Part shown: positions 1 to 64,000 of the stretch, piece after piece
Layout of the letters: each line of letters starts with the position of its first letter
Numbering within the stretch: position 1 is the stretch's first letter
NCBI GenBank assembly: GCA_938004185.1
Contig: CALKWN010000065.1
Span: 633,943-697,942 of the forward strand
DNA: 64,000 bases
Direction of reading: 5' to 3'
Origin: an uncultured candidate division WWE3 bacterium
GTDB taxonomy: Bacteria > Patescibacteriota > WWE3 > UBA101185 > UBA10185
Notes under the pieces: model-generated
What the model was told of the DNA's origin: nothing
The model's database searches: none
The model's input: only the letters and a program-made list of their open reading frames with translations
Position numbers and translations under genes: made by a program

Positions 1-118
1 GATGTTGAAACATTTATGAAACCTACAACTCCGTCTTTTTCGCTGTCCTCAACAATTTCCGAAGGGGTTTTTCCATAGCGTGTATCTTTTAAGTGGCAAT
101 GAGAATCTACGAGCATGT

Positions 119-1975
119 CTACACAATAATAGCTCTGAACTCGTCTCCGTCCAAAGTTTCTTTCTCAAGTAATTTTTCGGCAACTTTGTCCAGCTTTTCC
201 CTGTGTTCTTCAATTATTTTTTTAGCCGTTGTAAAGGCTTCATGAACTATTTTTTCTACTGCGGCGTCAATTTTTGCCGCCATTTCCTCACTTACCTTGT
301 TTCCTTCTTCTATGCCGCGGGCAAGCCAAAACTGACCTCCGCCCAAATCGTATGAAACCGGTCCTAAAGGACTCATTCCCCACTCGGCAACCATTTTTCT
401 TGCTATTCCGGTGGCTTTGTTTATGTCATCAGCAGCACCTATGGTCAGTTCGTTAAATACAGCTTCTTCAGCTGCCCTTCCGCCAAGCATGGTGGATATT
501 ATCGATAACAATCTTGTTTTTGTTTCGTTATATCTATCGCGTTCGGGAGGAAAACTGGTGTGTCCCAGCGAACTCCCGCGCGCAACAATGGAAACTCTGT
601 AAACCGGATCCATATCTTTTACAAAAGTAGAAACTAAAGCGTGACCGGCTTCGTGATACGCAGTCATTTTTCTTTCTTCTTCCGTTTGTAAAGTTTTTCG
701 CTCGGAGCCTAGTGTTACTTTCAAAGCAGCCTCCTCAATATCAGATTGCTGTATTTTAGTCTTGTTGGATCTTGCAGCTAAAATTGCAGCTTCGTTCATC
801 ATGTTTTCAATGTCTGCGCCGCTGAAACCCACGGTCTTTTTTGCTATGTGATCAATTTTCACATCCTCCTCAACCGGCTTATCTTTCATATGAAGTTTAA
901 TTATGGCTTCCCTGTCTTTTAAGTCGGGTAAAACAACAGTTATGCGCCTGTCAAATCTTCCGGGTCTTATCAGGGCCGGATCGAGCATGTCGGGTCGGTT
1001 TGTTGCAGCTAAAACAATAACGTCGGTACGGGTGTCAAAACCGTCCATTTCAATAAGTATTTGGTTTAAAGTTTGTTCTCTTTCATCATGACCTCCGCCG
1101 ATTCCCATTCCGCGCTGTCTTCCTATAGCATCTATTTCGTCTATAAATATAAGGCTGGGCTGATTAGTTCGCGCCATGTTAAAAAGGTCGCGTACTCGCG
1201 AGGATCCTACACCAACGAGCATTTCCATAAACTCACTTCCGGCTACCGAATAGAACGGAACATTCGCCTCACCTGCAATTGCCCTTGCCAATAATGTTTT
1301 TCCTACACCCGACGGACCTACCAATAAAATTCCTTTAGGAATTCGCGCCCCAAGTTTGCGGTACTTTTCAGGATTCTTAAGGAAATCAACAATTTCCATC
1401 ATTTCGGTTTTTGCTTCCTGATTACCAGCTACATTTTCGAAAGTAATCTGAGTTTTACCTTTTTGAAAAAGTCTTGCTCTGCTCTTGCCGAACGAAGCAA
1501 TATCGCTGTTAGCGGTTTTCATTTGTCTGAATATGAAATACAAAATTAAAAGAGGGAATCCGAACATTAACAAAGGTGTTATTATCTGTTCAAACGTTAT
1601 TCTGTGCTCAATTTTTATATCGCCCGCAACTTTTGTTCTATCTACGTTGTTATTAAACAATATCTGATCAAAACTTATGGAACTTTCTTTTTCAGCAGCT
1701 AATTTTGTACCGTCCTTCAACAAAACTTCTATCTTGTCTCCGGCAACTACAACATCCTGAACTTTTTCTTCATTAATAAGTCTGACCAATTCGTTTACAC
1801 CGACATTTTCAGGTTTTGGGGTAAGACTGCCGGCGCCGCCGAAAATCATAAAAAACAAAAAAAGCAAAAAAACGTAGAAAAACACATTACTCCACGGACT
1901 TTTAGGCGTGGAACTGCCCATAAAAGGGAAAGGAATATTTTGTTTTTTCTTGCTCTTACCGTTCTTATTCGCCAT
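119..1975 (-). CDS. ftsH: ATP-dependent zinc metalloprotease FtsH
   Basis: 618 aa. N-terminal TM helices, AAA Walker A '[17 protein letters not shown]', second-region-of-homology motifs, and the zinc-binding HEAGHA motif. Confidence 0.95.
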
Positions 1976-1994
1976 AAGCGTGTGAATTATAACA

Positions 1995-2996
1995 TTAAAG
2001 CAGGGGAAGTTTCATTTTTTCCCTGACCTCATCCAGGGTCTTTGCTGCCTCTTTTCTAACCTTCTTGGAACCTTCGGAAATAATCTGCATAACAGCATCG
2101 GTGTCCTTTTCATATTGCGATCTTCTCTCTCTTATAGGCTCTAAAAACTTCTCCAAAGCTACTATCAGCTTTTCTTTTACTTCCACATCCCCGACCTTAC
2201 CTGAAACATACCTTTTCTTAAGATCATCAATCTCATCTTTATCCTTGTTAAAAACATCGTGGTAGACAAAAACCGGATTTCCGTCAACCTTGCCCGGATC
2301 TGAAGGATGGAGTCTATTCGGGTCGGTATACATTTTCATTACTTTTTGTTTAACTTCGTCTTTAGTGTCACTCAAGAAAATTACATTTCCCAAGCTTTTA
2401 GTCATTTTCGTGTTACCGTCAGTTCCTACCAGTCTTGCGACTCTACCTATTAAAGCTTCGGGGATCTTAAATACTTCGCCGTAGGTGCTGTTGAATTTGT
2501 GGGCAACTTCTCTAGTAAGTTCAACATGCGGGTTTTGATCTTCTCCGACCGGCACTAAATCGGCCTTCAGACTCAAAATATCCGAGGCCATCATTAGAGG
2601 AAAGTTTAAAAAACCTAACGAATAACTGTCCCCCAATTCTTTTTCTCTTATTTCATCTTTTATTGTCGGGTTTCTTAGAGCTCTGGAAAAAGGAACGAGC
2701 ATTGAAAGCAAAAGCGCAATTTCATAAATTTCAGGTATAGTCGATTCGGCAAAAAAAGTAACTTTCTCGGGGTCGAGTCCGACAGCTAAATTATCCATTG
2801 CCACCTGCATTATTGAATCTGAAACTATATCGGGCTCTCCAACATATTTGGGGTAGGCAAGGGCGTGGGCGTCAGCCAAAATTATAAAAGTATCATAGGA
2901 ATCCTGAAGTTTCACTCTATTTTCAAGTGACCCTACATAGTGGCCCAGATGAAGGCGGCCGGTTGTATTATCCCCGGTTAAAATTCGTTTTTTCAT
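1995..2996 (-). CDS. trpS: Tryptophanyl-tRNA synthetase
   Basis: 333 aa class I aaRS. HIGH-type motif 'TGRLHLGHY' and KMSKS-type motif 'KMTKSLGN'. Size is typical of TrpRS. Confidence 0.85.
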   Translation of the reverse strand: MKKRILTGDNTTGRLHLGHYVGSLENRVKLQDSYDTFIILADAHALAYPKYVGEPDIVSDSIMQVAMDNLAVGLDPEKVTFFAESTIPEIYEIALLLSMLVPFSRALRNPTIKDEIREKELGDSYSLGFLNFPLMMASDILSLKADLVPVGEDQNPHVELTREVAHKFNSTYGEVFKIPEALIGRVARLVGTDGNTKMTKSLGNVIFLSDTKDEVKQKVMKMYTDPNRLHPSDPGKVDGNPVFVYHDVFNKDKDEIDDLKKRYVSGKVGDVEVKEKLIVALEKFLEPIRERRSQYEKDTDAVMQIISEGSKKVRKEAAKTLDEVREKMKLPLL

Positions 2997-3091
2997 AAAA
3001 AATTAATGTATAAAACTAAGAGTTACTAGGATTAATTTAGCACAAAAATATTATCTTTTCTTCAATTAAAGGGAAAAGTCGCCGAAATTTA

Positions 3092-3170
3092 TGGTGCCAA
3101 CACCAGGGATCGAACCTGGGACCTGTCGCTTATGAAACGACCGCTCTTACCGACTGAGCTATGTTGGCAC
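3092..3170 (-). tRNA. tRNA-Met (anticodon CAT)
   Basis: Read on the minus strand: GTGCCAA...GTCGT-TTCATAA-GCGAC...TTCGATC...CCA. Cloverleaf with anticodon loop TTCATAA; CCA is encoded. Confidence 0.8.
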
Positions 3171-3218
3171 GCTTCCGTAAAAGGATTATACAGTCGAATA
3201 AAAATCTCGGAAATATTT

Positions 3219-3291
3219 TGGTTGCGGGGCCTGGACTCGAACCAGGACCCCCGGATTATGAGCCCGGTGAGGTGCCATTCCTCCACCCCGC
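3219..3291 (-). tRNA. tRNA with CAT anticodon (Met/initiator or Ile-lysidine type)
   Basis: Minus strand: GCGGGGT...CCGGG-CTCATAA-TCCGG...GGTTCGAGTCC...CCA. G/C-rich anticodon stem adjacent to the loop is suggestive of an initiator; the class is not resolvable by eye. Confidence 0.65.
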
Positions 3292-3331
3292 GTTAGTACG
3301 GTTAAAAATCTAACAGATTAGGCCGACAATG

Positions 3332-3730
3332 TCAAAAAAACAGCCTGTACCAAAGATACCAGCTGGGGTCACTTTTGTCTTCAGCCGGTTCATTAACTTT
3401 TTCGTCTGCGGCTGACTCGACCTCGCCTCCCTCAATAACATACACTTTTTCACCCGGTTTTATCATGTTTAAGCTGTTGCGAGCGCTTTCTTCCACATAT
3501 TCCGACGTCTTTTTATACTCTATTCTCTTCAAAATCTCATCCCTCTCCAAAAGGAGGGCCTGTTCCTTTTCTTTAGCCTCTTCGAGCCTCCTCTTACTTC
3601 CTAAAACGTCGATTGTTGATTTTATAATATTAGCGGATGTAATAACCAGAATAATTGATAAAAACACCCTTCCCCGGTTGCCTTTTCTAAACATTAAAAA
3701 CATGGTAGTTAAATAATTGACACTTGGCAA
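3332..3730 (-). CDS. Septum formation initiator (FtsB/DivIC-like) cell division protein
   Basis: N-terminal TM segment, coiled-coil stretch 'RRLEEAKEKEQALLLERDEILKRIE', then 'ARNSLNMIKPGEKVYVI', which resembles the FtsB/DivIC C-terminal signature. The true start is probably an internal Met. Confidence 0.55.
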   Translation of the reverse strand: MPSVNYLTTMFLMFRKGNRGRVFLSIILVITSANIIKSTIDVLGSKRRLEEAKEKEQALLLERDEILKRIEYKKTSEYVEESARNSLNMIKPGEKVYVIEGGEVESAADEKVNEPAEDKSDPSWYLWYRLFF

Positions 3731-3824
3731 GGCAGGTGTTACTATACCCCATAGGATTTTACCTATTGAGGTTTTATTATTTGGTTAAAAAATTCCTCGA
3801 TACACTGCTTAAATAAAACAAACT

Positions 3825-4700
3825 ATGTTAAATCTTGAAATTGCGCATAAAAACTTTATAGAAAAATTAAGAAACGAGGGCAAGTCCGAAGCTACTGTTG
3901 TGGCTTATAGTAAGGACGTTGATCAACTATTAAATCACTTAACCGGAGTTGGTGTTAACCTGGTTAATGAGATTACACTTTCGCACCTGGAGGCTTTCAT
4001 GAAGAAGCTCGAAGACGCGGACTATACAATGAAATCCGTTTCCAGAAAAACCAATGCTACGAGAACTTTCATGAAGTATCTTCACTCCGAAGGTCATATT
4101 ACCGATAATGTTTCTCTTGGATTAAAACATCCCAAACTTGAAAGTAAGGCTCCCAGAATTCTAACTAAAATGGAATACAGAGCTTTAAGAGATGCGACAA
4201 GAAACGATCCAAGAACATACGCAATGATAGAGGTTTTGCTTCAAACAGGAGTGACAATTTCGGAACTTGCTGAAATAAAAACCGAGCACCTCACTATTTC
4301 GGGAACTACCGGAACTCTTTTTGTACCTAAAAAGAACAACAAAGAGGCTAGAACAATACCCCTAAACAAATCCGTCATCGAAGCTATAAACAGATACATG
4401 AACGAAGAAAGATCTATTGTTAAAAGCTCAGGATATTTATTCGTAACCAAAACCGGAAATCCCCTGTTAATAAGAAATATAAGGTCTACTATAGATAGAT
4501 ATTTCAAGGTCGCCGGTGTAGAAAAAGCAAAAGTTAACGATTTAAGACACACTTTTGTCGCGCACCACCTTGCTAACGGAGTAAGCATAATCTATCTTTC
4601 TAAGATTGCAGGACATAAAAGAATTTCAACTACCGAAAGATATCTTCAGTACATCGATAGAGTCGGCGAACAGGAAAAAACTGAACTGGGTATTCTTTAA
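3825..4700 (+). CDS. Tyrosine site-specific recombinase (XerC/XerD-like)
   Basis: 291 aa. C-terminal catalytic box 'HDLRHTFVAHHLANGVSI...GHKRISTTERYLQY' carries the R..H..R..Y residues; SAM-like N-terminal domain. Confidence 0.85.
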   Translation: MLNLEIAHKNFIEKLRNEGKSEATVVAYSKDVDQLLNHLTGVGVNLVNEITLSHLEAFMKKLEDADYTMKSVSRKTNATRTFMKYLHSEGHITDNVSLGLKHPKLESKAPRILTKMEYRALRDATRNDPRTYAMIEVLLQTGVTISELAEIKTEHLTISGTTGTLFVPKKNNKEARTIPLNKSVIEAINRYMNEERSIVKSSGYLFVTKTGNPLLIRNIRSTIDRYFKVAGVEKAKVNDLRHTFVAHHLANGVSIIYLSKIAGHKRISTTERYLQYIDRVGEQEKTELGIL

Positions 4701-4714
4701 GTTGTTATAATCTG

Positions 4715-6001
4715 TTGGTGGGAAGAACGGAAAAAGGTAAAAGAATTTCTAGCTTAATGGGTTTTGTAGATAACTACATAAAAAATCACGACATCAGAAA
4801 AATTGCTGTAAGCATCATCATTTTCGGGCTATCACTTCTAACTTTCATACATCTAACAATAGCGGCTTTCCAGGAAAGATCTCTGGATTTTTACGCTTTT
4901 CTTACAGGAGCAAAAATTCTTGTAGAAAACAAGCAGGAACTATACAACCCATACGTCCAGTATCAAGTACAGGAAGAGCTCTTCAAAGAGGGCTTCGCAT
5001 ATGAGAGAGCTTTTATGGCTTACATTAACCTCCCTTTAAGCGCTGTTCCATACATACCGTTCCTAATAATACCCCCTCACGTATCTGCAGAGCTGGTACA
5101 TTTGGGCACACTTTTGATATTAATTTACTGCATAACAAGACTCTACAAGTTCCACAAAATAAAACCCCTGTCAGGTGTTACTTTAGTTCTCGCTTTCTTC
5201 TACCCGCTGTATTCTTCAATACATTTGGCTCAAATAGGGACATTGATCCTCCTGGTATTAACAGAAATGTATTTAGCTTACATGAAAAGACAAACCACCA
5301 AACTATCTCTTCTGGCTTCACTACTAATACTAAAAATTCAGTATCTCCCAATAGTGGCTTTTATATATGCCATACACCCGGAAAGAAAGAAATATATCTG
5401 TATTGCGGGTCCTCTAACTCTTATTTTTCTTGCCGCCAATTATTTTATTATGGGGCCGGACCTAGTCGCTCAATACATAGCGCTACTGGAGACTTATCAA
5501 ACAGTGCCGGAAAGGTTTGGGATGGCGTACGAAAAAGGCTTAGATATTTACTCAACTCTGCAATATTTTTTCGATGTGTCGGAAAAGATGAAGTTTGTGT
5601 TACCAATTTTTTTGGGAGCACACTTAGCTATGTTTTCATTCATGCGTTCATACAAATTCGATCAAAAAAGAAAAGATCTACTATTCTACTTCATCATACT
5701 TTACAGTTTAATACTGAGCCCCCACACCATGGCTGCTGATTTTGTTTTCCTCATAATACCTATCATCGGCTTGCTTCATAAAACACGATCAAAAGTTTTT
5801 TACGCCATTACAGTATTCGTTCTTAGCCTTTTCTTTTTTTATACAGCCTATGCAACTCAATGGGCACATACAATAATGATATCCATATACGCACTACTCC
5901 TACTCTCCTCAACACTCAAAAAACCCGGAAAAATAGGGAGGTGGGTACAAAACTCAATGGTGGGTGATCCTGGGCTCGAACCAGGAACCGCTCGTGTATA
6001 A
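4715..6001 (+). CDS. Polytopic membrane protein (possible GT-C/DUF2029-like glycosyltransferase)
   Basis: 428 aa with more than 10 predicted TM helices. The last ~14 codons run into the oppositely oriented tRNA-Ile before a stop is reached. The family call is weak. Confidence 0.35.
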   Translation: MVGRTEKGKRISSLMGFVDNYIKNHDIRKIAVSIIIFGLSLLTFIHLTIAAFQERSLDFYAFLTGAKILVENKQELYNPYVQYQVQEELFKEGFAYERAFMAYINLPLSAVPYIPFLIIPPHVSAELVHLGTLLILIYCITRLYKFHKIKPLSGVTLVLAFFYPLYSSIHLAQIGTLILLVLTEMYLAYMKRQTTKLSLLASLLILKIQYLPIVAFIYAIHPERKKYICIAGPLTLIFLAANYFIMGPDLVAQYIALLETYQTVPERFGMAYEKGLDIYSTLQYFFDVSEKMKFVLPIFLGAHLAMFSFMRSYKFDQKRKDLLFYFIILYSLILSPHTMAADFVFLIIPIIGLLHKTRSKVFYAITVFVLSLFFFYTAYATQWAHTIMISIYALLLLSSTLKKPGKIGRWVQNSMVGDPGLEPGTARV

Positions 6002-6033
6002 GACGAGAGCTCTGCCAATTGAGCTAATCACCC
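5958..6033 (-). tRNA. tRNA-Ile (anticodon TAT)
   Basis: Minus strand: GGGTGAT-TA-GCTC-AATTGGC-AGAGC-T-CTCGT-CTTATAC-ACGAG...GGTTCGAGCCC...ATCACCC-A-CCA. The anticodon loop gives UAU. Confidence 0.7.
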
Positions 6034-6061
6034 AAGTAAATAATTTTTTCAAAGTTACTAA

Positions 6062-6215
6062 AATTACACCTAGTACTTCCTTTGAGCCATAGCTCGCTGC
6101 GCTCACTATAGCATCAAACGTAAGATGAATACTTCCTTTGAGCCATAGCTCGCTGCGCTCACTATAGCATCAAACGTAAGACGAGAGCTCTGCCAATTGA
6201 GCTAATCACCCAAAC
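6062..6215. repeat. Tandem ~55-bp duplication plus a 37-nt copy of the tRNA-Ile 5' half
   Basis: The unit 'tacttcctttgagccatagctcgctgcgctcactatagcatcaaacgtaag' occurs twice in tandem. The second copy continues directly into 'acgagagctctgccaattgagctaatcacccaa', which is identical to tRNA-Ile positions -2 to 35. Confidence 0.8.
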
Positions 6216-6275
6216 ATCAAACTAAAAACGACACGCCACTAAACCCGTCCTAACAACAATAAGTACACGTGTAGA

Positions 6276-6617
6276 TTATTCTATTTCATCCGCCAAGTCA
6301 ATTTCCTCTTTCAATGCCGTCTTGTCCTGAATATCCTTGTCTTTTTCAATCATTTGAAGAATTTCCTCGACAGTGTTTATTATAGCGGTCTCAAGATTAT
6401 ACTCGGTGTCATCGCTGAAATACTCTTTGCCTGAAATAACAATGTTAGCCTTAACTTCAAACATTTCGTTGGGAGCTGTGTTCAAAACAATTCGGGCAAA
6501 TTTAGATTCATCGGGAACATTGCCAAACCTCTTCGACACTCTATCAAATTTAGATCTCGCCAAAGCATCCATACTGGGAGACACGGTCATATTGTCTGAA
6601 GTAATTTGATATTTCAT
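6276..6617 (-). CDS. hpf: Ribosome hibernation promoting factor / RaiA family
   Basis: 113 aa. N-terminus 'MKYQITSDNMTVSPSMDALARSKFDRVSKRF' fits the HPF/YfiA pattern 'M.I.ItG.n.evt.al..yv..kl.kl.r'. Confidence 0.65.
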   Translation of the reverse strand: MKYQITSDNMTVSPSMDALARSKFDRVSKRFGNVPDESKFARIVLNTAPNEMFEVKANIVISGKEYFSDDTEYNLETAIINTVEEILQMIEKDKDIQDKTALKEEIDLADEIE

Positions 6618-6669
6618 AAGGTCATTTTAACACCGGTCGTTATACGGCAATACACCGCTGCCGGCGATT

Positions 6670-6897
6670 TTACTCCTTAAAATTTAGTACTTCATTAGCA
6701 CGCTCTACCATTTCCTCAATATCCTTGTCGGTAAAACCGTGAGCTTTTGCCCCGGCCTCTAAAGTGTCAAACGAACTTGCCGCACAACCCACACAATGCA
6801 AACCGTAATCAAGCAAGACCTCGATTATTTCGGGGTGCTTATAAATAATCTCGGCAATATTCGATTCTTTTGTAATGATGTCGTTACTTTTTTTCAT
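6670..6897 (-). CDS. DUF1858-type redox disulfide protein (hybrid-cluster-protein-associated family)
   Basis: 'DYGLHCVGCAASSFDTLEAGAKAHG' CxxC motif typical of DUF1858. Start chosen at the internal MKKSND. Confidence 0.5.
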   Translation of the reverse strand: MKKSNDIITKESNIAEIIYKHPEIIEVLLDYGLHCVGCAASSFDTLEAGAKAHGFTDKDIEEMVERANEVLNFKE

Positions 6898-7258
6898 AAT
6901 CTTCAATTGCTTTTTTAACTGCAATAAGAGCCAGAGTCGCACAACCGATCCTACTCGTAGTGAGATTCAAGTTTAACATACCCAGCAAATCCTCTTTAGA
7001 AAAATTTTTGGCTTCTTCCAAAGTTTTTCCGATTAAATGTTCAAGAAGAACTTCCGAAGATACAACGGTAACAAGACAAGCGCTTCCATCAAAACGGGCG
7101 TCTTTAATAACCCCGTCTTCAACTTTTAACTGAACAACAATGTCGTCACCGCACATAGGGTTTTTCTTAGAAGAAGAAACGTCGGCATCCGAAATAGAAC
7201 CCTTTCTAGCCGGGTTTTTAAAAATATCCATGATTTCTTCTTTGTAAAGGTCGTCCAT
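6884..7258 (-). CDS. sufU: Fe-S cluster assembly scaffold SufU/IscU-like
   Basis: 'FKNPARKGSI...NPMCGDDIVVQLKV...ARFDGSACLV' carries the conserved Cys/Asp ligands of the NifU N-terminal domain. Start codon abuts the sufS stop. Confidence 0.8.
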   Translation of the reverse strand: MDDLYKEEIMDIFKNPARKGSISDADVSSSKKNPMCGDDIVVQLKVEDGVIKDARFDGSACLVTVVSSEVLLEHLIGKTLEEAKNFSKEDLLGMLNLNLTTSRIGCATLALIAVKKAIEDYEKK

Positions 7259-7259
7259 G

Positions 7260-8480
7260 TTACGAAAGCATTTTGAGAGCCCTTTCAACACCCTCCGCTA
7301 ACCTGTCTATATCCGATCTTTCATTGTAGATGTAGTAAGACGCCCTCACCGTAGCCGCCAATCCCAGCTCAACATGTAAAGGCATTGCGCAATGGTGCCC
7401 CGACCTCACGGCAACACCGGATGAATTTAACACGGCCGCAATATCGTGGGCATGAACCTTTTCTGAATAAAACGAAACCAAACCCGTCCTTTCCTCTGCA
7501 TTCATCGGACCGATAATTTTTATTCCCTCGATAGAACCTAACTTTTTTAGAGTGTATTCATTCAGTTCAATTTCATGTTTTCTGACATTTTCCATTCCGA
7601 TTGAAGAAAGATAATCGATCGCTGAAGCAAGACCTACAGCACCATCGACGTTAGGAGTACCGGCTTCGAACTTTTCCGGTATTTGTGCCCACGTAGAATT
7701 TTCGTAGGATACTTCGTCAATCATTCCGCCGCCGAATTTATAGGGCGGTGTCCTTTCCATTAATTCTTTTTTCATAAATAAAACACCTATTCCCATCGGG
7801 GCCAGCATTTTATGCCCTGAAAAAGCGTAAAAATCACAACCAAGATTCTGCACATTTACGGGCAGATGAGGAACAGCCTGAGCTCCGTCAATACAAACTA
7901 AAGCTCCGACAGAATGAGCTTCTTTTGTAATTTCCCTGATATCAAGGATTGTCCCCAAAACATTGGAAGCATGTGCTATGCAAACCAACTTCACTTCGGA
8001 GGACAAATATTTTTTAAATTCCGATAGTTCGATTGTTCCCGAATTATCTGTTTTTATGTACTCTAAAACGACGCCGGTTTCTTTGGCCAAAATCTGCCAC
8101 GGAACCATGTTGCTGTGATGTTCAAAACCCGTTAAAAGTATTTTTCCGCCGTTTTTCAGAGCCTCTTTTCCGGCTGAAAATGCAACCAAGTTTATCGACT
8201 CGGTGGTTCCCGATGTAAAAATAATTTCTTCCGGAACAGACGCGTTTATAAACGAGGCAATTTTTTTTCTCGCACCTTCATACAGTTCCGAAGCTTCTTC
8301 ACTTAACGTGTGAATTCCGCGATGAACATTTGAGTTATTCTGCAAGTAATAATTTTTAACCGCATCAATAACCTGCAAAGGTTTTTGAGAAGTCGCGGCG
8401 TTATCTAAATAAACTAACGGGTTTTCGTTAATTTTTCTTTCGAGAATCGGAAAATCTTTTTTAATATCAGAAATAATCAT
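7260..8480 (-). CDS. sufS: Cysteine desulfurase SufS (class V aminotransferase)
   Basis: 406 aa. PLP-lysine region 'FYAFSGHKMLAPMGIGVLF' and active-site Cys region 'RSGHHCAMPL'. Confidence 0.9.
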   Translation of the reverse strand: MIISDIKKDFPILERKINENPLVYLDNAATSQKPLQVIDAVKNYYLQNNSNVHRGIHTLSEEASELYEGARKKIASFINASVPEEIIFTSGTTESINLVAFSAGKEALKNGGKILLTGFEHHSNMVPWQILAKETGVVLEYIKTDNSGTIELSEFKKYLSSEVKLVCIAHASNVLGTILDIREITKEAHSVGALVCIDGAQAVPHLPVNVQNLGCDFYAFSGHKMLAPMGIGVLFMKKELMERTPPYKFGGGMIDEVSYENSTWAQIPEKFEAGTPNVDGAVGLASAIDYLSSIGMENVRKHEIELNEYTLKKLGSIEGIKIIGPMNAEERTGLVSFYSEKVHAHDIAAVLNSSGVAVRSGHHCAMPLHVELGLAATVRASYYIYNERSDIDRLAEGVERALKMLS

Positions 8481-8484
8481 ACTA

Positions 8485-9072
8485 TCAGGATTTTACATCA
8501 GCCCGAACTTTTTCTCTAACATCCGGGTCTAAAATTTTGGCCACGATATTTTCAAAAAAACCTTCGGCAATTAAATTTTCGGCTTCGCTTCTTGCAAGCC
8601 CTCTGCTTGTTAAGTAAAAAGTTTCAGCCTCGCCCACTCTTCCGGTTGTCGAACCGTGCGAAGCTTTAACATCATCATTTTCTATTTCAAGTATAGGTCG
8701 GGTTGTGTTTTTGGTTTTTTCTCCCATAACCAAAGTTTTGTTATCCAAGTATGAGTTAGTCTGTGAAGCTTTTTTTCGGATGATAATTTTGCCGGTGTAA
8801 TCAGATGAGGCTTGTTCATCCAAAATAATCCGGTAGTTTGTGACGCAGGAGGTACCGGCTACTAAGTGATTAGCGGTCGTTTTTATTGTAACAGAGACGT
8901 TTTTTCCTATCCTACCCAAAACCGATAATTCGCAACTCAAACCTTCTTTTTTTAGATTTAGTTCGATGTCGGCGGAATAAGACGAACCGTCTTTTACAAT
9001 AAAAATATACTGAGTGTTTTCATCCGGCGTTAATGTAATATTCGGTTTTAGTTCGGAATAAACTGATTTCAT
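8485..9072 (-). CDS. sufD: SufD-like Fe-S assembly protein (short form)
   Basis: 195 aa. The C-terminal 'FYLTSRGLARSEAENLIAEGFF' motif is shared with SufB/SufD. Confidence 0.6.
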   Translation of the reverse strand: MKSVYSELKPNITLTPDENTQYIFIVKDGSSYSADIELNLKKEGLSCELSVLGRIGKNVSVTIKTTANHLVAGTSCVTNYRIILDEQASSDYTGKIIIRKKASQTNSYLDNKTLVMGEKTKNTTRPILEIENDDVKASHGSTTGRVGEAETFYLTSRGLARSEAENLIAEGFFENIVAKILDPDVREKVRADVKS

Positions 9073-10481
9073 TAACCTACGCTCCCTTCCATTTCAAGTT
9101 CAATCAAACGATTAAGTTCTACTGCGTACTCCATCGGAAGCTCACGAACGATCGGCTCGATAAAACCCGAAACAATAAGACCCATTGCCTCACTTTCAGA
9201 AAGACCGCGACTCATTAGGTAAAATAATTTTTCTTCGCCAACTTTGCTTACCGTAGCCTCGTGCTCAACATTTGCACCGCTCTCGTTTATTTTCATTAAC
9301 GGAAACGTATCGGTAGCTGAGTCGGAATCTAAAATTAAAGCATCACATTCAACACGGGATTTTGATTTTGGAGCCAAAGGAGTTATATCTACCAAACCGC
9401 GGTAGCTGGTTCTTCCTCCTTTTAGACTTACCGATTTTGAAATTATGTTCGACGAAGTGTTAGGCGCCGCGTGAATCATTTTTGCGCCGGCGTCCTGGTG
9501 CTGACCTTTTGAAGCATACGCAACAGACAACACTTCACCCCTAGCATTTTCTCCTACCAAATAACAAGAAGGGTATTTCATCGTGACTTTTGAACCGAGA
9601 TTCCCATCAACCCACTCCATTATGGCGTCTTTTTCAACCCGCGCCCTTTTTGTAACAAGGTTATAAACATTATCAGACCAGTTTTGTATCGTGGTATACC
9701 TAAAACGGGCTCCGGGCTTAACAATAACTTCAACCACAGCTGCGTGCAGAGAATTCGAAGAATAAACTGGGGCCGTGCACCCCTCAACATAGTGGGCAAA
9801 ACTCCCCTCATCAGCAATTATTAAAGTTCTTTCGAACTGCCCCATATTTTGAGCATTTATCCTAAAATAGGCTTGCAAAGGACGTTTTACGGTCACTCCC
9901 TTAGGAATGTAAACAAAAGAACCTCCCGACCATACGGCACTATTAAGAGCCGAAAATTTATTATCTCCGGCCGGCACTACTTTTCCGAAATATTCTCTGA
10001 AAAGGTCAGGATATTTTTTTAAAGCTTCGTCGGTTGATAAAAATATGACACCTTCTTCTTCAAGCTCATTTTTAAGTGAGGAGTATGCAACTTCCGAATC
10101 GTACTGAGCTTTTACACCGGCAAGAAATTCTCTTTCAGCCTGAGGAACTCCCAACCGATCAAATGTATTTTTAATTTCTTCAGGAACTTCCTCCCAAGTT
10201 CTCTTTTCTGTATCAGTCGGTTTAACGTAATAATAAATGTCCTGAAAATCTATTTTCGAAAGATCCGCTCCCCAATCCGGCATTTTTTTGGAGTTAAACA
10301 CCTCGAATGCTTTTAATCTAAATTTAATCATCCAGTCCGGCTCATTTTTACTTTTGGAAATTTGTTCGATAATTTTTTCCGTCAAACCTTTTTCTGCTTT
10401 CAAAAAAGATTTTTCGGGCATATTGAAACCGTACTTTGTATCGTAAGTATCCCGAATGTCCTTAATATTTTTTTTATTCAT
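9072..10481 (-). CDS. sufB: Fe-S cluster assembly protein SufB
   Basis: C-terminal '[21 protein letters not shown]'. Length and position between sufC and sufD fit. Start taken at the internal MNKKNIKD so that it abuts the sufC stop. Confidence 0.85.
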
Positions 10482-11238
10482 TAGAAGGAGAAGAAACTTT
10501 AAGTTCAGAGTCTGTGTAACCGTACTCTTCAAGATGAGATGCCACTTCCTCACCACCGGTCTTTACTATCTCTCCGTTTAGCATCACATGAACAAAATCT
10601 GGTTTGAGATATTTTAAAATTCTGGCGTAGTGCGTAATGACCAGAACAGAAGAGTTTTTATTCTTAACTAAATAATTTACCGCATTTGAGACAATTTTCA
10701 CCGCATCTATATCCAACCCGCTATCGACTTCATCGAGAATAACTATTTTGGGTTCAAGAATAAGCATTTGCAGCATTTCCATTCTCTTCTTCTCGCCTCC
10801 AGAAAAACCCTCGTTCAAAAATCGCTCTGAAAAAGACTGATCCATTTCGAGAAGCTTCATTTTTTCTTCCATAAAATCTCTAAATAATTTGGGGGACAAC
10901 GGTCTTTCGTGCGACTTGTTATAAATCATTCTTAGATAGCTATAAACTTTTACTCCCTGAATTTCGCTCGGATGTTGGAATGAAAGAAAAAGTCCTGCTT
11001 GGGCTCGCTCGGTAGGATCGAGTTTTAAAATGTCTTTGCCGTTAATTTTCGCGGATCCTTCAATTACACTGTATATGGAGTTGCCCATTAATGTTTGAGC
11101 GAGAGTACTTTTACCCGAACCGTTTTTTCCCATTAAAGCGTGAACCTCTCCGGAGTTTATACTCAGCGAAACTCCTTTTAATATTTTTTTACCCTCAATA
11201 CCTGCGGATAAATTTTTAATCTCGAGAGTGCTTATCAT
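10474..11238 (-). CDS. sufC: Fe-S cluster assembly ATPase SufC
   Basis: Walker A '[12 protein letters not shown]', ABC signature '[14 protein letters not shown]', Walker B '[10 protein letters not shown]'. Confidence 0.9.
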
Positions 11239-11516
11239 CTGGAAAATTTCACCTTGCCTAGTACACAGTCATCTTCCCTATACGGGCATTTTTTTCTTAC
11301 TGAATAAAATACTTCTTTGCCGGATTTACTATTCTCCAGTAATCCCGCAACCTTCATTTCTTTAAGGTGATAAGAAACTGTGGGCTGGGTAAGTTTTACA
11401 TGTTCCACTATTTCACCTACCGTGGATTTTCCGGTTTTTCTTAAATATTCGAATATTTTCATGCGCGATCCGACACCCAAAGTGCCGAAACACTTTACAC
11501 ATGGGGTTTCTGCCAT
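11235..11516 (-). CDS. ArsR/SmtB-family HTH regulator (SufR-like, Cys-containing)
   Basis: wHTH 'KIFEYLRKTGKSTVGEIVEHVKLTQPTVSYHLKEMKVAGLL' plus N- and C-terminal Cys pairs (CVKC...C...C). First gene of the suf operon. Confidence 0.7.
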   Translation of the reverse strand: MAETPCVKCFGTLGVGSRMKIFEYLRKTGKSTVGEIVEHVKLTQPTVSYHLKEMKVAGLLENSKSGKEVFYSVRKKCPYREDDCVLGKVKFSR

Positions 11517-11564
11517 AATTGACTCTTTCCGCTTCCGCACTATACGAACGGACGCAAATAATAG

Positions 11565-11580
11565 ATAGATATTAATCTAT
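11565..11580. promoter_or_regulatory. 6-4-6 palindrome ATAGAT-atta-ATCTAT upstream of the sufR-like gene (candidate operator)
   Basis: Perfect inverted repeat about 50 bp upstream of the regulator start codon, in the divergent intergenic region. Confidence 0.35.
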
Positions 11581-11633
11581 ATGTCAAGGGAAGTCAATTG
11601 GGGTTGGTTGTACATTTTACCAGCACCCTTTAG

Positions 11634-11672
11634 ACACTATAGGTTGACAATTCAATGGGCCACTTATATAAT
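11634..11672 (+). promoter_or_regulatory. sigma70-type promoter with conserved upstream ACACTATAGG element
   Basis: ACACTATAGG (11634-11643), then TTGACA (11644-11649), a 17-nt spacer, then TATAAT (11667-11672). About 28 bp upstream of RBS aaaggagag and a GTG start at 11700. Confidence 0.6.
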
Positions 11673-11699
11673 GCCGAAAATAAATAAAAGGAGAGAAAA

Positions 11700-12254
11700 G
11701 TGAACAAAAAATATGTTTTTACGGGGGCTGTTGCTCTGGTAACGATAATTTACTTAGCACTCGTTATTCATTACAAAAAGTACGAAAATGAGTGGTTCGG
11801 AATAAACATATTGCTAATATCGGGTTTGTTTGCCGGTATTACAATATTCATTTTCACCAAACTGCGCTGGTTTCAGCACGGTGGCCCCACATCTTACAAA
11901 ATGCTGGCAATACCGGTGGCCGGGCTGATCCTGTCGGTCTTTCTGGGACTGCATTACACGGAACAACCCGCAATTGTTGTAAGACAAAGTGATTACCAAT
12001 ACAGCTATGCGTTGTCGAGAACCGGCTATATGTTTAGCAACCTAAACATCGGGAGTGTGTCTGATTCTGACAGCAGTGTCGATATAGATTTCGACGATGC
12101 GGAAGGGGAAGCTGTCGCTTACCTGTTTCTAATCATCTTGGTCGTGGTACTGGTGGTCGGAAGTGCTTTCATACCTCACTTTTGGGTTGCCTCTTGTGCC
12201 ATACTGCTTGCGGTAATGGGAATAATGACATATAGAGAATACCTATTGGAGTAA
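11700..12254 (+). CDS. Membrane protein, unknown function
   Basis: 184 aa with 5-6 TM helices. RBS present. No recognisable motif. Confidence 0.4.
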   Translation: MNKKYVFTGAVALVTIIYLALVIHYKKYENEWFGINILLISGLFAGITIFIFTKLRWFQHGGPTSYKMLAIPVAGLILSVFLGLHYTEQPAIVVRQSDYQYSYALSRTGYMFSNLNIGSVSDSDSSVDIDFDDAEGEAVAYLFLIILVVVLVVGSAFIPHFWVASCAILLAVMGIMTYREYLLE

Positions 12255-12314
12255 TCTAGAGCCTCCTGCATACTTATCTTGATTCCGGTTAATAGCAACG
12301 GATAGAGATTTTAT

Positions 12315-12806
12315 GTGGGAGGCTTTCTTCGTTTTTATATCAAAATGTATAATTACCACGTGAAAAAATTTTATCTTAAAACAACACTGTTCTGGGGCGT
12401 CCTGCTCATAATTGCTATCCTAAACGCAGTTATAAGAGAAGCGACCTACAAGCCCTTTTTAGAACCTTATATCGGAATGTGGGCACATCAAATAAGCTCC
12501 TTTACAGCAATAGCCGCATTCTTCGTAGCGATATACGTGTTCGTTAAAAAACTGGAGCCTGTTCCTTCAGAAAGAAACTTGATTATTGCCAGTTTTATCT
12601 GGGTCGTAATGACCATAATTTTTGAAACCTCAATGAACATATTCATCCGAAAACTGACGCTTGAGCAAACACTCCAAACCTACTACTTTTGGCGGGGAGA
12701 AACTTGGATTTTGGTTCTTCTTTCACTTATTTTGTCACCCCTAATAGCATTGAAAGTGATAAACAAATCTCAGCTAATCGGTCATCACCCATCCAACCGT
12801 CAATGA
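12315..12806 (+). CDS. Membrane protein, unknown function
   Basis: 163 aa, 4 TM helices. Confidence 0.35.
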   Translation: MGGFLRFYIKMYNYHVKKFYLKTTLFWGVLLIIAILNAVIREATYKPFLEPYIGMWAHQISSFTAIAAFFVAIYVFVKKLEPVPSERNLIIASFIWVVMTIIFETSMNIFIRKLTLEQTLQTYYFWRGETWILVLLSLILSPLIALKVINKSQLIGHHPSNRQ

Positions 12807-12824
12807 CATGTTAAAATACAAAAA

Positions 12825-13718
12825 GTGAAAAAGATCAAAGCATTCTTCTACATAGCATACAAAAGCTCGGTGTCCTTTAAATATTATAAGGAAATACTTA
12901 AAACCCCTTTCGAATTCTCGATTAAATATTACGCGGTGCTGGTAATTATAGCAGCATTAATTACTTCTGCGGGAACATTTTTTATTGAGGGGCCAAAAAT
13001 AAAGGCTGTAGTAGACGACACACTTCAACAAATTGAAAATACATATCCCGAAGAGCTGGTTCTGACGGTAAAAGACGGGGGATGGGAAGTAAATCAACCC
13101 CTGCCATTAGTTATACCAATCCCTGAAACATACAAACAACGCGAAGAACAGCAAACAGAAAACGAAGAGGAAATGAAATTTGAAAACCTTATTGTTCTGG
13201 ATAAGGAAGGTGAGATCGGCGATCTCGAAGAGTATAAAACCATAATCTTAATTAATGAAAAAAATATTCTTGTAAAAGAAGCCGGGGAGCCGGGGGTATA
13301 CCCTATTAAAGATGTTCCCGATACTACGCTAGATCATTCAACATTAATAAATGCACTGGGAAATGTAAGAAAAATTGCGGGCTACTTACTTCCTTTGTTT
13401 ATAGTTTTGCCTATGTTTGCAGGTTTGATGGTTTACTACACGCTTTTCCGCGGGGCATACCTGTTGTTTGTCGGCCTTATATTATTTTTAGTGGGAAAGG
13501 CAACGAAAGTTAACACCTCTTACAGAAACTCTTTCAGGATTGCTCTGCATGCTATGACTCTTTCGGTTATTTTTGAGACCGTAGTTTGGATGCTAAACCT
13601 TCAACTTCCTATGGGCGAGTATTGGTTTATCGGAATTAATCTTATTGCTGGGTTTTTGGCTTTGTGGAGGATGGAAGAGGAGAAAAGTGTAACCGGTGTT
13701 TTGGAAGATAAAAAGTAG
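12825..13718 (+). CDS. Membrane protein, unknown function
   Basis: 297 aa. N-terminal TM, acidic soluble domain, then a C-terminal TM bundle. Confidence 0.4.
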   Translation: MKKIKAFFYIAYKSSVSFKYYKEILKTPFEFSIKYYAVLVIIAALITSAGTFFIEGPKIKAVVDDTLQQIENTYPEELVLTVKDGGWEVNQPLPLVIPIPETYKQREEQQTENEEEMKFENLIVLDKEGEIGDLEEYKTIILINEKNILVKEAGEPGVYPIKDVPDTTLDHSTLINALGNVRKIAGYLLPLFIVLPMFAGLMVYYTLFRGAYLLFVGLILFLVGKATKVNTSYRNSFRIALHAMTLSVIFETVVWMLNLQLPMGEYWFIGINLIAGFLALWRMEEEKSVTGVLEDKK

Positions 13719-13816
13719 GTAACAATACACGGACATTTTGGCGTTTTTCCTTGTGTCACCACAGCGTTAGAATGTTGAAGGACGGGGGTTGGCGTGTTAA
13801 TATTTCAATGTTTCAT

Positions 13817-13891
13817 TCCCCTGTAGCTCAAGGGTAGAGCGTCCGACTGTTAATCGGCAGGTTGGTGGTTCGAATCCACCCGGGGGAGCCA
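13817..13891 (+). tRNA. tRNA-Asn (anticodon GTT)
   Basis: TCCCCTG-TA-GCTC-AAGGGTA-GAGC-G-TCCGA-CTGTTAA-TCGGC-AGGTT-GGTGG-TTCGAAT-CCACC-CGGGGGA-G-CCA. Confidence 0.85.
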
Positions 13892-15391
13892 ATTAGACCT
13901 TATACGAACCAAATCTCGCGATACTAAAGCCTCAAACTCGGGTACGAACTCAAAACTAGTGATTATTCGCTCTTTTTCCAGGAATGCTTTTGATATGAAA
14001 AAGCGTAAAAACTGCTTTCTTTGTTGCTTATTCATTGCGTCATAAAGGTTTCCGATATGTCTCAAGCCGTTGATTATTTTCTCTATTTCGGAGTCTTTTA
14101 GGTTAGTAGATGGCTTATCCAAGTCTTTTATCTGTGCCTCCACCTGTTTTAGCTCTTCTTTTAGAGGTTTATATCTTTCCTTGAGTCTATCTATGTCCAC
14201 TAACTCGTCACCAGAAAACATCTTGTCCTCAATAACTCTCATTTTCTTGTCTAAAGCGTCTTTTCTGATTTTTAATACCTTAATCTGTGCGGGAACACCC
14301 GAGCCCTGCTCACTTTTAACCTCGTATAAAACACCTCTAAGCTCAGCAAGAGCCTCCTCAGTAAATACTGTTCCATTAAAGAAGTCTGCAATCTTATCAT
14401 CAGCTGTTTCAAGTGGAACATAAGTCCTAGAACAGCTATGGCATCGATAATAATTGCCTTTATCGTGGTATTCTCCAAACATTTGCCTGCCACACTTCAA
14501 GCAATGGGCATATCCTGACAGGAGGGTTACATATTTTCTATCTCTATGAGCACCTTTATTCTTTTTCTCAAACATAAGCAATGATTTGGCATACCAATCA
14601 AAGGATATGATTGGTTCATGTGCCGCTTTTTCATATACTACCCCATCATATAGTAGCCCTCCAGAGTAAAGTATATTTTTTAGGATATTTGTGACTGTGT
14701 TTTTGTAAACTTTTCCACCGGACTCATTCCTAAAACCCCTTTCATGTAACATTTCTGCTATCCTATGGACGGAATAATTACCTGACAACCACAGCTCATA
14801 AGCCATTACAATAAAATGCTTCCTCTCGGGGTCTGGGTATATCGGGGAATCTTTTTTATAGGAGTTTAAGTAACCAATTGGGCTTTTTCCTGGTTTTAAC
14901 CCTCTCTGAGCCAGAGAAAGCATAATCCTCTTTGTTTTCTTGCCTGTCCTTCTAGATTCAAGTTGGTTTACAGCCGCAACAATCACATCTAAAAACTCAC
15001 CTTCATCTGTATCACCATAATACCCATCTAGTGGAATCAGTTTTATTTTTCTTTTTTTAAGAAAAGCTTTAATCGCTAAATGGTCAGAGACATTTCTGGC
15101 TAATCTACTAGAATCCTGTACTAGTACAATGTCTACGGACTCAGCATGCTCATCACAATAATCAAGTAGTTCTTCCATATCAGGTCTGTCTAAATCTCTC
15201 GCACTCTTTCCGGAATCTTCAAATGTTTTGACAATAGAAATGTTATTTTGCTTTACAAAGTTTTGAAAAAGCTCGTCTTGTACATTCAAACTATGCCCAG
15301 TAAGAGCCTGCCGTGTAGTAGAAACTCTTTTATAGCATATAGCTTTTAATATTGTTCCTGTCTTTGGTTTCTGTTCTTCTAATCCGTACAT
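13850..15391 (-). mobile_element. Large serine recombinase (integrase) gene; its 3' end overlaps tRNA-Asn
   Basis: 513 aa. N-terminal resolvase catalytic domain 'ICYKRVSTTRQALTGHSL...IVLVQDSSRLARN', recombinase domain, Cys-rich zinc ribbon 'CLKCGRQ...CHSC', C-terminal coiled coil. The last ~14 codons are encoded by the complement of the tRNA. Confidence 0.85.
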
Positions 15392-15394
15392 TTT

Positions 15395-16297
15395 TTATTT
15401 TCCTATTCTTTCTTTAAGAATCCTACTTATAATACCGTTCAAGTAAGCGGGCTTATCATCTATTTTCTTACCACTAGAAATATCCTCTCGTAGCTCACCA
15501 ATCGCTTTTTCCAACACCCAAAACTGACCATCTCTTATAAGCGAGAGATACCTATCCATACACTTTTCACCTACTTCCAGAGCAATCTGATGCGATACAA
15601 ACTCTTCATGTCTGTTCGGTTTATAACTATCGGTTGAGTTTCTACACTTATACTCCGAGCTTTCTCTCCCCTTATTTCCCCCTTTATAAGACACCGATGT
15701 ATCGGTATTCTTAATCTCATGATAGTGTTCGGTATCATTATTATACCCTCTGTATTTCCTTTTGGCATCAACTAAATCATTGCTTTTTACGACACCGTTA
15801 TCGTGGTTTTTTGACCTCTGTTTTTCTTCATCAACCTCTACATTAACCTCTGATTTAGTAACGCTTTCTATAGGGGCTAGAGCCTCTTCTATAGGGTCAG
15901 TAAAATAATGTTCTATACCGATGTATTTGTCGTCAGGACTCTTAAAATCACCGAAGCGAACCTCGAAGGAACCTATCCTGCCGGAACGAGCTTCGTAGTA
16001 TATATACTTCTTTTTTTTCAGGGATAAGAGTAACTGATTAACATAATTGACTGATACTGAACTCTTTGAGCCTTCTGAACCAAAAACATCATCTCTAAGT
16101 GACTGAAGATGCACGGATGCTATGCCGTATGGGTTACATTGCAACCTTGCATGGCAATAGAGAAGATATTCCTTCCTAGATAAAATACCGTTTTTGTAAT
16201 CACTAGCTATCTTTCGTGGAAAGGGTATCCAATTAGAGGGCATTAAGTTTTTTGTATCCTTATTTTTTTCGTTCATATAGTGACTTATCAAATACAC
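15395..16297 (-). CDS. Hypothetical protein (island cargo; possible winged-helix/replication-associated)
   Basis: 300 aa. Directly upstream of and co-oriented with the recombinase. Low-complexity Lys/Asn-rich middle. No firm motif. Confidence 0.4.
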   Translation of the reverse strand: MYLISHYMNEKNKDTKNLMPSNWIPFPRKIASDYKNGILSRKEYLLYCHARLQCNPYGIASVHLQSLRDDVFGSEGSKSSVSVNYVNQLLLSLKKKKYIYYEARSGRIGSFEVRFGDFKSPDDKYIGIEHYFTDPIEEALAPIESVTKSEVNVEVDEEKQRSKNHDNGVVKSNDLVDAKRKYRGYNNDTEHYHEIKNTDTSVSYKGGNKGRESSEYKCRNSTDSYKPNRHEEFVSHQIALEVGEKCMDRYLSLIRDGQFWVLEKAIGELREDISSGKKIDDKPAYLNGIISRILKERIGK

Positions 16298-16413
16298 CTT
16301 CTTTTTGAAGACTAATCAAAAAGTTAGATAATTGTTTCAAATAAAAAGCCATAGCGTTTTCATCAACTATATGGGGCTTAATATTCAACTGTGTAATTAA
16401 ACTTTTTTTCATT

Positions 16414-16447
16414 TTGAAATAAAAAACCGCCTTCGGGGAAAGGCGGT
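16414..16447 (-). terminator. Rho-independent terminator (minus strand) downstream of the 16590-17552 gene
   Basis: 8-bp stem accgcctt/aaggcggt with loop cgggga, followed on the minus strand by TTTTTTATTT. Confidence 0.5.
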
Positions 16448-16589
16448 TAAATCCTTTGGTGTAAATATGAGAATAGAACTCATACCCCCGAACACCTTTG
16501 AAGTATTGGCTTCTACCGTTAACTTACAACAAAGGTATAGAAGGCAAAATATACATCAGCAGTAAACCCGGATGTCGTATAAATAAGGG

Positions 16590-17552
16590 CTATTTTCTCT
16601 TTTTGTTAGATGGGATGTCTTTTGCAAACCTTGTAAAACGCAACTTGGCTTGAGAAAAGTCCGAAGAGCCGGGACCTACAGAGGAGTACGGCTCGAATGC
16701 ATTTGGATATTTATTGATTATCTCAAATGCTTCTTTGTGGCTCATATTTTTATATTCTGTAAGATAGTAAGAATAGGCGTCTCGTAGAAGGTTTGAGCGT
16801 CTATCATATAAAGTTTTTCTATGCCCGGAAAGTGATTTTTGAAGCTTTTTTAATTCTTCTCGAAACTCTTTCGTCTTTAATATATCGATATTTGTATCGC
16901 CAAATATTTTAAGCTCGATGTATTGGTTTTTCTCACCCATAGAAATATAAATCCTGCGTTTCTTAAGTGCGTCTATTGCTTTATTAAACTTTAGTAAGTC
17001 GGGTGCCAAATCTTCGTCTAAATACTCAGACTCAATATTCTCAGCAGTGCCTAGAGGCATAACACTGTTTATATCGGGATAATCGTCGTATAAGGTGATG
17101 CTTTTAATCCGGCGTGTATACCTAGAATCTAAATGATAATCACGCAACAATGTCTCAAGAAACTCATCAGATAAATAGTTCTTCTCAAACTTTTGCAGTT
17201 TAATGTACTCCTCTTTAATACTCATAAAGTTTGCGGTTGCCGACTTTTCCAAACGGATAATATTTCCAAAAGTGTCAATATCATAAGAACTACCTTCCGG
17301 CATATCCTCATTAAAACCATCTTTATTGTTGAATTCTAAAACATGAGACAAAAGTTTCTTAGAATAGCCTTCCTTATAAAGTTCTTTTAAGAGACTACCT
17401 GCATTTATATTGTGAGCTTTTCTAATTCCATCCACATCTTTCCTAAAATCCTTGTTAATCGTAATTGCAAAAAGCAGCAATACATCCGTGTTACTTTGTA
17501 ACTTCCATTGTACAAATAATTCCCTATCTCTAGGGTTAGCCAATACTTCCAT
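16590..17552 (-). CDS. Hypothetical protein (island cargo)
   Basis: 320 aa with clean codon usage and no recognisable motif. Confidence 0.4.
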   Translation of the reverse strand: MEVLANPRDRELFVQWKLQSNTDVLLLFAITINKDFRKDVDGIRKAHNINAGSLLKELYKEGYSKKLLSHVLEFNNKDGFNEDMPEGSSYDIDTFGNIIRLEKSATANFMSIKEEYIKLQKFEKNYLSDEFLETLLRDYHLDSRYTRRIKSITLYDDYPDINSVMPLGTAENIESEYLDEDLAPDLLKFNKAIDALKKRRIYISMGEKNQYIELKIFGDTNIDILKTKEFREELKKLQKSLSGHRKTLYDRRSNLLRDAYSYYLTEYKNMSHKEAFEIINKYPNAFEPYSSVGPGSSDFSQAKLRFTRFAKDIPSNKKRK

Positions 17553-17761
17553 AACTACATTTTACAACTTATATAGTAACGGGTGAGGGTACGGGGAGCT
17601 CCTATTTGACCCTGCCCCTTAGTTTGTAATTAAGCTACACCCATACATTCCAGGAAGAAACTTGTCGATAATAGGATACATAGTACTAATTGGGCTTAAT
17701 CTATTCATATTTATACAAAATATATGGCTCAAAATAGGGTATTAAGTTATAATCCAATAGT

Positions 17762-17848
17762 AAAACCTAGCCGCGAACTAGTTAATGGTTAAAAACCTTG
17801 AGTCCAAGAAGGGGCTACCTTTCTGAAGGACTCAAGCTTCGCGGCTAG
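17762..17848. repeat. Long nested inverted repeat (12-bp outer plus 9-bp inner arms)
   Basis: cctagccgcgaa...cttgagtcc...ggactcaag...ttcgcggctagg. It lies ~25 bp upstream of the ORF starting at 17874. Confidence 0.5.
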
Positions 17849-17873
17849 GAACTAAAGAAGGTAGTCCCTTTTT

Positions 17874-18269
17874 ATGTTCTTATATAAAAACCAAAACGAA
17901 TCGTATAGAAAAGGTGCAAGGGTAGTAGAAGTAGTCTATTGGGTTGCTACATTAATTGTTTTCGCAAGTTTGTTTAACGAAGAATATAGTACTACTGATA
18001 AAGTAGTGGGTGGAATGGGAGCAGTGGTTCTATTTTTGACTATATACATGAGGCACTCGTTGAATAAACTTGAAACTATTTGTATAGAGTACGAAACTAG
18101 ATATAAACACATTGCAGAAAGTTTAAGAAAACTAGATATAAAAAATAAAATCTTAGCTTCAACTAGTAAGGAAGAAAAGGAAAAATATTCAATTGAGATA
18201 AAAACCATCTTGGAAACGATAGACGATAAAAATAATATCGGAGACTGGAGTTTTTATAAACATGCGTAA
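17874..18269 (+). CDS. Small membrane protein, unknown function
   Basis: 131 aa, 2 TM helices. Confidence 0.35.
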   Translation: MFLYKNQNESYRKGARVVEVVYWVATLIVFASLFNEEYSTTDKVVGGMGAVVLFLTIYMRHSLNKLETICIEYETRYKHIAESLRKLDIKNKILASTSKEEKEKYSIEIKTILETIDDKNNIGDWSFYKHA

Positions 18270-18705
18270 TAAACTACTTGTATTAATAGCGTGCGTGTTT
18301 TTGTTGTCAATTGGGGCATGTCTGTACATACAAAATGAATCCGAATCCCAAAAAGAGAATAACAATACTTTAACTAACACAATTGACGAAGAAGAATCAT
18401 ATGTAAATGCGATGAAGAATATTTTTCAAGAATATAGTAAAGGCAGTACAAAAAGTATAACTTCCACAGCTTTGGAGGGGTTGGGAAACGAAAACTCAGG
18501 CATACAATCACGACCGAAAGAATATTACACTAACACTTTTGAAGTGCTGAACATCAAAAATGGTTTGGCAGGTGGAAAAGAGATGAACATAGTATTTGAA
18601 AAGCATCCCAAAGAAATATTTTGGGTTTGGATTTATAAACTTGCAGACGGAACTTACCAAATAAAAGGTTTTCAATTAAATACCCTAACTGACAATAATA
18701 AATAG
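18262..18705 (+). CDS. Putative lipoprotein/secreted protein
   Basis: 147 aa. Signal peptide with a lipobox-like 'LSIGAC'. Confidence 0.4.
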   Translation: MRNKLLVLIACVFLLSIGACLYIQNESESQKENNNTLTNTIDEEESYVNAMKNIFQEYSKGSTKSITSTALEGLGNENSGIQSRPKEYYTNTFEVLNIKNGLAGGKEMNIVFEKHPKEIFWVWIYKLADGTYQIKGFQLNTLTDNNK

Positions 18706-19485
18706 TTGTTTTCACGCAAAGTATTAAATCAATGCTATCATTTTTATATGACAGTCCTTTATGAAGAAGTGCAACTACTAAGCTTTATTTCAAACGAAAA
18801 ACTGTTTCATGCTGTAGAAAAAATAATTACGAAAGCAAAAAAGTCTAAGCGTGAAGACAAGGACATTTATAAAAATGCTATTGACCCGTTTTCTGCACTT
18901 TTTGATGCTTCTTTAGCTGGGATTTCATTGAAAGACTGGTTAGAAGTAGAAAGAACAAGACAAGTTCAAAAATCTTTACAGAACACCATCGGGGAGTTTC
19001 ATGAAGAAATAATTGGCTCAATGCCTGGTTGGGAAAGACTGTTAGTGGGACATATCATTGATGTTGTTAATCCTGAGAAAAAGATTATTGCGGAACTAAA
19101 AAACAAATGGAATACCACTAAAGGTTCCGACAAAGTAGTTTTATACAATAGCTTAAGCATGGAATTAAAATCCGAACAATACAGTGGTTATACTGGGTAC
19201 TATGTAGAAGTAATCCCTGAGAAAGGTAAAACTTACGACAAACCTTTCATGCCTTCTGACCATACTAAACACATACGAAAACCTGAGAATCAAAGAATAC
19301 GAATTATAGATGGAAAAAGCTTCTACGCCTTAGCTTCTGGAGACCCGCTCGCACTACAAAAACTATATAAGATATTGCCCAGAGTAATTGCAGAAATAGA
19401 AAATAGTCCAAGCATTGCAGATTACAGCTCAGAAGAACTGTTTCATATACTGTTTGGTAAGGCATATTCTCCAGACTACAGGTAA
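18706..19485 (+). CDS. Putative Type II restriction endonuclease (PD-(D/E)XK-like) of an R-M pair
   Basis: Immediately upstream of and co-oriented with the C5-MTase. Candidate catalytic block 'GHIIDVVNPEKKIIAELKNK' fits a D...E.K arrangement. TTG start at 18706, or ATG at 18748. Confidence 0.45.
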   Translation: MFSRKVLNQCYHFYMTVLYEEVQLLSFISNEKLFHAVEKIITKAKKSKREDKDIYKNAIDPFSALFDASLAGISLKDWLEVERTRQVQKSLQNTIGEFHEEIIGSMPGWERLLVGHIIDVVNPEKKIIAELKNKWNTTKGSDKVVLYNSLSMELKSEQYSGYTGYYVEVIPEKGKTYDKPFMPSDHTKHIRKPENQRIRIIDGKSFYALASGDPLALQKLYKILPRVIAEIENSPSIADYSSEELFHILFGKAYSPDYR

Positions 19486-19495
19486 CCCTTGCATA

Positions 19496-20791
19496 ATGCA
19501 TTGGTTACTGATAACATATTTAAATATGCCTAATGACCTCTTTACTGTTACAGAAACAGCAGAAAAAATCGGTGTTTCAGCAGATACAATAAGACGCTGG
19601 GAAAAAATGGGTCTGATTAAATCAACACGCTCTGAGCAGAACTACAGACTTTTCAGTTTGTCCGAAGTTGAGAGAGTAAAACAGAAACAAGAAGGCACTC
19701 ACAGTCCAATTGGATTTAAAATCCTAAAGAACAATAAAAAGCACCCCTTTACAACAATCGAACTTTTCACAGGAGCCGGTGGAACTGCATTAGGTTTAGA
19801 AAATGCAGGATTCACAAATACTCTAATGGTCGAGATTGATAAGAACGCAGTCCAAACACTTAGAGTCAACAGACCGAAGTGGAATGTTATTCAAGATGAC
19901 ATAAAAAATGTATCGTTTATTGGAAAAGAAGTAGATGTGGTGGAGGGTGGTTTCCCCTGTCAATCTTTCAGCTTTGCTGGGAAAAAAATGGGATTTGAAG
20001 ACACACGAGGTACCTTGTTTTTTGAGTTTGCAAGATGTGTTAAAGAAACACGCCCGAAAGTAGCGGTTGGAGAGAATGTTAGAGGATTACTAAAACACGA
20101 TGACGGAAAAACTTTAAAAGTTATGGTCGATGTACTATCTGAACTCGGATACAAAGTGGCGTATAAAATATTAAGGGCACAATACCTGGATGTACCACAG
20201 AAAAGGGAAAGATTGATTATAATCGGTGTAAGAAATGACCTTGATATACCTATCCTGTTTCCTAAAGAAAAGGACTATTTTATTTCCATACAAGAAGCTT
20301 TAAAGGATGTTCCGGCATCGGAGGGTCAAAAATATCCTGAAAAGAAACGAAAGGTATTAGAACTAGTGCCTCCTGGGGGATACTGGAGAGACCTGCCTCT
20401 GGATATACAAAAAGACTACATGGGAGCCAGTTTTTATATGGGTGGGGGTAAAACAGGAATGGCTAGAAGACTGTCCTGGAATGAACCAAGTTTAACATTA
20501 ACCTGTGCCCCTGCTCAAAAACAAACCGAAAGGTGTCACCCAGAGGAAACAAGACCACTTTCCTATCGCGAATATGCCAGAATACAGACTTTTCCTGATG
20601 AATGGGATTTTGCTGGCTCATTAGCTTCAAAATACAAACAAATAGGAAACGCTGTTCCCGTAAATCTCGGTTATCACATAGGTAAAGCACTAATAGCAAT
20701 GCTTGAAAAAGACCCGAACCGAGAAGACTTTGTTGAGGTTAAGGAACCAGCTACAAGTAAAAACTTAAACATGCCGCTTTTCCCTAATTAA
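19496..20791 (+). CDS. DNA (cytosine-5)-methyltransferase with N-terminal MerR-type HTH
   Basis: Motif I 'FTGAGGTALGLENAGF', motif IV 'GGFPCQSFSFAGK', motif VI 'ENVRGLL'. N-terminal 'LFTVTETAEKIGVSADTIRRWEKMGLI' is a MerR-like HTH. Start at 19496 or 19526. Confidence 0.85.
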   Translation: MHWLLITYLNMPNDLFTVTETAEKIGVSADTIRRWEKMGLIKSTRSEQNYRLFSLSEVERVKQKQEGTHSPIGFKILKNNKKHPFTTIELFTGAGGTALGLENAGFTNTLMVEIDKNAVQTLRVNRPKWNVIQDDIKNVSFIGKEVDVVEGGFPCQSFSFAGKKMGFEDTRGTLFFEFARCVKETRPKVAVGENVRGLLKHDDGKTLKVMVDVLSELGYKVAYKILRAQYLDVPQKRERLIIIGVRNDLDIPILFPKEKDYFISIQEALKDVPASEGQKYPEKKRKVLELVPPGGYWRDLPLDIQKDYMGASFYMGGGKTGMARRLSWNEPSLTLTCAPAQKQTERCHPEETRPLSYREYARIQTFPDEWDFAGSLASKYKQIGNAVPVNLGYHIGKALIAMLEKDPNREDFVEVKEPATSKNLNMPLFPN

Positions 20792-20820
20792 AGTATGTAT
20801 AATATTAGTAGGTATAGAAA

Positions 20821-21432
20821 ATGAAAACACCATATATTTTTGACTATAAAAAAGCAACACAAGCAATAAACTACTTAGCTAATAAATATCCGTCAGGAAC
20901 AGTAGGCAAAATGAAGGTTATAAAACTGATATGGGCTGCCGATAGATATCATTTGAGAAAATATGGTAGACCAATAATTGGCGACGACTATGTTGCCATG
21001 CAATATGGTCCTGTCGGGTCATCAACCAAAGACATAGCCGGTAAAAATAGCTTCCTTGATGAAAAAGAAAAAAGATACGCGAACTATTATTTAGATGGAC
21101 CGATTGGTAATAATATTAAGTCACTAAGAAAGCCCGATTTGGATGTGTTTTCGGAAACAGACTTAGAAGCTTTAGACTTTTCTTATACAAACTTTGGTAA
21201 TAAAACACCGACTGAACTAGTAGACATTTCTCATCAATATCCGGAATGGAAAAAGTTTAAAGTCTATTTCGACTCAAAGGCTACAACTCGAGAACCTATG
21301 TCATACATGGACTTTTTTAAAGACCCGGAAACAACTCAAAAAAACGATGTTTTCAAAGAAGAAGATGAACTTGTAAAACTTAGTGAATCAATCTTTACCG
21401 AAAATAATACTTCTGCCCAGCAATGGACTTAA
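20821..21432 (+). CDS. Panacea-domain (DUF4065, SocA-like) antitoxin-type protein
   Basis: 'MKVIKLIWAADRYHLRKYGRPIIGDDYVAMQYGPVGSSTKDI' fits the DUF4065/Panacea core pattern (K-L-hK-L-hY-AD-HL-YG-P-G-Y-A-GPV). Confidence 0.7.
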   Translation: MKTPYIFDYKKATQAINYLANKYPSGTVGKMKVIKLIWAADRYHLRKYGRPIIGDDYVAMQYGPVGSSTKDIAGKNSFLDEKEKRYANYYLDGPIGNNIKSLRKPDLDVFSETDLEALDFSYTNFGNKTPTELVDISHQYPEWKKFKVYFDSKATTREPMSYMDFFKDPETTQKNDVFKEEDELVKLSESIFTENNTSAQQWT

Positions 21433-21436
21433 GTTG

Positions 21437-21892
21437 ATGGGTACAAGAGGTTTTACTGTGAAAATCCCCAAACAGATAGCAATAACCGTATCTCTCGAAC
21501 AAGGTACCGTGTATCTCTTTTCTGAAGAAAGTTTCGATACAACTACACCTCATTTCTTCATTATCTTAAACAAAAACCCTGTCGAAGACCCCTTTTTAAT
21601 AATGACCTGTGCTACTTCTCAAGTTGAAAAAAGGTATGAGTGGGTCAAGAAAAATGGCTTGGATTTAGAAACTATCGTTCCTATAGATGAAAGTAGCTAT
21701 AAGTTTCTGAACAGAGAAACTGTTGTCGATTGCAACCAATTACTTCAAAGGACAAAGGAAGTCTTAATGGACAAGTACGACAGTGGAAACCTAAAACTCA
21801 AAGGTAAAGTAACTCAAAAAGACCTTAATCGGATTATTAATGGGGTAAGAAAAAGTAAACTTGTAAGCAAGTCCCACAAAAACCTACTTTAA
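21437..21892 (+). CDS. Unknown protein translationally coupled to the Panacea-domain gene (candidate toxin partner)
   Basis: ATG lies 4 nt after the upstream stop. 151 aa with no recognisable domain. Confidence 0.35.
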   Translation: MGTRGFTVKIPKQIAITVSLEQGTVYLFSEESFDTTTPHFFIILNKNPVEDPFLIMTCATSQVEKRYEWVKKNGLDLETIVPIDESSYKFLNRETVVDCNQLLQRTKEVLMDKYDSGNLKLKGKVTQKDLNRIINGVRKSKLVSKSHKNLL

Positions 21893-22054
21893 GAAAAAAC
21901 TCTTTAAAGTAAAACGGGCAATAAACTTTACACATAAGCGACTACAGAGAGGGAAAAGGTCATTGACACTCTCCATCATTGAGTGCTATAAGTTTGGGCA
22001 CAAGTGAAAAAAAACAAACACTCACTGGCACAGTGAGTCCAGCCCAACACACAG

Positions 22055-22086
22055 ACCGCCAGTTTTAAATGAGGCGGTATTTTTGT
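22055..22086 (+). terminator. Candidate rho-independent terminator
   Basis: accgcc(22055-22060)...ggcggt(22073-22078) followed by atttttg. The loop is rather large (12 nt). Confidence 0.35.
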
Positions 22087-22214
22087 AACTGCAGGCACAT
22101 GAACAACTGAAGATTGAAAGGATACGCTGGTAGGTAGCATCTCCTCAAGACGACAGAACTTTACAGCACCAGGTTCGTTCGTACTTTTACGAACCTTTGA
22201 GAGGAGGTGTTTTT

Positions 22215-22343
22215 ATGTTTAATCAAAAGGGTAAAAAAAGTAATCCCGCCACCGAAATAGTAGAGGGATTCTTTTTTGACGAAGCGATAGGTCTATTTTT
22301 ACCCAATAGACTGTTGAAACTACTTGTGAGACCGACAGCATAA
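22215..22343 (+). CDS. Small ORF (42 aa) with strong RBS, unknown function
   Basis: gaggagg sits 8 nt upstream of the ATG. Product: MFNQKGKKSNPATEIVEGFFFDEAIGLFLPNRLLKLLVRPTA. Preceded by a 7-bp hairpin gttcgta/tacgaac. Confidence 0.3.
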   Translation: MFNQKGKKSNPATEIVEGFFFDEAIGLFLPNRLLKLLVRPTA

Positions 22344-22629
22344 CATCTGGTAAGTAACACAGCAAGCCAGCGTATCCTTACAGTCTTTAATAAATAATAT
22401 CACTAAATAAAACCGGACAAAACAAAAACATATGCTTTCTACCTAACTAGACTAAGACAGGTATCAAACTTCGTATAAAAGCAACTATAGGGAGCCAATA
22501 CTTTATATATTTACAAAGTACCCCCTAAACTTGCTACAAGACCCCATACATGCTATTACTACCTCAAATACAAGAAAAAACCATCCGGATTCGGTTCTTT
22601 CTTATAATTCCAAGCGAAGGAGGTACAAA

Positions 22630-22779
22630 ATGTTCTTAGCACCCGAGGATTACAACGTGATGCCGGCGGAGATGCGTGAAGGAAACTCGACATGCCCTCA
22701 GGGTTCGCAATGCATGTGCCAATGTCCCTGCAATTGTCGAAACACTACTGAGGTAAACCCTTCCACACAGGTTCGGTAA
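22630..22779 (+). CDS. Cys-rich RiPP precursor-like peptide (SCIFF/ranthipeptide-like, six Cys)
   Basis: GGAGG RBS 8 nt upstream. 49 aa: MFLAPEDYNVMPAEMREGNSTCPQGSQCMCQCPCNCRNTTEVNPSTQVR. About 100 bp upstream of the rSAM-SPASM gene. Confidence 0.55.
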   Translation: MFLAPEDYNVMPAEMREGNSTCPQGSQCMCQCPCNCRNTTEVNPSTQVR

Positions 22780-22882
22780 GCATTACGGGGAGAGGACTAC
22801 GATAATAAACCGGATAAATTATTCGTAGTTCTCTCTTTTGCACTTTAACTTTCTAATACCCAATACTAATTTGGAGGTCACC

Positions 22883-24217
22883 ATGAACTTAGCATTATCT
22901 TCCTATACACACCTGCTAAAAGTAGACGAAGCAACGTATGCTCTTTTAAACGCTTTGTGGCTTCGTGTAGTCTTTCTGCAGGAACCGTACGTGTCCGTTA
23001 TGCAAGAATCTTTGAAACACGGGCAATTACCACAAGCAACACCCAACGATATTGAAGAGAAAACGTGGGAACTCTTCAAAGATTTACTTAAAAAAGAAAT
23101 GTTTCTGGACCCGGTTGAGGACATTATTCACCTACAAAAAGTGCGTGAAGAAATGGAACAAGAACACATTTCCATAATGTATTTGATACTTTCAAATAAT
23201 TGCAACTTGCGCTGCGAATATTGCTATCTACATGAATTGCTTACACCAAAAGTCCAAAATGCACCGATGTATATGAGCGTTGAAACAATGAACAAAGCAA
23301 TTGATTATTTTGCTGACTTGGTTAACGGAGTCATTGCTCACCCCCAAATTGTACTTTATGGAGGCGAACCTACGCTTAATCCAAACATGGAATACCTAAT
23401 AAAACTGGTCTATGAAAAAATCCTGGGGGTCAATATATCTCTCGTAACAAATGGGACACTCATAACAAAGGACTTAGCAGAAATTCTTGCTAAATATCAC
23501 ATAAATGTAGGTGTCTCCATTGACGGGCCACAGAAAATACACGATACAAATCGCAAGTTCCACAATGGGCGCGGCTCTTTTGAAGAAGCCCTTAAGGGTT
23601 ACAAAACCCTGTTGGAAAAAGGCGCTCTGGCGGGGATATCCTGCACAATTACAATGCAAAACGCACCGACTCTGGTGGATACAATGCACTGGCTATTGGA
23701 TGAACAGGGAGTCCTAGGCATAGATTTCAATTTGTTAATCGATGAAGAATCCTCGGAATACCCGGAAATAGCCACCAAAGGACTCATGGAATGCTATGAG
23801 CTGGCAAAACAACGCGGTTTGCCACTGGAACGTGTGCTAAGAAGAGTACAACCATTCTCTGAGGGACGATTGAACTTACACGACTGCGGCGGCACAGGAA
23901 ACCAAATCGTAATAACCACAGATGGTAGAGTGGGAATTTGTCAGGGGTTCCTAAATTCGGGCGATTTTTTCTTTCCCTTGGAAGAAATTAAGGACCCGAA
24001 TACACACCCACTTTGGGCTGAATGGCGGAAACGCTCACCAATTAACATTGATGGGTGCCATTCTTGTCCTGCCTTTGGTATTTGCGGTGGCGGATGTTTC
24101 TACGGTCCTTACACCCGACACGGCTCCATAATGAAACTAGATCCGGTACATTGTACGCACGTGCTAGCAACGCTGGATGTTATTCTCAAAGATTTATGGA
24201 AAAAGCAGAGAGGATAA
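22883..24217 (+). CDS. Radical SAM enzyme with C-terminal SPASM domain (RiPP maturase-like)
   Basis: rSAM cluster motif 'CNLRCEYCY' (CxxxCxxC). SPASM signature 'CHSCPAFGICGGGC' (Cx2Cx5Cx3C), plus extra Cys 'HDCGGTGN...GICQGF'. ~90 aa N-terminal extension could be a precursor-recognition (RRE) domain. Confidence 0.85.
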   Translation: MNLALSSYTHLLKVDEATYALLNALWLRVVFLQEPYVSVMQESLKHGQLPQATPNDIEEKTWELFKDLLKKEMFLDPVEDIIHLQKVREEMEQEHISIMYLILSNNCNLRCEYCYLHELLTPKVQNAPMYMSVETMNKAIDYFADLVNGVIAHPQIVLYGGEPTLNPNMEYLIKLVYEKILGVNISLVTNGTLITKDLAEILAKYHINVGVSIDGPQKIHDTNRKFHNGRGSFEEALKGYKTLLEKGALAGISCTITMQNAPTLVDTMHWLLDEQGVLGIDFNLLIDEESSEYPEIATKGLMECYELAKQRGLPLERVLRRVQPFSEGRLNLHDCGGTGNQIVITTDGRVGICQGFLNSGDFFFPLEEIKDPNTHPLWAEWRKRSPINIDGCHSCPAFGICGGGCFYGPYTRHGSIMKLDPVHCTHVLATLDVILKDLWKKQRG

Positions 24218-24270
24218 CTAAAAAGAATTGTACTGCTCTACATACCCCACGGGGCAGTACAATTCTCACA

Positions 24271-25008
24271 CTAACTATCCTTAGAACTCTCTTTAAACCA
24301 TTTAATTCCATTGCTCAAATATTCATTGAAGGTTTCTCTATTTATAAAAAGGTCTTTTAATAAATCTTTTGCTTTTTGTAAGTGTGGATAATTATACAGA
24401 TAAGAATCATAGCCTCTGAGGTGTCTGGGCCATAATTCGTTTAATGTGGTATCTAGTCCCAAGATTGCGTTCGAGGTTATTTCATTCAGTCCCCAATAAT
24501 AAAAGTTTTCGTCTTTTTCTGCCTCTTCTCCAAACCTTTCATACAAAATAGACCATATGTGCGATATTAATATTTCATGTGCTGTAATACGAGCATGTTC
24601 CCCAGTAGGAACAAAAAGACCTCTTAAAACCTTATCTTCTCCAAAACTACTAACGCCCGTATTAAAAGGACTTAAGACAACAAAGAACTTATCATGGAAC
24701 CAATTGTGCGAAGTTATCTCTGGAACCCTTTTAGAAAAAATGGTGTGTATTCCTGACCAGGTATGTGCATAACCTTTAAGTGCTTGTTTAAATTCTTGCT
24801 CCAGTGGTTGATATCTTTTTGAAACATAATTTTCGGCATACTGTTGAACCATGGAGTAATCGGCTTCACCGGCAAGAGTATTAGCCACTTCCACTTCTAT
24901 ACCCATGCTTTTAGCGCGCGTTTCTCTTTCATTTGGGGCGCAATAAAACAACATAGACCAAGTTATTCCGGCATCATATTTCGAATCTTTAATAAACTCT
25001 ACCTGCAT
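24271..25008 (-). CDS. Hypothetical protein convergent with the rSAM gene
   Basis: 245 aa. 'AHEILISH' is HEx4H, not a canonical HExxH. No confident family. Confidence 0.35.
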   Translation of the reverse strand: MQVEFIKDSKYDAGITWSMLFYCAPNERETRAKSMGIEVEVANTLAGEADYSMVQQYAENYVSKRYQPLEQEFKQALKGYAHTWSGIHTIFSKRVPEITSHNWFHDKFFVVLSPFNTGVSSFGEDKVLRGLFVPTGEHARITAHEILISHIWSILYERFGEEAEKDENFYYWGLNEITSNAILGLDTTLNELWPRHLRGYDSYLYNYPHLQKAKDLLKDLFINRETFNEYLSNGIKWFKESSKDS

Positions 25009-25155
25009 AATGTTATTTTATCACTCAAACCCAGTAATAAACTGGATTGCAAATATTAACGAAATGGTACTAGATATCGTTTTTTTTTTATAAAGAAGTA
25101 TCACCGAACAAAAAGGTTATATTTCTAATAAAGTTCTGAATGGGGAGCCACACAT

Positions 25156-25194
25156 ACACTATAGGTTGACAAAATGGGGTGGGAGGGGTAGAAT
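25156..25194 (+). promoter_or_regulatory. sigma70-type promoter with conserved upstream ACACTATAGG element
   Basis: ACACTATAGG (25156-25165), then TTGACA (25166-25171), a 17-nt spacer, then TAGAAT (25189-25194). RBS aaggag and an ATG at 25258 follow. Confidence 0.6.
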
Positions 25195-25257
25195 TATCCC
25201 TTAGTCAAGCAACCGCGTAAATTTCTATGCGGATTAATCCAAAATAAGGAGATTGAA

Positions 25258-25824
25258 ATGACCGTTTTGTTTGGTTCCGTTAAGTTCTATAGCGAAAAGG
25301 GGTTTGGCTTTATCAGCCTTGATAAACCCCAAGATTTATTTTTCCATATCAAAAACTACTCAAAACCCGTTGCAACTGAGCGTGGTGTAGTTTTTGAACG
25401 CGTATATAAAAACTCTGTTCGTTACCCTCAGCCGGGGGATTCCGTAGCATTTGAAATGACTATGGGGAACAGGGGTTTTGTCGCAAACCCTTGGTGTTAT
25501 ACCGAGGATTACCATAAAGCTTTGGAAATCTTCGAAAAATGGCCGCAACCACAACGGTACAGAGTCGTTACGGTCCACGATCAGATCCACATAAGTGGGT
25601 TTGTTGGCGAACCTCACGTAACGTGGGGCGGTGAAAAAGGAGGTACGTTTGAGGAACTCTGTAGAACGTATCCCCGGGATCGTTATGACAAATTACAGTA
25701 TTTTGGTCATGACGACTTCAATGCAACACACTACATCCAGCAATTAAAGGATGGAAAGTGGGTTAACATCGAAGACCCGAGACCGTATGTGGAAGATCGG
25801 TATAGATCCAGACGTCGCTGGTAA
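25258..25824 (+). CDS. Protein with N-terminal cold-shock-like (CSD/OB) domain
   Basis: 'GSVKFYSEKGFGFIS' resembles the CspA RNP1-like region. The C-terminal ~120 aa are of unknown function. Confidence 0.5.
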   Translation: MTVLFGSVKFYSEKGFGFISLDKPQDLFFHIKNYSKPVATERGVVFERVYKNSVRYPQPGDSVAFEMTMGNRGFVANPWCYTEDYHKALEIFEKWPQPQRYRVVTVHDQIHISGFVGEPHVTWGGEKGGTFEELCRTYPRDRYDKLQYFGHDDFNATHYIQQLKDGKWVNIEDPRPYVEDRYRSRRRW

Positions 25825-25843
25825 ATGGTAAAGGGGGGAAAGC

Positions 25844-26020
25844 ATGAAAGCGGTAATAATTATGGCAATAGCCATAGTGTTAGACGCCGTGCTGGTTGTT
25901 GTGTACACAACTGCGTACATAAACAGCCCTGAGAACGGGAATAATCTTTTGCTAGCAATTTTCTGGTTTGCGCTTTATATAGGTAACGTAGTGCGCATAT
26001 ACCACTACAAAAACAGATAA
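25844..26020 (+). CDS. Small (58 aa) two-TM membrane peptide
   Basis: RBS aaagggggga. Product: MKAVIIMAIAIVLDAVLVVVYTTAYINSPENGNNLLLAIFWFALYIGNVVRIYHYKNR. Below the ORF-track size cutoff. Confidence 0.3.
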   Translation: MKAVIIMAIAIVLDAVLVVVYTTAYINSPENGNNLLLAIFWFALYIGNVVRIYHYKNR

Positions 26021-26186
26021 ACCTAACAACCCGCCGCCGTAAGGAAGTGTGCAAACACAACCCCAAGGCGGCTTTTTCTTTTCTAAAACTCATACATTAA
26101 CAACCGCTCACAAAAACTTAAAATCCTGTTGTCGCTGTTAATAAAAAATAAAGCCCATCATCGCAGTCATAGTCTATAATTTTCAC

Positions 26187-26735
26187 ATGAACAAAATATT
26201 CATAATAGGTCTGGCCGGCTCCGGTAAAACCTTCCTGGCAAACAAACTAAAAAACAGACTTAACTACCCTACCTATACGACCGATTGGATACTATATGAA
26301 AAGGACACCGACCTTAAAAGAATAAAACTTTCCGAAAAAGAGTACCTGAAGAATATCGACAAAATCCTAGCTCAAAATAAATGGATTGTAGAAGGCGTGC
26401 ATTACTTTGAAAAAATTGCGCTCGATGCTGATTTAATACTTTTTCTCGACACACCTATTTACAAAAATATTTTGGGAATAATCAGGAGGTATTTAACCGA
26501 TAAGGAATATAGAAAAACTTATAAACTTCGTGATTCTCTAGCCCTGATACATAAAACTGTCGCCGGCTACTATTCAACTCCTAAAGAAGAGCTTTTATAC
26601 TATCCGAAATACAAAGGTAGAAAAAAGTACCAAAAAGTTTTGGAAAAACACAGGGGTAAGGTTAAGGTTGTGAGAAATATACAAACCTATCTGAAAAGTC
26701 CGGATCCCCCCCCCATCCTAGTAAATAATACTTGA
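26187..26735 (+). CDS. P-loop NTPase (adenylate-kinase/FlaR topology-modulation-like)
   Basis: Walker A 'IIGLAGSGKTFLANKL' at the N-terminus. About 180 aa. Confidence 0.5.
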   Translation: MNKIFIIGLAGSGKTFLANKLKNRLNYPTYTTDWILYEKDTDLKRIKLSEKEYLKNIDKILAQNKWIVEGVHYFEKIALDADLILFLDTPIYKNILGIIRRYLTDKEYRKTYKLRDSLALIHKTVAGYYSTPKEELLYYPKYKGRKKYQKVLEKHRGKVKVVRNIQTYLKSPDPPPILVNNT

Positions 26736-26769
26736 CAAAATGTAAAGTAGTTATTACATTGTAATAGAT

Positions 26770-27192
26770 ATGGATAGAAAAAAATATAAGCAAATGAGGG
26801 TTTTTATAGCCTTTTTCGTGGGATTGATTGTTTCTATAGCTTCCACAAGAGGGAGCTATCTTTTGGCGGTAGCCGGAGTAGTTACCGGAATGGTCTTCAT
26901 GGCTCTGGTTCGTTCTAAAGTAAAAATCCCGACAGACGAAAGAGAATTAGCTATTCAAGAAAAGGCGGCCAGAATGGCCTACGCAATATTTGCCCCGACT
27001 CTGGGTATAGCATCTTTCTTACTACTTCTCCCTTCAAAAGGGGGAATTTCTGTTTTCAGCAAAGGCGAGTGGCTATACATTGAATCTTTAGGAATGGTTT
27101 TTGCATACCTCGCACTTTTTTTAATTATCATCTACGCCATCTCGTATCATTTTTTTAACAAAAAGCTCGGGGGCGGTGGTAATGAAAAATAA
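26770..27192 (+). CDS. Membrane protein (DUF2178-like) paired with an XRE regulator
   Basis: 140 aa, 4 TM helices. Overlaps the downstream HTH gene by 17 nt. Confidence 0.4.
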   Translation: MDRKKYKQMRVFIAFFVGLIVSIASTRGSYLLAVAGVVTGMVFMALVRSKVKIPTDERELAIQEKAARMAYAIFAPTLGIASFLLLLPSKGGISVFSKGEWLYIESLGMVFAYLALFLIIIYAISYHFFNKKLGGGGNEK

Positions 27193-27388
27193 ACTAAAGG
27201 TCTACCGGGCAATGCATAATCTAACTCAGGAGCAACTTGCGGATAAAATTAATGTGAGCAGACAAACCGTCATTGCTATTGAAAATGATAAATACCTCCC
27301 AACCCTAGGCCTTGCATTTAAAATCGCAAATTTATTTAAAGTTAAAATTGAGGATATTTTTTCATATGAAGAAAATAATGAAAATTAG
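27176..27388 (+). CDS. XRE-family HTH transcriptional regulator (YozG-like)
   Basis: 'LTQEQLADKINVSRQTVIAIENDKYLPTLGLAFKIANLF' is a classic Cro/C1-type HTH. Confidence 0.8.
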   Translation: MVMKNKLKVYRAMHNLTQEQLADKINVSRQTVIAIENDKYLPTLGLAFKIANLFKVKIEDIFSYEENNEN

Positions 27389-27785
27389 AAACTCCCGGGA
27401 AAAGGTTTTTTACATAATCGCGATAGGCATAAGCATAACCTTTCTATTCTTATTTATAGGTTCTGTGTGGATCGGGTACGAAGCTAAAAATATTTGTCAG
27501 AACGCCAAGTGGCAATATAGCGGAGATTGTGTGGAAGCACTGATTACTCAACTAGACGACCAACATCAGGGCTACAGAACAAGAAATCATGCTATTTGGG
27601 CACTCGGTCAATTCGGAGATTCACGCGCTCTGCCGATTCTTGAAAAATACTACACAGGAGTTATTCCCGACAGAGAACCTTTAGATGAAACAATAAGCCA
27701 GTATGAGTTGGAAAAAGCTATTAAACTGGTTGAGGGTGGAACTAATATTACATCGTGGCTTTGGCGCAGTGAGTTGTCTGAATAA
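27366..27785 (+). CDS. Membrane-anchored HEAT/PBS-lyase repeat protein
   Basis: N-terminal TM helix. 'NHAIWALGQFGDSRALPILEKYY' is a HEAT_2-type repeat. Confidence 0.45.
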   Translation: MKKIMKIRNSREKVFYIIAIGISITFLFLFIGSVWIGYEAKNICQNAKWQYSGDCVEALITQLDDQHQGYRTRNHAIWALGQFGDSRALPILEKYYTGVIPDREPLDETISQYELEKAIKLVEGGTNITSWLWRSELSE

Positions 27786-27835
27786 TTTTCTGATACAATG
27801 AATTTAGTAAGGTCGCCGTTAGTCGCGAACCGTTT

Positions 27836-28303
27836 ATGAGCAAATTACTACTCGTAATTCTTGTTTTAGGTGCCAGCGCACTAATTTTCTATATTGTCGC
27901 GGGGAATTCCAGCATTTTACCTCCCGAAGCAGAAATTGATGAAAATATTGATTACGAAATGGTAAAGGAGGGTTTACAAGAACAGGGTAGAAGAACCGTT
28001 TATGGAAGCTGTAATGACATCCCCAATTCAAGCAATTGCATAGATTATGTAGGATCAATGTGGAAGGACAACAACTCTGCAGAGTTAAATTGCGGCGAAG
28101 ACAGAAATTTTTCTACCAACGCTTGCCCTTACTCACAACTCGGGGGTTGCCAGGCTAACGGCGGAACTGTAATGGAGATAATCGCCTGGGTTTACGAAGA
28201 GGGGCCCGGACAGTACACCGAGGAAGTAGTAGCTGACGCCGCAAAAGCTTGCAATAGTATTCCAAACGGAAAGTGGGTAACTCCGGAGAGTTTTTTGGAG
28301 TGA
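27836..28303 (+). CDS. Secreted Cys-containing protein, unknown function
   Basis: Signal peptide 'LLLVILVLGASALIFYIVAG' and 6 Cys. Confidence 0.35.
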   Translation: MSKLLLVILVLGASALIFYIVAGNSSILPPEAEIDENIDYEMVKEGLQEQGRRTVYGSCNDIPNSSNCIDYVGSMWKDNNSAELNCGEDRNFSTNACPYSQLGGCQANGGTVMEIIAWVYEEGPGQYTEEVVADAAKACNSIPNGKWVTPESFLE

Positions 28304-28447
28304 TAAACCCCTGTTTTTACTTCAAGTACCCCGACCTTTACAAAGTAACATGTGTTTGCTACAATAGCCATTGCTGCAATATCAAGTGTTGTAGTAAATA
28401 AATAAAAACCAAAAATAAAAACTGAATAGAAACGAAAGGAGATATAA

Positions 28448-29230
28448 ATGGAAGGCCAGAATTTGGTATCCAGACCTTGCGACTGGTGCAGTCGTGGTGG
28501 TGTTGTGGGGGATGGTAATGGGTGGTTCCGGGACAGTGACGTAGACTTCAGCAGTCGAGGTTACAGCGGAATTCCTGTATGCGGTGGTTGTGGAGGTCTT
28601 GGGGTGCAGTACGACACACCTGACTTCGCGCAAAGAACCAAACGCATAATGGAATTACGTTTCGAGTTTCATCCAACGGATGCCCTACCCGATCCACCTG
28701 AAATACTGCTATACCTAACGCTTAAAAAACTCATAAAAGAAGTGAGGGATCTTGTGGAAAAATATCCGACAGAGAACAAAAGCTGTTATGCACAAGTAAT
28801 TTCGGACGGCAGGCTTGATAAGGTTCTTGAGCTACTAAAAGTAGAAGTGGACGCCATGATAGATACTTTGGAAAATGACGAGCCTCCTCCCGAAGCTGTA
28901 GAAATGCTTCCTGCTTTGAAAGCCGTTTACAGCGGTGAGGTGGACAAGGGACTGGAATACATGTTGAAAATTTTGGAAAATAATCCGAACGATTCATTGT
29001 ATGTCCACGATTACGGTATTCTACTTTTACGGTTTAAGCGGGATGCGGAGGGCGCCTTAGCTCAATTTATCAAAGCAACAGAGCTAGAGCCGAAAAAAAC
29101 CGATCATTTCTTTGATGTTATTAGGCTTTTGAGCTCTCTAGGCAGAAACGCCGAAGCGGAAGAATACCTGGAAAAAGCTAAAACTGCCCCTGATTATAAA
29201 GATGTTGTGACCGAAATGATCGGAGAATAA
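28448..29230 (+). CDS. Protein with N-terminal Cys4 zinc-ribbon-like region and C-terminal TPR-like repeats
   Basis: 'CDWCSRGG...GIPVCGGCGG', then helical repeat region 'ALAQFIKATELEPKKTDHFFDVIRLLSSLGRNAEAEEYLEKA'. Confidence 0.4.
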   Translation: MEGQNLVSRPCDWCSRGGVVGDGNGWFRDSDVDFSSRGYSGIPVCGGCGGLGVQYDTPDFAQRTKRIMELRFEFHPTDALPDPPEILLYLTLKKLIKEVRDLVEKYPTENKSCYAQVISDGRLDKVLELLKVEVDAMIDTLENDEPPPEAVEMLPALKAVYSGEVDKGLEYMLKILENNPNDSLYVHDYGILLLRFKRDAEGALAQFIKATELEPKKTDHFFDVIRLLSSLGRNAEAEEYLEKAKTAPDYKDVVTEMIGE

Positions 29231-29406
29231 ATCGATCAGAATTAAGCAATTGCGGCTGCCTATTTACATACAAAGTAATAGCAGCCGCACTATTTTCGCC
29301 AAAAACCGTATCTTTAATACTAGTCGAAACTTTATCCTGTAGCTTTGCGCAGGAATACCTAACGTTGTATAATCACCAAAACTCAAACAATAGAAGGAGA
29401 TGAAAA

Positions 29407-29742
29407 ATGCAAGACTTAAAAAAGTACTGGTCAATTACTGTTATTGTGTTGGTAGCCGTAGCGGCTACAACGATCGCCGGATGGGTCAGTGTCGTAAAGC
29501 CCGAGCTGTATCTCAAAGAAAGTATCGGATCTGCTTTTTGGTATTTACCGGGTTGGATCCTTATTATCATGTGGGCTATAAATGGGACAAAAAAGCTTAA
29601 CCGACCTCTGGTTGCACTAAGTGCGGTGGTAGCGTATGCGCTTAGTATTCTGTTGCTTTTTGCTCCGGCTCTGCCTCCATCCTTTTACTGGTACTATCCG
29701 ATCGGCATTTGGTTTTTTGTTGTGTCAGTATTTTTTAGCTAG
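29407..29742 (+). CDS. Small membrane protein
   Basis: 111 aa, 4 TM helices. Confidence 0.35.
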   Translation: MQDLKKYWSITVIVLVAVAATTIAGWVSVVKPELYLKESIGSAFWYLPGWILIIMWAINGTKKLNRPLVALSAVVAYALSILLLFAPALPPSFYWYYPIGIWFFVVSVFFS

Positions 29743-30061
29743 CAGAACAAGAACCGTTTAATGCCCTATTTTATTGCCTGTTCCAACTAAAAATTTTGGG
29801 AAAGGACAGGTCCAGCAACGCCTTAAGATATTAACAAACTTAAGGCGTTTTTTCTTTTGTGCCGCTTTTAAGAAATTTTTTAGAAAACATACCTTCCCAC
29901 TATACGAGATCAACAAACCTGCTGTAATATATGTTTATGTCATTAATAGTAATAGAGATAAAAAAATTCATTCAGAAGTATCCTTTTGCAGTTGCTGTTA
30001 TAGCAATAGGAATTATTGTTTTGATAGCTTTTAACTAATCCCAAACCACCCCTTATCGGTC

Positions 30062-30100
30062 ACACTATAGGTTGACGGATGGGGGATTTTGTTGTAAAAT
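30062..30100 (+). promoter_or_regulatory. sigma70-type promoter with conserved upstream ACACTATAGG element
   Basis: ACACTATAGG (30062-30071), then TTGACG (30072-30077), a 17-nt spacer, then TAAAAT (30095-30100). RBS agaggagg and an ATG at 30143 follow. Confidence 0.6.
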
Positions 30101-30142
30101 TCACGGGTCGCTAAAATCAAGAGATAAATAGAGGAGGTACTA

Positions 30143-30664
30143 ATGAAGGCAAAAATGATTTTTTTGTCTGTTTTTGTCGTTTTGGCCATTTTGGCCGCGG
30201 GTGTGAACAATGTTTCCGCTTCCTCGGGGTACGGAAACAACGAATGTCCAGATGGGTCAAAGGAAGGACATTTTTGTGCTTTGTCGGTCGGCAATCCTGA
30301 AGACGGGAAACCAGCTGCAGAGTGGGCCAACCCAAGCTGTGCGGTTTTAAAGATGTTCGAAGATGAAAAAGGGTGGGAACTAAGGTTTACGGAGAATTGC
30401 TCTGCTCAGCCCCCGACCCCAATTCCAACGGAACAACCAAAACCCACAGAGCAACCTAAACCAACACAACCTGCGGAAGAAACTGATGTAAATCAACCAT
30501 TAGTCGTCACAAATACGACTCAATCATGCAATGATGAATGTATCTGCATTGAGTACGGACCGAGCACCCAAGAATTCATCGAAAGAATGGTAGACAAAAT
30601 ATCAGATCTTCTTCGAGATCTAGTAAAAATGATCGTCGACGCAATAATCGCGATCAACACATAG
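30143..30664 (+). CDS. Secreted protein with Pro/Thr/Gln-rich linker, unknown function
   Basis: Signal peptide 'MIFLSVFVVLAILAAGVNNVSA'. Repeats 'PTEQPKPTEQPKPTQP'. 8 Cys. Confidence 0.4.
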   Translation: MKAKMIFLSVFVVLAILAAGVNNVSASSGYGNNECPDGSKEGHFCALSVGNPEDGKPAAEWANPSCAVLKMFEDEKGWELRFTENCSAQPPTPIPTEQPKPTEQPKPTQPAEETDVNQPLVVTNTTQSCNDECICIEYGPSTQEFIERMVDKISDLLRDLVKMIVDAIIAINT

Positions 30665-30867
30665 CGACAAACAAAAAAGGCAGCTGCAAAAGAGATAAAG
30701 TTAAAAACTTTACTCCCAAAGCAAGCTGCCTTCTTCTTTTATAACCTAGCCTTTCGATAAAATACGAACATTACCCCATCACGAAATGCACCCTTCAAAT
30801 TTTACCCGACCAAATAAGTGTCCTATAATAAACTCAACCAAATTTTAAATCCAAGGAGGTGTTTTAA

Positions 30868-31539
30868 ATGTCCAAATTTATTTCAGTAATTGCTATAGCT
30901 GCCTTAGTAACAACAACCGGCGCGGTTCTTGCCCAGGGTGGGTCCAGTCAGGGAACACAGCAACAAAACAGAGTGCAAGACCCTACAACCCACGAGGATG
31001 GCACAGGAGGTACGGGTAATCAATATCAAAACGCTATACAAAATCAGGGCGAAACCCCTCAAATCAGAGCTAAGGAACAGGAAGGTCTTTTAGACGGCCA
31101 AGCCGGGCCTCAAGGATCGGCGGCAAGACAACAGATGAACATGGCCGGTCAGAAAATCGATGAGATTATAAATGCTCCCGGATTTCAGGGAGAAATCGGC
31201 GAACAAATAAAAGGCGTTGCGAAAGCCCAGAAACAGGCACAAAACGGAGCCTTGTTGGAGATAAACAAACTAGAATACAGAAACGAAATTGTTAAAAAAA
31301 TACTTGGCCCGGATTTCATGGCAATAGATAGCCTGAAACAGCACATGGAACAGAACAGACAAAGAATACAGGTTTTGCAGGAGTTGGCGAACAAAGTACA
31401 GAATCAAGCCGACCAAACAATGCTTCAGGAAGCTATACAGGCAATAGTAAACCAGAACACGGCACTCCAGGAACAGATACAAACGGAAGAAAGCACTGTT
31501 AGCATTTTCGGCTGGCTAATGAAGTTCTTGTCTAAATAG
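30868..31539 (+). CDS. Secreted Gln-rich coiled-coil protein
   Basis: Signal peptide, then Q/N-rich and heptad-like regions. Confidence 0.4.
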   Translation: MSKFISVIAIAALVTTTGAVLAQGGSSQGTQQQNRVQDPTTHEDGTGGTGNQYQNAIQNQGETPQIRAKEQEGLLDGQAGPQGSAARQQMNMAGQKIDEIINAPGFQGEIGEQIKGVAKAQKQAQNGALLEINKLEYRNEIVKKILGPDFMAIDSLKQHMEQNRQRIQVLQELANKVQNQADQTMLQEAIQAIVNQNTALQEQIQTEESTVSIFGWLMKFLSK

Positions 31540-31722
31540 ATAAAATACAAACAACATTTTAGATTTAACCTCTAAGATGTTGTTTTTTTGTGTCAAAAAC
31601 CTAGTTTTTATAATCACAAACCCCTACCATCACTTTCAGATAAAAGACTTATAGTTTACCCAGAATCGTTATCGTGCTACAATCCACAAACACAAAAAAC
31701 TACTAATAAAAGGAGAGCAGAC

Positions 31723-32109
31723 ATGGAATTTTTAACTGCATTTGCGTACGTTATGGTTGGTGTAGTGGCAGGTTTTGCCTTGGGACACCTATGGACTAAA
31801 TATTACTGCTGTAAGCCGCATATGGAATACTCCGAATTTAAGGAAATTTTCAGAAACAGCAAAAGTTCCACTGCCGTAGTCACAAGCCTGTCAAAAATGT
31901 TTGCGGGAGAAATTCCGTACCCGCGTTGGAACGATATCTTAAGAGTGTACGGACACACTAAAGAAGAAGACATCTACCCGATTGAGTTTTTGGCACTCTG
32001 GGTGTTTGCCGAAAAATATAAAAAAGAAAAATATATTTTACGGAAATATCCTAACTGCAAAGAAACGGCAGAAAAAATCAAAAGGGGTGAAACTATAAAT
32101 AAAACTTAG
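31723..32109 (+). CDS. Membrane-anchored small protein
   Basis: Start taken at MEFLTAFAYVMVGVVAGFALG (TM helix), which is more plausible than the upstream ORF-track start. Confidence 0.3.
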   Translation: MEFLTAFAYVMVGVVAGFALGHLWTKYYCCKPHMEYSEFKEIFRNSKSSTAVVTSLSKMFAGEIPYPRWNDILRVYGHTKEEDIYPIEFLALWVFAEKYKKEKYILRKYPNCKETAEKIKRGETINKT

Positions 32110-32271
32110 TTTCTCTCCAAAAACCGCACCTGTGAATTTACAAAAAAATCACGGGTGCTTTTTTTATTCCCCGGTGATATATTAACCCCAATACCCAAGA
32201 TTCCAATCAAGGAGCGAGAAAATATTTCTTAAACAAAACTTAATAGCCCTTTGACAAATAAAAAGGAGGAG

Positions 32272-33288
32272 ATGATGGCCGGAAAACACTCTCTGAGGTT
32301 GAGCAAAAGCTCTGTCGGAATGTATCTTCAGTGCCCTAAAAGTTATTGGTTTTCTAAAAAACTGACCTCGAAAACCGATTATCCAAGGCTTATGGGAACT
32401 GAAATACATAAATTTATTGCCAAAATGCACTCGTCCAATAAAAACCCTCTCTATTTCAAAAGCATAAACAGTGCGAGAAAGGCATGGTTTTGGACATGGC
32501 GTACGGCGTTGGAAGAAAACAACGAAAAAATGGTGAGCAGATCTAAGGAAATGGACGATGACTACGGCAAAGCCGGATGGTTCTGTGTCTACAACTACTG
32601 GAGACAAAACTTAAACAAACCGACTCCCTTTATGGTAGAAAAAAGGTATGAGCACCCACTTTTCCCTAGAGTCAACTTCGTGGGAATATTTGACCAGATA
32701 AGAAAAATGGACATCGAAAAAATTGCCGAAATACGACCCGAAATCGTTAAAGACGGTAAACTTGAAGAAGGATACGCACCGGTGGTTATAGTCGACTGTA
32801 AAACCGGAAAAGGTTCATATGACCCGAGACGGTATAACCCTGAAATAACCCCTATACAGCTGGCGGCCCATCAATTCGAGCTTCACGAAGATCTACAAGT
32901 TACGGCGTATTACTGGCTCTATTACCAAATCCATAAAAAAATACCGGTAGCTTTCTACTGGTATCACCTAAGAGACGGTAAGGCGTTCATGACGTATAGA
33001 ACCAAAAAAGATTTCAACACTTTTCTTGAAATAATGAACCATGTTGTTGACGGAATAAAAGCTGAGTCTTATCCGAAACATCCGGGAAATCACTGCAAAA
33101 GGTGTGACTATTTTAAGGAGTGTGCAGAACTACGTGAAGATCGACCGCTCATGGCCGTTGAACCTACAGACGGAATAGATACTGGCGGGAAAAACCATTT
33201 CTGGCCAAAAATTCAGGTATCGGGACCGGAGCAATTGCGTTTCAATTTTCGCCCTCCCCGAACACCGAGAAAGCTTACAAAGAAGTGA
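32272..33288 (+). CDS. PD-(D/E)XK nuclease of the RecB/Cas4 type with Cys cluster
   Basis: 'IVDCKTGK' resembles the RecB-family (V/I)D(Y)KTG motif. One N-terminal Cys ('LQCPKSY') and three C-terminal Cys ('HCKRCDYFKEC') fit a Cas4/AddB-like 4Fe-4S arrangement. RBS aggagga. No CRISPR array nearby. Confidence 0.6.
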   Translation: MMAGKHSLRLSKSSVGMYLQCPKSYWFSKKLTSKTDYPRLMGTEIHKFIAKMHSSNKNPLYFKSINSARKAWFWTWRTALEENNEKMVSRSKEMDDDYGKAGWFCVYNYWRQNLNKPTPFMVEKRYEHPLFPRVNFVGIFDQIRKMDIEKIAEIRPEIVKDGKLEEGYAPVVIVDCKTGKGSYDPRRYNPEITPIQLAAHQFELHEDLQVTAYYWLYYQIHKKIPVAFYWYHLRDGKAFMTYRTKKDFNTFLEIMNHVVDGIKAESYPKHPGNHCKRCDYFKECAELREDRPLMAVEPTDGIDTGGKNHFWPKIQVSGPEQLRFNFRPPRTPRKLTKK

Positions 33289-33388
33289 GTACTAAAAAAA
33301 GGCACCTAAGTTTTTTATAAACAAGGGTGCCCTTTCCTTTTTGTTATAATGCGCGTATAAATAGTTTTTTCAGAGGAGGTGATTTCTT

Positions 33389-33691
33389 GTGAAAGGATTT
33401 CTGGATTTCGTAAGAGAACAGGGTGTTGTGGGATTAGCGGTAGGTTTTATTTTGGGAGGAGCGGTTTCAAAATTAGTAGCTTCGTTGGTAAGTGACATTG
33501 TCAGCCCCTTACTGGCACTGGCTCTAAAAAATATTGAAAACCTGCAGGGAGCTTATCTGCAAATAGGACATGCAAAACTTATGTGGGGCAACTTCCTGAA
33601 CGTACTTATCGATTTTATTGTTGTAGCTTTAGTTGTATATGTCGGGGTAAAAGTTCTTAAACTTGACCGTCTTGACAAGAAAAAGTCTTAG
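33389..33691 (+). CDS. mscL: Large-conductance mechanosensitive channel MscL
   Basis: 'KGFLDFVREQGVVGLAVGFILGGAVSKLVASLVSDIVSPL' is the canonical MscL TM1 region. 100 aa with two TM helices. Confidence 0.85.
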   Translation: MKGFLDFVREQGVVGLAVGFILGGAVSKLVASLVSDIVSPLLALALKNIENLQGAYLQIGHAKLMWGNFLNVLIDFIVVALVVYVGVKVLKLDRLDKKKS

Positions 33692-33695
33692 AGGC

Positions 33696-34658
33696 TTAAC
33701 CTCTATTTGCAGCTAAAAACTCGATAGCCAAAAAACAAACGTAAATTACTAAAAGTATTATGCCTTCTTTTCTTGAAATTGTGTTTTTGGATCGGGCAAA
33801 AAAGTAAAAACATATGAGGGCGATGAGTATGAAAACCAAGCTTTGAATAAAATTATTTTCAACAACCACTTTTCCGCCGTTCATAAAAACCAGACCTCCG
33901 AACAGCAGCGTATTCGCCGAAGCTGAACCTATGTAATCACCGAAGGCAACATCTTTTTTGTGCTTCTTTATACCCCGAACAGCAAGTAGTAATTCCGGAA
34001 GATTGGTACCTAAAGATAAAACTACGATACTGATCAAAAACGGGGAGATACTTAGCAGCCCCGAAAAATACAAAGTCTCCTTAACAATATATTCGCTTCC
34101 GATAAAAACCAACACCAAACCGCCCAATATTTTAAGCAAATTTATAATATGTACCCTACCGTCGTTTTGTAGCGACGCCTGCAGAGACTCGATTTTTTCC
34201 ACTATATTCTGTTTTCTCTGAACCATGTAAAGGGTCGAAATATAAAGTAGGATCATTAAAATCGCTTCAAAAGTTCCTACTCTTTTATCGGCTACTAAAA
34301 GCGCGGGAGCAATCGTTACGATCATTGTGGCAAGCAAACTCCTGCTATCCATGCTATGACTTAGATTTATTCCGTTCCCGAAAACAGCCAACAAAGGAAT
34401 TATCAATAAAAACATTACTACAACGCCGCCCAATAAATTTCCTACAAAAATCTGGGGGTCGCCTTCAACAACAGAGGTAATACCCACAGCAAGCTCAGGA
34501 ATGGAGGTAAGAAGGCCCAAAACAAAGAAAGACAAAGCAAAAGTGGATATTTTGAGCATTTTCGACGCTTTTTCAACTGCAGATATGATAAGACCGGCGC
34601 CTGACCATAAAATGAAAAACATAAAAACATAAATTAAAACACGGAGCAGAATGTTCAT
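33696..34658 (-). CDS. Ca2+/Na+ antiporter (CaCA family, YrbG-like)
   Basis: Two alpha-repeat motifs, 'SIPELAVGITS' and 'GTNLPELLLAVRGIKK'. About 10 TM helices. Confidence 0.75.
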   Translation of the reverse strand: MNILLRVLIYVFMFFILWSGAGLIISAVEKASKMLKISTFALSFFVLGLLTSIPELAVGITSVVEGDPQIFVGNLLGGVVVMFLLIIPLLAVFGNGINLSHSMDSRSLLATMIVTIAPALLVADKRVGTFEAILMILLYISTLYMVQRKQNIVEKIESLQASLQNDGRVHIINLLKILGGLVLVFIGSEYIVKETLYFSGLLSISPFLISIVVLSLGTNLPELLLAVRGIKKHKKDVAFGDYIGSASANTLLFGGLVFMNGGKVVVENNFIQSLVFILIALICFYFFARSKNTISRKEGIILLVIYVCFLAIEFLAANRG

Positions 34659-34744
34659 TAGTTAATTATCAGGAAAAAATGAGAATATTCAACCGTCGTA
34701 ATCATTTTTCCCCGTCACAACAACTTTAGCAACCAGCCCTAAAA

Positions 34745-35293
34745 CTAAATAACAAGATTTCTTAGCAAAAAACCACCGTAAGCAAACATAAAAGCTCCTA
34801 TCGCATTGGCTACTAGAGCTGTCCAGATATATTTCCATACAGGAACTTTATACATTCCCGCAATAATGCTTACTGCCTTGCCACCGTATCCCGGGATAAA
34901 TCGACCTAAAATCAAAAAAATCCAGGATCTTACTGGAAATTTCTTTTTAATAACGGGCACGGTAAATGTCTCGCCCTCGGTACCTGAGACGTCTCTTACC
35001 TTTAATCCGACATAATACTCTATCAAAGCGGCGATAGTATTTCCTACTGACGCTATTAGAGTTCCTGCTAAAACACCGTAAACTAAACCATTAACGAGGG
35101 TAAGAGAATCTGTGTTTACCGGGGTAACGCTAAGTAAAGCGTACAAAACCAAACTAACAATGGGTCCGAAAACTCCTGCGGATATTAAAAAGGCTTCGAG
35201 ATCATCAAAATATTTTAAAGCAAAATAAACTACAACTCCCGTAATAAGAATACCGATAATACTCCAAAAAGCGGTTTTTCTGCGTTCGTTCAT
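34745..35293 (-). CDS. DedA/TVP38-family membrane protein
   Basis: 182 aa, 4-5 TM helices, 'GRFIPGYGGKAVSIIAGMYKV'-type region. The call is moderate. Confidence 0.45.
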   Translation of the reverse strand: MNERRKTAFWSIIGILITGVVVYFALKYFDDLEAFLISAGVFGPIVSLVLYALLSVTPVNTDSLTLVNGLVYGVLAGTLIASVGNTIAALIEYYVGLKVRDVSGTEGETFTVPVIKKKFPVRSWIFLILGRFIPGYGGKAVSIIAGMYKVPVWKYIWTALVANAIGAFMFAYGGFLLRNLVI

Positions 35294-35361
35294 ATACCAA
35301 ATTATACTTCAAAGAAACACACCAAAGAACGGGTAAAAATTCTGCTATACTCTGCATAAGT

Positions 35362-36972
35362 ATGGGAACAAAAACCAAGATTGTGCTTTTTCTTATATTA
35401 ATAACTTTTCTGGGACTTTTTTTTCGTCTTTGGAATATTAATTTTGGTCTTCCTCATAGCTTTTACGCCGACGAACCCGAAATTGCCGAACTCGCCATTA
35501 AATATACTTACGAAATAAAAAATATTGTTTCCGAAGGAAATTACTACAAACTTATTCCGATTTCGTATGTATACGGAACTTTTCCCTCTTACCTTTTTAC
35601 GATTTTCACAATGGGGTTCAGCAAAATTTCAAATGTTATAGGAGATCCTGCTACAAAGTACGGCTTGTATGTGGCTATGAGGGTATTTAACGCAATTTTA
35701 AGTTTTTTAATAGTGCCGACTGTTTCTTATATTTTTTACAAACTCACCAAAAAAACAAAGCTTTCTCTTGTTGTTTATTTTCTTCTTGCACTGAATTGGA
35801 AACTTATTGTGCACGCTCACTACATCAATGCCGACATAATTTTAACGCTCCTACTTTCGTTGTCTTTTTTAACCACACTTCTCTATCTCGAAAAGCAAAA
35901 AGAAGATACCCTGCTGACATTAATTACGGGGGCTTTGCTTGGCCTAGCCATAGGCACTAAAATCACCGCACTTATATCTCTGCCTCTCTTCCTTTGGATT
36001 TTTTATAGTAAAGGTCGGTTGATGAATGTGCTCGGCCTTTTCTTCGTCGCGCTAACCGCCTTCGCCCTCTCAAATCCGTTTTCGCTGATTTTTGCAGGAG
36101 ATTTTACCTTCAGAATTTACGAAATGATTTTTAAAGAAGCGGGGCTTGTATTCGACTCCGTCGACACAGGTGTATGGAAATATTTAAAAGCCGTTTTGGA
36201 CATGATCACACCGGCGCTAGCAGTATTCGCAATCGCCGGAGTAATGGCTCAACATATGGAAAGAGACAAAACCCATTCGTCGCGTTTTAAACTTTTTCTT
36301 TTTTTGAACATAATTTTTTACATTTTGTTCTTTTCCCTTCAATCAAGAAGAGTCGATAGGTGGATTCTTCCGGTTCTTCCTATTATTATTTGTTTTTCAG
36401 CTTGGGGATTCGAAAAAACCCGCCCGAAAAAATGGTTAAGACGATTTGTGTTTGCAATAATTTTTATTACTTATATTTATTACCCTGCGCTACTGCTCAC
36501 TCAATTTCAAAGATGGACTCCGAAGTCCGCCGCTTATTTATGGGCCAAAGAAAACATACCCGAAACCACATCGACTTTGGTATACACAGAAGAAGGGCTT
36601 GACCCCATGAATAAACTTTCCGGAGCAAAGGTTTATCAGTACGAAGTTTACTCATCAAAGGGCGCCGAACTTTTCTACCCGAAAGATCCGGGATATTACG
36701 ATTACATTGTTATTTCATCGCGACCAATGGAAAACCACAAAAGACCGGAAGTCAAAAATACCTACCCGGAATATTACGAAAGGTGGTCTTACTTTCTCAA
36801 AGAATTGAACAACCGTGAAAAATTTGAAAAGATACAAGAATTTGAATTATCAAAACCAAATCTCATACCTTTATCTGATGTGACGATTTACAAAAGTAAG
36901 ACTAAAAAAGATTTACCGGTCGGTAGACCTGTTCCGTATTTACAGGTAATCTCTGAGTCTCTTACTCCTTGA
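35362..36972 (+). CDS. GT-C fold glycosyltransferase (ArnT/PMT-like, family 39/83)
   Basis: 536 aa with more than 10 TM helices. Acidic 'YADEPE' in the first extracytoplasmic loop, as in ArnT/PMT enzymes. C-terminal soluble domain. Confidence 0.5.
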
Positions 36973-38202
36973 GGGATGTCTGAGTTTTCTTAAAGCTTTT
37001 GCCTCTATTTGTCTGATTCTTTCTCGAGTAACTCCGAATTCTTTTCCGACCTCCTCAAGTGTGCGGGTTCGGCCGTCTTTTAATCCGAACCTTAGTTCAA
37101 GCACTTTTCTTTCACGTGGATTTAAGGATTGCAACACTTCGTCTATGTGCCCTTTTAGCAACTCGCGGGAAGCGGCCTCAAAAGGGGACAAAGTAGTTTC
37201 ATCTTCGATAAATTCCTTGAGTCTCGTGTCTTCTTCTTTACCGACGGGGGTCTCAAGCGATGTAACATCCTGGGCGATTTTTACGATGTCGTGTGCTTTG
37301 TCGGGCTCTATTCCCATAACCTTGGCTACTTCTTCGGGGGTGGGCGTCCTTTCAAATTTTTGTTCAAGTTCACGTTCGATCTTTTTGTACTTGTGAATGG
37401 TCTCAACCATGTGAACCGGCACCCTTATTGTTTTTGCCTGATCGGCGATAGCACGTGTTATGGCCTGCCTTATCCACCAGGTAGCGTAAGTGGAAAATTT
37501 GAAACCTCTTCTCCAATCGAACTTTTCCACCGCCTTCATAAGGCCCATATTTCCTTCCTGAATAAGGTCGAGAAATTGTAGCCCCCTACCCATGTGTTTT
37601 TTTGCGATTGAAACAACAAGTCGGGTGTTTGCTTTGATAAGCATTTCGTGAGCCCTGTTACCTTCCCGATCGGTTACGTCGTGAGAAAGCTTTTCTACTT
37701 CTTTCAATTCCTTATCTTTAAGTCCCATTTCTCTGGCTATTTCCTTCGGGGTCGGTTTTTTACCGTTAAGTTTTTGCAACTCTTTCACGGTTTTTTTGTA
37801 TCTTATTACTTCGGCTTTTTTAGCTAAATCAACTTCTTCGGCAGATGTAAGTAGGCTGTAATTTCCGATCTCCCTTAAATACATTCTTACCGGGTCGGAG
37901 CTGACAGTTTTATCAAGTTTAATTTGTGAAAGGTCGATGTCCTCAAATTTACTTATTTTCTCAGCTTCTTTTTCTGAGGCAACATCAAATACGTCCACAC
38001 CTGAATCAACGAGTTTTTCGTAGAGAAAATCAAGAGTCTCAAGCTCTTCTTCGGCTTGGGGAAATAATTCCAAAATATTGTCCAAGGTCAGAAAACCTTG
38101 CTTTTTACCTTTAGTTACAAGTTTGGAAATGACAGCATCAGTTAAACCGCCCTTTCCTTTTTTATTTTTAGTATTTTCGGTCTCTTTAGATTTTTTTGCC
38201 AT
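36940..38202 (-). CDS. rpoD: RNA polymerase sigma factor RpoD (sigma70)
   Basis: Region 2 '[56 protein letters not shown]'. Region 4 '[30 protein letters not shown]'. Confidence 0.95.
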
Positions 38203-38233
38203 GTTATTAGATTATATACGGAAAATTAATACT

Positions 38234-40000
38234 TTAGAGAAAAGATTTTTTGAGTTTCTCAACTTTTTTTGTAAGTTTTAAAACCAGATCCCCATCTTTC
38301 TCCATTTCTGCGATCTTTATCTTCTCTGTAAGATCTTTAACCGCCCTTTTTGCGGAGTCTTTTTTGATTCTTTTAAATAAGCTTTCCAGCTCTCTTTCGA
38401 GCTGTTGAGTCGAATCAACCTCAATAATACCGTCAAAGTCCCAAATATAAAGTTCCGAGATATTGTCATGATAGGCTTCATCTGCCCTTTTTATGACTTG
38501 TTTGATGTTGAAAGATTTTTTGTCTTCTTTTAAATAGTCGACGAGCGACTTGAATATGTTAACCACTATGGGGTTTATAAAATCTTCAACGTCCATTTTA
38601 TACGCGTATTCTCGCATTGTGTCAATATCGGCCTTAAGTAAAAGGGCTATAAAGTAACCTTCCGGGTTGTCTCGTGAAAGTAACGGCAGCTTTTCGCTGT
38701 CTTCCTTGTAATTTTCATAAGAACCGGAGGGAACGCCGTTTTTAAACATCTCTATAACGGTTTCTTCCGAAAGATCCAGCTCGGTGGCTAATAATTTGGC
38801 GTAATGGTCAACTATAACAGGGTTTTTAATTTTTGAAAAAAGATCAGCAAGCGTCTCCAAAATAAGTTTCTTGCCCATTGCCGTATCTTTATTATTGGCT
38901 TTTATAGTGGTTGAAATGTAAAAGTCGTACACATCGACGGCGTCCTTTATTGCTTTTTTTGCCTTTTCAGGCTCTTTTTGAAGGATTTCGTCCAAATCTT
39001 TGTACGGGGAGGGTATCAGGGCAACTTTTATGTTAAAACCAAGCTTTTCAGCTATCTCTACCGCCCTGTATACTGCCGTAACACCGGCCGAATCGCTGTC
39101 CAAACAAAAGGTCAGGTCATTGGTGTAACGCTGCAGGATCTTGAACTGGGACTCTGCTAAAGCTGTTCCGGACGAAGCAATAACATTTTTTATACCGTGC
39201 TGGTATGCGCTTAAAACGTCCATCTGACCTTCAACAATGACTGCCCCCTGCTTTTTAATATCAATTTTGGCATTTACGAGATTGAATAAAAAAACGCTTT
39301 TATGAAAAACGGCGGTTTCTGCTGTATTTAGATACTTAGGCTCACGGTCAAATAAAGTTCTTCCGTTAAACCCCAAAATATTCCCATCGATTCCCTTGAA
39401 GGGAAAAACTACTCTTCCGCGGAATTTATCTATATAACCGCTACCCTTACTTCTTTCGTTAATAACACCGGCATCAAGCATTTCGTTTTCATGAATCCCC
39501 TGTTTTTTAAGAAATTTGTAAAGAGAGTCCCAGGTATCGGGAGCGTAACCTACCTGAAAAAAATCTATTGTGTCGTTTGTTAACTTCCTCTTTTGAGTAA
39601 GATACTCCATAGCCGGTTTTCCTTGAGGATGCTTGGTCAAAACGTAATGGTAGTATTTTGCTGAAAGGTTGTTAATTCTTTGAAGTTCTTTTCTTTTTGC
39701 CGATTCCGGATCGTAATCCTTCTTTTCTAGCACTACACCGGCCCTAGCTGCAAGCTGTTCTAAAGCTGCCGAAAACTCTACTCCCTCGATTTTTTCTACA
39801 AATTTAAAAATGTCTCCGGCTTCACCACAACCGAAACACTTAAATATTTGGAGCTCGGGAGAAACCATAAATGATGGGGTGTTTTCCGAATGGAAAGGAC
39901 ACACACCTTTGTAATTGCGTCCGGCTTTTTTTATCGTTACATATGAACCTACAAGGTCGACAATATCGATTTTTTGCTTGATTTCCGAAATCGTATCCAT
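38234..40000 (-). CDS. dnaG: DNA primase DnaG
   Basis: Zinc-binding 'CPFHSENTPSF...CFGCG', TOPRIM 'VIVEGQMDVLS', and position immediately upstream of rpoD. Confidence 0.9.
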   Translation of the reverse strand: MDTISEIKQKIDIVDLVGSYVTIKKAGRNYKGVCPFHSENTPSFMVSPELQIFKCFGCGEAGDIFKFVEKIEGVEFSAALEQLAARAGVVLEKKDYDPESAKRKELQRINNLSAKYYHYVLTKHPQGKPAMEYLTQKRKLTNDTIDFFQVGYAPDTWDSLYKFLKKQGIHENEMLDAGVINERSKGSGYIDKFRGRVVFPFKGIDGNILGFNGRTLFDREPKYLNTAETAVFHKSVFLFNLVNAKIDIKKQGAVIVEGQMDVLSAYQHGIKNVIASSGTALAESQFKILQRYTNDLTFCLDSDSAGVTAVYRAVEIAEKLGFNIKVALIPSPYKDLDEILQKEPEKAKKAIKDAVDVYDFYISTTIKANNKDTAMGKKLILETLADLFSKIKNPVIVDHYAKLLATELDLSEETVIEMFKNGVPSGSYENYKEDSEKLPLLSRDNPEGYFIALLLKADIDTMREYAYKMDVEDFINPIVVNIFKSLVDYLKEDKKSFNIKQVIKRADEAYHDNISELYIWDFDGIIEVDSTQQLERELESLFKRIKKDSAKRAVKDLTEKIKIAEMEKDGDLVLKLTKKVEKLKKSFL

Positions 40001-40075
40001 TGCTCTTTGTATAGCATACAGCAGATTAAATCACAAATAAAACCCAAAACGTGGGGGATCTGATGGAAATTTCTG

Positions 40076-40096
40076 GCGGAGGGAGAGGGGTTCGGT
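40076..40096. repeat. 21-nt copy of the tRNA-Ser(GGA) 3' end
   Basis: 'tggcggagggagaggggttcg' is identical to 40242-40262, the 3' terminus of the tRNA including CCA. It lies 166 bp away in direct orientation. Confidence 0.75.
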
Positions 40097-40203
40097 CACA
40101 TGTCTTTCGTTTGTAGCTCACCATGTTCGCAACATAAGAAAGCATTCGACCCCGCCTCAGTCGCCTTCGGCTCCTTCCGGCATTCTCACCCCACAACCAC
40201 ATC

Positions 40204-40240
40204 AAAAAAATACCCGGCAATAAATGCCGGTACTTTTTTG
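40204..40240. terminator. Bidirectional rho-independent terminator hairpin
   Basis: aaaaaaa-tacccggca-ataaa-tgccgggta-cttttttg. A 6-8-bp GC stem flanked by an A-run and a T-run. Sits directly 3' of tRNA-Ser on the minus strand. Confidence 0.5.
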
Positions 40241-40241
40241 A

Positions 40242-40331
40242 TGGCGGAGGGAGAGGGGTTCGAACCCTCGTGCCGCTTTCGCGACGCGTCGCTTTCCAGG
40301 CGAGCCGATTAGACCACTCTCGCATCCCTCC
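40242..40331 (-). tRNA. tRNA-Ser (anticodon GGA)
   Basis: Minus strand: GGAGGGA...TCGC-CTGGAAA-GCGA, long variable arm CGCGTCGCGAAAGCGGCACG, GAGGG-TTCGAAC-CCCTC, TCCCTCC-G-CCA. Confidence 0.8.
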
Positions 40332-40397
40332 ATAGCCGCAAGCAGTTATGATTTTAACATAAACACGAACTGTCCTAACCAAATTAGAAAGGCGGTT

Positions 40398-41477
40398 TTA
40401 AAGATACTTGTCGAGTTTTTTATTCCTAAGCTCGTTTTGAATATCTTTAATTTTGTCGGTTTTATCTTTGGGAACTATAAGCAAAGTATCGGCAGTATCA
40501 ACAACAACCATATCTTTTAAACCGAACACGGCAATAAGCTTTTCCGGATTATCGCTTTTTATTAGAGAACTCTTCGAATCCATGGCGATAACATTACCTT
40601 CTTTGTAAACCTGATCTTTGCGGGCAAAATATTCATAAAGTGAGTTCCATGTTCCTATGTCAACCCAATTGTAGTTAAGCTGGAGTATTAACGAATCCTT
40701 AAACAAGTGTCTGGTTACAATTTCGGTGGCCCCTGCCTCCATGTTTTGATATATAGCACCTATTCCATCAAAACTATTCGTCTCGCTCAAAACTTTTTTT
40801 ATTTCCATTAGTGCTGAGTACCAATCGGGTTTATATTTCTCGTAGGACTCGAGTAGCATGTTAGGGTACCAGCAATTATGGTTACTGTGTTTTACAACAT
40901 TAAAGTTTTCTATAAGTTCTTTTGTCTCGACGTAGTTTGAGCGGCGATCAACAAATTCTCTGGCCTCGTACACATCAACGCTTCCGTATGAACGAATTTT
41001 TTTACCGAGCTTAAGATAGTCAACCCCAAGATCGGGGTAAGTTACGGCAATTCCTCCGGAAATAAATTTTTTGTGTTCTTTTACCAGCTTTTCTGCTGTT
41101 TCTATTAACAACAGATAGTTATTTTCCGGAATTCTCACACAATCGGACTGAACTATCATAAACGGCTCACCAGGATATTTTATATCAGTAAAAACAACGG
41201 CAAGCCCGTCGGCGGGACCTCTGTTTTTAGCTGAATCAGGCTCAATGATGTAATTTTCTTCGGGTATCTCGGGAACCTGTTCCCGGGCAATTTCTAAGTA
41301 ACGCTCTTTAGTTGAAATAAGTATGTCTTCGGCACGGTACTTTCTTAAAAGAATTTTGATGTTGTAAGAAAAAAGGGATTCTCCGTTTAAAATTTTCTGA
41401 AATTGCTTGGGATTATTTTCTCTACTATATGGCCATAGTTTTGTGCCCTGGCCACCGGCACTGACAATAAATTTCAT
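40398..41477 (-). CDS. Sugar-phosphate nucleotidyltransferase (mannose-1-phosphate guanylyltransferase-like)
   Basis: N-terminal 'FIVSAGGQGTKLWPYSRENNPKQF' matches the NTP-transferase G-rich loop (xxAGGxGTRLWPLSR). Confidence 0.65.
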   Translation of the reverse strand: MKFIVSAGGQGTKLWPYSRENNPKQFQKILNGESLFSYNIKILLRKYRAEDILISTKERYLEIAREQVPEIPEENYIIEPDSAKNRGPADGLAVVFTDIKYPGEPFMIVQSDCVRIPENNYLLLIETAEKLVKEHKKFISGGIAVTYPDLGVDYLKLGKKIRSYGSVDVYEAREFVDRRSNYVETKELIENFNVVKHSNHNCWYPNMLLESYEKYKPDWYSALMEIKKVLSETNSFDGIGAIYQNMEAGATEIVTRHLFKDSLILQLNYNWVDIGTWNSLYEYFARKDQVYKEGNVIAMDSKSSLIKSDNPEKLIAVFGLKDMVVVDTADTLLIVPKDKTDKIKDIQNELRNKKLDKYL

Positions 41478-41504
41478 AATTCATTATACCAAGTCGCTTT
41501 AAAA

Positions 41505-42233
41505 CTATTCTCGGTTCATTGCCTTCTTTCTCAAACTCTGGGGCATTAATTCGATAGCATACCTCAAAGAAGTTCTAGGCATTTTCTTTTTGTTTTTCAA
41601 AACATATTTCAATACTTCGTCTCTGTGCTGACGGCTTTCTTCTTTAAGAAGCCAGCCGTAACCTTTTTGAACCATGTCTTCCTTGTCTTCCAATAAAATA
41701 TCCGAAATTTCAAAAGCGTCCTTAAGATACTTTCCTTTTTTGGCGGGAACTATAAGGCTGACCGCGGCCGCTCTTCTTAGCCATAAGTTTCTACTTTTAG
41801 CCCACGTTTTTAATCCTGCAATGTGTTTGGGAAATTTTTCTATAAATGCGCCGACGGCGTGGTTGCAAAAAGTGTCACACTCAGCCCAATTGTCTATATA
41901 CTTATCTATCCAACGCTCAAAAACTTTAAAATCCGCCTCTTCGTAAGTCGCGAACCAATAAGCCCAATTAGCCGCCACCCAAGACTCCTCACAATAACCA
42001 GATTTAAAAAGCTCCTCACAAACTTCATATATTTGTTTTTTGCTAAGGTTTCGAGAATCAGAAAAACCGACCTTCCCAACCTTTAAAACATCCGCAGACC
42101 TCACCCCGTGGCGTAAGACAGGGTTTTTAAAAAATCGTTGAAAACTTTTTTTAGACTCCGGCGTAGAAAATTTTTTAAGTTCTTTTCTAATGGAAAGGAC
42201 GGTTTCAGTAACATCATTTTTTTCTGAGGTCAT
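41505..42233 (-). CDS. DNA alkylation repair enzyme family protein (AlkD/AlkC-like HEAT repeats)
   Basis: 'SRNLWLRRAAAVSLIVPAKKGKYLKDAFEISDILLEDKEDMVQKGYGWLLKE' matches the conserved C-terminal core of the PF08713-type family. Confidence 0.65.
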   Translation of the reverse strand: MTSEKNDVTETVLSIRKELKKFSTPESKKSFQRFFKNPVLRHGVRSADVLKVGKVGFSDSRNLSKKQIYEVCEELFKSGYCEESWVAANWAYWFATYEEADFKVFERWIDKYIDNWAECDTFCNHAVGAFIEKFPKHIAGLKTWAKSRNLWLRRAAAVSLIVPAKKGKYLKDAFEISDILLEDKEDMVQKGYGWLLKEESRQHRDEVLKYVLKNKKKMPRTSLRYAIELMPQSLRKKAMNRE

Positions 42234-42275
42234 AAAAGGATTTTACTCCCGATATACCCGGGGACAAAATATGTA

Positions 42276-42960
42276 TAATGGGGTCATGAGCGCATTCTCT
42301 ATAAAGATTATTGCTCTGCTTACAATGGTTCTGGACCACACGGGAATTTTTCTGTTTCCTAATGTTTTTTGGCTGAGATCGGTCGGGCGCCTATCCTTCC
42401 CTCTTTTTGCCTGGCTTATTTCAAACGGCGCAAAACATACTAAAAACTTTAATGCTTATATTAGAAGGTTGTTTATTTTCGGCTTAGTATCCCAGATACC
42501 GTTTTTACTGGCCAACAGAACCGTGCAACCCGATTTTTCCGATCTGAATATAATGTTCACCCTGCTTACCGGACTTCTGGCTATAAAGGTATGGATTTCG
42601 GCCCTGGGAAAATCCAAAAAATATTTTTTAATCTTTTTGTTGGTGGCGGTTTCACACATAACAAAGATGGACTACGGGCCTGCAGGCGTCCTTTCAATTT
42701 TATTCTTTTATATTTTCTCGGAAAGCTCGTGGAAAATGTTACTATCTCAAGTCGTTGCATTTACATTGGTTTTTCCGTTGCAAGTGAGTTTGCGGGAAGG
42801 TCAAATTAATTTCTTTAATTTATTTCAAAGCCTGGCGCTTTTCTCGTTAATATTTATAGGACAGTATAATTTTAAACCTGGACCGAGAGTTAAGTATCTT
42901 TTTTACATTTTCTATCCCGTGCATTTTATTGTTTTTTATGTTTTGAGAATGCTTTATTAA
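42276..42960 (+). CDS. TraX-family membrane protein
   Basis: 'IKIIALLTMVLDHTGIFLF...VGRLSFPLFAWLISNGAKHTKNFNAYIRRLFIFGLVSQIPFLLAN' fits the TraX signature (DH..., GR.afP.Fa...G..hT.n). 7-8 TM helices. Confidence 0.6.
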
Positions 42961-43353
42961 AGAGTAGGGGGTTTGGGCGAATTTAATTTATTTCCCGGGT
43001 TTGTTTCCAATTAAAACCAGCAAAAGCACAATAACAGCAAAAAGTCCAAACCCGACATAAAAAAGAAGAAGTGAGTCATTCATAATGATATTCTCTCAAA
43101 TTTTAATGAAATCCACCACGACGATAGGGTCATTAAAATACCCAGTAAAATCAATGGTGCTTCGGGAGTACTTACCAAGGGAGCCAGTACTAAAGTACTT
43201 AGTAAGATCTGCCCCGCATTATCAAAAATGTTAGAGAACCTTTTCAACTGAGGTTTTGTAAATAAATCCACACCACTATAGTAGAGGGATTTTTACAGAG
43301 GGAAAGACGTTTGAGTCTAATAAAAATAGATATTTAACCGTACTACTTTTCAC

Positions 43354-43444
43354 TGGCGGAGGGAGTGGGATTCGAACCCACGTGTGAGTTGCCCCACGCT
43401 TGGTTTTCGAGACCAGCCCGGTATGACCGCTTCGGTATCCCTCC
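43354..43444 (-). tRNA. tRNA-Ser (anticodon CGA)
   Basis: Minus strand: GGAGGGA...TGGT-CTCGAAA-ACCA, long variable arm, TGGG-TTCGAAT-CCCA, CTCCCTCC-G-CCA. Confidence 0.8.
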
Positions 43445-43496
43445 GAGTCGAGTAAAGTATACAACATTGGTATTATAATGGCATCCGCTCATAAAT

Positions 43497-43805
43497 ATGG
43501 AAAAAGGCAATTTTAAAGAAAACGTACTCTGTGAGGTTAGAAAAATCCCAAAAGGCTTCGTAGCAAGTTATGGTCGCATTGCTTTACTGGCGGGAAACCC
43601 CCGTGGAGCCAGAGAAGTTGGGTGGATTCTTAGTAGAAATGGAAACGACGGAATTACTCCGTGGTGGAGAGTCATAAATTCGAAGGGGTACGTAAGTATC
43701 AAAAACCCCGAAATTGCGGCCTCAGAACAAAAACAATTGTTGGAAATAGAAGAAGTGGGGGTGTCTGAAGATTTTTCATTGAAAGAGCCTATTCCTTGGT
43801 ACTAG
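43497..43805 (+). CDS. Alkyltransferase-like (ATL) protein - MGMT DNA-binding domain lacking the catalytic Cys
   Basis: 'YGRIALLAGNPRGAREVGWILSRNG...ITPWWRVINSKGYVS'. The MGMT helix-turn-helix and Asn hinge are conserved, but the PCHR active site reads PWWR (Cys replaced by Trp), as in ATL proteins. Confidence 0.65.
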   Translation: MEKGNFKENVLCEVRKIPKGFVASYGRIALLAGNPRGAREVGWILSRNGNDGITPWWRVINSKGYVSIKNPEIAASEQKQLLEIEEVGVSEDFSLKEPIPWY

Positions 43806-43814
43806 ACGCTTACC

Positions 43815-43834
43815 TTGGTGGACCGTAGCGGAAT
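43815..43834. repeat. 20-nt copy of the tRNA-Ala 3' end (plus 1 nt of flank)
   Basis: 'ttggtggaccgtagcggaat' is identical to 43968-43987. It lies 153 bp from the tRNA in direct orientation. Confidence 0.75.
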
Positions 43835-43968
43835 AAGAGCTTGCTCGTTCGTTACACTCACTGCGCTTCCTCATACATCCGTCTGCGACGGATGAAGAAC
43901 CACAAAGTAGTTTGACGCGTTAGATCACACAAACAATCGGCTGCTGCCTTTGGCAACATCCGCTTGTT

Positions 43969-44044
43969 TGGTGGACCGTAGCGGAATCGAACCGCTGATC
44001 TCCGCAATGCGAATGCGGCGCTCTACCAACTGAGCTAACGGCCC
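43969..44044 (-). tRNA. tRNA-Ala (anticodon CGC)
   Basis: Minus strand: GGGCCGT (G3:U70 pair present)...CCGCA-TTCGCAT-TGCGG...GCGG-TTCGATT-CCGC-ACGGTCC-A-CCA. Confidence 0.85.
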
Positions 44045-44076
44045 CCAAAAAACATTATACCTACAGCTTACTTTAA

Positions 44077-44108
44077 CCGAAATTCACTGGCGCACCCGGA
44101 GGGACTCG
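44077..44108. repeat. 32-nt copy of the tRNA-Arg 3' end plus 11 nt of 3' flank
   Basis: 'ccgaaattcactggcgcacccggagggactcg' is identical to 44223-44254. It lies 146 bp away in direct orientation. The intervening segment is unusually GC-rich. Confidence 0.75.
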
Positions 44109-44233
44109 CCTTCCGGTTCGCAACTGCTGTTGCGACCTGCAGGCCGGGCTCGGCGCCGTCGCGCCTGCGCCATTCGAGTCTTCAAGTACACAAAGTAAAT
44201 TTCGTAAGTACCTTCGGCACTTCCGAAATTCAC

Positions 44234-44311
44234 TGGCGCACCCGGAGGGACTCGAACCCCCGACTTCAGCGTCCGCAACGCTGCGTTCTATCCTCTGAAC
44301 TACGGGTGCAC
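44234..44311 (-). tRNA. tRNA-Arg (anticodon GCG)
   Basis: Minus strand: GTGCACC...CAGCG-TTGCGGA-CGCTG...GGGGG-TTCGAGT-CCCTC-CGGGTGCG-CCA. Confidence 0.75.
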
Positions 44312-44360
44312 GGAACAACGGGCACACCGAAATACAAACATGAAAGTACCGGCAGGGTGA

Positions 44361-44942
44361 TTATATATTAAATTTGCCTTTTACGTCCTCGAATATCTTG
44401 TCCAGAAAAGACATGGGTTCCACAGACAAGAAGTCTAGATGCTTATTTAAAGCCTGAATTATTCTGTCCCTATCTTCCGGTTTGTAACTGAAAAAAAGTC
44501 GGCCGGGAAGGTAATTGTGCGTATCTACGACAAGGATCTCACCGCCGGCGACCTGCTTAAAAAAGAATCTTCTTAAGGCGTGCCAATAATACATGGTTTC
44601 GCCATATTTAATACCGTGATTTGAAACCTGAATGTGAACAGAGTGCTCAGGCAATCTGTTTAAAGAAATTACAAAAAATATCAAACTTCCCACTACTAAT
44701 ATAAGCCAGAACTCCTCCATAACAATTAACAAAAGTGCAATAAATATCGCGATAATAATAAAGGTTCTGGAAAATCTTTTGTTTAAATCCCTGATCTCAG
44801 CTTTAACTATAGAATCCCATTCCAAATACATTTCCTTCGGTCCTAAAGTTTGCGGATCGAATTCCTCGGTTCTCTGACCTTCCGAAGGCTTTTGATTAGA
44901 CAAGCCGAATATTCCAAGTATTTTTGATAATGACGGTTGCAT
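44361..44942 (-). CDS. Membrane protein, unknown function
   Basis: 193 aa. Central pair of TM helices. Confidence 0.35.
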   Translation of the reverse strand: MQPSLSKILGIFGLSNQKPSEGQRTEEFDPQTLGPKEMYLEWDSIVKAEIRDLNKRFSRTFIIIAIFIALLLIVMEEFWLILVVGSLIFFVISLNRLPEHSVHIQVSNHGIKYGETMYYWHALRRFFFKQVAGGEILVVDTHNYLPGRLFFSYKPEDRDRIIQALNKHLDFLSVEPMSFLDKIFEDVKGKFNI

Positions 44943-45020
44943 GTTTTAATAATAGTTTTTTTGGGCGGGTTTAGCAACGTTGTATGAAATACGCGCTACA
45001 TTTTGCACGAGGATTGTATT

Positions 45021-45107
45021 TGGCGGAGGGTACAGGATTCGAACCTGTGGCCGGTATTAGCCGGCACGGCTTAGCAAGCCGCTGCATTACCGCTCTGCCA
45101 ACCCTCC
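45021..45107 (-). tRNA. tRNA-Ser (anticodon GCT)
   Basis: Minus strand: GGAGGGT-T-GGCAGAGCGGTAATGC...GCGGC-TTGCTAA-GCCGT, long variable arm, CAGG-TTCGAAT-CCTG, TACCCTCC-G-CCA. Confidence 0.8.
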
Positions 45108-45124
45108 GCGGCTAATGTATTATA

Positions 45125-45829
45125 TCAGAACAACGGTGCACGAATCTTTAAACGTTTGCTTAAAGCGAAACACTGCACATTATCAACCCCCGCTTCGTAC
45201 AAAGCTCTCGAGCACTCGAGAAATGTGGCGCCCGTAGTGCATATATCGTCAACTAACAATATTTTTTTGTTTTCCAGCGATGACTTGTTATTAACACCAA
45301 AAGCCCCTGCCAAATTACTTCTTCGATCAATCCTTCCTTTTGAGTGCTGAGCCTCCGTACTCCTTGTTCTGACAAGAATATCCTTTCTCAAATTTAGGTT
45401 CATTACGCGCGATATTTCTTCCGCGACCATGTTGGCCTGATTGAAACCGCGTGTTTGAAGTTTTTTGGGACTGGATGGAACGGGTAAGCACAAATCCACC
45501 CCGAACTTGCCCCACAATTCAAGACAAATTATTGCGGCTTCAGTACATAATTTTTTGAGGCTCATAAATTGTTTTGCCCCATATTTTGAGAATTTAATAC
45601 AATCACGTACTTTGTCGGCATAGGAATAAATACAAATGGTTCGAGATGGGATTTCATGGTTTTGACAAAAATTGTGAGTACAGCCGTTTTCAGACGGCTT
45701 GTCACAAACTATACAATACTGGTTTTCTAGTAAAGAACATTCGGCGAGACATGTTTCACAAAATATATCGCCTATTTTTCCACAAAAAAGACATTTTGGG
45801 GGGAATAAGTATTTTAAAATGTTTTCCAT
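45125..45829 (-). CDS. comFC: ComF-family protein (double zinc ribbon plus phosphoribosyltransferase domain)
   Basis: N-terminal 'CLFCGKIGDIFCETCLAEC...CIVCDKPS' and C-terminal PRTase motif 'KILLVDDICTTGATF'. Confidence 0.75.
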   Translation of the reverse strand: MENILKYLFPPKCLFCGKIGDIFCETCLAECSLLENQYCIVCDKPSENGCTHNFCQNHEIPSRTICIYSYADKVRDCIKFSKYGAKQFMSLKKLCTEAAIICLELWGKFGVDLCLPVPSSPKKLQTRGFNQANMVAEEISRVMNLNLRKDILVRTRSTEAQHSKGRIDRRSNLAGAFGVNNKSSLENKKILLVDDICTTGATFLECSRALYEAGVDNVQCFALSKRLKIRAPLF

Positions 45830-45984
45830 ATGTTATCCACAATCCTGTTTTAATCGTTACTACAACAATATTAAATAAGTAGCCCTATAGTTTTAGATAA
45901 ACGGTGCCCTGTAGTAATAGTAGGGTTTGGCGTATTTTTGTATAGAGTCGGTTTTCTAGGGAAATTAGGAATATTAAAATTTCA

Positions 45985-46370
45985 TGGTGGAGATGGGGGG
46001 AATCGAACCCCCGTCTTGAGAACTTTTCATACAGCGTCTACAAGCATATTCAAACTTTTCTTAAGTAAGGCGGGTGTTTGAAATACCCTTAAACCTTACT
46101 GCAGGCGAAGTTGTTCGGATTTTTCATCCCCGGCGTATTCGCATCGCCAATACAAACATGCCTCATCCCGGATTTATTAGACCCCGAAAACCCTCCCGGG
46201 CAAAGATATCGGAATCCGCAGCGTTAATAAATTAAGCTGCTACGGCGGCCATTGCTGGTACGCCTACAAATGCGTCTTTATCGGCATTTATTGTTTTGCT
46301 AAATTTGAGGGTTCAGCTCCCCTGCCTGCAACTGCATAAATTAGGACTCAATCAAATCCTGGGCATCCCC
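45985..46370 (-). ncRNA. ssrA: tmRNA (ssrA)
   Basis: Minus strand. 5' end GGGGATGCCCAGGATTTGATTGAG. tRNA-like 3' end GGGGG-TTCGATT-CCCCC-CATCTCC-A-CCA with a G3:U70 Ala identity pair. Internal tag-like reading frame ending ...GCC GCC GTA GCA GCT TAA (inferred tag ~ADKDAFVGVPAMAAVAA). smpB lies immediately downstream. Confidence 0.75.
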
Positions 46371-46441
46371 TTTTTAAAGTACGGGGCTATTTTACCATAT
46401 AAAAAGCGTATTTAAAACTGTGGTTAAAGGAAAAACGGACG

Positions 46442-46915
46442 CTATCGGGACATAATTTCTTTTGATTCACGCTCGAGATCGCGCTGGATTTGTCTGTCTT
46501 TTGCCACAACTTTCTTTTCCCATTCTTTCTTACCTTTTGCAACGGCAAATTCCAGTTTAATGTTTCCGTTTTTTAGCACCAGCGCCAATGGGACGGCAGT
46601 TTTTCCCTTCTCGGAAATGGCCCTTGAGACTTCAGCTATCTCATTTTTGTTCAGTAAAAGCGCTCTACTCCTCTTTTCGTCAGCTTCGGAAATGTCGCGT
46701 GACTGCTTGGAATACCTACCGATATATAAATTTTCGACAAAAAGCCGGCCGTCCTGTCCATTTATATAAGATCCTTCAAAACTCACTTTTCCTTCTCTTA
46801 TGGCTTTAACTTCGTAACCTCTCAAGACCAATCCCGCAGTGTAGGTTTCGAGAACCGAAAAGTTGTGCAGAGCCTTCTTATTTTTTGCTATTACATATAA
46901 TCCCATCAAACTCAT
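46442..46915 (-). CDS. smpB: SsrA-binding protein SmpB
   Basis: 'IAKNKKALHNFSVLETYTAGLVLRGYEVKAIREGKVSFEGSYI' is the canonical SmpB core. 157 aa. Confidence 0.9.
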   Translation of the reverse strand: MSLMGLYVIAKNKKALHNFSVLETYTAGLVLRGYEVKAIREGKVSFEGSYINGQDGRLFVENLYIGRYSKQSRDISEADEKRSRALLLNKNEIAEVSRAISEKGKTAVPLALVLKNGNIKLEFAVAKGKKEWEKKVVAKDRQIQRDLERESKEIMSR

Positions 46916-46950
46916 TTTATCAGGTTAATGATATAATTTAAGCGAAAGTT

Positions 46951-49900
46951 ATGAGACAAAATCGATTAGTAAAATGCGCTGTTTTTTCATTTTTTATGGT
47001 TGTTGCCGGTGCGTTTTTTGTGCCGGGCAGAGTTTTTGCTGAAGAGTATGTAGACCCCATGTCAATATTTGAACCCGGTACTACCTGTTTAAAACCCGAA
47101 GATCCGAGACTTGCAGTAATCTGCGGCGTTGTTAGAAGTGCGACACCAAGAGACGCGGATGTGTATGAAGGTACTGCAACTAATCCTAATCCCCCGCTTA
47201 AAGGGGTTTCGGTATATATCTACGAATGCTACCCGGATTCCCCGACTTGTAAAAAGAACGGGGCCCTTGCGAATTCTTTTTCATCAACATTTACGGACGA
47301 AAACGGCTATTACACAATAACGATGCGTAAGGTGGGAAACAATCTTGTTAGATATTTGGCTTTTGTATGCGGGGGTAAGCTTGGCGGGTTGTTTAAAGTA
47401 CCTTCGTATGCCAGTTTTAATTTGAACGTTCCGGTTAATTGCCCCGATGTTTCTAATTATTCTGCGCCGGCGGCTTCGTGGGATCCGGTGAATTACTCTA
47501 CCCTAAGCTGTGATATTACAAGAACTGACCCCGACAATTTGGATCTTGAACCTTCTTATGAGGGGAAATTCGGAACGGAGTATCAACCGGTAAACGAATA
47601 TAATTTTTGGCTGGAGATTGACGGGGCGGATGGGAGGTATAAGAAGTACTTAGATTGGTTAGGTCTGTACGATCTACTCAATAAACCAACAACTGTTCCG
47701 ACAAAAGGCGCCTTCTACCACGAAGATTGCTTTAGAGTTTATAACGGAAATCTGGACTACGAAAATTTGTGTTATTTCCCAAAAGAAGAAAATTTGGACG
47801 GCTATGAAAAAAGGTTATACAACGACCCCGCTCTCACAACAGCAAACTTTCTCCCCAATATCCCAATAAAAAATTCGCTACTTTTTTTCAAAGATCTGAC
47901 TGCTAGACAAGATGTAGTAAACTACGCCCAGAACCCAACAGCTACCGCCCAATTACTACACACAATATTTAGTAACTGTAAGGGAAATGTGTATTTAAGA
48001 AATAGCGGAGGCAGTATAAAAGATGTACTCCCCGAATGCGATGATCTAAAAGCATGTAATTCCGGTATTTCAGAGACCTCTCTTAACTACAGAAACAGGC
48101 AATACAGCGCCGGGCCCGCGAAGAACCTGGCAAATCCGGCTATCCTACAAGATGAAACAGCATACACACTGGACGATAGTATAAAAAATACTTACGTATG
48201 CCAAAGAATGGGCACTCAATATAAAATTGGGGACATACAACCACCCTGGAGTTACTGCAAAGTCGGTGAATCCAACTGCCCTTATAAACTAGACAAATTA
48301 TACTGGAACCCGGAATTTGCTTACTTCTTCGGTGAAAAAGGAACTTCAACTAAGGTCGGGTATGGTTTTGAGGGAAGCAATGATAGTTTTTGGCCACCTG
48401 CCTCCGGAACTAACGAAGTTGTATGGAAACAAAACGAAGAGCGTGCTGGGGTCCCTATAAAAGGCGGCACCTATTACTCTGACAACAATTATGGGTATTC
48501 ACGAAACAATGGACTTACTCCGATGATGGCTGGGATAGCAACAACAGAATTGAGCGGATCGGCCTATAACTTAACTTATGTTTTGCAAAGGCCTTTCGAG
48601 ACTAACGAGGATAAATTGATATACGAACAGGGTATTGTAAAGATTGAGGATGCCGGTTCAAACCTAGCGTCCTTTTGCGAAAATTCAAATGTTAACGACC
48701 ACTATAATGTGTTTCCACCCAACGTTGCTGATGCAGCTTATGTAAATACTGATTTTAAAGGTAATGCTGATCATTATTTTGAGTTTGCAGATTCTACAAA
48801 AAATAAGGGGGAACTTACCCCCACTTCAACCATATTCTATACAACAGCGTCAAAAAACCGCGAGATAGCATTAAAATCACTGGATATCGGCATTTTAGAT
48901 AGAGTTGGAAGAGATGTTTTTGACAGCTATCTAACAGCCACATACGGTGGCGGAAAATATGGTGTTTGGGACTTAATTGCAGACCTCATATTCGATCTTT
49001 TTTCTCTAGGAGGCCACGAACACAAATCTTATTTCGACAGAGATGAAGACCATTATAATCTGTCTGTCGCATCGGCTACTTTAAGAGACGATTTAAAATC
49101 TACCTTCTCACTAAGCGAAGAAAACTTTGAACAATTCTTCTTTCTCCCCGACATATCTGACGGAACATTGTTTTACGATGAATGGGGAAAGTGGTTCGAC
49201 GACTGTTATCAAAGAAATGAGGTAGACGTCGGAAAAAAATGCTACAACGATTTCGGCGTCACTAACGTACCAACCGCAATAACAAGAACCTGCCGCGTAG
49301 AACTATGTGAACTTGTAACCCTGAGCAAAAGCATCACATGCGAAGTCGTGAACGGTGTTGTTGTAAGAAATGATGGCGGTGAAAAAATGTCCACTGAACC
49401 GTGTGCTACAACAGGCATAACAGCCGACGCATCGCTTCTTAAAAACGCCATGTACTACTGCGCCACCGAAAAAAAGGATTGTTACGACGGATCTTGGGAT
49501 AAAGATTGCCTGGATTTACGTCTTGATGATGTATTAGAGTGTCCCGATATATCAGAAGATGTTTATTTTCCTGGAGATTACGTAACAGAACCTATTTATA
49601 TGGGCGGTATGTGGCTAACGGTAAATAAAGGCATTTGTTCCGTAAAAACGGGCTCTCCTGTATATTGGTATGATTTCCCTATAGATGCCTACGATAAATC
49701 TTGTGAGGTAACCGTAAGCGCCTCCAAAACAAAACCCGGCTGCAATATGCAGGACGCGGGACCTTATCTCTGCGCCGGAAGCACGCACAAAGACGCCAAC
49801 TTCAAAGCCACTCAAGAAACATTCAGAATAAACACTACCGACGTTCCGCTCGATAGCACAAAAACGGTAAACAACGAGATATGGAAAAAAATGGCTCACC

Positions 49901-50820
49901 CATTCAGCAGTAAAACCTATGACTCCCTGGCATTTCAATCCGCAAACACTTCGGTAAGTTTAGATACAAATACTAATGTAGCAAGAAATAAAAATAAGGA
50001 CACCGTCGCTTTCGGCGGCGCCTCCCCCGAATATAAAATGATATCAGCCCACCCCCTATACACCAACTACTACGACGGAGGGGAGGAGATTTTCTATCAC
50101 TGCATAAACAGCGATGGTTTAAGTAATTACTCAGGAGACTGGAACTGCCCGTTACTGGAAGTGCCCGATCCCGAAATAATAGATTTATTCGACGATAGCG
50201 TAACAAATAATCTAAAGTCGGCCTGTCAGTTAAATACTTCTGCCAGCTGCATTAGCAGTTACGATACTTCAGGTGTAATGGGGGCATTCAACCCGACATT
50301 TATAAGAGTGCTGGACATGGCAGCCAGTGAGTACGATGTGCCTGCGGCATTAATACTCGCCTATCTTGCTGTAATACATAAACCGGAAATGGCTTTGTAT
50401 CAAAATCTGTTTTCTCTTTCCGGAGATCAGGCGTTATTTGATGCAAGTGCTCCGTGGTATGGAAGGGTGCCCAGATGTGATGACACAAATATCGCTGCTA
50501 TCGGACCGTATGACTGGATTGCGCAGTGGTTCCCCAAAGAAGAGATAGGTCCGGCTTTGGACGAACTTTCTGACGGTAGAAGTGAAACCGCTTCGAGATG
50601 TAATTTCTTGGATGCTACCTATGCTGCCGCGTATTCATTAAGATCTGTGGGCACTACATGTGAGAGTTATACGTGGGACATTGCGAAAATTTCACTACTC
50701 AACCTAACACTAGGATTCTACAGAACCGAAGATTACAACCCTGACAGCAACCCGGATACCACAACAACAGGAGACTACGTTGTACAAAGAGGGTCTGTGG
50801 TTTGGAATAGCTGTAGATAA
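46951..50820 (+). CDS. Giant secreted Cys-rich protein (1289 aa), unknown function
   Basis: Signal peptide 'MRQNRLVKCAVFSFFMVVAGAFFVPGRVFA'. More than 40 Cys. No catalytic motif seen. Confidence 0.5.
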   Translation: MRQNRLVKCAVFSFFMVVAGAFFVPGRVFAEEYVDPMSIFEPGTTCLKPEDPRLAVICGVVRSATPRDADVYEGTATNPNPPLKGVSVYIYECYPDSPTCKKNGALANSFSSTFTDENGYYTITMRKVGNNLVRYLAFVCGGKLGGLFKVPSYASFNLNVPVNCPDVSNYSAPAASWDPVNYSTLSCDITRTDPDNLDLEPSYEGKFGTEYQPVNEYNFWLEIDGADGRYKKYLDWLGLYDLLNKPTTVPTKGAFYHEDCFRVYNGNLDYENLCYFPKEENLDGYEKRLYNDPALTTANFLPNIPIKNSLLFFKDLTARQDVVNYAQNPTATAQLLHTIFSNCKGNVYLRNSGGSIKDVLPECDDLKACNSGISETSLNYRNRQYSAGPAKNLANPAILQDETAYTLDDSIKNTYVCQRMGTQYKIGDIQPPWSYCKVGESNCPYKLDKLYWNPEFAYFFGEKGTSTKVGYGFEGSNDSFWPPASGTNEVVWKQNEERAGVPIKGGTYYSDNNYGYSRNNGLTPMMAGIATTELSGSAYNLTYVLQRPFETNEDKLIYEQGIVKIEDAGSNLASFCENSNVNDHYNVFPPNVADAAYVNTDFKGNADHYFEFADSTKNKGELTPTSTIFYTTASKNREIALKSLDIGILDRVGRDVFDSYLTATYGGGKYGVWDLIADLIFDLFSLGGHEHKSYFDRDEDHYNLSVASATLRDDLKSTFSLSEENFEQFFFLPDISDGTLFYDEWGKWFDDCYQRNEVDVGKKCYNDFGVTNVPTAITRTCRVELCELVTLSKSITCEVVNGVVVRNDGGEKMSTEPCATTGITADASLLKNAMYYCATEKKDCYDGSWDKDCLDLRLDDVLECPDISEDVYFPGDYVTEPIYMGGMWLTVNKGICSVKTGSPVYWYDFPIDAYDKSCEVTVSASKTKPGCNMQDAGPYLCAGSTHKDANFKATQETFRINTTDVPLDSTKTVNNEIWKKMAHPFSSKTYDSLAFQSANTSVSLDTNTNVARNKNKDTVAFGGASPEYKMISAHPLYTNYYDGGEEIFYHCINSDGLSNYSGDWNCPLLEVPDPEIIDLFDDSVTNNLKSACQLNTSASCISSYDTSGVMGAFNPTFIRVLDMAASEYDVPAALILAYLAVIHKPEMALYQNLFSLSGDQALFDASAPWYGRVPRCDDTNIAAIGPYDWIAQWFPKEEIGPALDELSDGRSETASRCNFLDATYAAAYSLRSVGTTCESYTWDIAKISLLNLTLGFYRTEDYNPDSNPDTTTTGDYVVQRGSVVWNSCR

Positions 50821-50896
50821 CACGGGGTCAAACACAAACTTCCAAGGATACAAACAGTGTGGAAATGTATCGGCAAATTATATCAATGCGGTAATC

Positions 50897-52234
50897 CTAT
50901 CTCTTCTTCTGACCGCCGCCCATAAACTCATCGATTCTTTTTTCCATACCGATACCCAAGCCAAAGCAGTAAAGAACGATAAATACCGGAAGTGCTGAGC
51001 CGAATAACGCCCCTGCGCCGCCTGTTTCAGTAGCATATGCTGTAGCAACCGAGTAAGCGATAATTGTTCCCAGAGGCAATATTATTCCCATCGCAAATAA
51101 TGTAAGGACATATTTACCCATTCTCAAAAACCAGGCTTTAAGTTTATCGTCATTACCCGGAACTGCTCCGAGAGCAAATTCTAAAGGAGCGGTTAAGATC
51201 GAGAATATTATCTTCATGTAAATTACAATTGCTTTGAAGTTAAATATTATTCCTGCGATAAGGAAAATTATGATTATTACCAATATAGCGAGAAGGAAAA
51301 TAGGACCCGTTCCGGCTAACACCAAAAACGGGATCATTAGCGTCCATATCCTTAAAGCAGTGCTAACACTTGTCGGATCAGCACTAGAACCATCTACAGT
51401 ATTAAATACATCTGTAAATAGTGTTCCCGCTAAAGCCCAATTACTCTTAAACAACGTCCAGCCTAAACTTCCTAAAGTCGCTCCGATCGGATAGCTAAAT
51501 GTTATTAATACAATAGCGATGACTATTCTGGGCAAAGCATATTGAACGCTTACAACCAATTGCGAATTTATCTTTCTTCTCAAAATAATAATTATTCCGG
51601 TATAAAGCATTATTATTGCCATTAAAGCGTAGGCAAGATTTCTGAAAACTTTCCATGTGTCTAAAATTGCATTAATAAGGGAATGGCCGTAATCAACGGG
51701 AGCAGCAAAAGTTTTATTTACAACCGGTATTCTTGACATTGTGTCGTTGAAGTAAACAGCTAAGTTTGCCGGTAAAGGCTCACGGGTTGTAAACTCACCT
51801 GTTAAATAAGCCGCTCCAAGTAAAGTACCTGAAGCGCGACTTTGAGAATGTCGAACTAACCAGTTATTACTACTTGCGACAGTAGCATTATCGCCAATAA
51901 TTTGAGCGCACACATCGTCAGATGTTCCGGAACAGCTGTAAAAATTGTCTGTAGCATCATTCGATGGCAAATTGACCTTGCTGGAAATATAAGTTCCGCA
52001 GTTCACGGTCTCGGTAAGACCGTAACCTGTGGTGGTACTATATGCCGAAGTCGCAACAGATGTAACAAAATCTTTAGTAGTTAAAGGTATTCCCAAAACA
52101 TCGCTTAAAAGGTTTTTATCAAACATCCTCTTCTCTACCTCACACATATCGGCAGCAAAAGATTTTGAAGGAATTAAAAATAAAACAAGAGCAAAAACCG
52201 ATAGAGAAAATATAGTTTTGATTGTCTTTTTCAT
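50897..52234 (-). CDS. VirB6/TrbL-like polytopic membrane protein with N-terminal extracellular domain
   Basis: Signal peptide, ~200-aa Cys-containing ectodomain, then 6-7 TM helices. The arrangement and the neighbouring pilin genes suggest a T4SS-type channel protein. Confidence 0.45.
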   Translation of the reverse strand: MKKTIKTIFSLSVFALVLFLIPSKSFAADMCEVEKRMFDKNLLSDVLGIPLTTKDFVTSVATSAYSTTTGYGLTETVNCGTYISSKVNLPSNDATDNFYSCSGTSDDVCAQIIGDNATVASSNNWLVRHSQSRASGTLLGAAYLTGEFTTREPLPANLAVYFNDTMSRIPVVNKTFAAPVDYGHSLINAILDTWKVFRNLAYALMAIIMLYTGIIIILRRKINSQLVVSVQYALPRIVIAIVLITFSYPIGATLGSLGWTLFKSNWALAGTLFTDVFNTVDGSSADPTSVSTALRIWTLMIPFLVLAGTGPIFLLAILVIIIIFLIAGIIFNFKAIVIYMKIIFSILTAPLEFALGAVPGNDDKLKAWFLRMGKYVLTLFAMGIILPLGTIIAYSVATAYATETGGAGALFGSALPVFIVLYCFGLGIGMEKRIDEFMGGGQKKR

Positions 52235-52291
52235 GTAAGCCTTTAAATAAATGATTTCCTTTTTGGCACCTAAATTATAGAATACTATTAT

Positions 52292-55200
52292 ATGGTAGAC
52301 AATCCCCTATTTCCAGGGTACAAGCCAAGACGAGAAGGTGATTCAACAAACCCGCTTTATCCGGGATATTCGGAAGGTCAGAGACCTTACAGACCGCCGA
52401 GAGGAACTCCCCTAGGAAGTTTTGAATATAATGCCGATTATTGGCTAAAACAAATAGACCAAATGTCTTTTGATTTCGGAAACATTCCTAAATGGTTTTG
52501 GGAAAGATATGAAAATGACTTTAGAGATAATCTTAAAGCTGTATATAGCCCCGAAGCCGTTCCTATTGAACAGCTAGATGACTACGATCAGGATGTTTTT
52601 CCGGGTGTATCTAACGTAAGTCTTACTCTAGACCCCATCGAATGGAAAGACCCCAAAAAAGTGTTAGAATCCACCGCCAAAAGCTGGATAAGGGCGGGCA
52701 CCGGTCTGCGCTTTAAAAAAGAGGGCTGGGGATTGGAAGCTTGGCCGGTCGACCTTACAGACTATGACACTAATGTTAGAACTTCGATGTGGAAGGTTGC
52801 TTTCGGACTGCAAGATCCGGCGTCTGATCTGGGAAATGCCGGAGCCGAGGCTGTTGTATCAGCAACCAGAGCCAGAGCAGGAGAAGACACCGGAGGAGAT
52901 AGAATTTTTAGATTCACTGAAGCCGATTATATCGTGGGTCCTTTAAAAGGCTACGAATCTATGGCAAAAAAAGCCGTGGAAGCTCAGAGATATATAAAGG
53001 GTGGGCCTAAACGAGACACAAAACATGATGATTTCGCCGGAGCGATGGTCTCCTCAATAAACGAAGAGTTGAACGGAAAGTACGAATTTGTCTTAGACAA
53101 GGTCTCCGGATACAAGCCTGTATACAAAAAGGATCCTACAACCAACAAAATAACAACGGAAATTGAAACAGACGATAAAGGCTACGAAAAGTATCGAAAT
53201 CCACAGACCGAAAAAGAAGCGTACAAAAAAGCAGTTCTTGTTGATGACGGTAAGGGCCAAGGTGGGAAAGTTGAAAAAGAAATATTTGTAGAATACAGAA
53301 CAAGAACGGGTGTTTTTGAGGAACTTTTTGAAAACAAAGATCAAGCAGAAGCTTACAGAAACGCCGCATTAATATTCAAAGAAAAGGAGGATCTGGCCTC
53401 GGATATGGCCCATCCTACTATATCGGGAGCTATATCGGGCCCGTTTGGTATTACATCTGCATTAATGCAGAGAAAGCTGGGGAACAAAAACAAAGAAGCT
53501 ACGATGGAAGGTATAGACGTACCCGGGGGCACTAAAACACGCCTGGAAACAAGAATCGATCTACTAAAAGGAAATATAAACGACAGAGTAAAACCGGGTG
53601 GAAAAATTGACAAGATCGTTAAAAACATAAGAGATATAGATCCTGTTTCTGCGGATGCTGTGCAAAAATATGCAGATCAATATAAAAGCTACCTAACTAA
53701 AGTTAAAGAAGCCTTAGATGCCTATGATGGAAACGACACCGCTCTCCTAAACAAACTAAGCAACATCACTGTAAAAGGAAAGTCTCTCACCGGAGGAACT
53801 CTAGGTAACCCCAGCATCCACCGAGAATTCCTAAGGCAAATCGAAAGCGACATACTAATACCCGGAAAAATCACCAGAGTAGATAAAAAATTCCAGATAG
53901 GAACTTACCTAAAAGATCTTGAACAACGGGCGATGTCCGGAACCAACAAAGCCGGTGAAAAAATTGAACAAATATTCGAGAGAGAAAACCAAGAATACAA
54001 AGGCTTTTTTGCAAATCAGGCCCGAATCGTAGGAGCAAGATTAGAAGTAGATAGAGGCTCTTACGCCATCGAGGAATTCTATGATGCTGTAACACAGGGT
54101 AAGTTCTTAGAAAGATACGTATGGAATAGACTTTCGAAAAAAATGATCGGTTACACTCCCGGAGAACTGGTAAAAAAGGGTCTGGGTAGTGTGGGATACT
54201 TCGGTCTAAACATTGATGACGACGCTATTTCAGACAAACTGAAAAATAATGGTCTGTTCAACAGCATCTTCCGACATAAATTTCAGGTACAAATAGATAA
54301 TAGCGAGGGCGTCTTTGATAAATTTAAAGGTGTCAGTGTAATAAAAACCAAGTTCCTAGGAAGCAAGGATCTGGCAGCTGTAGGAACACTCGGCGGAATC
54401 TTAAGCAATGTAAAACATCTTGAAAACGACGATCTCCTTAAACTAATAACGGGCGATGCAAGACTTGTTGATAGCAAAGGTATAAACAAAGATATTGCGT
54501 GGGTCTTGGGTGCTAGTAAAGGAAAAATCGGAGATAACCAAATAGAAAATTTTTGGGACAAAGTACCCGGATTTTGGAAAAAAGACGAACACCATCTAAG
54601 AAATGTCCAAGAACAAATAGATAACTTTAGAAACTGGCTTATCCTAAACGGCAAAGAGCTCGGAATAACAATAACGGATTTTAAAAACATGAGTGACCCG
54701 GACAGAAAAAAGGTACTCGCACTATTCAACGCACTAAACAAAGAAAACCAATTCTACGGATCACTAAAAATCACAAAAGAATTCTCCGGCGCACTTCAAC
54801 GCATAGGAGTCGGTCTAAATAAACTTCAAGACAAAATTTTCGGCTTCGCCCTATTCCAAAAAACTATAAAGCCTCTTCTGCAAATGAAAAATATTGTTGC
54901 AGAAAAAATATCCGAACTTGTCTCAAAATTTTTAACAGAAATTGCAAAAAAAGGAATTCACGGTTTAACGGGAGGGGCTTCGGTTGTCCTTGACTATTTA
55001 CTAGAAAAAGTTTTGAAACCGGCAATCAGATTTGTAGTAAGAAAAGTCGTAGAATTCGGCCAAAACTTTGTAGGTGCTATCGCGCAGGGAAACATAAGTA
55101 AAGCCATGGAGCAGGCTGACAAAGAGCTGGTGGCGGTCACAAAATTTGCGATGTACGTGATTGGTGTTCCGTTAATAGTTATTTACATTCTTGTTTACGG

Positions 55201-56257
55201 GTTGTTCGGCACTGTTTTGAGTTCTATTTCTCCGGTCGATCCTACAAAAGACAATAGCGGCTATGGGGGCTACCCTGCATACGCGGGATTTCCGCAAGGC
55301 GAAAACAATCTAATAAAAATTGAAAAGGACGTGATAGTAAATGGTGTTACAAATCCGACGGAAAGCATTCCGAATGACCAACTGCCTGTTACAGTAACTT
55401 ACGTTCTAAGGATAACCACAAAAGTGGATCTGGCCATGCCTGTAAATTACACGGATATTGTGAGCCGTATATATAGCGACAACGGCAACACAGCGAGTGC
55501 CACAATAAAAACCTGGACAGACAGCAACCCAGACAGCTATGTAGCCGGCCAAACTACTGAAATTACACTCGACCTTGGAACAATAAATTATAAAGACTCA
55601 TTAATAAAAAATGAATTTACAGTTACTACTCCGGCGTACGAATCTTACACGGAAGATACTGTAAGATTTGTTAGATATTTCAGGATAGGACAACCACCTT
55701 CTAACATTGATTGTTTCGAAATTACCGGACCGAGTCTAACTACTGCCCTCGAAAATGTAACTTTGGATGCTTTGCTCGAGATTGAGCCTAAAACAGGAAT
55801 GTTTCTTAGTAAGTTATGCTCCGGACATACGTGGGAAATTGAATACAACAACAGCATAGACTACTGCGGTTGGGCAGGTACACCCGGCAAGGTTGTGTTT
55901 GGAAGTGGTTGCTCTGCCGCGTATTATTTAAAAGAGGGTGTAATGCCTTACCTGCTTGCACACGAACTGGCTCATAAATACAGGGGTCTTTACAATACCG
56001 CTGAGGCCATTGATGCCAGCATCGCGGGGTTGGATGGGAGAACTCTTCCGACATACGACTTAAATTGTGGGGCCACAGATAACTCACTTTCGGAGGATTT
56101 CTCTGAGACTGTGGGTAATACTGTCAGAATAAACGTGTTCGGGCACTGTGCTTCTTTGATTGTTAGTATGTACCCCGATGCTGCAACTAGATACGAAGAC
56201 TTCTGGACCGATTTTTCCGAGCATCGTAATTATGTACAGGAGGTTACATTTAACTAA
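52292..56257 (+). CDS. Giant protein (1321 aa) with TM helices near residue ~950 and C-terminal HExxH-containing domain
   Basis: N-terminal short repeats 'NPLFPGYKPRREG / NPLYPGYSEGQRP'. TM pair 'KFAMYVIGVPLIVIYILVYGLFGTV'. C-terminal 'LLAHELAHKYRG' is a candidate zincin motif. Confidence 0.45.
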   Translation: MVDNPLFPGYKPRREGDSTNPLYPGYSEGQRPYRPPRGTPLGSFEYNADYWLKQIDQMSFDFGNIPKWFWERYENDFRDNLKAVYSPEAVPIEQLDDYDQDVFPGVSNVSLTLDPIEWKDPKKVLESTAKSWIRAGTGLRFKKEGWGLEAWPVDLTDYDTNVRTSMWKVAFGLQDPASDLGNAGAEAVVSATRARAGEDTGGDRIFRFTEADYIVGPLKGYESMAKKAVEAQRYIKGGPKRDTKHDDFAGAMVSSINEELNGKYEFVLDKVSGYKPVYKKDPTTNKITTEIETDDKGYEKYRNPQTEKEAYKKAVLVDDGKGQGGKVEKEIFVEYRTRTGVFEELFENKDQAEAYRNAALIFKEKEDLASDMAHPTISGAISGPFGITSALMQRKLGNKNKEATMEGIDVPGGTKTRLETRIDLLKGNINDRVKPGGKIDKIVKNIRDIDPVSADAVQKYADQYKSYLTKVKEALDAYDGNDTALLNKLSNITVKGKSLTGGTLGNPSIHREFLRQIESDILIPGKITRVDKKFQIGTYLKDLEQRAMSGTNKAGEKIEQIFERENQEYKGFFANQARIVGARLEVDRGSYAIEEFYDAVTQGKFLERYVWNRLSKKMIGYTPGELVKKGLGSVGYFGLNIDDDAISDKLKNNGLFNSIFRHKFQVQIDNSEGVFDKFKGVSVIKTKFLGSKDLAAVGTLGGILSNVKHLENDDLLKLITGDARLVDSKGINKDIAWVLGASKGKIGDNQIENFWDKVPGFWKKDEHHLRNVQEQIDNFRNWLILNGKELGITITDFKNMSDPDRKKVLALFNALNKENQFYGSLKITKEFSGALQRIGVGLNKLQDKIFGFALFQKTIKPLLQMKNIVAEKISELVSKFLTEIAKKGIHGLTGGASVVLDYLLEKVLKPAIRFVVRKVVEFGQNFVGAIAQGNISKAMEQADKELVAVTKFAMYVIGVPLIVIYILVYGLFGTVLSSISPVDPTKDNSGYGGYPAYAGFPQGENNLIKIEKDVIVNGVTNPTESIPNDQLPVTVTYVLRITTKVDLAMPVNYTDIVSRIYSDNGNTASATIKTWTDSNPDSYVAGQTTEITLDLGTINYKDSLIKNEFTVTTPAYESYTEDTVRFVRYFRIGQPPSNIDCFEITGPSLTTALENVTLDALLEIEPKTGMFLSKLCSGHTWEIEYNNSIDYCGWAGTPGKVVFGSGCSAAYYLKEGVMPYLLAHELAHKYRGLYNTAEAIDASIAGLDGRTLPTYDLNCGATDNSLSEDFSETVGNTVRINVFGHCASLIVSMYPDAATRYEDFWTDFSEHRNYVQEVTFN

Positions 56258-56267
56258 AATCTAAACT

Positions 56268-56879
56268 ATGAAAATTGCAAACTTAAACAACATAAAAAAA
56301 TACTGGCCGTTGTTGGTAGCCATTATGATTTTTCTATTTATTTACCAAGCTGCTGTTAATAGACAAAAAGGCTCTCCTACAGAAGAAACTGCGCAGTACA
56401 CGTACATATCAAAACACTCTCAGTTAGCAGAGCACTTTTTGAATGAAGCCGTAGACTACAATCTCTCTGACATAGAAAATCAAAACCCTAATTTAAAAGA
56501 AACTGAAAGGACAACAAACCTATCGGGTTATATTTCTACTACCTACAGAGACGAAAAAGAAACCCCCGTAAGAATATTTTCCGATAGAAACGGAAAGGTT
56601 GTTGCTACAATGAGACCGGTCATCTCCGATTTTGAAAGAAACGTCACGCTACTGAAGAATCGCCTGGATCTGAGCGACGAACCCTCTGCCATAATGTACC
56701 CGTCCAAAACAAGCATCGCGGTTGTACACGTTTACCTGAAAGACGGAATAGCAATATTTTTTGAGGAAGAGTTCGGCAACGTAGAGTATATTATTACTTT
56801 CGGTGAAATGAACTTGAACGAGTTTAAAGCGGTTTTTCAACCTGAGTTGCAGGATGAGAGGAATCCTTTGGCGTACTGA
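56268..56879 (+). CDS. Membrane-anchored protein, unknown function
   Basis: 203 aa with N-terminal TM helix. Confidence 0.35.
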   Translation: MKIANLNNIKKYWPLLVAIMIFLFIYQAAVNRQKGSPTEETAQYTYISKHSQLAEHFLNEAVDYNLSDIENQNPNLKETERTTNLSGYISTTYRDEKETPVRIFSDRNGKVVATMRPVISDFERNVTLLKNRLDLSDEPSAIMYPSKTSIAVVHVYLKDGIAIFFEEEFGNVEYIITFGEMNLNEFKAVFQPELQDERNPLAY

Positions 56880-56911
56880 CAGAGTGTTTAAATAGGCGGG
56901 ACTACGCAGTT

Positions 56912-57355
56912 CTAAGGCTTGGGGGGATTTACTATATCACCAACAAGCTCTTCAATTCCGCCAAAAATATTTCCGAAAATGTCATCAAACCCTATCTTTA
57001 TTCCGAACCAACCTGCAGCTATAGTAAATAATCCGAAAAAAGCCACGACTACCAGAGCACCAAACAAGGCGTAAGTCCAAGTACTTTTTGCCGAATCTAG
57101 GGCACGCGGATCTCCTGTTGCTGTAGAGGCCTTCCACGCACCATATCCGAGAACGGCTACAAAAGCTATACCTACAAGAAAAACCGTCCAATTCATTATC
57201 CTTATAAGAATGGTTTTCATATCACCCAACGAGGGGTTATCCATATCAATATCCGATGCGTAGGATACTACCGAAAAAACTATTAATATAATAAAAGGCG
57301 ATAAAAAGCCTGAAATTTTCTTGAATTTTTGCGTAATTTTAAAAAATTTGTTCAT
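56912..57355 (-). CDS. TrbC/VirB2-like pilin-domain protein (paralog 1)
   Basis: Two TM helices flanking 'TATGDPRALDSAKSTWTYALFGA'. Shares a (S/T)xGD..A...A....A..G core with the three downstream paralogs. Confidence 0.45.
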   Translation of the reverse strand: MNKFFKITQKFKKISGFLSPFIILIVFSVVSYASDIDMDNPSLGDMKTILIRIMNWTVFLVGIAFVAVLGYGAWKASTATGDPRALDSAKSTWTYALFGALVVVAFFGLFTIAAGWFGIKIGFDDIFGNIFGGIEELVGDIVNPPKP

Positions 57356-57361
57356 AAGCTA

Positions 57362-57697
57362 TTAATAAACGTCCTTAACATCCAGCATTGTGAACAGGAC
57401 TGCCTTCACTCCCCAAGCTATAGCACTGACAAGCATGGCTACAAGCGACCAAAATAACGCCCTTTGGGCTCTTTGGACCGCTTTGGGATCACCCCCACTC
57501 GTTAAATATAGAACAAAGGAATAAGCAAAACCAATGGTTGATAAACCCGCGCCTATTATTAAAAACACATTAGCAAAAACTATGGCCAATTCTGCTAAAC
57601 CTTTACCAGGCATAACTCCGGTAGCCACATCCGTACCTCCCACAACATCTTTTAAATAATCAAACGGATTCAATTTCGATTCTCCATGTAAAAACAA
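57362..57697 (-). CDS. TrbC/VirB2-like pilin-domain protein (paralog 2)
   Basis: 'TSGGDPKAVQRAQRALFWSLVAMLVSAIAWG' lies between two hydrophobic helices. 111 aa. Confidence 0.45.
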   Translation of the reverse strand: MFLHGESKLNPFDYLKDVVGGTDVATGVMPGKGLAELAIVFANVFLIIGAGLSTIGFAYSFVLYLTSGGDPKAVQRAQRALFWSLVAMLVSAIAWGVKAVLFTMLDVKDVY

Positions 57698-57754
57698 CAG
57701 GGGCCCGGGCCTACCGGGCCCACTTAACTACTAACTAAAGCGGTGGCCCCAAGG

Positions 57755-58087
57755 TTAATAATCCTCAGCGATATTTTGTCCGCCAAGAAGTGTAAGGATT
57801 ATTGTCCTCAAACCGTAAACGATAAGTAAGCCAACACCACCGATAACTGCATAAGTAAGAGTTTTCTGTGCAGAGTCAACAGCGTTCTTATCACCCTGTG
57901 AAGTTACATATTTAACAAATCCAAGAGCTAACATTACAACAACTACTGCAACACCTACAACAATGATCACGTTTGTGATGACAGTTACTAACTCGTTAAC
58001 GCTAGTCACTGCAATTCCTGACAACGGGTCAGAACTCACAGTTTGAGTTGCGTACACTTTACTCTCAAGAATAGATAATAAGTTCAT
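57755..58087 (-). CDS. TrbC/VirB2-like pilin-domain protein (paralog 3)
   Basis: 'TSQGDKNAVDSAQKTLTYAVIGGVGLLIVYG' lies between two hydrophobic helices. 110 aa. Confidence 0.5.
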   Translation of the reverse strand: MNLLSILESKVYATQTVSSDPLSGIAVTSVNELVTVITNVIIVVGVAVVVVMLALGFVKYVTSQGDKNAVDSAQKTLTYAVIGGVGLLIVYGLRTIILTLLGGQNIAEDY

Positions 58088-58127
58088 AATTAATATTTAG
58101 CTTCTACACCTCCCTCGAAAAAACCTT

Positions 58128-59213
58128 CTACAATCCTGAGTCAACCCCCAGGATACTGTTAATTATAGCTCGAAGTATAAATACTGACAACAGAATGAAG
58201 AGAGAACCAAGTATTGCCGCCGTAAACTGCTCTTTGCCTTCTTTTGCTCTGCCCGGGTCTCCCTCGCTAACCATAAGTAGATACCCGGAGTAAATTATGC
58301 CCATTATCCCGACAAATATTCCTGCGTAAAAGAGTATTTTGAAAACGGGGGATAGTAATCCTGCTATGTCATTTATTATGGGACCGTCGTATTGCATTAT
58401 TTCGAAGATTGATTCTGGCGAGCTACCTGCTACACAATAAGTAGTGCTGATATCGCACCCACCCTCAATACAGTAAAGGGACCCTGTTGCGGTAACACAA
58501 CAGTGATCGCCCAAAGTACCGCAATTTGCATCGGTTGGGTCGTCCCCACAAACTGTACCATAACAGTCAAGGCCTCCGAAACAAGTGTCTGTGCTAGTAC
58601 CACAACACCTCTCGCCAATATCATCACAACACGCCTGATAACCATCTAAATGCATACTAACACGGTTGTATGTGCACCAAGTCTCATCACCCTCATGCTC
58701 TGGTTGGCACACACCTCCATCGCAAATCATTGCCCCATACAAGGAACTGTCTTCGCAAACATCTCCTGGACAACAAGTCTCGCCAGGATCGTTACAATCA
58801 TTGGTGTCCTCAGTACAAACCTTACCGTAGAGTGTGGTGGTACAAACAAGGGGTGCTACACACTGGGTATTACCGCAACAAGAATCTCCGACACTATCAC
58901 AATCCTCACATACCCAAGTACTGGTATTACACATAAGAGTGCCGTCGCAGGTGCAACCACTTTTATATTGACTGGGAGTAGCATCAGAACACACCGACGT
59001 GGTTGTTCCCGATGGCGGCGTTGGTATCACAACATAACATGACTCCCCATCCCCACCACACGAAGCACCGGAGGAACATGTGGTAGCAAAGCTTTTTTGC
59101 CCCAAAACGATACCAAACAGGATTATCAAACTAAACACAAAATAACGGTGCAGAGACACTGAGTGTAATTTAAAAAGCAATGCTTTAATCTTTAAATAAA
59201 CTGGGTTTGCCAT
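58128..59213 (-). CDS. Secreted Cys-rich protein fused to a C-terminal TrbC/VirB2-like pilin domain
   Basis: Signal/TM helix. ~250-aa domain with about 50 Cys in (C..C..G.C) spacing. C-terminal 'SEGDPGRAKEGKEQFTAAILGS' flanked by TM helices is homologous to the three small pilin paralogs. Confidence 0.45.
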   Translation of the reverse strand: MANPVYLKIKALLFKLHSVSLHRYFVFSLIILFGIVLGQKSFATTCSSGASCGGDGESCYVVIPTPPSGTTTSVCSDATPSQYKSGCTCDGTLMCNTSTWVCEDCDSVGDSCCGNTQCVAPLVCTTTLYGKVCTEDTNDCNDPGETCCPGDVCEDSSLYGAMICDGGVCQPEHEGDETWCTYNRVSMHLDGYQACCDDIGERCCGTSTDTCFGGLDCYGTVCGDDPTDANCGTLGDHCCVTATGSLYCIEGGCDISTTYCVAGSSPESIFEIMQYDGPIINDIAGLLSPVFKILFYAGIFVGIMGIIYSGYLLMVSEGDPGRAKEGKEQFTAAILGSLFILLSVFILRAIINSILGVDSGL

Positions 59214-59289
59214 GGGTACACTTAAAATCTACCAGCTGGTTTAAAAAAAATCCATAGGGAAACAAGATACTGATATAATAAACATAGTT

Positions 59290-61125
59290 ATGTTTTATCC
59301 GAAACCTGCACCCATAAAACACACGATAAAAGCAGCTAGAATACTAGTTGTGGGGTTACTCGTACTTCAAATTGGATTTATTAATATTCCCACACTCGCC
59401 GACGACCCCTGCAAAAACATCCAAGACCTAGACGACAGAGCCGAATGCTACGAAAAACAAATCGATAAAAAAGAAGACGAATACGAATCCACGAGCAGCA
59501 AGCTCGAACAAATCCGAAACACAAAAAATCAAATCAGCCAAAAAATATCCGACCTCTTAGGACAAATAAATGTGACCCAAGCTGAAATAAACGAACTGCA
59601 AGCGGAAATAACAAAAGTAAAAACCCAGCTCGATGAAATAAATTCAATACTCGCAGACCGCAAAGGAACCCTTTCCGAAAAAATCAATCTAAGAAATAAA
59701 GTTCTTCGTACTTACTCGAAAAGACACTTACTAAATGACATCGAAACCTTTCTCATTTCAAAAAATTCTGCGGGATTAAGCGGGTTTCAATTCGCAACAA
59801 TGTCTCAGGCATTTAACACTGCCGTTACCGACGAAACCGTAAAAATAATCTCCGGCTTAAACTCCGAAATAGAAAGTTATGAAAAAGACAAAGCAGAGGG
59901 GGAAAAATTAAAAGGCGAACTCGAAGATACACAAAAAGAATTTCTAGCCGCAAAAGCTGAGTTGGATGCCAGAAAAAACACCGCACAAAGTGAGTTCAAC
60001 GAAGCAGCAGAAAAAGAAACAGGCTATCAAAATAAACTCTCCAACTTGCAAAAGGAAATTTCAGAGCTTTCTTCAAAACAACAAAGTATTTTAAAACAAA
60101 AGTACGGAGATGAGTACGGATCTGTAGGTGATTACGAGCCGCCGGAAGCCAAAACTCCCGATCCTCCGTTTAAACCCGCCTTTGCAGCTTTTAGTTACGG
60201 CGCCTACACACACTACAACGGAATGAGTCAGTACGGCGCGAAAGCCCGAGCCGAATCAGGTCAGGATTACAAAGAAATTCTCAAATTCTACTACAAAGTG
60301 GGGGTCAAAGAAGAAGATGATTTTCCGGATAAAATAAAGGTTGATGGTTATGGTGAACTTGACTTTCAATATTACCTTTACGGCCTTGCTGAAATGCCTA
60401 CAAACTGGCCTTTAGACGCATTAAAAGCCCAAGCTATAGCTGGCCGAACATATGCGTACAGATCAAATAAACCTATCTGCACTACGCAAGCGTGCCAAGT
60501 ATTCAGTAAAAGCAAAGCAGACAAAGTAAAAAACGGAGAATACCCTAATTGGAAAAAGGCGGTTGACGATACGAAAGATAAAATATTAGATAACCCGACA
60601 ACATCCCAATACTCATCCACAACAGGAGGATATATAAACAACGTCGGCTGGGATACTTACGGAACGTGGCCGGGCAAAGCTTACGAGAAAAAAGGAGAAT
60701 CTCCGTGGTTTTACAAAGCCTGGTACACAAAAAGCTATAACAGTACTGACACCTGTGGCCATAACCATCCCTGGCTAACCGAAAAAGAAATGGCCGACAT
60801 ACTAAATGCCTACATAGTCTGGGATAGAGGGACAGACAGCGAAAGGGACCATATTTCACCCGTAACCACAAGTTGCTGGGGCGGTGACCCTTATTCCTTG
60901 GATGAGATGGCTGAAAAAGCCGAAAAATACGGCGATAAATATACAAAAGTAACATCCGTCGACGTGGAAATCAGCAACGGGGGTTACACTTCAAAAGTAA
61001 TTCTCGGAACCAACAAAGGCACCGTAACCTTAAGCGGAGAAACATTTAAAACCGTGTTCAATCTTCGAGCCCCGTCTTACATAGCAATAAGAAGCCGACT
61101 TTTCGATCTTGAAAAACGGGATTAA
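59290..61125 (+). CDS. Coiled-coil protein with C-terminal SpoIID/LytB-like domain (cell-wall hydrolase/amidase enhancer-like)
   Basis: N-terminal TM helix, then long coiled coil. C-terminal 'LDALKAQAIAGRTYAYRS...CTTQACQVF' resembles the SpoIID/LytB domain signature. Confidence 0.5.
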   Translation: MFYPKPAPIKHTIKAARILVVGLLVLQIGFINIPTLADDPCKNIQDLDDRAECYEKQIDKKEDEYESTSSKLEQIRNTKNQISQKISDLLGQINVTQAEINELQAEITKVKTQLDEINSILADRKGTLSEKINLRNKVLRTYSKRHLLNDIETFLISKNSAGLSGFQFATMSQAFNTAVTDETVKIISGLNSEIESYEKDKAEGEKLKGELEDTQKEFLAAKAELDARKNTAQSEFNEAAEKETGYQNKLSNLQKEISELSSKQQSILKQKYGDEYGSVGDYEPPEAKTPDPPFKPAFAAFSYGAYTHYNGMSQYGAKARAESGQDYKEILKFYYKVGVKEEDDFPDKIKVDGYGELDFQYYLYGLAEMPTNWPLDALKAQAIAGRTYAYRSNKPICTTQACQVFSKSKADKVKNGEYPNWKKAVDDTKDKILDNPTTSQYSSTTGGYINNVGWDTYGTWPGKAYEKKGESPWFYKAWYTKSYNSTDTCGHNHPWLTEKEMADILNAYIVWDRGTDSERDHISPVTTSCWGGDPYSLDEMAEKAEKYGDKYTKVTSVDVEISNGGYTSKVILGTNKGTVTLSGETFKTVFNLRAPSYIAIRSRLFDLEKRD

Positions 61126-61152
61126 GCACCGACGTAATGATATAATTACGAC

Positions 61153-61713
61153 ATGCTCGGATCTCTGCAGGAAAACCCTAAACACACCTCATACGAAGGG
61201 CGCGATGAAGACGAAAGGATAAAGTACGTAATCAGAAAATCCACACTTACTGCCGTCCCTTGGATAATCGCCTCGATAATGCTTTTTATAATTCCGATGT
61301 TTGTAGGTTATGTTATTTCCCTATTTCCCGAAAATACGCCTGTAATATTTGACAGCGGGTCAGTGCTCATAATTACCGTTCTTTGGTACCTTTTTTCTTT
61401 CGGTTTTTTCTTCCAAAACCTGCTGAGCTGGTTTTTTAATGTTCTGGTAATTACAAATAAAAAAATTGTTGATGTAGATTTTGTAGGATTTCTTTACAAA
61501 AATATTTCCGAAACCACCCTCGATAAAGTCGAAGACGTTACTTCAAATGTTTCGGGGCCGCTGGGAGTTACTTTTAACATCGGTGCCCTTTACATACAAA
61601 CAGCAGCAGAAAAAAGGGAGTTTGAGTTTCATGGAATAGAAGACCCTTCAAAAGTGAGAGATGTTTTAGCGGACCTTGTAGAAAATATAAAAAAACATGC
61701 GCACCACAACTGA
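61153..61713 (+). CDS. Membrane protein with bacterial PH (bPH_2/YdbT-like) domain
   Basis: Two TM helices followed by a ~100-aa domain, 'KKIVDVDFVGFLYKNISETTLDKVEDVTSNVSGPLGVTFNIGALYIQTA', consistent with bPH_2 topology. Confidence 0.4.
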   Translation: MLGSLQENPKHTSYEGRDEDERIKYVIRKSTLTAVPWIIASIMLFIIPMFVGYVISLFPENTPVIFDSGSVLIITVLWYLFSFGFFFQNLLSWFFNVLVITNKKIVDVDFVGFLYKNISETTLDKVEDVTSNVSGPLGVTFNIGALYIQTAAEKREFEFHGIEDPSKVRDVLADLVENIKKHAHHN

Positions 61714-61954
61714 TAATTTGGAAAATTTAATAGCTCCGGAAATGGTAACCACAATAACTGATTTTGTTGTGCTAATCATGGTGGGAGGATACGCTTTGTT
61801 TTCATTCCTTTTAATGAGACAGATTAAGCTTATGAACAGAAGTTTAGCTACACCTATGGCGTCGCTGTACACTTTTATAGGGCGTCTTCACTTCGCTGTT
61901 TCATTGATATTGCTTTTAGCCGCATTGATAAATTTGTCCTAAGAAAGGGCCGGT

Positions 61955-63808
61955 ATGAAAAAGAAATTAACTGCTAAAACACAAGAGATAAATCCCCCGC
62001 TAAAACAGTTCTCCACTTCTTTTTCAAAGTGTCTCACTATAGAACCTGAATCGAAAGATCTTCAGTTAAAAAAGGGTGTTATTTACGCGGTCTATGAAAT
62101 ATCGGGAAATGCAAATTTTGACACCTCACTTGCTGACAGAGCTTTAAGAGACATGCTCCATAACAGTTATTTCCAATCGGAAAACATATCGCCCATTCAA
62201 TCTTTGGAAAAAGCTATTGTCGAGTCAAAAGAAAAAATTTTACAGCTTTCAAACGACGCGTTGAGCGCCGAACCCGCAAACGTACAACTTAATATTTCTG
62301 CCGGCGTCCTATGGGGAAATGTTTTTTACGCCGTAACAGTAGGAGAATCTGATAGCTACCTCATGCGTGAGGGAGCGGTTAAACCCATTGAATCCGTAAG
62401 CGAAGGTACTTTCGCGGCAGCTTCAGGTATTGTTCGAGATGAAGATGTTGTCATTCTCTGTACAAGACAATTCAGCAAAAACTACCCTCCACAAAAACTT
62501 CTCTCAACCAGAATAGGTGAGCAGGATTTAAAAGAAAATGAAGCCTGTATTCTTTTAAAATTTATCACCGACACATCTTTTGCCGAAGAAGAAACAGTTG
62601 ACTTCGGTTTGGAAAAACAGGCAAGCCGTACGAGAAAAAGAGAAAAAGTTGAAAAAATTATTTTAGGCGCAAGAAAAGGTCTGGAAAAGACCTCACCGAT
62701 TTTTAATAAGATAAAATGTCTTTTTGCAAACAAAAAACGACCGTCGGCTCCCCAACAGGACATTTCAGGATTAAACAGAGTGGCAAGGGGAAAAATACAA
62801 GCGGAAACAAAAAACTACGATGGAAAAACTTTTCAAAAAATAGCCGGAAAAATCGTGTATATACTTCCTATACTTGGGGTGGTTTTAGCAGTTACGCTGG
62901 CGATTCAATTAGCTGGAAAAAAAGAATCGACGGAGCAATCGCCTGAGCAAAATAATTCCGACCAGCTTGCGGTAGAACAAACAGAAAGTGAACCGATTCA
63001 AGTTGATATGGCCGAAATAACAAAAGACGACGAAGAATTTAAAGTAAAAAGAGTAAGCCCCGAAGTTTTCTACGATATAAAAATTACCGATCAAAGTGCC
63101 GAACCCTCGGAACTGGTAATAATTTCCGACTTTCTTATTGCCGCGGATTCTTCAACGGGAACAATATTCAAATCAGACGCCGACACCGCAAAATTCGTTG
63201 CAGAATCCACAAAATATCCGGGCCTTAAATCATTAATAAATCAAAACGGCCGTCTTGGATTCCTGCAAAACGGGCAGTACATTTCTTACTCTCTAACTGA
63301 TACTACTGACGCAGAATCTTTTGAGTTGGCGGGCGTTGAAATAATTAATACTTACTCCGATTATCTCTACGGAATAACCGGAGATAAACTAAACAGATAC
63401 ACAAAATCAGGCGATGTTTACGAAGAAACGTTGTGGGGGCAAAGTGCGGAATTTCAAAACTCAAAATCCTTGACCGTGGCGTATAGCATATATTTAATCA
63501 CTGCTAACGGAGAACTCACAAAACACACCAGCGGAAATAAAAATTCATTTTCGATAAAAGGACTAAACAAAGATCTTACCGGAGCAACAAAAGTAATTAC
63601 CGATATAGATTTTGACAACATATACGTTCTCGATCCCGTAAATCAGCGTATTGTTGTAATTGATACGGACGGAAACCTTGTAACACAGTACACTCACGAA
63701 CCTCAAACCTCGTGGGATTCCATTAGGGATATGAGTATAAGTTCCGATGAAAGCAAAATTTACCTTTTGAACGGCAGCAAGGTTTTACTTATAAACAACG
63801 AGATTTAA
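61955..63808 (+). CDS. Membrane protein with N-terminal PP2C-like (possibly degenerate) domain and large C-terminal extracytoplasmic domain
   Basis: 'VTVGESDSYLMREG' resembles the PP2C 'NvGDSRaYL.R.G' motif. Single TM 'IVYILPILGVVLAVTLAIQLAG'. The C-terminal ~300 aa are of unknown function. Confidence 0.35.
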   Translation: MKKKLTAKTQEINPPLKQFSTSFSKCLTIEPESKDLQLKKGVIYAVYEISGNANFDTSLADRALRDMLHNSYFQSENISPIQSLEKAIVESKEKILQLSNDALSAEPANVQLNISAGVLWGNVFYAVTVGESDSYLMREGAVKPIESVSEGTFAAASGIVRDEDVVILCTRQFSKNYPPQKLLSTRIGEQDLKENEACILLKFITDTSFAEEETVDFGLEKQASRTRKREKVEKIILGARKGLEKTSPIFNKIKCLFANKKRPSAPQQDISGLNRVARGKIQAETKNYDGKTFQKIAGKIVYILPILGVVLAVTLAIQLAGKKESTEQSPEQNNSDQLAVEQTESEPIQVDMAEITKDDEEFKVKRVSPEVFYDIKITDQSAEPSELVIISDFLIAADSSTGTIFKSDADTAKFVAESTKYPGLKSLINQNGRLGFLQNGQYISYSLTDTTDAESFELAGVEIINTYSDYLYGITGDKLNRYTKSGDVYEETLWGQSAEFQNSKSLTVAYSIYLITANGELTKHTSGNKNSFSIKGLNKDLTGATKVITDIDFDNIYVLDPVNQRIVVIDTDGNLVTQYTHEPQTSWDSIRDMSISSDESKIYLLNGSKVLLINNEI

Positions 63809-64000
63809 GACTATAGGATTTAGACGGTTTAGCTGATTTCTCAAAAAAGAGGCCATTGACCTTAATGGTCCTAGTAAGTAAAATACCACTGCTTAAGTAG
63901 GATGATAAACAACGAGAAGTATATTCTGGAAAACCTACGAAAGACCCTCTGCTACAAATGCGGGACGAGTTTAGAGAGAGCCGAAATCGTGCCCATTTCA

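Follow-up and report, generated by a model that had tools for sequence, protein, structure and literature searches.

Eco47II and Sau96I, which recognise GGNCC, are homologous restriction endonucleases sharing 33% identity (PMC3045609), and homologues of Eco47II are routinely assigned the same specificity (PMC10305163). Their family, PF09553, was previously placed in the PD-(D/E)XK fold by theoretical assignment (PMC2441816, PMC3045609). Self-control is known for a number of C5-cytosine methyltransferases (MTases): M.SsoII/Ecl18kI, M.EcoRII, M.MspI, M.ScrFIA and M1.LlaJI repress their own genes via the N-terminal region, and two molecules of M.SsoII bind a 15-bp palindrome (PMC3978073, PMC6100179, PMC12707154). 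In the C-protein systems PvuII, AhdI and Esp1396I, a helix-turn-helix (HTH) protein sits on a palindromic box at the restriction-modification (R-M) promoter.

In this study, a 64-kb stretch of DNA (hereafter the window, the whole stretch that was analysed) was found to carry an intact Type II R-M pair, neither component of which is new. We consider it likely that the two genes make up an intact Eco47II/Sau96I-family module of Type IIP, probably directed at GGNCC, in which the MTase represses its own promoter by means of a fused HTH acting at a palindrome. Like Eco47II and Sau96I, the endonuclease falls in PF09553, shares their predicted PD-(D/E)XK catalytic motif and has a C5 MTase of some 420 aa as its partner, but it is a distant member of the family, and its specificity is something we infer. 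Enzymes, fusion and regulatory principle have each been described already, so that the system is ordinary and raises no new question, while the conserved control site in the gap between the endonuclease and MTase genes seems to be undescribed so far.

The restriction and modification genes

The features of the two genes, all on the forward (+) strand, are as follows.

18748..19485, +, R, restriction endonuclease gene, 245 aa, Eco47II/Sau96I family, PD-(D/E)XK fold (mechanical ORF from TTG 18706)
19060-19062, +, codon of predicted catalytic residue D105 of R
19093-19095, +, codon of predicted catalytic residue E116 of R
19099-19101, +, codon of predicted catalytic residue K118 of R
19526..20791, +, M, C5-cytosine DNA methyltransferase gene, 421 aa, with fused N-terminal HTH (PF00145, TIGR00675, homologue alignment)
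19535..19690, +, MerR/excisionase-type winged HTH, M residues 4-55 (PF00376, PF13411, PF12728)
19691-19750, +, coil linker of about 20 residues, M residues 56-75 (AF2 model)
19958-19960, +, codon of the catalytic Cys145 of M

The longest mechanical ORFs, 18706-19485 and 19415-20791, have the same orientation and both begin at TTG codons. The original prediction, made from these ORFs, was right about two co-oriented genes, whereas its 259-aa frame and TTG starts were not retained: the start of R was placed at ATG 18748 by homologue alignments together with the public gene call, and that of M at ATG 19526 by homologue alignments. Since R ends at 19485 and M starts at 19526, the two genes neither overlap nor abut, contrary to what had been proposed, and are separated by a non-coding spacer of 40 bp (19486-19525), which contains the predicted regulatory element. 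In the public annotation, M begins at ATG 19496 (431 aa), within the palindrome described below; this start is at odds with the homologue alignments and was not adopted.

R matches Pfam PF09553 (RE_Eco47II) with 187.6 bits against a cut-off of 25.9, positions 1-200 of the 202 in the profile being covered by residues 25-231 of the 259-aa ORF, and its relatives bear the NCBI name "Eco47II family restriction endonuclease". The residues D105, E116 and K118 (245-aa numbering) were invariant in an alignment of 27 sequences of relatives. A sequence search of R against solved structures gave no match, and a fold search was used instead, in which the predicted structure matched EcoO109I, AvaII, Bse634I and NgoMIV. 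EcoO109I (PDB 1wtd; RG^GNCCY) additionally reads the flanking R and Y bases, and its sequence identity with R is only 12%, so it falls in a different Pfam family. R is thus predicted to be a PD-(D/E)XK endonuclease cognate to M, with the D...E-x-K block as its predicted catalytic motif; both points had been anticipated by the original prediction, while its suggestion of a novel endonuclease family did not hold.

M matches PF00145 (E 5.5e-83, 279.5 bits) and TIGR00675 (266.2 bits) in profile searches, and aligns with M.HhaI and M.HaeIII with E values of 4.5e-42 and 7e-36, respectively. The motifs FTGAGG (81-86), PCQ (144-146), ENV (183-185), QKRER (225-229) and GNAVP (374-378), given in 421-aa numbering, make up the C5 MTase set I, IV, VI, VIII and X, with a variable region between motifs VIII and IX. 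By these profiles and motifs M is a complete C5-cytosine DNA methyltransferase, and the earlier call, made from motifs I, IV and VI, was sound. The reading of the two genes as a Type II R-M pair was likewise confirmed, with R followed in tandem by the HTH-bearing M in 67 of the 80 related loci.

The module lies in a low-GC region, adjoining genes for a serine recombinase and for tRNA-Asn, and a search over 26 kb gave no att-like direct repeat of the end of the tRNA-Asn gene. The host genome is probably patescibacterial and, judged by the nearest relatives of the R-M pair, Saccharibacteria-like; a phage collection yielded no relatives. Relatives on plasmids (Psychrobacter, Vibrio and Bacteroides) show other gene orders or a different N-terminal region, and the palindrome is absent from those searched, namely the Psychrobacter and Vibrio plasmids; the plasmid relatives are therefore uninformative on the operator.

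The helix-turn-helix fused to the methyltransferase

The MerR-like HTH that had been predicted at the N-terminus of M was recovered by PF00376 (E 1.6e-10, 41.1 bits, cut-off 28.2) and PF13411 (E 2.7e-10, 40.6 bits, cut-off 21.6), the Pfam names matched being MerR, MerR_1 and HTH_17, and by a match to the MerR structure PDB 4ua1 (E 7.7e-5); the Pfam search returned no HTH_3 match for this region. In the AF2 model, the domain consists of a strand (5-7), two helices (8-15 and 19-27), two wing strands (33-35 and 41-44) and a further helix (45-55), followed by coil up to residue 75 and by the MTase domain from residue 76. The model contains neither a long coiled-coil dimerisation helix nor an effector-binding domain, and the NCBIfam MerR-type matches of M span just the first ~50 profile positions and lie far under their cut-offs.

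Though the fusion had been regarded as uncommon, 119 of the 120 best M homologues, mostly from Patescibacteria, carry both the MerR and the DNA_methylase domain, and the PADLOC MTase_II profile extends over the HTH region. A search with the HTH only, against 1.8 billion representatives, gave 1480 clusters, many with tandem copies, and the domain is, on the evidence of its sequence relatives, a promiscuous module. No separate C gene adjoins R or M; the flanking ORFs at 17874-18269 and 18262-18705 gave no significant match to an HTH family, the only one being HTH_27 below threshold (E 0.006).

Like M.SsoII/M.Ecl18kI, M.EcoRII, M.MspI, M.ScrFIA and M1.LlaJI, M has a small N-terminal DNA-binding domain joined by a flexible linker, and like the SsoII class it lacks a separate C protein and has a palindrome at its predicted promoter, with autorepression as the expected outcome. 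However, by its Pfam matches and winged model, the HTH of M is not homologous to the regulatory domain of M.SsoII, being of the winged MerR/excisionase type, whereas the SsoII domain was modelled on the Xre-type 434 repressor (PMC3978073). Gene order differs too, with M following R in tandem instead of the divergent arrangement of SsoII/Ecl18kI; the palindrome measures 26-27 bp instead of 15 bp; the predicted site covers the −35 element and the spacer, whereas that of SsoII occupies +7 to +21; and, unlike in the SsoII class, there is no sign of co-regulation of R. A different HTH fold and a tandem arrangement of the genes would here have led to the same regulatory solution, and the locus contributes a well-conserved predicted operator and promoter to the few examples of self-regulating MTases. 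Compared with PvuII, AhdI and Esp1396I, a separate C gene is missing, the HTH is of another fold class and the predicted site governs M rather than a C-R operon, but by analogy it may share the purpose of the C proteins, that of setting the M:R balance. A literature search on MerR-type HTHs in C5 MTases and on the regulation of Sau96I and Eco47II, with the cloning papers of the 1990s outside its scope, yielded Xre-type examples only.

The palindrome and the predicted promoters

The regulatory features, of which the promoter of R was read from the sequence, are as follows.

18733..18741, +, candidate extended −10 of the R promoter, TGcTATCAT, 6 nt before the R start
19482..19508, no strand assigned, 27-bp imperfect palindrome GTAACCCTTGCAT-A-ATGCATTGGTTAC, predicted operator of the M HTH, with 11 of 13 arm positions complementary
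19489..19494, +, TTGCAT, −35-like hexamer of the predicted M promoter, within the left palindrome arm
19512..19517, +, TAACAT, −10-like hexamer, separated from the −35 by 17 bp and from the M start codon by 8 nt

The palindrome occurs once in the 64-kb window, and its left arm includes the stop codon of R (TAA, 19483-19485). It is kept, as a 27-bp or a 26-bp variant, in 64 of the 67 tandem loci, beginning in most loci at or just past the R stop codon. In two loci with other gene orders it is located just 5′ of M and is missing at the 3′ end of R: in L036, M and R diverge, and in L020, M comes after another gene and converges with R. The blocks TAACC and TTGC are conserved across loci whose R proteins share only ~45-55% identity. 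The outer operator positions vary symmetrically in 29/29 unique sequences, while the inner variable positions are frequently non-complementary (only 5/24 complementary at two even-class positions), which fits a protein-binding site better than a hairpin. The residue at wing position 40 of the HTH is Y or H in 34/34 loci with an odd-class operator and in 1/30 with an even-class one, a correlation confounded by phylogeny because the classes largely correspond to two clades.

At the −35 position, TTGCAT or TTGCCT was observed in 58/64 loci, and at the −10 position a perfect TATAAT was observed in 26/64 and a match of at least 5/6 in 45/64. The distance between the two elements is mostly 17 bp (16-18) and is the same in the 26-bp and 27-bp variants. 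In the window, the −10 hexamer matches the consensus at 4/6 positions and the −35 hexamer matches TTGACA at 3/6, in a lineage whose promoters are uncharacterised. Because of this 3/6 match, the M promoter was not listed by a generic promoter scan, and it was called from its conservation across loci. The M mRNA would be near-leaderless.

Upstream of R, nothing is conserved across all loci compared; the HTH site had been expected upstream of 18706, and the conserved site was found at 19482-19508 instead. In the three closest loci (the window, L001 and L002), the sequence TGnTAT(C/T)AT precedes the start codon of R by 6 nt. The candidate promoter at 18733..18741, which has no recognisable −35, would yield a leaderless or near-leaderless R mRNA. 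A search of the whole window against Rfam returned tRNAs and tmRNA only, with no match at the R-M spacer.

Proposed autoregulation, alternative readings and probable target site

Because the conserved palindrome overlies a promoter-like element immediately 5′ of M, the fused HTH most likely substitutes for a C protein in autoregulation, in agreement with the original prediction, and M is best read as one more of the known "regulatory MTases" exemplified by SsoII, EcoRII and MspI, with a MerR-type HTH. The binding of the HTH to the operator, the repressive sign and the stoichiometry are what we infer from sequence. The HTH would recognise the 27-bp palindrome, which covers the −35 and the spacer of the predicted M promoter. 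With an MTase molecule on each of the two half-sites, the promoter would become blocked when the enzyme has accumulated sufficiently, giving negative autoregulation of M as in the known regulatory MTases. R would be transcribed from its own promoter, without a copy of the operator, and would cut the sites that M would protect by C5 methylation. The proposed circuit does not account for a delay of R upon entry of the module into a new cell.

That the palindrome is merely an intrinsic terminator or RNA hairpin ending the R transcript, with the HTH serving some other role, appears improbable. The palindrome does fold well as RNA (−14.6 kcal/mol and z −3.0 in the window, z −4.9 to −6.0 in relatives), it lies at or just after the R stop in most loci, and a T-rich stretch comes after it in many relatives. 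However, the element goes with M and not with the 3′ end of R in L036 and L020, TAACC and TTGC are maintained as primary sequence despite the divergence of R, variable stem positions are often non-complementary, and the −35/−10 spacing is kept though the length of the palindrome changes; a dual role as operator and RNA hairpin is possible. We also regard it as unlikely that the HTH activates the M promoter, or R, in the manner of MerR, although the domain is of MerR type and the palindrome lies between −35 and −10, as for MerR activator sites. MerR activators bind between these elements and remodel promoter spacers of 19-20 bp, whereas the spacer of the M promoter is mostly 17 bp. MerR transcription factors have a homologous helix-turn-helix-wing module, but in M this module is fused to an enzyme and its model is devoid of the long dimerisation helix and the effector domain. 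Further points against activation are that no operator copy was found near the R start, and that no positive autoregulation occurs among the regulatory MTases covered in PMC3978073 and PMC12707154.

Autorepression of M, the preferred reading, can be carried further, though we think the extension quite unlikely: MTases with a MerR/excisionase-type HTH and a 26/27-bp operator would form a large uncharacterised subclass, dominant in Patescibacteria for this R-M family, in which the operator-bound MTase also blocks or truncates R transcripts. In many loci, the window included, the operator encloses the stop codon of R, and bound MTase might therefore act on R transcripts in this way. If true, the output of R would be coupled to MTase occupancy, a logic undescribed for tandem R-M systems.

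The family to which R belongs and its EcoO109I-like fold make GGNCC or a close variant the most likely target. GGNCC has an observed/expected ratio of 0.83 in the 64-kb window, similar to many other palindromes, and, since it is not depleted, the genome gives no independent support for this specificity. The lack of avoidance would also suit an inactive endonuclease beside an MTase acting as a solitary epigenetic regulator, but this is very improbable, as R is full length and keeps all invariant family residues, the identical locus is present in several independent assemblies, and an MTase adjoins R in the window and in 79/80 related loci, the contig of the one exception, L044, ending ~90 bp after R. 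A true R-M pair with another specificity, perhaps one nested within or close to GGNCC such as GGWCC or RGGNCCY, is a possible though somewhat doubtful alternative. It would agree with the nearest solved folds, EcoO109I (RGGNCCY) and AvaII (GGWCC), and with the slightly stronger depletion of GGWCC than of GGSCC in the window (observed/expected 0.69 vs 1.00), whereas Pfam RE_Eco47II is defined on GGNCC enzymes, and MTase relatives ~59-60% identical over residues 73-405 adjoin endonucleases of the TdeIII family, which also targets GGNCC. An R-M system of the GGNCC type would be a concrete barrier against the introduction of DNA into Saccharibacteria-like organisms, and the likely target site indicates which methylation to pre-install.

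Eco47II-type endonuclease and HTH-fused methyltransferase

The two co-oriented ORFs that had been predicted as a type II restriction-modification (R-M) pair are present and their R-M interpretation holds, with an RE_Eco47II endonuclease followed by a complete C5 methyltransferase (MTase); the limits first proposed were those of the longest mechanical ORFs from TTG codons, and the starts are corrected as follows:

18748-19485, + strand, endonuclease gene (R), start ATG 18748, 245 aa
19526-20791, + strand, C5 MTase gene (M), start ATG 19526, 421 aa

Both starts are based on homologue alignments, and the public gene call concurs for R. With these starts the two genes are 40 bp apart (19486-19525) and do not overlap. 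The public call for M (431 aa, ATG 19496) begins within the palindrome of the R-M gap and is at odds with the homologues; its ATG at 19496-19498, 30 nt 5' of the homologue-backed start, is probably a mis-annotated start codon.

R gave a full-length match to Pfam RE_Eco47II (E 2.6e-55, 187.6 bits against a cut-off of 25.9 bits) and also matched a PADLOC Type II REase profile (7.9e-58); NCBI labels its relatives "Eco47II family restriction endonuclease", so that the proposal of a possibly novel REase family is wrong. The catalytic block picked out in the original prediction is the true active-site motif, with D105, E116 and K118 (245-aa numbering) invariant across 27 aligned sequences sharing 46-74% identity with the R of the window. 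Additional PD-(D/E)XK enzymes ranked lower among the fold matches. Sau96I and Eco47II have previously been placed among the PD-(D/E)XK enzymes (PMC2441816, PMC3045609), and a GGNCC specificity may thus reasonably be inferred. Counts of GGNCC in the window (86 observed vs ~103 expected) showed no depletion and were uninformative as to specificity.

M was likewise borne out as a complete C5-cytosine MTase (PF00145, E 5.5e-83; TIGR00675, 266 bits), similar to M.HhaI (E 4.5e-42) and M.HaeIII (E 7e-36) and carrying motifs I, IV (PCQ, Cys145), VI (ENV), VIII and X, preceded by the predicted N-terminal MerR-type HTH (PF00376, 1.6e-10; PF13411, 2.7e-10). M was modelled with AlphaFold (pLDDT 79.5). From the N-terminus, the model has a strand at 5-7, helices at 8-15 and 19-27, a β-hairpin wing formed by 33-35 and 41-44, a helix at 45-55 and coil up to 75, and then the MTase fold; as modelled, the N-terminal domain is the winged HTH known from MerR or excisionase proteins. 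M has neither the long dimerisation helix nor the effector domain of MerR regulators and is thus not one of them in the full sense.

The fusion had been supposed uncommon but is the rule: the MerR + DNA_methylase architecture is shared by 119 of the 120 best MTase homologues (66-89% identity), the majority of them Patescibacteria sequences. When one genome per species was scanned for R, 167 relatives came up, and 80 loci were retained, 67 of them with R and then the HTH-MTase in tandem. The R-M relatives nearest to this pair are Saccharibacteria MAGs. In more distant members of the MTase family the N-terminal HTH occurs with other gene arrangements as well, as in Capnocytophaga, Sulfurospirillaceae and Tissierellales, while it is missing in five loci, three of them titled cyanobacteria. 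Such HTH-fused MTases are already in reference sets, since the PADLOC MTase_II profile alignment begins at residue 6 of M. Overall, the locus belongs with the ordinary Eco47II/Sau96I-type systems, its MTase being probably self-regulating; both claims that had made it of interest having failed, what remains is the conserved predicted operator and promoter of M, of which no description was found in the literature searched.

Palindrome and promoter-like elements of the methyltransferase gene

The elements of the window are:

18733-18741, + strand, candidate extended −10 element of R, TGcTATCAT, 6 nt 5' of the start codon, conserved among the three closest loci
19482-19508, R-M gap, palindrome GTAACCCTTGCAT-A-ATGCATTGGTTAC, single copy in 64 kb
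19489-19494, + strand, −35-like TTGCAT
19512-19517, + strand, −10-like TAACAT

The predicted operator and promoter are clearly conserved. The palindrome is kept in 64 of the 67 tandem loci, being 27 bp long in 34 and 26 bp in 30 (consensus sequences aTAACCcTTGCATaAtGCAanGGTTAt and aTAACCtTTGCcTAgGCAaTGGTTAT), and no conserved element common to all loci was found 5' of R. The left arm contains TTGCAT or TTGCCT, and the −10 position is a perfect TATAAT in 26/64 loci and matches it at 5/6 or better in 45/64, with a −35/−10 spacer that is mostly 17 bp and the same in both length classes. In the window, 8 nt separate the −10 from the M start codon, which would make the mRNA almost leaderless; this distance is 2-10 nt in nineteen other loci, and the remaining loci have a 13-38 nt leader, with the lone exception of one locus (L058, 251 nt). 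The spacing class tracks residue 40 of the HTH wing, which is Y/H in 34/34 loci of the 27-bp form vs 1/30 of the 26-bp form, a correlation confounded by phylogeny. Many 26-bp-operator loci (among them L047, at 4730-4762, L062, L068 and L080) have another strong hairpin, ATGATAGA…TCTATCAT, with a T run behind it, in the stretch from the −10 to the M start codon. This hairpin, which the window lacks, is reminiscent of a terminator or attenuator within the M leader.

Proposed self-repression and its alternatives

The best-supported reading is that M is a regulatory MTase repressing its own promoter: its N-terminal HTH would bind the palindrome over the −35 and spacer, and the promoter would be repressed once the MTase had accumulated. 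As RNA, the palindrome would form a hairpin (z −3.0 to −6.0), which raises the alternative of a terminator of R; gene order and substitution pattern argue for an operator. At one related locus M is divergent from R (L036) and at another it lies behind a different gene, convergent with R (L020); at both, the palindrome is directly 5' of M and missing at the 3' end of R. Moreover, the outer positions vary symmetrically in 29/29 unique sequences (TAACC/GGTTA to GTACC/GGTAC or GAACC/GGTTC), whereas the weakly conserved inner positions are often non-complementary (5/24 complementary at two positions), a pattern more in keeping with a dimeric protein site than with a stem under selection. Activation in the MerR style is unlikely, because the spacer is 17 bp and the dimerisation and effector parts are missing from M.

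Self-repression of MTases is established for M.SsoII/Ecl18kI, M.EcoRII, M.MspI, M.ScrFIA and M1.LlaJI, and two molecules of M.SsoII bind a 15-bp palindrome (PMC3978073, PMC6100179, PMC12707154). In contrast to SsoII/Ecl18kI, with divergent genes, a regulatory domain modelled on an Xre-type (434) repressor and a site downstream of the transcription start, the genes here are in tandem (R then M), the HTH is of MerR type, and the site is longer (26-27 bp vs 15 bp in SsoII) and overlaps the −35. R appears, from its sequence, to have its own extended −10 element, near which no operator copy was found, and the proposed circuit therefore leaves the delay of restriction on entering a new cell unexplained.

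At L020 (~6770-6950, − strand), the translation 5' of the HTH-MTase reads like the C-terminal part of a Vsr-like (very-short-patch repair) ORF, and the TAA stop of that ORF likewise supplies the palindrome's first bases.

Genomic surroundings

The R-M pair lies in a low-GC stretch (0.32-0.38 across 16-22 kb vs ~0.40), downstream of the first two features below:

13817-13891, + strand, tRNA-Asn
13850-15391, − strand, large serine recombinase ORF, 3' end overlapped by tRNA-Asn
15395-16297 and 16590-17552, − strand, two ORFs without family match
20821-21432, + strand, SocA/Panacea antitoxin-domain protein (PF13274, 2e-22)
21437-21892, + strand, 151-aa ORF, 4 nt after the Panacea gene, without match in Pfam, NCBIfam or PADLOC
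22630-22779, + strand, 49-aa Cys-rich peptide (…CPQGSQCMCQCPCNCRN…), directly 5' of the maturase
22883-24217, + strand, radical SAM/SPASM peptide maturase
25258-25824, + strand, 188-aa protein with N-terminal cold-shock domain

The tRNA-Asn, the recombinase and the two unmatched ORFs (13817-17552), together with the drop in GC, resemble an integrated island with the R-M pair on it; no att repeat was found. Several assemblies hold the same locus, on contigs of up to 842 kb. The 3' side is occupied by the Panacea-domain antitoxin gene, which with the 151-aa ORF probably makes up a toxin-antitoxin pair of PanA type, the toxin being unclassified, right after the R-M genes, and then by the radical-SAM peptide cluster. 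The Cys-rich peptide and the maturase, whose best NCBIfam matches (FibroRumin maturase, 9e-58; PapB ranthipeptide maturase, 1e-44) are both below cut-offs, look like a RiPP cluster, here in a genome that is probably from Patescibacteria. The 188-aa protein gave weak matches far below cut-offs (retron Se72 effector model, 4e-6; PADLOC CSD, 3e-7). At another related locus, on a Vibrio plasmid (L082; NZ_CP080241.1, 85-3115), one C5 MTase gene is located between two unrelated endonuclease genes, of the TdeIII and Eco47II families, and this single methylase may serve two isospecific nucleases.

Follow-up and report, generated by a model that had tools for sequence, protein, structure and literature searches.

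Three intact tRNA genes on the minus strand of the window, the 64,000 nt stretch of DNA from a WWE3 bacterium (candidate phyla radiation) analyzed here, were followed downstream, that is, at lower coordinates, by a second copy of their own 3' end. The relevant features are the following:

13817–13891: tRNA-Asn, antisense to the 3' end of the recombinase gene
13850–15391, minus strand: gene for a large serine recombinase, 513 aa (Pfam Resolvase, Recombinase, Zn_ribbon_recom)
40074–40094, minus strand: displaced last 21 nt of tRNA-Ser-GGA, from CGAAC of the T-loop to CCA (repeat search, 100% identity)
40074–40241, minus strand: Ser unit ("B"), 168 nt, made up of a leader, a divergent core of the S family and the displaced 3' block of the tRNA (repeat; covariance model match at 40074–40195; L091 copy)
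40214–40230, no strand assigned: Ser unit leader; its hairpin is an intrinsic terminator in both directions, each strand carrying a U-run (terminator scan)
40242–40331, minus strand: intact tRNA-Ser(GGA), target of the Ser unit (ARAGORN; Rfam tRNA, 46.3 bits)
43816–43834, minus strand: displaced last 19 nt of tRNA-Ala (repeat; genomes without the Ala unit)
43816–43968, minus strand: Ala unit, 153 nt (repeat; fold, z -2.27)
43969–44044, minus strand: intact tRNA-Ala(CGC), target of the Ala unit (ARAGORN; Rfam, 69.7 bits)
44077–44108, minus strand: displaced last 21 nt of tRNA-Arg (44088–44108) and native 11 nt flank (44077–44087) (32 nt exact repeat; empty site of L191)
44088–44185, minus strand: S core of the Arg unit, a three-way junction with a 15 nt 3' tail ending in CCA (RNAalifold; covariance model; pair counts)
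44088–44233, minus strand: Arg unit, 146 nt, composed of a leader hairpin, the S core and the displaced 3' block of the tRNA (alignment of the window and L191; fold z-score -5.75)
44195–44233, minus strand: leader hairpin of the Arg unit, GUGAAUUUCGG...CGAAAUUUAC (fold)
44234–44309, minus strand: intact tRNA-Arg(GCG), target of the Arg unit (ARAGORN; Rfam, 65.4 bits)

The copies were exact, lay on the same strand as the tRNA, 146–168 nt downstream, and extended from the start of the T-loop to CCA. They comprised 21 nt for Ser-GGA (40074–40094 versus 40242–40262, spacing 168 nt), 20 nt for Ala-CGC (43815–43834 versus 43968–43987, spacing 153 nt), and 32 nt for Arg-GCG (44077–44108 versus 44223–44254, spacing 146 nt), the last consisting of 21 nt of the tRNA and 11 nt of flank. 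A preliminary description of this DNA had reported these direct repeats, and they are real; only its position for the Ser copy (40076–40096) was off by 2 nt. The tRNA-Ile gene, which it had counted as a fourth case, has a different configuration, a 34–35 nt copy of the 5' part located upstream and a 55 nt tandem repeat, unlike the 3'-end units. We scanned 253 tRNA genes of the window and of 80 loci from other Patescibacteria (three loci duplicating the window were left out) for copies of at least 13 nt; by our own estimate, even a 13-mer is expected by chance at about 4e-4 per tRNA and strand. On the same strand, 16 copies were found downstream and 13 upstream. No opposite-strand copy was present at any of the 253 genes, and all copies have the orientation and configuration expected of integration. 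An intact tRNA gene together with its displaced last 19–21 nt is the attL/attR signature of site-specific integration; the analogy to attL and attR drawn earlier is apt.

Strains with about 98–100% identity in the flanks differed by whole units. The sister strain L191 lacked exactly the 146 nt Arg unit and kept the Ala unit. Another sister strain, L091, was identical to the window at all 356 aligned bases except for a gap of 147 nt, which corresponded to an extra unit between tRNA-Ser-GGA and the 100% identical counterpart of the window's Ser unit. This extra unit was homologous to the Arg unit of the window, with the same length and hairpins, but its 3' block was that of Ser. Units that had decayed or lost a part were located farther from the tRNA, beyond the intact unit in L182 and after tRNA-Ser-GGA in L004; in genomes other than L091, decayed units were distal to an intact unit or stood alone. 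In several independent assemblies, contigs broke inside or right at units, as expected of a multi-copy repeat. The structures recurred across independent samples and assemblies, which rules out an assembly artefact. In another species, KatS3mg101, whose other intergenic DNA no longer aligned, a unit with about 80% identity was present at the orthologous tRNA-Arg locus, and about 2.2 kb of foreign DNA lay between tRNA-Arg and the unit. The complete module of leader, core and block was preceded by its own ...GCACCA, and we therefore consider the extra DNA a separate, later insertion.

The Arg and Ser inserts are one family, which we named S units. Their common plan is a leader hairpin or terminator, a GC-rich three-way junction of about 75 nt, and the tRNA-derived block. 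Plain pairwise alignment of the two inserts gave marginal similarity only. A covariance model from which the Ser insert had been left out nevertheless matched it with 39.4 bits (E ~1e-6), which confirmed the kinship proposed earlier; the Arg unit scored 106.6 bits, and the family was found in five species or strains (the window, L004/L193, L084, L091, and L181–L188). It carried the Arg 3' end at tRNA-Arg and the Ser 3' end at tRNA-Ser. Four variants at the two tRNAs were 146–149 nt long and shared a covarying fold. In the consensus fold, 17 of 26 base pairs showed changes on both sides, a value reached by none of 500 shuffles, and 95% of the cells were paired versus 29–40% with partners slid, all counted on seven distinct sequences only and in an alignment fitted to the model. 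One-sided changes such as G-C to G-U occurred in none of 162 cells, and both strands of the S units folded equally well.

The three-way junction of the Arg core is closed by GACUC and GAGUC, the latter being the start of the tRNA block, and contains the hairpins P1 (GGCGC-GACG-GCGCC) and P2, with an AGCA loop. The AGCA-loop hairpin had five different stem sequences across the family. In the predicted fold, the closing helix forms between an internal hexamer and the first 5–6 nt of the tRNA-derived block, and this hexamer matches the host tRNA (GACTCG at Arg, GGTTCG at Ser). The core motif UGGCG(CA) is complementary to the ...CGCCA 3' end common to tRNA-Arg-GCG and tRNA-Ser-GGA. The G+C content of the units was 0.57–0.73 versus 40% for the genome. 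A GC-rich 37-mer in the Arg insert, previously regarded as anomalous, is the conserved core of the S family, and the resemblance of another segment to the anticodon arm of tRNA-Arg is coincidence, as it forms the 3' strand of a hairpin, and the sequence of this hairpin changes from one family member to the next. The first 11 nt of the Arg leader are the native tRNA-Arg flank, which reads GTGAATTTCGGTTAAAG at the empty site of L191. In several units the leader is an intrinsic terminator that separates the tRNA from the core. For the Ser unit, which has such a leader, the suggested co-transcription of insert and tRNA is doubtful. No promoter was detected, and no Rfam family matched the inserts.

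The Ala unit had no relatives by BLAST among the loci compared and is a single sequence without a family. In its predicted fold, AGCGGA, 4 nt past the tRNA CCA, pairs with the opening UCCGCU of the tRNA block; the fold reached -50.9 kcal/mol on the tRNA-sense strand versus -41.0 kcal/mol on the other strand. The 8 bp hairpin described earlier was present at 43876–43894. The unit was identical in L191 and absent in L004, L005, L084, and L200–L204. In the window, 10 nt separate the displaced Ala copy from the stop codon of an MGMT-like gene, and the unit stands between tRNA-Ala and this gene; in L200–L204, tRNA-Ala itself is 8 nt from this gene.

We favor, with a probability of roughly 0.55, that the inserts are miniature (about 105–170 bp), non-coding, integrase-less insertion units that are specific for tRNA genes and moved in trans. 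An undescribed family of miniature tRNA-end-capped elements was one of the options raised in the preliminary description, and one structured family at two tRNAs, the base-exact presence or absence, and the stacking all argue for it. Integration would occur at the T-loop/acceptor site and regenerate the tRNA, and units would disappear precisely through their direct repeats. Since the units encode nothing, they would have to be moved in trans. The helpers would most plausibly be recombinases of larger islands, as genes of large serine recombinases lie directly against tRNA 3' ends in this lineage and an island of L091 has a repeat of like kind. This 4.45 kb island at tRNA-Ser-CGA, the only one with both ends mapped, encodes a large serine recombinase and a rolling-circle Rep and is flanked by an 18 nt T-loop-to-CCA repeat. 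The recombinase of the window, whose gene overlaps tRNA-Asn antisense with its 3' end, shares 25% identity with the L091 enzyme and is a candidate trans-acting helper. We infer that insertion, beyond deletion alone, creates the polymorphism; at the same strength we put forward which enzyme may act on the units, that the fold may act as single-stranded DNA or RNA, and how a unit may acquire the 3' block of a new tRNA.

Some points speak against insertion. A double-stranded circle of 146 bp is a poor recombination substrate, every case of presence or absence could be a precise deletion between direct repeats, and simple recombination between att sites cannot give an Arg block here and a Ser block there. 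The Arg identity runs 11 nt into the native flank, which homologous exchange between strains would fit equally well. Neither an excised or circular form nor an autonomous relative nor a recombinase linked to a unit was found in our analysis.

Among the alternatives, the least unlikely is that the units serve the host as structured RNA genes or as cis-elements that accompany tRNA genes, the repeat being part of the RNA and not a recombination scar. A small RNA could, for example, mimic the 3' end of the neighboring tRNA with its own 3' end and pair with it through its core, and so serve as a decoy, a processing element or a regulator. The strongly conserved fold with compensatory changes, a G+C richness as in other structured RNAs, the complementarity of the core to the tRNA 3' ends, and the better folding of the Ala unit on the tRNA-sense strand are consistent with this, and the unit kept in KatS3mg101 could reflect long-term retention of a useful element instead of mobility. 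However, the units are dispensable, as closely related strains differ by whole units, and their stacked and decayed copies resemble junk turnover. The terminator leaders, the lack of a detected promoter or Rfam match, the lack of one-sided changes, and the equal folding of both S-family strands, the last two being unusual for RNA, also argue against RNA genes.

Next in order, and likewise improbable, the units could be leftovers of larger islands, once kb-sized between tRNA and displaced fragment and reduced to about 150 bp by internal deletion. Larger islands do integrate at tRNA 3' ends, as indicated by the repeat at tRNA-Ser-CGA of L091 and the recombinase at tRNA-Asn of the window, and the foreign DNA in KatS3mg101 might be read in the same way. 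Partial tRNAs and degenerate remnants are known at tRNA islands (tycheposon preprint, Islander paper). However, random deletion would not give four variants of nearly the same length with one architecture and a covarying fold, no similarity to the units was seen at the end of the L091 island, and the extra DNA in KatS3mg101 appears to be a later insertion. No larger element carrying the S core was present in 1.4 Mb of related loci, and IMG/VR gave no related match for either S-core sequence motif searched. From the earlier suggestion of serial integration and decay, the stacking and decay (L091, L182, L004) are retained, while random deletion remnants are not. Partial tandem tRNA duplications with 5' parts decayed into pseudo-tRNAs, also suggested earlier, would explain a same-strand copy near the gene and the 17-of-20 resemblance to the Arg anticodon arm, but are effectively refuted, as the identity ends abruptly, falling from 100% to background, the insert bodies resemble the nine tRNAs of the window no more than shuffled sequence does, no tRNA or pseudo-tRNA model matched even at E ≤ 10, one insert family follows two unrelated tRNAs, and the anticodon-arm segment is a variable hairpin strand.

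As favored here, the insertion units resemble an undescribed miniature form of the mobile islands with integration sites in tRNA genes. With such islands and prophages (Islander) and with tycheposon arrays they share the intact tRNA with a same-orientation 3' fragment from the T-loop region, the regenerated tRNA gene and degenerate remnants. Incoming elements are read in the tRNA-island literature as pushing older ones outward, and the extra unit beside the tRNA in L091 and the distal decayed units resemble this order. In contrast to islands of 2–200 kb, the units measure 105–170 bp, have neither an integrase nor any other gene, and have a conserved single-strand fold in which the first bases of the tRNA block take part. 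Standard island finders drop whatever is below 2 kb or has no integrase, as Islander does with its candidates (Islander paper). Units of this kind would therefore go unreported.

Small bacterial repeats such as MITEs, REP/BIME, Correia and RPE elements are similarly small, non-coding, multi-copy, structured and strain-variable, but the units have no terminal inverted repeats and no short fixed target-site duplication, and are strictly associated with tRNA 3' ends through a long target-derived repeat. In casposons and in CRISPR repeat duplication, integration is of the Cas1 type and takes place next to a leader or a tRNA 3' end, and the target is duplicated over a long stretch (14–36 bp). The long duplication, the insertion at tRNA 3' ends (casposons) and the site regenerated next to a "leader" are alike; the repeat length of the units varies, however (19, 21, and 32 nt), terminal inverted repeats are lacking, and no Cas1 gene was found among the ORFs examined near these tRNAs. 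CIMEs are cis-mobilizable elements that derive from integrative elements, lack the integrase and have retained attL and attR; they are kb-sized deletion derivatives with recognizable parents. Both they and the units are non-autonomous, flanked by att repeats and presumed to be moved by the recombinase of a related element, but the units have no known parent here, are an order of magnitude smaller and are defined by structure.

Folded single-stranded recombination substrates are known from integron attC sites and from the attP(+) hairpin of CTX phage, roughly 150 nt, which is used by XerCD. The units differ from these by the lack of attC R/L boxes and an integron integrase, by a tRNA gene as target instead of attI or dif, by a repeat of 19–32 nt instead of a few bases, and by a single-stranded DNA form that is hypothetical. 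They resemble them in size (about 60–150 nt), in a structure conserved with free variation of stem sequences, and in a regenerated target site that allows stacked insertions beside it. As in these substrates, the duplex of the closing helix restores the target sequence found at the identity boundary.

The 3' ends of tRNA-Ser-GGA, tRNA-Ala-CGC and tRNA-Arg-GCG are each copied downstream of the gene. The repeat search returned the following exact direct repeats:

40074-40094 and 40242-40262, minus strand: 21 nt, tRNA-Ser-GGA
43815-43834 and 43968-43987, minus strand: 20 nt, tRNA-Ala-CGC
44077-44108 and 44223-44254, minus strand: 32 nt, tRNA-Arg-GCG

All three copies reported in the preliminary description were exact, and only its coordinates for tRNA-Ser-GGA were 2 nt off. 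Since all tRNAs concerned are located on the minus strand, their downstream side is at lower coordinates. Each repeat starts inside the T-loop and ends with the encoded CCA, and the Arg repeat continues for 11 nt into the flank. The units, i.e., inserts that end in a displaced tRNA 3' end (the tRNA block), have lengths or spacings of 146 nt (Arg), 153 nt (Ala) and 168 nt (Ser). They are found in an ordinary chromosomal setting, with rpoD, dnaG, a mannose-1-P guanylyltransferase-like gene, smpB and tmRNA. The 649-kb contig to which the window belongs is ERZ724101 NODE_1, and the host is a WWE3/Katanobacteria member of the Patescibacteria. Its closest species genomes by DnaG identity are KatS3mg101 (79%) and WWE3 RIFOXYD1_FULL_43_17 (82%). 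We scanned 253 tRNA genes from the window and 80 DnaG-anchored loci of other Patescibacteria, leaving out three loci that duplicate the window, for copies of tRNA ends of at least 13 nt. On the same strand, 16 copies were located downstream and 13 upstream; on the opposite strand, none was found among the 253 genes. Fragments in opposite orientation were used by the Islander authors as their gauge of false positives (PMC4383910).

Near-identical genomes had filled and empty sites with exact boundaries. Sister strains were reached via homologues of the neighbouring guanylyltransferase-like gene. In the sister-strain locus L091 (GCA_046128295.1; 98% protein identity), an extra unit of 147 nt was present between tRNA-Ser-GGA and the Ser unit of the window type. 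All 356 shared positions were identical in the window and L091, so that the difference between them is one base-exact 147-nt unit with 100% identical flanks. In L191, another sister strain (97% identical in the adjacent 193-aa protein), tRNA-Arg was directly followed by GTGAATTTCGGTTAAAG... and then by tRNA-Ala. Exactly the 146-nt Arg unit was missing, and the Ala unit was present and identical to that of the window. Such a base-exact polymorphism may represent either an insertion or a deletion. Neither the Arg nor the Ala unit was present in the WWE3 species group L199-L206, in which tRNA-Ala is 8 nt from the MGMT-like gene; in the window, the displaced Ala copy is 10 nt from this gene. The Ala unit was also absent from L004, L005 and L084, and the distance between the Arg and Ala tRNA genes was 52 nt in L007 and L008.

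The evidence best supports a reading of the units as miniature insertion units that carry no genes and use the T-loop/acceptor attachment site of tRNA genes. Insertion of a unit would regenerate the tRNA and displace the old tRNA end, with a recombinase acting on the units in trans. Units would stack beside the tRNA and decay with distance from it, and they could also be lost through recombination between their repeats. The circle junction expected of an excised unit is ...GGAAGG, followed by the 21-nt block and GTGAATTTCGGAAG.

The extra unit of L091 was homologous to the Arg unit of the window (147 versus 146 nt). Features common to both are the motif TCGAATGGCGCAGGC, a long leader hairpin rich in A+T (GAAATTTCGG...CGAAATTTAC) and two further hairpins, of which the first has 5 bp and a GACG loop and the second an AGCA loop. 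The terminal block of the extra L091 unit was the Ser 3' block and not the Arg block. These homologous units, named S units (leader, GC-rich core, tRNA block), occupy the non-homologous sites tRNA-Arg-GCG and tRNA-Ser-GGA. A scan of metagenomes for the junction of insert and Ser block returned 8 loci with three further variants. The leader of the first is an intrinsic terminator, the second lacks this terminator leader by deletion (spacing 104 nt), and the third has another leader and another stem of the AGCA hairpin. A covariance model built from four S members gave scores of 106.6 bits for the window Arg unit, 94.9 bits for the KatS3mg101 unit, 39.4 bits (E ~1e-6) for the window Ser unit and 33.8 bits for the truncated unit of the 89% strains. 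The earlier proposal of a relationship between the Ser and Arg inserts is borne out by the score of the Ser unit. When the three inserts were aligned in pairs, Ser and Arg matched only marginally, and it took the covariance model and intermediates from sister strains to make the kinship clear.

Decayed or partly deleted units were found distal to intact ones, as in L182, where the remnant ends in CGAACCCC. A decayed unit follows tRNA-Ser-GGA in L004, a locus of KatS3mg101. The same genome has a complete S(Arg) unit, which is about 80% identical to that of the window, shows new compensatory stems and is located 2.28 kb downstream of tRNA-Arg. Later insertions lie in between, among them an element with terminal inverted repeats of roughly 95 nt. 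The S(Arg) unit of L004 is therefore not an orphan, as about 2.2 kb of later insertions separate it from tRNA-Arg. The element with the inverted repeats (GCAGAAGCGAAACTAAACGCTCGGGCGGGCAAAAAGG...; L193 3699-5850, equivalent to about 1-2010 of L004) lies between tRNA-Arg and the S unit. It encodes an HTH protein and proteins of 317 aa and 154 aa without significant Pfam match, and may be an undescribed transposon. Contigs of several independent sister-strain assemblies end inside or right at units (L084, L085, L087, L088, L090, L092, L190), as expected for a repeat that is present more than once per genome; automated binning and annotation therefore tend to lose or truncate these loci.

The consensus structure predicted for the S units by RNAalifold is a three-way junction with 26 pairs. 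The helix that closes it joins a pentamer from the interior of the unit (GGUUC for Ser, GACUC for Arg) to the opening nucleotides of the tRNA block (GAACC and GAGUC, respectively). The other helices are a short helix bearing hairpin P1 and a long helix P2 capped by AGCA. A further 15 nt are left free as a 3' tail, made up of NCCA, the 3' strand of the acceptor and the remainder of the T-stem strand. In the alignment of 7 distinct sequences, which was fitted to the model, compensatory substitutions keep the helices: 95% of the cells were paired versus 29-40% with partners slid, both sides had changed at 17 of the 26 pairs, and the observed values were reached in 0 of 500 shuffles. One-sided changes (e.g., G-C to G-U) were seen in 0 of 162 cells. 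Sense and antisense strands of the S family folded about equally well, and a strand test by folding energy and G-U content gave no strand preference. Given this symmetry and the absence of one-sided changes, a fold at the level of DNA or single-stranded DNA would fit at least as well as an RNA fold. The Ala unit folded better as the sense strand, and a helix of the same kind closes its predicted fold, between AGCGGA, 4 nt after the tRNA, and UCCGCU at the block start (z -2.27). For 13 short units of various Patescibacteria, not all of which are independent, complementarity to the block start summed to 72 versus 59.9 in shuffles (p ~0.001).

The core motif of the S units reads GACTCG-AA-TGGCGCA in Arg units and GGTTCG-AA-TGGCG in Ser units. 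Two segments adjoin each other in it, one complementary to the first 6 nt of the duplicated 21-nt block and one to its last 5-7 nt; the former changes with the target tRNA. The complementarity to both block ends is only a lead towards a guide-like or folded-att model, in which base-pairing by the core motif would select or bridge both target ends. Through guide-like pairing, one family could switch its target from tRNA-Ser to tRNA-Arg, a change that ordinary att x att recombination does not permit. The occurrence of the Arg block at one site versus the Ser block at another, and the Arg identity of 11 nt into the native flank, are outside the account given by miniature insertion units. We consider it improbable, with a chance of perhaps one in seven, that the S units are a new class of tRNA-targeting miniature mobile element whose recombination site is a single strand of DNA or RNA, folded and equipped with guide-like segments. 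If the fold did act as a single-stranded or guide-like site, this would be a new recombination logic.

Under the reading as miniature insertion units, large serine recombinases are candidate movers by co-occurrence only, as their genes abut tRNA-Asn in the window and tRNA-Ser-CGA in L091. The window encodes the following recombinases:

13817-15391: large serine recombinase of 513 aa (gene 13850-15391) with tRNA-Asn(GTT); its end lies inside tRNA-Asn in antisense
3825-4700: tyrosine recombinase of 291 aa (XerC/D size) with Phage_integrase and N-terminal SAM-like domains, between the tRNA-Met pair and tRNA-Ile

A 4.45-kb element downstream of tRNA-Ser-CGA was present in L090 and L091 (98% sister strain; L091 219-4682) and absent from the window. 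In L091 an 18-nt repeat from T-loop to CCA (ATCCCACTCCCTCCGCCA) flanks it, and its genes are those for a large serine recombinase (L091 117-1664) and a rolling-circle Rep (REP_ORF2-G2P), besides three ORFs without Pfam match. The recombinase ORF crosses the attachment site into the tRNA, and its C-terminus (...WRREWDSNPRV) is read from the tRNA antisense strand; the 513-aa recombinase is placed in the same way. When the proteins of this island were compared to the window by tblastn, Rep and the accessory proteins were absent and only a distant large serine recombinase was found. The 513-aa recombinase gene is followed by ORFs without Pfam match, by a gene for a C5 DNA methylase fused to MerR (19415-20791) and by a stretch of low G+C content (0.35 at 16-20 kb). 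This region is probably an integrated island, possibly reaching to about 22000; a displaced tRNA-Asn fragment, as the far end of the presumed island, was not found in the window. The 291-aa protein was the only tyrosine recombinase among the window ORFs scanned and is probably the chromosomal Xer. Large serine recombinases on tRNA 3' ends are notable. The Islander study stated that, at its time, targeting of tRNA genes was known for tyrosine recombinases only (PMC4383910).

The units contained only spurious ORFs, which overlap units and tRNAs, and no integrase gene, and the promoter scan found no sigma-70-like promoter for them. No viral source was indicated for either S-core motif scanned in IMG/VR: TCGAATGSCGCAGN{8,16}GAGC gave 88 hits, all in unrelated coding sequence and about the number expected by chance, and the 25-nt S-core motif gave 0 hits. 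A T-arm interrupted by insertion was considered since the Ser units contain GGTTCGAA. This model was ruled out, as the Arg version has GACTCG, the complement of the block start, and not GGTTCG, the 5' half of the tRNA's own T-arm. Decaying tandem tRNA duplicates or pseudo-tRNAs are ruled out by the sharp boundary of tRNA identity (from 100% to background), by local alignment of the insert bodies to all 9 window tRNAs, which gave similarities no higher than shuffled sequence, and by the lack of any tRNA covariance-model signal at E<=10 and of any Rfam 15 match in the inserts at gathering and E<=10 thresholds, overlapping hits being at chance level and centred on the tRNAs. What had been taken for a decayed anticodon arm in the Arg insert turned out to be the 3' strand of a hairpin, the sequence of which differs in every relative.

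CIMEs, the CTX attP(+) hairpin, casposons, attC sites and MITEs each resemble the units in some features and differ in others. Hallmarks of integron attC sites are the boxes R''/L''/L'/R' with the core GTTRRRY, together with an integron integrase. In the alignment, inspected by eye, no RYYYAAC...GTTRRRY pair closes the S-unit hairpins, and the one tyrosine recombinase among the window ORFs scanned is Xer-like. While MITEs have terminal inverted repeats and a short target-site duplication of fixed length, the ends of the units are not inverted repeats of each other, and their duplication consists of 19-32 nt of a tRNA gene. Islands in tRNA genes (Islander, tycheposons) share the attachment signature, stacking and remnants with the units, which do not match them in size, integrase and conserved fold. 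As in Islander islands, the intact tRNA gene goes with a fragment of its own end that has the same orientation and, being a 3' fragment, is located downstream. Islander islands need an integrase inside, which the window units lack, and are 2-200 kb long (PMC4383910), as compared to 146, 153 and 168 nt. Because Islander discards candidates below 2 kb or without integrase (PMC4383910), objects like these units are excluded by its own filters.

The tRNA genes are classic landing pads of genomic islands, and surveys seek only kb-sized elements that bear an integrase. A gene-less family of about 150 bp that shares the attachment signature of such elements and has a conserved fold would mean that miniature hitch-hikers exploit the attachment machinery, as MITEs do with transposases. 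The units would contribute to variation between strains and to assembly breaks in the tiny genomes of the candidate phyla radiation, and would offer a compact natural substrate for studying how recombinases of these uncultured bacteria recognise tRNA genes.

Tiny inserts look widespread in the radiation. Copies of 3' ends of 14-19 nt, 49-105 nt downstream of tRNA-Ser or tRNA-Asn, were present in nine loci of Woese-, Davies- and Shapirobacteria-like genomes (L028, L035, L038, L057, L058, L074, L018, L029, L072). L038, L058 and L074 have GAGAAGTTTA in common, together with a stem complementary to the T-stem strand of the copy. L035 (1710-1885) and L057 (1363-1535) have homologous 66-nt inserts after different Ser isoacceptors. 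Their tRNA genes do not encode CCA (...CCGCtcg), and the downstream copies end in ...CCGCCA and ...CCACCA. CCA in the copies only could result from an RNA-templated step or from attachment sequences imported from a CCA-encoding host. In the Shapirobacteria-like loci L045 (2544-2618) and L063 (2455-2530), the 3' half of tRNA-Ile(TAT) from the anticodon loop (26-40 nt) is copied 66-81 nt downstream, which is an attachment signature of the anticodon-loop type with an equally tiny insert.

The tRNA-Ile(TAT) of the window (5958-6210, minus strand), which had been counted as a further case of the 3'-end pattern, has the rarer 5'-fragment configuration with the copy upstream. Its first 34-35 nt, up to the anticodon loop, are copied about 145 nt upstream, and the sequence between comprises a tandem pair of 55-56-nt repeats with GAGCGCAGCGAGC and a stretch rich in A+T. 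BLAST revealed no relatives of this Ile insert or of the Ala unit among all compared loci. In L022 and L062, the 3' ends of tRNA-Ser genes precede TTCGAC... modules with CGCTGCGC or CTCAGGACGTCGC in them. The L062 module is tandemly repeated, and 9 nt of the tRNA end are copied each time. The Arg, Ala and Ile inserts of the window also have the recurring motif GCGCAG.
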